Notes: generated from the letters alone by a model not told the origin. A stretch of DNA of 20,000 nucleotides from Tricharina praecox (GCF_024521635.1 NW_026250426.1:609330-629329), one strand, 5' to 3'; shown: positions 1 to 20,000, numbered from the stretch's first letter. Translations and numbers: made by a program.

Positions 1-3000
1 CGGTATTGGTTGATGAGAACATATGAGTTGACCACAACGATGGCAGCGCAGGCAACAAAGACACCCATCTGTTCTCTACCACCCAGGTCTTGGCCGGTGG
101 GACCAGCAAATGAACCCGTGTGGAAGACCAGGTATGCCATAAAGAAGCAAATGACCGATTGGTAGATGCCGTCGACCATGTAGATCCAGAACTTGAGTTG
201 CGTCCATTCGAGGCGAAGAATACCGCGGCGATACAGTTGCGGTACGGCTAGTGAGACCTTGTCATCCACATCCTGATCGAGGATACCCATAAGGATAACT
301 GGGACCGAGGTGAACGCAAGATTGTACAGCAGAATGTAAGTGTACTCGAAGAGGTAGGATCCATCGAAACTGTTGAAGAGCTGATACCAGAAAAGTGCAA
401 ACGTCCAAACGATGTTCTGTGTAACACTGTCAGCGGAAGGTCACGGAACGCACTGGGAGGACAGCAATCGTACCTTGTAGAAGAAGTTGGCAGTCATCTC
501 GGCAAGTCGGCGGTAAGACCATCGTCCGTGAACCAGTACAAGTCTGCTGAGGAAGCGGAACTGTCCGATCGCATAATCCGAGCACATGACAGCCTGTCTG
601 CCCTCTTCACCGGCAATACCAACGCCGACATCCGCCTCTTGGATCATAGCAACGTCATTCGCACCATCGCCAATCGACAAGGTCATAACATCCAATCCCT
701 TCTTGACCATCTGACAGACAGCCGCCTTCTGACTGGGACTGACACGACAACACAGCACCGCCTTGCATTGTTTGCAAAGCAAGAGGAATTTCATCTTCAG
801 TTCTTCCTCAAGCACAAGCTTAAGTGCGTCACCGTCGATAACCAGAGCATGAGTTGGCGGGGGTGGGTTGTGGTCTTTCTTGGCAGCCTCCAGCTCTTCC
901 GGCGAACCCGTCATATCGAAATAGTCATGCAGATATTTATCCAGTAGTGCTGCAGCGGTTTCGGGTTTGTCTTCGTCGACTTTGAACATGATCAAATCCA
1001 TTCCGTTGTCCAACAGGTTGCAGGAGAATCCAATGTTGATGGCAGTTTCGACCTTGTCACCGGTAAGAACCCACAGCTTGATACCAGCTTCGGCCAAAAG
1101 GGCAATCGTGTCGGGAACACCGTCTTGCAGACGATCCTCAATAGCAGTTCCACCGAGCAGAGTAAGTTCCCTTTCAATGGAATCCGAGACCTCCTCCAGC
1201 TTCTCTTCTCTGTTGTGAATAGCAGAGGCGGCGATGTCGTGTTCCCTGCTCCAAGTTTTGTACTCCTCCTCGGTCAATTCCCTCTGGGCAATGCACAGTG
1301 TGCGCAATCCTTCGCGGGCAAAGACTTCGAGATGGTCGGCGGTTTGACGTCGTAGTTCCTGTTGCTGACCTTTCCGTAGTCTGGAGTAGATGATGCTGTC
1401 GGCACCCTTACAGAAGATGAAGATTTTCCCAGTTTCAGGCATACGTACGATGGCGCTCATCCTTTTCCGTGCGGAGTTGAATTCCAAAGTGCTGAGAACC
1501 TCAAAGTACTTCTCGACACCCTGGACGTTGACGGTGACTCCATGGGTTGACTTGTCTACCAGACTGTAACCGCAGTCTCGGGCTGTAGCCACTAGTGCAG
1601 CCTCATCAGGTGATTGAGCTTTGAAATCGACGGTTGGCGGATCCTCGGAGATACGGTCGGGCAATACGGTGTGACACAGAGCCAGGACAAGCATGAAATG
1701 CGCGTTTGCCTTGGCCTGATCCTCGCCCGAGCTTCCCCGCAAATCGGCAACATAATCCGAAGAAACAAAGGTGATCTTGTCCTCGTTCAGGTAAGGGTTG
1801 TGACTGATCTGCTTCAGATTCTTAATCATCTCCAGTCGGTCCGCCGAGATTTGGGCGCGCATCCTCGCACCCTCCTCCTCCACGTTGATACCCTGGCGTT
1901 TCTGCATACCTGCTTGCGCTTCCGTGTATGCTTCTCCGTAGGGAACCCCGTTGACGGTACATTTCTTGAACTCCATGACGTTCTGTGTCAAAGTACCGGT
2001 CTTATCGGAAAAGATGTACTCGATTTGGCCAAGGTCGTCGGAAATGTTCCAGGATTTCGGTGTGCACGGATAGTCGAGTTTATCGTAATACATGTTCACA
2101 TCGCTGTATATGAAGAATGCCTGCGCCAGCTTGATGATCTCAATACTGATGTACAACGAGATGGGTACCAAGTTTTGGAAGAGAATGACCGCAGTCCAGA
2201 AGGTAACGATACCGTCAACCGGAGGTGAACCGCCGATGGAGCCGAATTCGAAGTAATTGAGCGATTCGTTTCCCTTCGCCCACGTGACTCCTTGTACGAT
2301 ACCGGACAGAACACACATAATGAGCAGGATTCCGAAATTCAAGATGACCTATGTAACCCTTTAGCGCGGGTCCCAATGCAAGGGGAAACATTCCAGCGCA
2401 ACTTACGTTCCAATTGAGTTCTCTGGAAATACGACTACGCTTGGAAGGTGTAATTCCCGCGTTCATCATAATCTTAGTTTCGTCACCTGTGAATGCCACG
2501 ATTCCAATCGCCCAGTCGGTATTCCGGAGTGTGCAACCACGGAGAAGCAGGTTGTTGATGGAAACTGCCTCCGCCATTTCCACCTCGGGTTTTGAGGGAT
2601 CGAGGGGATCCCTCTGGTTCCATTTGACCACTCCACTGTACGAGTAGAGATTCGCATGTGGGTCCTCGCTCTCGAGCACAAAGGCGGCAGCCTCACAGTC
2701 GCGGGCATGACGAACCTTCCTACCGGCACGAAGAGCGTGCCGAACCTTCAAGTTTGTCTCTCCATCGAGGTTCTTAGTCTCCACATAGCAAGCACCGTCG
2801 CTGTCGGAAGTGGAGAGAATGATGAAGTCGGCGGGAATCTCCTCATCGTTGTAGATACGAACAAAATCTCCCACGCGGACGTCTTTCCAGTATCCAACCT
2901 TAAACCGCGCAGTTTCCGCGGTCTCGCGATGAGGATCCACCAGGTTACCAAAGTCCCGTCCGCCGGGCTTCGTGTGTCGATCGGGGGCCGCATTCGGTGA

Positions 3001-3968
3001 AGGTACTGCCAGGTGCGTTGGTCTCGGGAGTGCCGAGTCGACCATGCCATTGTCCGATGGAGTAAATGAGAACCTTTGCTTGTCGGGTGTCGGCGAGGAC
3101 ACAGGTGTCATCTGAATGGATTCCGAAGCAACCGTATACACGGAAGCCCTGGTCTGCGTCCTTTGCAGGGTCATCAACTCGGGGTTCGATTTCGCCTTCT
3201 TCTTCAGCTTCTGATGCTTGTACTTGCGAACGAGAAATTGTAGTCCCCGCGAAGTCGCCTTCTTGATCTGTCGCCAGTACGAGATGTTCTCGTCCGTAAC
3301 GTTCGGGTTGTGCCAGTCGACCAGGAGGTGTACAGGGGTATTGTTGAGCTCATTGTCCAGGACCGTTCGCCGGTAGTCTTCGATCGCGTCCTTGATCGCG
3401 GTGATCAAAAGAATGACAATCAATGGTAGGGATCCGATCTCGGGGTTCGAAGCACCAAAGATGGGGAAAATCTGCATTTCAACGGTCGTCAGTTCGCGGC
3501 CCCGATAATCGACACAGGGGGAGAGAGGGGGTGTAGAGTAAACCGTACCGCCAGGATGGTGACGAAAAGGAAGTAGATATTTGCGATGTTGTGAAACTGA
3601 AGCCATAAGTTCTTCGGCACGAATATTAAGGGCGTGTATTTTGCTGTGCGAATCTTGTTCCTTGAGAACTGCTGTAGAGGGGCTCCATCTTCGTCGAGCA
3701 GGTCGGCAGGAAGGGGAAGGTTGACGAAGATGCGCCGTTGGGTGAGATCGTCCTCGCTTCCCGCCATAGATGCCTCCTCTTCGCCATCTCTCATCTGACC
3801 GCCAAAGTTTCCCCCCGTGTTCTCCAGATCGGCCTCCTGTTGCTTTTCTGGAGCTCGCCGCATTGACAGTGCTCTCATGATCGTGTCTCGTTTCCGTGGT
3901 CCCTCGGCGCCGGGGTGTCTTTGGGTGGCCCACCGTAGCCTCTTCGTGGCGGGAGGCTTCCCCGACAT
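1..3968 (-). CDS. DNF1: P4-type ATPase phospholipid flippase, Dnf1/Dnf2 (DnfA) subfamily; 3' end lies outside the window. Exons 3968-3549, 3471-2407, 2348-474, 416-<1
   Basis: ORFs 3489-3968, 2215-3933 and 441-2342 join in frame through GT-AG introns 3548-3472 (GTACGG..ACTGAC..CAG), 2406-2349 (GTAAGT..GCTAA..TAG) and 473-417 (GTACGA..GCTGAC..CAG). P4-ATPase motifs are present: NKIRTAKYT, ETKNLDGETNLK, PISLY, DKTGTLT (phospho-Asp), SPDEAALV, KGAD, TGDK, GDGAND. The last exon reads NIVWTFALFWYQ...YTYILLYNLAFTSVP...DQDVDD. FGA and FQN motifs favour Dnf1/2 over Drs2. Confidence 0.95.
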
Positions 3969-6534
3969 GATGAGGGGGGGGGAAGGTTTTTTATTATTTA
4001 AACTCCAGTCTATCTATGGCAAATGTTGAGGTAAATTAAGTGGTGCGAAAGTCTCGTCGTCGTCGTGGAACGGAAGGGTGCGGTAGCGTGCGACCCGACG
4101 TGGTGGTGACCAAAAACCCGAAGAACGAATGAATGAACGAAGGGATGAACAAGATGGACAGCGGCAGCGGCGCGGTGGAGGTGGTGGATGGAGGGTGTGT
4201 GTGGAGGTGGTGGTGGTGGAGGTGGTAGGATGTAGAGGTGGGTTGGTGGTTTGGAACTGGAGGCAGGGCCGGAAAGGACTCGACCCGTGTTCGTTTGTTT
4301 TGTGGTTGCTTTCCTTTCGCACTCCACTCCTCTCCTCTCCTGCTTTACTCTCGTCTCCTCTCCTCTGGTGCGTCCGGCGCTGGCTGCAAGGGGGTGTAAC
4401 AATACCTACAGGTTCTCACAGCTGTGTCGGCAATTGGATGGAGCTGCGGCGGTAGGCGAGAGAAGAAGAGGGCGTCGTGATATTATTGCGTGTTTGTGAG
4501 GTATTGGTATGTTGAAGTTTCCTCGATTCCAGGCGAAAGGAAGCGAGCGTGAGTCGAAAGGGACCGTGACGGAGCAAGGTGTAAGTGCTCTTTCTTAGCA
4601 CGGGGGTGTTGAATGGGGGGGAGGACGATATTGGGTTGGTTTGGGAGGGTGAGGGGGGTAGTTAGGTCGATGCTTTTTTCGAGCGAGAGCAGCAGGAGGG
4701 CGCAATGACGATCAAGGACGGGGGCAACTGAGCAGAAAAGGGTGGCAGTGAGGCGATCGGGAAGGGGAGGGGGAGGTGGATTCGACTAGAGGGAGCTGGG
4801 GTGGGGGGGTAGGGGAGGCAGTGAGAGGGGGGCTTTGGGTAGGGGGCAATGCTAGAGATGAGGACACAGAAACGAGCGACGAATTAATATCGCGAACTCG
4901 AAGGGCATGCACTGTCGCTGAGCACGATGGCGTACGAGTGGAAGAAAGTACGGGCTTGGTATGGGTAAGGTATGGAAGAAGGTATCAAGCCGTGCTTTGT
5001 ACCCAGGCCCCAAGTCACGAACAAAGTGCTTTCGCTCTAGGCACGGAGGCGGAACGGAAGGCAGAGAAAGAAAAGACGGAAGCCAGAGAGGAAAGACGGA
5101 AGGAGAGCGCCCTTCTTTCGATCGTGTCGCGGCTTTCACGGGCGAGGCGATGCAGAAGGAGGCGTCTTCGACGTTCTCCAGATTCGAAATGGGGGCTGCT
5201 AGTAGGGGTTGTGGAGACGGGTAGAAGCACTTTACGAGCACCTCCGTGCAGGCTGCAGTTCCTGACGAGACGGACTACTCGGATTCCGGCGCAGTTAACT
5301 CGATTTATTCTAACAGTCGGCACGCGGCGGCCTTCGAGAAGAGCAGAATCAGGCTACGGTGGGTAAGCAGGCAGGGCACTCGCGAGTCCAACAGAGATGA
5401 GGCCAGCTGAGCGCCACAGCCATGTCAGCCACCCATCAACCCCCATCAGCTACACAAGAGCTTGAAATCTATCTCCCGTTTTGTCCTCTTCGATTCGGTT
5501 GTCTCGTCAAGTTTTTCGTTGCGACGAAAACTATTGGCAGCGGTGTAGGTTTGTGACCGGTGATTTAGCGTTAACCACATCTCTCGGGATGATTTAACAG
5601 CCCGACTGCGGCACGAGCCACAGAACCACGCCAGTTGTGGCGTACAACAATTCCCACACTCCATCCCACCGGAAGAAAACCCCAACTCAAAGCCAAATCA
5701 ACAAACAAACGCTATGTAGAGTGGTATATATACCAGCCAAGACGCCTTGACATGAGTTGCCGCAGGCTATATATCGACACGGCCCCGCGCCGGGAACTGG
5801 GCAGTGGGATTTGCCGCCATCGATGACACTGGTAAGGAGATCCGTCGCACGACTGCGCAGATATACAGAGCGGCTGGAACTCCGTCGCCCCGTCGACCCA
5901 TCAGCCCGTGGACCCGCGGAGCTATCAAACCCCCTTCACCTAAGCACAATTGCGTGCTCATTCTTCATCATACACAGCGGTTGTGTATAGGTAGGTAAAG
6001 AGTCGCAATCGGTCGGTACATATCGAAGCCGATGGCAAGCTCAGGCAAACAAAACTCCGCCGAATCGCACGCCGGCCAAGATCACAACATCGATGAAGAG
6101 GAACCGATGGCGAATCAAGTCCGGTATGCCTGCGACCGATCAGTACGATCGCCGGAGAGAAGTTGCACTCCCTTACCCAACCAACAGAGAAATACACGAC
6201 GGAGCGACTCACCGCATTGTTCCGGATATGTATGCTATGTCATGCTAATGGGGAAAACGACACTCGGGGTAAGGACGTACTGCTGAGGGCTGAGAAGCTG
6301 AGGTTTTTGTGGCGTGTGTCGTGTGTCGTGTGTCGTATTGAAAATGGAACCCAATGCACGGGGTAGGTATTTGACGCCCGCCGGGCACCAGAGGTCCAGC
6401 TGGACGGAACAAGTGAACGGACGGGCAGATCCGCACACCAAAACACTGGGTTGTGAGTCGGTCCAGAAACCCACCTTCCCAGTCACGAAGATCCTCCAAG
6501 TGCTGTTGTCACCGAGAGTTGCGATCTTACTCCA

Positions 6535-6561
6535 CACCACCACCACCACCACCACCACCAC
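6535..6561. repeat. (CAC)9 microsatellite
   Basis: Read directly from the sequence. Confidence 0.95.
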
Positions 6562-7185
6562 AAGCGATGTTTCTATCAATGGCAAAGCATGGAGGCTCAG
6601 CTTCTGAAGACCGCGGAAGGGGTGGGGTCTGGTACATACGGCGCGCATCAGTTACTCTAAACCTGGACCGTCCGCGCAGGCGCCATACAGCTCCTAATGG
6701 TCCTAAGTTCTAACGGGTCCCAGCTAGGTATGCACCAGTAATCCTGCGGACAACTCCATAATCACCAGCCACAAATCTATATATCCGCAGGATTATCGCA
6801 TCGGCTACTAGTACCAGTACAAACAGTAGAGTACAAAGACAGACTGCCACCCGGATTCCGGCACAGTCGAGTCTCTTCGCTTTATTTTACCGTCGGGCGT
6901 TGGCGGGGTGGGGGTGGGGGGCAGCCGGCAGCGGCGGACATTGGGAAGAGAAGAAACGAATCCCCAGTTGACGTCCAGCGCGCACCAGCAACAGCACCAG
7001 CACCTCCGGTGCATCCGTCGCACGCCGCTCGCAGCTGCAGAAAGAAAAAAAGTCTTACCGACATCATACGGTAGCTTTGCTGAGCAATCGCCACGCGCGC
7101 TTATTCATCCCCGTCATCGACCTCTCGATTCGATTCTCGAAAAGCCGACGAGCTTGCGGAGTTGGCCACAAAGTCCGATTCCCCC

Positions 7186-7229
7186 GTAAGGGTGCCGTCG
7201 CTAGAGTAAGGGTGCCGTAGTTAAGGGTG
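7186..7229. repeat. Short direct repeat GTAAGGGTGCCGT x2 plus a third partial copy, TAAGGGTG
   Basis: Copies at 7186-7198, 7206-7218 and 7222-7229. Confidence 0.85.
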
Positions 7230-7855
7230 GGTGGGTGGTGTCAGTTTTCACTTCACTTCAGCCATCCGCAATGCGCATCCTGTGTCATCCAATTAGGTAG
7301 CAGCAGCAATACCTACTGGGTGCATGAGGCAACACGGATCTAGAGTATGATGTACGTCTATTCCTAAATCTTACCTTGTTTCCATACCGTATAACAGTGC
7401 GCACGTGGGCTGCTGGCTCCTATGTATGCATACGTGAGTGAGGCTGTGTTTTTGTGTATAGACTCTACATGGTCGCTGTCGTCTTCTGGGACGTCCTTGA
7501 AACCCGAGTGCCATCCATCATGTATGTACCCCAGAGGTATCCGTAGCTGCTCGTACTCTAGGTACGTACATGAGTGGAGTGCCGTAGAGACAAACCTTCA
7601 AACGCATGCAGCCCACCCACCACTTCACTCGGGATCGTGAAGAGTTCTTTCTTTTTCCCTCCTCCCGTCGGAGGTTACGCGGAGATCTGTCGGCGGTAAC
7701 AAAGCACCTACCTACCTAACCCGAGTATGTAGAGTAGGTACCTACAACTGTAGCAAAGTACCATGCAGTCCCCTGAACATGAACCAGAATGCACCACAGT
7801 ATTGTACATAATACTCATCATGTAGAGTACTTAGGCAAGGTATGCAGGAGGGTGT

Positions 7856-9425
7856 GGAACCAACACAGAAAGGCAAAACGACAACGGAAATAACAGAAAA
7901 TAAAGGTATTCGGCCGCCCAGCCGTCGCTGTCTGTTGTCGATACTTTAATGATGTGTATGTGTGGTGCATCGTGCGGCTGATGCGATGCGCATTGCGATG
8001 CACTCCGCACCTATTTCTGTCTCAGCCTGCCAGCCAGCGCCCAGCGGCCTGCGGCCCAGCCACGACGACGAGTCGACGACACTGGACAGGCTACATACTC
8101 GTACAGCGGGCCCATCTTTGGCCCGGCTCACCGTTCACGAGCTGTTTTCGGCGCGTCAAAAGTCGACAACTCCTCCTACATGTGTATAGTAGAGTACCAG
8201 TACACACACATACCGGTACATACGCCGCACTAATTGCCGGGATGGGCGGCAGCTTACAAGTTACCAGTTGACCACTGACGGGCACCCAGAGCCAGAGCCA
8301 GAGGTCCATGGTTCTTCGATCTGTAGCGTTCTCCCTTGCCTTTGCCTTTGCCTTGCCATGCGTTGACGGAAGGGAAGGGAAGAGGGGGGCAGCGAACCAG
8401 CGAATGGGAGCTAGGTGCTCTAGAGTACCAACACCCCATGTCGAAGCAACCACCCAGCTTAGAGCTACGCTAGACTGCCCCCCCCGCACACATAGGGAGA
8501 ACTTCGAAGGGCAGCGAGACGAGACCTGCAGCAGCGCAGCTCCGTCCACTCGACTCGACTCATAGTTGACTGTTGACCCGGGCGGTCTCGCTGCCGTCGC
8601 CGCAACCGTCGCCGACCGGCCGCTGTCCGCATTCCTTTGCACTCTGCAATGGAGAAGCTCGTATCCCTACCCCCCGTTCGGCCCAGAATCCACCCGTCCC
8701 GTTCACCGTATGATAAACTCATGCTTCCGCGACGCAGGAAACCCTCTTTCTTTCTTTGCCACATAATTCTTACCTGGATGGATACTAGTACGGTAGGTAG
8801 ACCACAACAATCGTCGCAATCCACCTCAAAGTCACGTCCGTGCATTCACAATCCCCCCCCGTCCCCCCCTCGCGATACCTCCGGTCGGTGATTACGTTGT
8901 GTGCTGGTGCTGCCTGCCCTAGGCCACGCAGATTTAGCCGACTGACCGACTGCCCGGCCGGCACCGGCGCTGATCGGATCCCGCTCATCCGTATATATCT
9001 ACTCGAGTAGAGGACCTACCTACGGTGCTTCGTGGTGAGGGTGAGGGAGGAGGGAGGAGCACGTACCCTCTCGAGTGACTCGGGAGGGAGAGGGGGAGAG
9101 GGGGAGACGGAAGCTATAGTACTAGTAGAGTGAGAAGTAGGCACATAATAGAGTAGAGCAGAGCAAGAGGCGTGGAGGAGAGCCGCCTGGCCTGGCCTGC
9201 CTAATAACTATGGCACGCCCGGGAGTACGTACACTTGATTTCGCTTGATGTTTCTCCCCTGCCGCTGAAAGCCTGAAACAACGCGGACCGGAACGCGAAT
9301 CCCCCCTCCCCCCTTGGATTGGGGATACCCATATACCGTATGTCGGGGTTTGGGGGTTTGGGAAGGGGGGCTTCGCAGAGATGGGCGAATCATTCCGCCG
9401 TGAAGGGTGGGTAGATTAGCGAGTG
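7856..9425. repeat. Copy A of a diverged direct duplication of non-coding DNA
   Basis: Collinear blocks shared with 10892-12197, e.g. CCTCAAAGTCACGTCCGTGCA (8824-8844), GGGAGTACGTACACTT (9221-9236), AGATTAGCGAGTG (9413-9425), GGGCCCATYTTTGGCC (8108-8123). Boundaries are approximate. Confidence 0.85.
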
Positions 9426-10128
9426 CACTGCACTGCGGCCGCAACCGCAACTGCAACACCGCCAGATGTATGCATATTTGGTACCTATACCGGTAGGTAG
9501 CGGGGTTGAGTGGGATCTCGAGCAGCTGTCTCCGCTCCGTCCGGAACGGACGCTCTTGTGATAAGCTTCTTTTTCCTTCTTCACTTCTTCAATCGCGTAT
9601 ACTTACTTTCTAGCCGGTAGGTCGTGCTAAGTTCGTACATGTATTCTTAGGTCAGGGACAGCAGGAATTGATTAGGTTTGTATGAGGTATGAGGTATGTA
9701 CGAATCACGATGTCTCCGCTGCGCCCTGCTCGTACCACGGATCGTCACGGTTGGATCGTGAGCTCCCGCTCCCGCAACGTCTCTTGGTCGATTGTGGCTG
9801 TGAAGTATCTCGAAACGTCTCTATTGTCCGTTCCATGCGCTGATCTACCTATAGTACACATGTAGGTACTCCCATCGGAACAATCGCTGCCCGAGGCGTC
9901 TCATGAACCGTCTCCGGTGATACATATAGTAGGTACCTACATGGCCAGCACATTCGGCTTCGGAATCACCAGAGGTCCAGCTTCGGAAACCGCGCGGCAA
10001 CTGGATCGATACCACTACCTACACAGCCACTCGTTCATGACTACGGAGACGGAAACGTTGTCGTCAACGTCCTGCCGCCGGCTCGGTCTGGAGTTGCATC
10101 GATAGGTACCTGGTGTGCACAGTTGGCA

Positions 10129-10152
10129 ATCCTTATCCTTATCCTTATCCTT
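10129..10152. repeat. (ATCCTT)4 hexanucleotide tandem repeat
   Basis: Read directly from the sequence. Confidence 0.9.
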
Positions 10153-10891
10153 AGATACCTCGTTCATCTCTGCTCGGAGCACTGAAGTCTGAAGCGCTAC
10201 ATAAGCGCGGTGGCGTCATTCATTATTAGGAATCATAAGTCGATCGCGAGTGATCGTACATAGACCACTGAGTGGAGACTTCGCTGCTCATGCTTCATGG
10301 AAAAGGATGGCTCGGCAAGGCTTCCTTACATCAACTCACACAGAAGCTTAGATTCATCCCGCAGAGATATGTATATACATGGGCGATTACCTACTGCTAC
10401 CGGCGTGATTTGTGGTGATGGGAGCTCAAGGAACGCTCTAGTACGCACATCATAACTGTTGTTGTCATATGGTGTCGGATATTCCCCGTTCATTGACCCC
10501 ACTCCTGTTCTACATAGCCAGCAAGTTTCCCTCCGATCGACTCGAGTAAAAGCTTGACTTCATCTCTAGATACAACTTACAAGCCACTACAGCTGCGGGT
10601 ATGTACAATCCATGCCTTCGGAAGTTCGGAGCCTCGAAAAGAACGAGTTGAGAGCCCACCGCGGTGTTCCGGGTGCTCTGGATCCTGTTACGTAAGGATT
10701 TGTAAGTTGTAGGCAAACGGAACTCTTCCCTCGAACTGCCACTGGCTTCATATCCTGCTTCGACTCTTCGAGGTCTACCTCTCCTATGGTTGTGACTCTC
10801 ACATCTCTCGCTTTCTCTCTCTCCTCGTATGAATCATGATGTTTCCTCTGGTGCTAATGTCAAGTTCCCACCGTCCACGAGGGCTGCATGG

Positions 10892-12197
10892 GGAGCCAAC
10901 GCAGAAAAAGGCAAACCTGACATCATTCTGATACCCAGCGGTGTGCATGTCCTCACTCCTCAGCAATCAGCATCTCACGATGCTGATGCGACTGTTATTT
11001 CCGTCCCTTCAGCCCGCCATGACAGGGTACATATACGGGGGCCCATTTTTGGCCAGCTCACACCTCACGGATCTTCAGGGTGCAAGCAGGGAAAGACGAT
11101 TCCGCACTAACTAACGGTCTAGATATGTATGAACTGTCGGTCGGGATGAACGGCAACTTACCACTCAACGTTCCATGACCATTCTATCTGTAGACTACAT
11201 AGATAGCTTTTTTGCCTTGCTTACATCCCTCATGCCTATGGGAACTCGGGAACTTGGGAAGAGGGAGGGAGGGAGGGCAGTGAGCTACAATGCTACATAG
11301 AGTAAATAACGGAAGCTGGCAGCGCCGAACCCGGCACCCATGCGAAGTATGGGTATGTACATAGTGCCCAGAGTACCCTGCAGAAATACCGCGAAGGGGG
11401 CAGCGAAGCCTGCAGTTCCATCAAGACTCGACTCGTATTTGAACCGGCAGCCTCCCTCCCTCCCAGTCCCAGTCCCCGCCGCCGCTCTCCGTCATGGCCG
11501 CAGCCCGCACTCCTTCATTACTCTCGAGAGACTATATTTAACACCCCCGCCCCGTTTCGGCGCAAGATCTCACCACTGACCTCAAGTCCAAGCTTTGGCA
11601 AGCTCTGACAATAACTATCATACACAGATAGGTACCTCCTTCTCGTGCCAACATACATACATACGCAAGCCAAACAGTCGCAATCCACCCAATCCATCAA
11701 TCCTCAAAGTCACGTCCGTGCAATCGTTTTGCTGTGCGCTGCTTCCTTCCGGTGATTGCGTTACGCCGCCTTGAACACTCAAATTTAACCGACCGCCGCA
11801 CCAGCCATTGTTGGTCGGCCCGGCGCAGATCAGAACCCACACACACACACCACGAACGCCCTGTGTACTCTACATGTAAGTAAAGGTAGCACGTACGCTC
11901 ACGAGAGAAAGATGGAGGGATACATACGGAGCGAACGGGGAGTACGTACACTTAGGAGTCTAGATTGTTTTGTTCCCTTGTTGTTTCTCTCGATGCGAAA
12001 CAACGTAAAGTGACTGTCTCTGGAATTCGCGGCGGGCGGGTGTGAGGATTCATCATTTGGGCGGCTTGGTCACCGATTTATCCGCGGTAGTTATGTAGAG
12101 TATGTATGAAGCAGTGATTCGTACATAGTTCGTGGTTCGCTATGTATGAGCAACTGAGAAGGAGTCCGCCCCCGAACCACAGACAGATTAGCGAGTG
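10892..12197. repeat. Copy B of a diverged direct duplication of non-coding DNA
   Basis: The same blocks occur in the same order at 11039-11054, 11702-11722, 11938-11953 and 12185-12197, offset 2.7-3.0 kb from copy A. Boundaries are approximate. Confidence 0.85.
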
Positions 12198-13591
12198 TGT
12201 AGCATCGTCCGAAAAAGCATCGGAAGTAGTATCCCTTTCCAAGCCTTTGTTCTCCGAGTCTTCCATCGCGTATATGATATGCTGGACCCGAGTATGTACT
12301 CTACCTAGAGTAAATAGCGCGGCCCTGATTACTCTGAACCACAATGCTCCTCGGACTCCGGAGGGGGCCTGTAGGCTTCGGGATGACAGGGTTGCACTCT
12401 ACTTTACCCCACACGACTGCGAAGGAGGCTGCAGCTATCTTCGGAATGTGCAGGCGAGCTCGATAGAGTGCGGACGGTATGTATGTAAGAATTGCGCTTG
12501 TCGGGGTTTACTCACCTTGTATGTGTGTACCCCTGATGAATGGTGGGGCTCACGAGTGGTCACTCATATTGACGAATCCGAATGCTTCCCTTCAGCCTTC
12601 CAAGATTTAACTTACCCATGGTTGGTAGGTAGAACTGGCTACGAGCCTACGACAACTACCGGTATCTGGTATGAAGCACATAACTGTCGCGGCCGGCGGG
12701 CTCGACGAGCTCGAAAGAATACAAAGTCACTAGGGATGCAGTTATTTACGATAAAATGTGAAAGAAAGAGGGGGGGAAAACAGCTCCCTCAGCCCTATCT
12801 AGGCAGTTAAGCCTTCTCCTCAACCCTGTGCACCTATGCATGGGGTATCACTCCTCTGATGACGCCTCCTCTCTCGGGTCTCTCCTGGATCCATCGAAGG
12901 CATCAGAAGATCCTGTGGCCAGAGGTCCGGAGTTAGGAGGGAGACAGCTGTGGACAGTGGAGCATGATTCCCTTGGGGAGATGAGCGGAAAGAACTCGGA
13001 AACCCCGTGAGTTATGGCGAGATCACGATTCATGGTTGATTGAGGCTCGAGGCCGGCGGGTCGTGTCGTCTCGTCAGTTAATGAGGCGGCCAAAGAACAA
13101 GCGAGTACCTACGAACGGAACGGCGCTACATATGTCCAGTGGTCCTGACGACGGTAATAGCAACCATAGGAGTTCCTTGGCTTCCCGAGCATCGTAAGTT
13201 GCTCGATCGAACGCTGAAGTACCCCCTAGCACTCGACCATACATAGGGTGTAGATACAGCATATATACTCTCTATACTCTCTATACACCCGTTTTCCTTG
13301 CGGCAGCTACATGCATACATTGCACCCTCTCTCTCTCCCTCTCCCACTCCCGGCGGTAAGCGCGCCTCCTACTAGGTATACGGTGCCTTAGTTTTAAGCG
13401 TGTGCCGAATCGTCCTGTAGCGCCTCCGATAGCCACGTGCCTTCCATGGTAGTTAACGGCTATTTAGCGATGAACGGGAGTGAGATACCTACGGTAATCT
13501 GGAAATCAACTGGGATGAGATGGAATGGTGCTCGGGTATGTAGGCAAATGTGGAAGTACGTGGAAGTTTGTAAAGCATGGGAGCGGATTCA

Positions 13592-13791
13592 CAGTGTTCT
13601 ACATAGTCCGGCCCAGTCCGGTCCAGTCCGTTCGGACCCGTGGACGGGACTGGACTACATATATGATATATCCAGTCCGTCCGGACTCTGGAGGTGTGTG
13701 TTGGACGGGGCGGACTACTTTTATCCCGTCCTCCAAAAGGCACAGACGGAATTGAGTCTTGGTAGTCCGGACCGGACTATGGAGAACACTG
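13592..13791. mobile_element. 200-bp non-autonomous DNA transposon (MITE), hAT-like termini
   Basis: 20-bp terminal inverted repeats with one mismatch: CAGTGTTCTACATAGTCCGG (13592-13611) versus the reverse complement of 13772-13791, CAGTGTTCTCCATAGTCCGG. There are eight internal AGTCCG/CGGACT repeats and no coding capacity. GAGCGGA flanks both sides, imperfectly placed on the left. Confidence 0.75.
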
Positions 13792-14175
13792 GAGCGGAAG
13801 TAGGATCGGGAGGGGGATGACGGAGGAACTTAGTATGGTACCTGGTGCTGTAATGGATCAATGCTGCTGATGGGTAGGAGAAGTTACTACACCTTACGAC
13901 TAAGGGCTGCCAATGCGTAATAGATACCGAGTAGGGATGGTTCTTGCGTAGCAAGACGATAATATAATAATGCAACCCCAATAATCAGTCCGATGAATCA
14001 CAGAATAACGAGAAGCCACATTTTTGTAAGAAGGCTTTTCCTGTTATCTAGCAATCAAACAACCTGAACGCCATCCTCCACAAAACACCTAGAAAGAAGA
14101 CATGATATTCGAAGCCTGACTAGAAAATCACAGCAAAAGTTTTATTTTTTCGGAAAGAATCCACCATGCCCATAT

Positions 14176-14919
14176 TTACTGGATGCGGTAGGCATTAACC
14201 TCGTAGTCGAACTTCTTGCCGAAGATGAACCACTCGTAGTAGAAGAAACTGTGCATCAAGTCAGCCAACAACTCTTCTCGGCGATGAATGGTTAATTAGG
14301 GAGGGACATACCGCTTCCTACCACCGGCCTTTCCAGCCTTTCCACACTTGGTACCAATTTCCTTGACGGCGTTCCCGACTTTCAGGCACGGGGTGCAGAC
14401 CTTCTTGTGGTCCCAATGGCACAGGTCGGAAGCGGCCGAGTTCCTCCACATCATGGTGCTACAGGTCTTACCAAGCGCCTTGTGGCAGCACCAAGCCCCA
14501 CCCTTTCCTATGTTGATGAGGTCTTGGGCGAGTGCGAGGACGTCGCTCTGCTCGGGAGAGCCGCCGCTCGTCTGGCACTTGAGTTCCGGATTGGGCGCCC
14601 AGTTCATGAACCTATTCTCGCCTGGGTGCTCAGTAGGTGCCGCGGGAACTCCGGGGAGCGTGGGCAGCGGCTGCCCGGCTTGGTAAAGCTCGAGCAGGTG
14701 CGGCAGGTCCAGCGCGGGGTGCGACGTGTTGAAGCCCTCCGAAAGCTTGAGGTATTGACTGCCGTCGGGTGAGGTAAGGACTTCTCCGGCAATTTCGTCA
14801 ACTTCATCAACTCCGCCAATTCCGCCAACATCGGATGGAGACGTTGGGGAAGGAAGAGCCGATCCGCCTGCGAGGAAGACCGTAACTAGGGATAAGACGG
14901 AAATAAGGGAAAGACGCAT
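14176..14919 (-). CDS. Small secreted cysteine-rich protein (226 aa, 8 Cys), effector/killer-toxin-like. Exons 14919-14312, 14248-14176
   Basis: ATG at 14919 starts a signal peptide (MRLSLISVLSLVTVFLAGGSA-LP). An acidic/Pro-rich pro-region follows, then CQTSGGSP..D..WCC..C..C..C..C..C..GG. Intron 14311-14249 (GTATGT..GCTGAC..CAG, 63 nt) gives the in-frame tail RFFYYEWFIFGKKFDYEVNAYRIQ*. Confidence 0.85.
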
Positions 14920-16410
14920 TGTGGTTGTCTCGATTGATGGTCTTAATAAAAGGATAAGTGTGAAGAGGAGGTCGGGGGTCAGGGGTCGGACACCAGCAAC
15001 GAAAAGCTGGCGGTGGTTGTGGTCGTATGAGAAGGAGGTTGAAGTGGGTGAGAACAGGAGGAGAGGGTGTGAGGAAGGAGAGAGGGCTTTATCGGGGTTG
15101 TCGACGAAAATCTGTCGGCGAAATCTGAATTTCACCTCTTAAATATTAAATGTTCCCCCTTCCACCAAGATGACCGCTAATTGAATGTGTGCCTAGCCTA
15201 TCCATCCGCACAAAACCCTCTTGCCGGTATCAATTCGGTCTACGAGAAATAAGCGGAATCGAGAAATCTGGGCTGTTGTGGGCTCCGCTGCGGGCCAGAG
15301 CCTGAAATTATTTGTTTCCTGACATCACGGAGAAGGTGGGATCAATCATTCCACATTCCTCATGCCCGGAAACTTGGTGTTGATCGTATGCAAACACGTT
15401 GGATCAGAATACAGCTCTACCTATTCTTACACCCCTCGGGCTGCATTCCTCTTCTTGGTCACAAACATTCCTGATGCACCAAATTATGATAAGTGTGTCT
15501 CGACTCGAGTGTCTGAAGACATCACCGCCGCATGATTTTCTCCACGTGGGTGTAGACAGAATGCTACAACCATCGGTCATTACATTTCTGCTCAGGGCTC
15601 GAGGGTCGAAATTTATATTCCGTTCGGGTTGCCTGTAGACAAATCAGTATACCAGTGCCAACAGCAAGGCTTCTTCACCATGGATCAGAGGAGGTTTGGA
15701 GACCCCCCTTTCTCCAGTAAACCCCCCTACATACCATTGCCAGATCGAGGCTCATAGGCAGTCACTCTTAACCGCTCCGGCTGGGTTTGGCTGGACGAGT
15801 GATGTATCGTACACTCGACAGAATGCAACGATGCTTAAATACAAAAAAATGTACACTCAACTTCTTTGTGTCCGACATCCTTTGTGCTTCTTTTGTGTTT
15901 TCTTTGTCCTTTCCATGGTGCATTTCACTATCTTGGGTGCTTAGGCGGAGGGTGGGAGGCAAGAGATGGAACCATCACGGAATGAATCAAAAAAAAAGAC
16001 GTACTCGTAAGGGTAACAGGTGCCTCACCTTGCGCTTATAATTCGTAATGGTGGTGAGGCACGGCTTATAGGCTGTTCCTGGTGCACCCAGCTTGTCGGT
16101 AAGTTGTGCTCTAGTTAACGTCAAGAGACTGCTTTAGATGCTGCGAGATGTGTATTTCCAGTACCTTCAGCAGGTGGAATGGTAGAGTCACTGTCAGGAC
16201 CAAGAAATGCATGCGCTTCAATTTTCGGCCTCGTAGCGAACTGCACCAACCCTCCGATACAAAAGCGGCTTGACTACAGGTACAGGAAACTCATTAAGAT
16301 TCCCTTGTTCAAACCAGACAAGATCGGCCATACAGCGATAGGCCTGCCCGAGTGACAATGCCGTGGATCGAGGACAACATCACGTGACCCATCTCCCGCT
16401 AACTACCGTG

Positions 16411-16460
16411 ACGCGTTACCCTAAGTAACTTCCGCAACGCCTTCGAGCTTCCACGCGCGA
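16411..16460 (+). promoter_or_regulatory. Putative MCB (MluI cell-cycle box) elements upstream of the 16502 gene
   Basis: ACGCGT at 16411-16416 and ACGCGCGA at 16453-16460, within 100 nt of the ATG. A TCACGTGA palindrome lies at 16380-16387. Confidence 0.4.
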
Positions 16461-16501
16461 CCAAGTCAATCTGAATACGTCTGCATCCAGCCTTAGTTAC
16501 C

Positions 16502-18637
16502 ATGCCACCACCGCAATCGAAGAACAACCGGAAGATGACCGATTTCTTTCGCCCCGTCGGCAACGACAGCCCCGCCACAGCGACCAAAATCGTGACCCCA
16601 TCACCATCAACCGAGCCTGTCTCCTCTCCACTGTCGTCCTTAGGGTCGCCGACACCGACACCGACGCCGATGCCGACCCCAGGCCCGAAGCCGAAGGTGC
16701 AGCCGCTACTGAACAAACAGGGAAAACCACGTGTTATTCCGAGCTCAGATGGCGAGGAAAGCTCTGACGACTCTGATCTCGAGGACCCGTTTGGACTCTT
16801 CTCGCGCATCCCCGCGCCGAAACCGCCTGTGAAGAAGAGCGTCCTGGACGATGATGATCCCCTTCCGATTAGAGCGGCGATGCACATAGCAAACTACAAG
16901 TCTACCATGCCGAAGCTACTTAGGCAACGAGAGAAGGAGAAGGCGCTCGATGAAGAGCTGAGACTAGCGTATAACTTGATCGAGGAGAGCGAGAGGAAGG
17001 AGAAGGAACCGCAGATTGATCCGAAGGCGGGGATCACGGAGGAGACGGCGCAGAAGGTCATGGGCACCGATGGTAGTGGCGCAAGGCTGATGGAAGCTCT
17101 GGATCGGGACGATTCCTGGGGGGTTAATTGTGCTTTCTTCGAGTTCTTCGATCATAAGATGATGCCAAACAGGAATCGGAAGCCGTTTCCTGTGGCCGCT
17201 GTGAAGAAGAGCCCGGCTTGCACTTTGCTCGAGAGTATGAACCTACTTGATGACCAGAGAGAGTGGGGTCACTGACACGATCAGATCCAGCAGCCCGTGA
17301 ACAGATGTTTCTCAATGGAGCTTTCGTCGATATCTGCGGGCAACCTGATCTTGCCCTGCCCGACGAAGTTCTACTGTGGATAATGGATGAAGGTACCAGA
17401 GACGATACCAAGTTTGATTCCTGTTTGTTGACCTTTTTGTAGTTTGTCTGGATCAACGAGAAGATATGGTACTGGCGTATTACAAAACACTCCTTGTACG
17501 TATTTGCTTTCCCGTCATACTCAAACAATGATCATTAACGACTGACATGAGTAATAGGGACACCAGGATCGCCTTGTGCCTCTAATGTCGGTCGAAAAAA
17601 TGGTCTCTCTGTTCGAGCTCCTCGGTGCATCGGCCACCGCATTGGATCTTGAACGGCAGCTCCAATTTGGCCAGTCGAACGAAATGGGTCCCGACTTTGG
17701 CGCAGGTATTTGTATTCCCCGGAGATGTCGGTGCGCAAACACTAACGTCTGCAGGTGTTCAACACTGGCGCTCTTGGAACATCATTCACATGGTTAAGAT
17801 TCTCGAGACGGTGGGAGAAATCTATGCGTAAATAGCCACTCACCCCACCCCGTCACTTGGTTTGCTGACTGACATCGTTCGAAATCAGCGTGAATGGAGA
17901 TGCTCAACGAACACAATCCATCTGTAGCATTCTCATCCGCATGTCGTTGGATGACCAGCTATCCCGCCAAAGCAGTTTCCTGGTAACGATTGAGGCGGCG
18001 CTGTACCGAGTGTTACAAGCGATACCGGATGACGTGTGGGATGATCGAGTGTGTATCCCGCCTACTAGAAAACTGTTTATTTGGGTTGACTGACACCTTG
18101 AAGATCAAAGTAATCGGCTACAATATTATGAGCACCATTCTCAAGCCGCAGTTCCGTGCCAGGGTCCTGAATATCCTTCCGCTGTACTCCCAGACATTGC
18201 ATCTATTCCGCCGCCGACTAGCATGCGCATTCCTGTATGAGGACGCCTCCTATCTGATACGAGAATACTTGACCCTTGTGGACCTCGACAAGATGGCGAC
18301 ACTTCTCGGCGAGAGCCAATTTAAGATCACGCGGAAAACCGAATACGTTGAGTTGAATAGTTTGATCCGCATTCTCGAAATCGCGGTGGACAGCGGAGCG
18401 ACCTCTGGTACTCCAATTGAACAGGATAAAGGCGTCGATCGTCTGGTGGAGTTGCTCAGGGCCATGTTCACGAGGATCATAGACACGAATGCAAGGGATC
18501 TGGCGAGGACGGTGGCGAAGGATGCGATTGAACGTTTCCAGTTTCGGCTGAACTTCGCGGTCAGGTCGAAGCGTCGCCAGGCGCTGGGATTGAGCGATGG
18601 CAATCAGCGCACGCTTGGGAACTGGGTTACAAAATGA
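16502..18637 (+). CDS. Fungal protein (~602 aa) of uncertain function, tentatively an Nse6/SLF2-like (CANIN-domain) Smc5/6 cofactor. Exons 16502-17234, 17285-17392, 17443-17495, 17558-17705, 17755-17827, 17889-18048, 18104-18637
   Basis: Six 49-62-nt GT-AG introns with branch-like motifs (ACTGAC, TTGAC, ACTAAC, GCTGAC) keep a single 1809-nt frame. The protein has a disordered Pro/Ser/acidic N-terminus, a charged coiled-coil (YKSTMPKLLRQREKEKALDEE) and a helical C-terminal region (LPDEVLLWIMDEVC...FRRRLACAF). The gene model is well supported; the family call is from recalled architecture only (about 0.4). Confidence 0.8.
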
Positions 18638-18927
18638 TTGCGCGGTTGGGAGTGGGTGGGTTGGTTGTCAATTTGTGTAGCATATTTGGTGTACTCTCTT
18701 ACATATCAATGGAGGATGGAGGATGTATGCTCACGGAACAACCGAAGAGCAACAAACACTATGCGTATCAAGATTCAAGAGATGAAGCCAACTCCATCGC
18801 CACCAACAACTAACAAACTAATGACTGGAAGAATAGACGAACCACGCACGCTTGGCCCCCCTAGAAGCCTATGAACAAGAAAACGAGCCGCGCGCACGAG
18901 AAATAAGGTATAAACCAACATGATGAC

Positions 18928-19801
18928 CTAATCGTAGAACTTCCTGTTGGGGTTCTCTCCAAACACACTGCCGCGGACAACGGGCAAACAGTCGGCTTGG
19001 ATGATCTTCAGACGCTCCTCCAAGGTGTTGTTGATGGTAATCTTTCCGCCCGTTCCGACGATGAAGATGCCTCCGTGCCTGTGACGTGACCGGTTAGAAT
19101 GCCGGAATTGCTGCTACCCCAATCTGCGTGACTTACGAGTCTTCGGGCATGAAGTTGTCCTCATCGACCGTGATGCTCACATCCGCACCCGACGCCTCCT
19201 TGTACTCCTGCGTAGCCTGCTGGATAGCCTTCTTAAGCAGCTCGGTATCCTTCTCCCTCGGCCTGACCTGAATCTTGTCCTCACCGAGGGCATAGAGGCC
19301 CTCCAGGATCAAATTCTTCAGAATTGTCGTGTAATTCTCCTCATCCTTGCTGACTTCTGCGAGCTTCACCCTGGCCTTCTCGAAGATGTCATCGAGCAGC
19401 TGCTGTCTCGCGGCGAGGATCTTCAGTCTGGTCTTGTTGGTGACGGTAGAACGCGCGATCTGCTGCGATAGCTCGGCCTGCTTGAATTTGCGCTCGTACT
19501 GGGCGTCGATCGAGGCCGTCTCTTGGCGTACGAGCTTCGACTTCTCGATCGCCGACTCTTCGTCCGCTTTAATCTCGATCTCGCGCGCTTTTTCGACCGC
19601 TTCTTGGTTGATGAAGGCGACCATCTTCTTCAGCTCCCCCTCCACCTGTAATACATGCCCATCGTTAGCTGCTAGGTGTGGTGAGTGGGGCTGGACGGGT
19701 GTGGGGATGTCGGACGGACCTAGAGACAGCTCTTGTTAGCCGACACACGTAGGAGCGGGGGAAGTGGGCGGTACCTGTGCATCGCTCAGTGCGCGTGCCA
19801 T
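18928..19801 (-). CDS. VMA4: V-type proton ATPase V1 subunit E (228 aa). Exons 19801-19775, 19645-19137, 19078-18928
   Basis: Spliced product MARALSDAQ|VEGELKKMVAFINQEAVEKAREIEIKADEE..IEKSKLVRQE...S|HGGIFIVGTGGKITINNTLEERL...FGENPNRKFYD* matches the well-known subunit E pattern. Introns are 19774-19646 and 19136-19079 (GTAAGT..TCTAAC..CAG). Confidence 0.96.
19646..19774 (-). other. Complex intron of VMA4: two abutting U2-type introns (19774-19720 and 19719-19646) separated by a zero-length exon
   Basis: Minus strand reads CAG|GTACCG...GCTAAC-AAGAGCTGTCTCTAG|GTCCGT...GCTAAC-GATGGGCATGTATTACAG|GTG. The two perfect GCTAAC branch points are at 19740-19735 and 19669-19664. Confidence 0.65.
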
Positions 19802-20000
19802 CTTCCGTTTGGGTTGGTTTCGGAGTGTAGGAGTTGACGGTGATTTCGGGGTATTGTTGAGGCAGAGGTAGAGTTGGCGGTGGTGATGGTGAATGGAGAA
19901 GTTCCGCTCGATGTCGTGGGTGGTGGTGTTGGTGGTGTTGCAATCAAGACCTCCGGCCGCTAACTAGATGCTCACCACCCTCACCCCGGCGTGAACAACG

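Follow-up and report, generated by a model that had tools for sequence, protein, structure and literature searches.

A probable zero-nucleotide exon between two abutting introns in VMA4 of Tricharina praecox and related Pezizales

The first intron of VMA4, the gene for subunit E of the V-ATPase, is 129 nt long in Tricharina praecox and splits exactly into two units, each of which carries a donor, a branch site and an acceptor of its own, so that the acceptor of the first unit adjoins the donor of the second. The comparison of this intron with those of its relatives indicates that these units are probably a pair of U2-type introns that abut at a zero-nucleotide exon, and that their removal in two steps is likely to be a substantial route to the mRNA. 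A preliminary description of the same DNA had already read the intron as two introns placed back to back, the exon between them having zero nucleotides, and that reading is now backed, strongly though indirectly, by the conservation of the inner signals in three lineages and by their identity in species pairs (28/28 bases, versus 158/277 in the rest of the intron). The gene lies on the minus strand of the window, i.e., the whole stretch of 20,000 nt (NW_026250426.1:609330-629329) that was analyzed.

Results

Anatomy of VMA4 and of its first intron

VMA4 was found to be a three-exon gene with one long and one ordinary intron. Its features, with positions counted from the first base of the window and with a slash marking splice boundaries here and below, are the following:

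18928-19801, minus strand: VMA4 (V-ATPase subunit E), three exons; exon 2 is the Pfam PF01991 match
19775..19801, minus strand: exon 1, ATG (at 19801) and 8 codons, MARALSDAQ, last bases CAG; read from the sequence
19646..19774, minus strand: intron 1, 129 nt; sequence and RNA contigs
19720..19774, minus strand: unit 1 of intron 1, 55 nt, complete intron-like, GTACCG...GCTAAC...15 nt ending in TAG; sequence
19769..19774, minus strand: donor of unit 1, GTACCG, the outer 5′ splice site; sequence
19735..19740, minus strand: inner branch site GCTAAC, branch A at 19736, 16 nt ahead of the inner acceptor G; sequence
19720..19722, minus strand: inner acceptor TAG, the final three bases of unit 1; sequence
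19714..19719, minus strand: inner donor GTCCGT, which adjoins the inner TAG (zero-nucleotide exon); sequence
19646..19719, minus strand: unit 2 of intron 1, 74 nt, complete intron-like, GTCCGT...GCTAAC...18 nt ending in CAG; sequence
19664..19669, minus strand: terminal branch site GCTAAC, branch A at 19665, 19 nt ahead of the acceptor G; sequence
19646..19648, minus strand: outer acceptor CAG; sequence and RNA contigs
19137..19645, minus strand: exon 2, which begins VEGELKKMVAFINQEA (VEGELKKM), V-ATPase subunit E domain; Pfam PF01991
19079..19136, minus strand: intron 2, ordinary, 58 nt, GTAAGT...CTAAC...CAG; joint present in both RNA runs, X1 and X2
18928..19078, minus strand: exon 3, stop codon TAG at 18930-18928; read from the sequence

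The match of exon 2 to Pfam PF01991 (V-ATPase E) had an E value of 1.4e-46. The exons total 687 nt, which corresponds to 228 aa plus the stop codon and is the same length as that of the proteins P0002, P0003 and P0010. The N-terminus encoded by exon 1 is identical in P0002 and P0003, two transcript-derived proteins of close relatives (228 aa, ~90% identity), and both start MARALSDAQVEGELKKM, which is exactly the junction predicted by the complete removal of intron 1. The intron falls at the ninth codon of this housekeeping protein gene.

When the sequence was re-read, the two units of 55 and 74 nt, their signals and the AG/GT between them were exactly as the preliminary description had given them. 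Its statement that the removal of unit 1 alone leaves an in-frame TAG after 15 codons was likewise confirmed by translation, and the removal of unit 2 alone also leads to a premature stop in the window. The split point of the intron is the TAG/GT at 19720 and 19719. All six splice signals of intron 1 are uninterrupted, and the end of unit 1 adjoins the start of unit 2. From the outer donor to the inner branch site, at 19736, the distance is 38 nt, and from there to the YAG it is 16 nt; exon 1 joined to the inner donor would read CAG/GTCCGT. The outer donor resembles GTACCA, which is the donor of an RNA-supported intron of the window (17393-17442).

RNA contigs and the other introns of the window

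In transcript contigs from two studies (X1, n = 2; X2, n = 1), position 19775 was joined to position 19645 and all 129 nt were absent. Both are public runs marked 'RNA?', and their contigs behave as spliced transcripts. This junction was the only form of VMA4 intron 1 among the contigs listed, and, the RNA evidence being assembled contigs, rare splice forms drop out of it and removal in one step is inseparable from removal in two. The X1 contigs that span the junction stop 29-30 nt past it, which may correspond to a branch in the assembly graph. In two soil metatranscriptomes, X3 and X4, there were no contigs matching the window.

A further 13 introns of the window were supported by RNA contigs, with lengths of 57, 58, 77, 83, 52, 55, 50, 50, 62, 49, 61, 55 and 58 nt. 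VMA4 intron 1 is the longest of these 14 RNA-supported introns, as had been stated before; the earlier figure of 11 other introns of 49-77 nt has to be replaced by 13 introns of 49-83 nt, and both units (55 and 74 nt) fall inside this size range. The best branch-site candidates were located 9-34 nt upstream in 12/13 of the RNA-supported introns, and the inner branch A of VMA4 is at 16 nt. The geometry of unit 1 resembles that of the confirmed introns of 49-58 nt. As for the inner donor, GTCCGT, the G at +5 and the T at +6 are present, and the C at +3 was found in 0/13 of the RNA-supported donors in the window; this same hexamer is also the donor of the single intron of a relative, L067.

The two-unit layout in relatives

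Fourteen Pezizales-like sequences of subunit E were aligned, and a scan of metagenome contigs with this alignment gave 80 loci. Exon 2 was located in the window and in 79/80 loci (the exon-2 motif of L079 was missed), and exon 1 was recognized by the pattern M...[LMP][ST][DN]x[QEK] with a GT or GC right after it. The comparison then comprised 71 genomic rows, from which L079, the spliced transcripts L005, L009, L015, L018, L042 and L060, and the loci in which exon 1 was not found within reach upstream (L033, L052 and L058) were left out.

The position of intron 1 was identical in 71/71 genomic rows, and 37/71 had introns of at least 80 nt, roomy enough for two units. The full inner architecture was observed in 9/71 rows that belong to three Pezizales lineages, i.e., in 9/13 of the Pezizales-like rows and in 0/58 of the others. 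The preliminary description had proposed an alignment of intron 1 across relatives as a check, and this comparison returned the inner TAG/GT together with a branch site in all three lineages, whose introns could not otherwise be aligned with one another:

Window's own clade: window, 55+74 nt, GCTAAC, TAG/GTCCGT; L001-L003 (89% protein identity), 59-61+83 nt, TCTAAC, TAG/GTCCGT
Wilcoxina-like: L004 and L007, 70+60 nt, and L006, 62+60 nt; TCTAAT, TAG/GTTAGA
Kalaharituber-like: L020, 117+63 nt, and L057, 107+63 nt; GCTAAC, TAG/GTGTGC

In 9/9 two-unit rows the inner acceptor is TAG, the branch A precedes it by 15-18 nt and position +5 of the donor that follows is G, and the donor hexamer GTCCGT is identical in the window and in L001-L003. 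The length of unit 1 ranged from 55 to 117 nt across the two-unit rows, and that of unit 2 from 60 to 83 nt. Other rows had a different organization. The Tuberaceae-like L038, L050, L055 and L056 carry a single intron of 142-146 nt without inner sites, and L017, with the N-terminus MSLTDDQ as in Orbilia, carries a single intron of 153 nt, also without inner sites. The non-Pezizales row L066 has a TAG/GT without a branch site. Single introns of 52-110 nt were found in the other ascomycete classes, which form a clade of 69 rows (SH-aLRT 95).

Lineage names were assigned from the nearest named proteins and from a tree computed quickly by maximum likelihood on 97 rows and 166 columns (SH-aLRT supports), some forks of which are open. 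The nearest named VMA4 proteins are all from Pezizales, namely Wilcoxina (73%), Ascodesmis (75%), Geopyxis (70%) and Rhizina (68%), followed by Tuber and Choiromyces (68-69%) and Kalaharituber (66%). In the tree, the window groups with L001-L003 and P0002/P0003 (SH-aLRT 95), L004, L006 and L007 group with Wilcoxina, of the Pyronemataceae (SH-aLRT 98), and L020 and L057 with Kalaharituber, of the Pezizaceae (SH-aLRT 90). The four Tuberaceae-like rows group with Choiromyces and Tuber (SH-aLRT 99). Judged by this distribution, the two-unit layout is old, being present in Pyronemataceae-like and Pezizaceae-like rows and absent from the rows outside the Pezizales, and in the Tuberaceae-like lineage it looks as if it had been lost or had collapsed.

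The inner signals compared with chance and between species

The frequency at which such inner sites arise by chance was estimated under two definitions. The strict one required a YAG/GT, two units of at least 40 nt each and, 10-25 nt upstream, the A of a CTRAY branch site; the loose one accepted any AG/GT that had a YTRAY branch site at an upstream distance of 6-40 nt. When the interior of intron 1 was shuffled 20,000 times with its dinucleotides preserved, 0.66% of the shuffles contained strict and 1.9% loose inner sites. When 200,000 stretches of 130 nt were taken at random from the window and the 80 loci, the corresponding values were 0.8% and 3.3%, and the rate dropped to 0.2% when the inner donor was also required to have a G at +5. 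Taken alone, the chance rate of the window is weak evidence and is not decisive, as it concerns a single intron that was singled out by a scan of very large size. The case therefore rests on the recurrence of the layout in relatives.

For the two lineages examined later, the Wilcoxina-like and the Kalaharituber-like one, strict sites had chance rates of 0.014 and 0.0185, with a product of 2.6e-4; for loose sites the rates were 0.07 and 0.10 and the product 7e-3. The rate in random genomic windows was 0.008-0.015. A random-sequence null is appropriate here because the introns of different lineages are saturated: in 11/12 unit-by-unit comparisons the alignment between lineages was no better than that of shuffled sequences, the exception being unit 2 of L004 versus unit 2 of L020 (p 0.007). 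The layout is common to the three lineages by inheritance and not by three origins, and the argument for the zero-nucleotide exon is its persistence against the saturated background. On these comparisons, the inner architecture is in excess of chance, and its recurrence in relatives is both independent and decisive.

Pairs of species within a lineage were then compared at the 14 inner signal bases, defined as the branch pentamer, the acceptor triplet and the donor hexamer. Between the window and L001 the inner signals were identical at 14/14 positions and the rest of the intron at 62/115 (Fisher p 0.0004), and between L020 and L057 the values were 14/14 and 96/162 (Fisher p 0.001). When the pairs were pooled, the difference between signals and remainder had a p value of 4e-7, with 43% of the remaining columns differing, in counts for which the signal positions were set on the first sequence of each pair and the alignments may be anchored on these positions. 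The accepted outer signals were identical at 25/28 positions in the same two pairs. Within these alignments, the inner signals are hence no less conserved than the outer ones, whose use is known, and the best reading of their conservation is that the zero-nucleotide-exon layout is kept by selection.

Discussion

Two-step removal and the alternatives to it

Intron definition is an established splicing model in fungi. Under it, the first branch site downstream would often be the one that the outer donor uses, and the spliceosome of this fungus, which would normally take introns of ~50-80 nt, would be expected to pair a donor with the nearest branch site. Two orders of removal can be envisaged for VMA4 intron 1. 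In one of them, exon 1 would be joined first to the inner TAG, so that a donor, CAG/GTCCGT, is recreated, and this donor would then be spliced to exon 2 via the second branch site. In the other, unit 2 would be removed first and unit 1 afterwards. Either order would yield the same mRNA, because no splice signal is interrupted. If branch site 1 is in use, the inner GT would become essential, and the product of this first step, CAG/GTCCGT, could be rescued only if GTCCGT works as a donor with the second branch site; if, on the contrary, the inner GT captures branch site 2 first, the outer donor would need branch site 1. The signals of the two units would in this way be mutually dependent, and this would account for the purifying selection on every inner signal. 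The likely escape from such a dependence would be the inactivation of the first branch site, after which the AG/GT would be free to decay.

The same intron could, on the other hand, be a single long one that is spliced in one reaction, from 19774 through the branch A at 19665 to the acceptor at 19646, with the inner sites as relic, cryptic or back-up sites that are kept since single mutations in them would cause mis-splicing. In principle, 129 nt could be spliced in one step with nothing but the outer donor and the terminal branch site, the inner donor has the unusual C at +3, and the RNA contigs show the full 129-nt junction only. The Tuberaceae-like (142-146 nt) and Orbilia-like (153 nt) introns are single and without inner sites at the same position, and therefore long one-step introns appear to be tolerated in VMA4. 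However, a perfect GCTAAC that is 38 nt from the outer donor and is followed 16 nt later by a YAG has the geometry of a normal fungal intron, and its use is to be expected. Furthermore, one mutation in branch site 1 would suffice to clear a nuisance site, yet this branch site has been kept in three lineages, and in the species pairs the inner signals are invariant (28/28), which is not the case for the outer ones (25/28). For these reasons we consider splicing in a single step unlikely, albeit with an appreciable chance of being correct.

The possibility of a regulated switch, in which the retention of one unit would lead to a premature stop and mRNA decay, or to an alternative protein, and would thus tune the level of V-ATPase E, with the zero-length exon preserved for the sake of this control, had been raised in its NMD form by the preliminary description. 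Either half-spliced form does contain a premature stop in the window, in L001-L003, in L020 and in L057, but in L004, L006 and L007 unit 2 is 60 nt long, in frame and stop-free, and its retention would add an insert of 20 residues; the stop is not conserved, which speaks against the NMD proposal. A precedent for autoregulation by AS-NMD via introns is reported for prp10 of S. pombe (10.1101/226894). The lengths of the units vary freely (55-117 and 60-83 nt), and half-spliced forms were absent among the contigs listed for X1 and X2, from which rare forms drop out. When the translation of unit 2 and exon 2 of L004 (P0122, residues 1-60) was compared with database proteins, no near-identical read-through match was found among the best 120 of 1254. 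Those of the 120 listed matches with 87-100% coverage had 63-72% identity, and the near-identical ones (P0011, P0012 and P0018) covered the exon-2 part only (67%), all three of them beginning at exon 2; the lack of proteins with unit-2 read-through among the matches listed is thus a weak argument. All in all, a regulated switch appears quite improbable. Even more improbable, to the point that we would be surprised by it, is that the inner motifs are coincidental, picked by a wide scan in a C-rich intron. It is true that chance rates of ~0.7-0.8% (strict) and 2-3% (loose) would give many cases once windows are scanned by the hundreds of thousands, but the two lineages that were examined later repeat the architecture, at joint rates as low as those given above for both definitions, and the inner signals do not vary in two species pairs in which 43% of the other columns differ.

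VMA4 and known composite introns

The two-step reading of VMA4 intron 1 has counterparts in animals and in fungi. Recursive splicing at zero-nucleotide exons is a classic of animal introns of great length, and recursive splicing is usually explained as a means of coping with such length; the few fungal cases known come from specialised spliceosome profiling. Ratchet points are known in animals from Drosophila Ubx and about 200 others, and from the RS sites of vertebrates. Such introns measure tens of kilobases and often depend on exon definition via a cryptic RS-exon, whereas VMA4 intron 1 is a composite of 129 nt that must use intron definition and for which either order of removal is possible. 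In long animal introns, as described in part in 10.1101/006163, a conserved AG/GT is the place where a 5′ splice site forms anew once the first ligation has occurred.

Two instances of recursive splicing around zero-length exons are described for S. pombe in 10.1101/226894, one of them in the 336-nt intron of SPNCRNA.445, and its authors describe that intron as conserved in other Schizosaccharomyces species, together with the splice-site sequences that flank the zero-length exons. The BOT1 gene of C. neoformans has an intron of 375 nt, composed of 210 and 165 nt (10.1101/224170). As these reports present them, the yeast cases and VMA4 are alike in that a 3′ splice site is placed against a 5′ splice site and the whole intron is missing from the mRNA. 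They differ in their proof, which in the yeasts consists of spliceosome profiling, junctions, branches and RT-PCR, whereas VMA4 is known from its sequence and from fully spliced contigs, and in their size, since the 336-375 nt of the yeast introns reported there are long for those genomes and VMA4 intron 1, with 129 nt, is made of ordinary-sized units. VMA4 differs from the yeast cases also in that it is a housekeeping gene in a filamentous ascomycete, with the intron at its ninth codon and with a layout that extends across families of one order. The background given in the preliminary description, i.e., the AG/GT ratchets of animals and the stwintrons of fungi, is incomplete without the zero-length-exon splicing that these reports describe for S. 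pombe and C. neoformans.

The stwintrons of Pezizomycotina are defined in PMC6616335, PMC5639578 and PMC7138796 as complex intervening sequences at one position that are removed by consecutive standard U2 reactions, and they are thought there to stem from new splice sites, or from a new intron in or at an existing one. VMA4 intron 1 shares with the stwintrons of these accounts a composite nature at one intron position and the subphylum. In a stwintron sensu stricto, a signal of the external intron is interrupted by the internal one, and the order of removal is thereby imposed from the inside outwards. It was rejected as a stwintron sensu stricto, given that the definition fails when no donor, branch site or acceptor is interrupted, and as a stwintron sensu lato of the Lipomyces type, in the form described in PMC7138796, given that neither unit is nested in the other. 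'Abutting U2 introns excised by recursive splicing' are set apart in PMC6616335, in a passage that cites animal work only. In literature on filamentous ascomycetes drawn mostly from outside the subscription journals, we found no report of an abutting or zero-length-exon intron. Of the features by which the class of zero-nucleotide exons is recognized, VMA4 has an AG/GT inside a stretch that is absent from the mRNA, a branch site of its own at a normal distance and conservation in relatives, and the CAG/GTCCGT formed after a first step would be a candidate donor. Hence, VMA4 is probably a compact and deeply conserved new case of the zero-length-exon splicing already documented in fungi.

Read in this manner, VMA4, which is an essential gene, suggests that abutting introns may be a stable, selectively locked gene structure under intron definition. 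Genome annotations record a single intron at such a place, and abutting introns would be hidden by this. VMA4 would also provide a simple test system, being a single gene with two tiny lariats in which the effects of mutations are clearly predicted, and, next to the stwintrons studied in the same subphylum, a comparative series for the origin and decay of complex introns that includes the two-unit form, the possibly collapsed Tuberaceae-like form and the single short form elsewhere. Should the inner sites prove to be unused, VMA4 would show how strongly cryptic splice signals can be kept.

Origin of the layout

Several sources of the second unit were considered. The lost microexon suggested in the preliminary description is disfavored, as no extra residues were found between ...SD.Q and V..EL in 18 proteins, 71 genomic rows and 6 spliced transcripts. 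A recent tandem duplication was rejected too, the likeness of unit 1 to unit 2 having p values of 0.085, 0.97, 0.73, 0.39, 0.37 and 0.54 in six rows (2000 shuffles each), although an ancient duplication would be compatible with these values. In a search for multi-copy units (blastn-short, each unit versus the window and the 80 loci), every match was either an orthologous intron or a chance hit of 12-19 nt; this is a weak test because its target was smaller than the whole genome. The intron was also considered as a structured RNA or snoRNA, and this was discarded, the fold of intron 1 being no better than that of shuffled sequences (z -0.79); no Rfam match was obtained for positions 19000-20000 at E values up to 1.

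The layout could possibly have originated either from a second intron gained at one or the other border, or from new sites in an expanded intron, and the data favour neither. For the stwintrons of Lipomyces, the account in PMC7138796 proposes that new splice sites arose in an expanded intron. In a more far-reaching scenario, which we put forward tentatively and with more doubt than confidence, the zero-nucleotide exon would be an ancient feature of Pezizales under selection, derived from a second intron that was gained exactly at the splice junction, in a CAG/GT proto-splice site. An intron of excessive length would then be processed obligatorily as two of normal size by compact fungal spliceosomes that use intron definition, and VMA4 would represent the first conserved and genetically tractable case of recursive splicing of short introns in filamentous fungi, as well as a natural record of how an intron was gained at the border of another and later collapsed in the Tuberaceae. 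Both borders of VMA4 intron 1 read CAG/GT, since the first codon of exon 2 is GTN (valine) in every row.

A possible relic and conserved stretches in VMA4 intron 1 of relatives

Intron 1 of VMA4, the V-ATPase subunit E gene, divides in the window at TAG|GT, a zero-nucleotide exon, into unit 1 and unit 2. Loci of relatives, taken from metagenome contigs (L-numbers; coordinates within each locus), carried the following features at this intron:

L038:2359-2500 and L050:2355-2500, Tuberaceae-like, single intron 1 of 142-146 nt
L004:2441-2500 (L006 and L007 likewise), Wilcoxina-like, unit 2, exactly 60 nt, in frame and stop-free
L020:2350-2380 and L057:2364-2394, Kalaharituber-like, 31-nt block in unit 1

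About 45 nt inside the single Tuberaceae-like intron, both loci carry CA|GTCCGG ... CCGACC, which is similar to TAG|GTCCGTCCGAC of the window, minus one G at the junction; this likeness was spotted post hoc and, taken alone, is not significant. No branch site was found upstream of CA|GTCCGG in this intron. CA|GTCCGG may be the relic of the zero-nucleotide exon, collapsed from AGGT to AGT.

Retention of unit 2 in the mRNA of the three Wilcoxina-like loci is predicted to add 20 residues to subunit E, inserted after residue 9, and no subunit E with the L004 insert was present among the database protein matches listed. The 31-nt block in unit 1 of the Kalaharituber-like lineage is 97% identical between L020 and L057, the flanking sequence being diverged, and this conserved block corresponds to no splice signal.

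Variety of splice sites

At the position of VMA4 intron 1, four non-Pezizales relatives (L011, L012, L014 and L024) have GC-AG introns, with GCAAGT or GCAAGC as donors. Departures from the usual signals were also observed in the window itself:

8323-8377 and 18049-18103, plus strand, RNA-supported introns with an AAG end, not YAG
2349-2406, minus strand, intron without a YTRAY branch motif, the closest candidate being GCTAAAG

The splice signals of this fungus are fairly loose.

Transcript contigs

In X1, a public run that behaves as spliced transcript contigs, the contigs over the 129-nt joint (19775 joined to 19645; window 19615-19805) stop just 29-30 nt past the joint, and the depths of those that cross it are very unequal (7633 and 34.6; main transcript contig, 1080). 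These ends may reflect a branch of the assembly graph at the joint, arising either from another isoform or from a repeat of ACAGGT.

Elsewhere in the window, at 13615-13748 and 16019-16083, contigs from both X1 and X2, a second such run, continue into sequence that does not resemble the window, and contig cover is zero across 14008-16008. Such loose ends and lack of cover could be due to strain structural differences, to unannotated splicing to exons beyond the window, or to assembly chimeras. The kilobase 4001-5000, situated in the 3′ portion of a minus-strand transcript that is well expressed, has a GC skew of +0.42 (absolute value ≤0.16 elsewhere).
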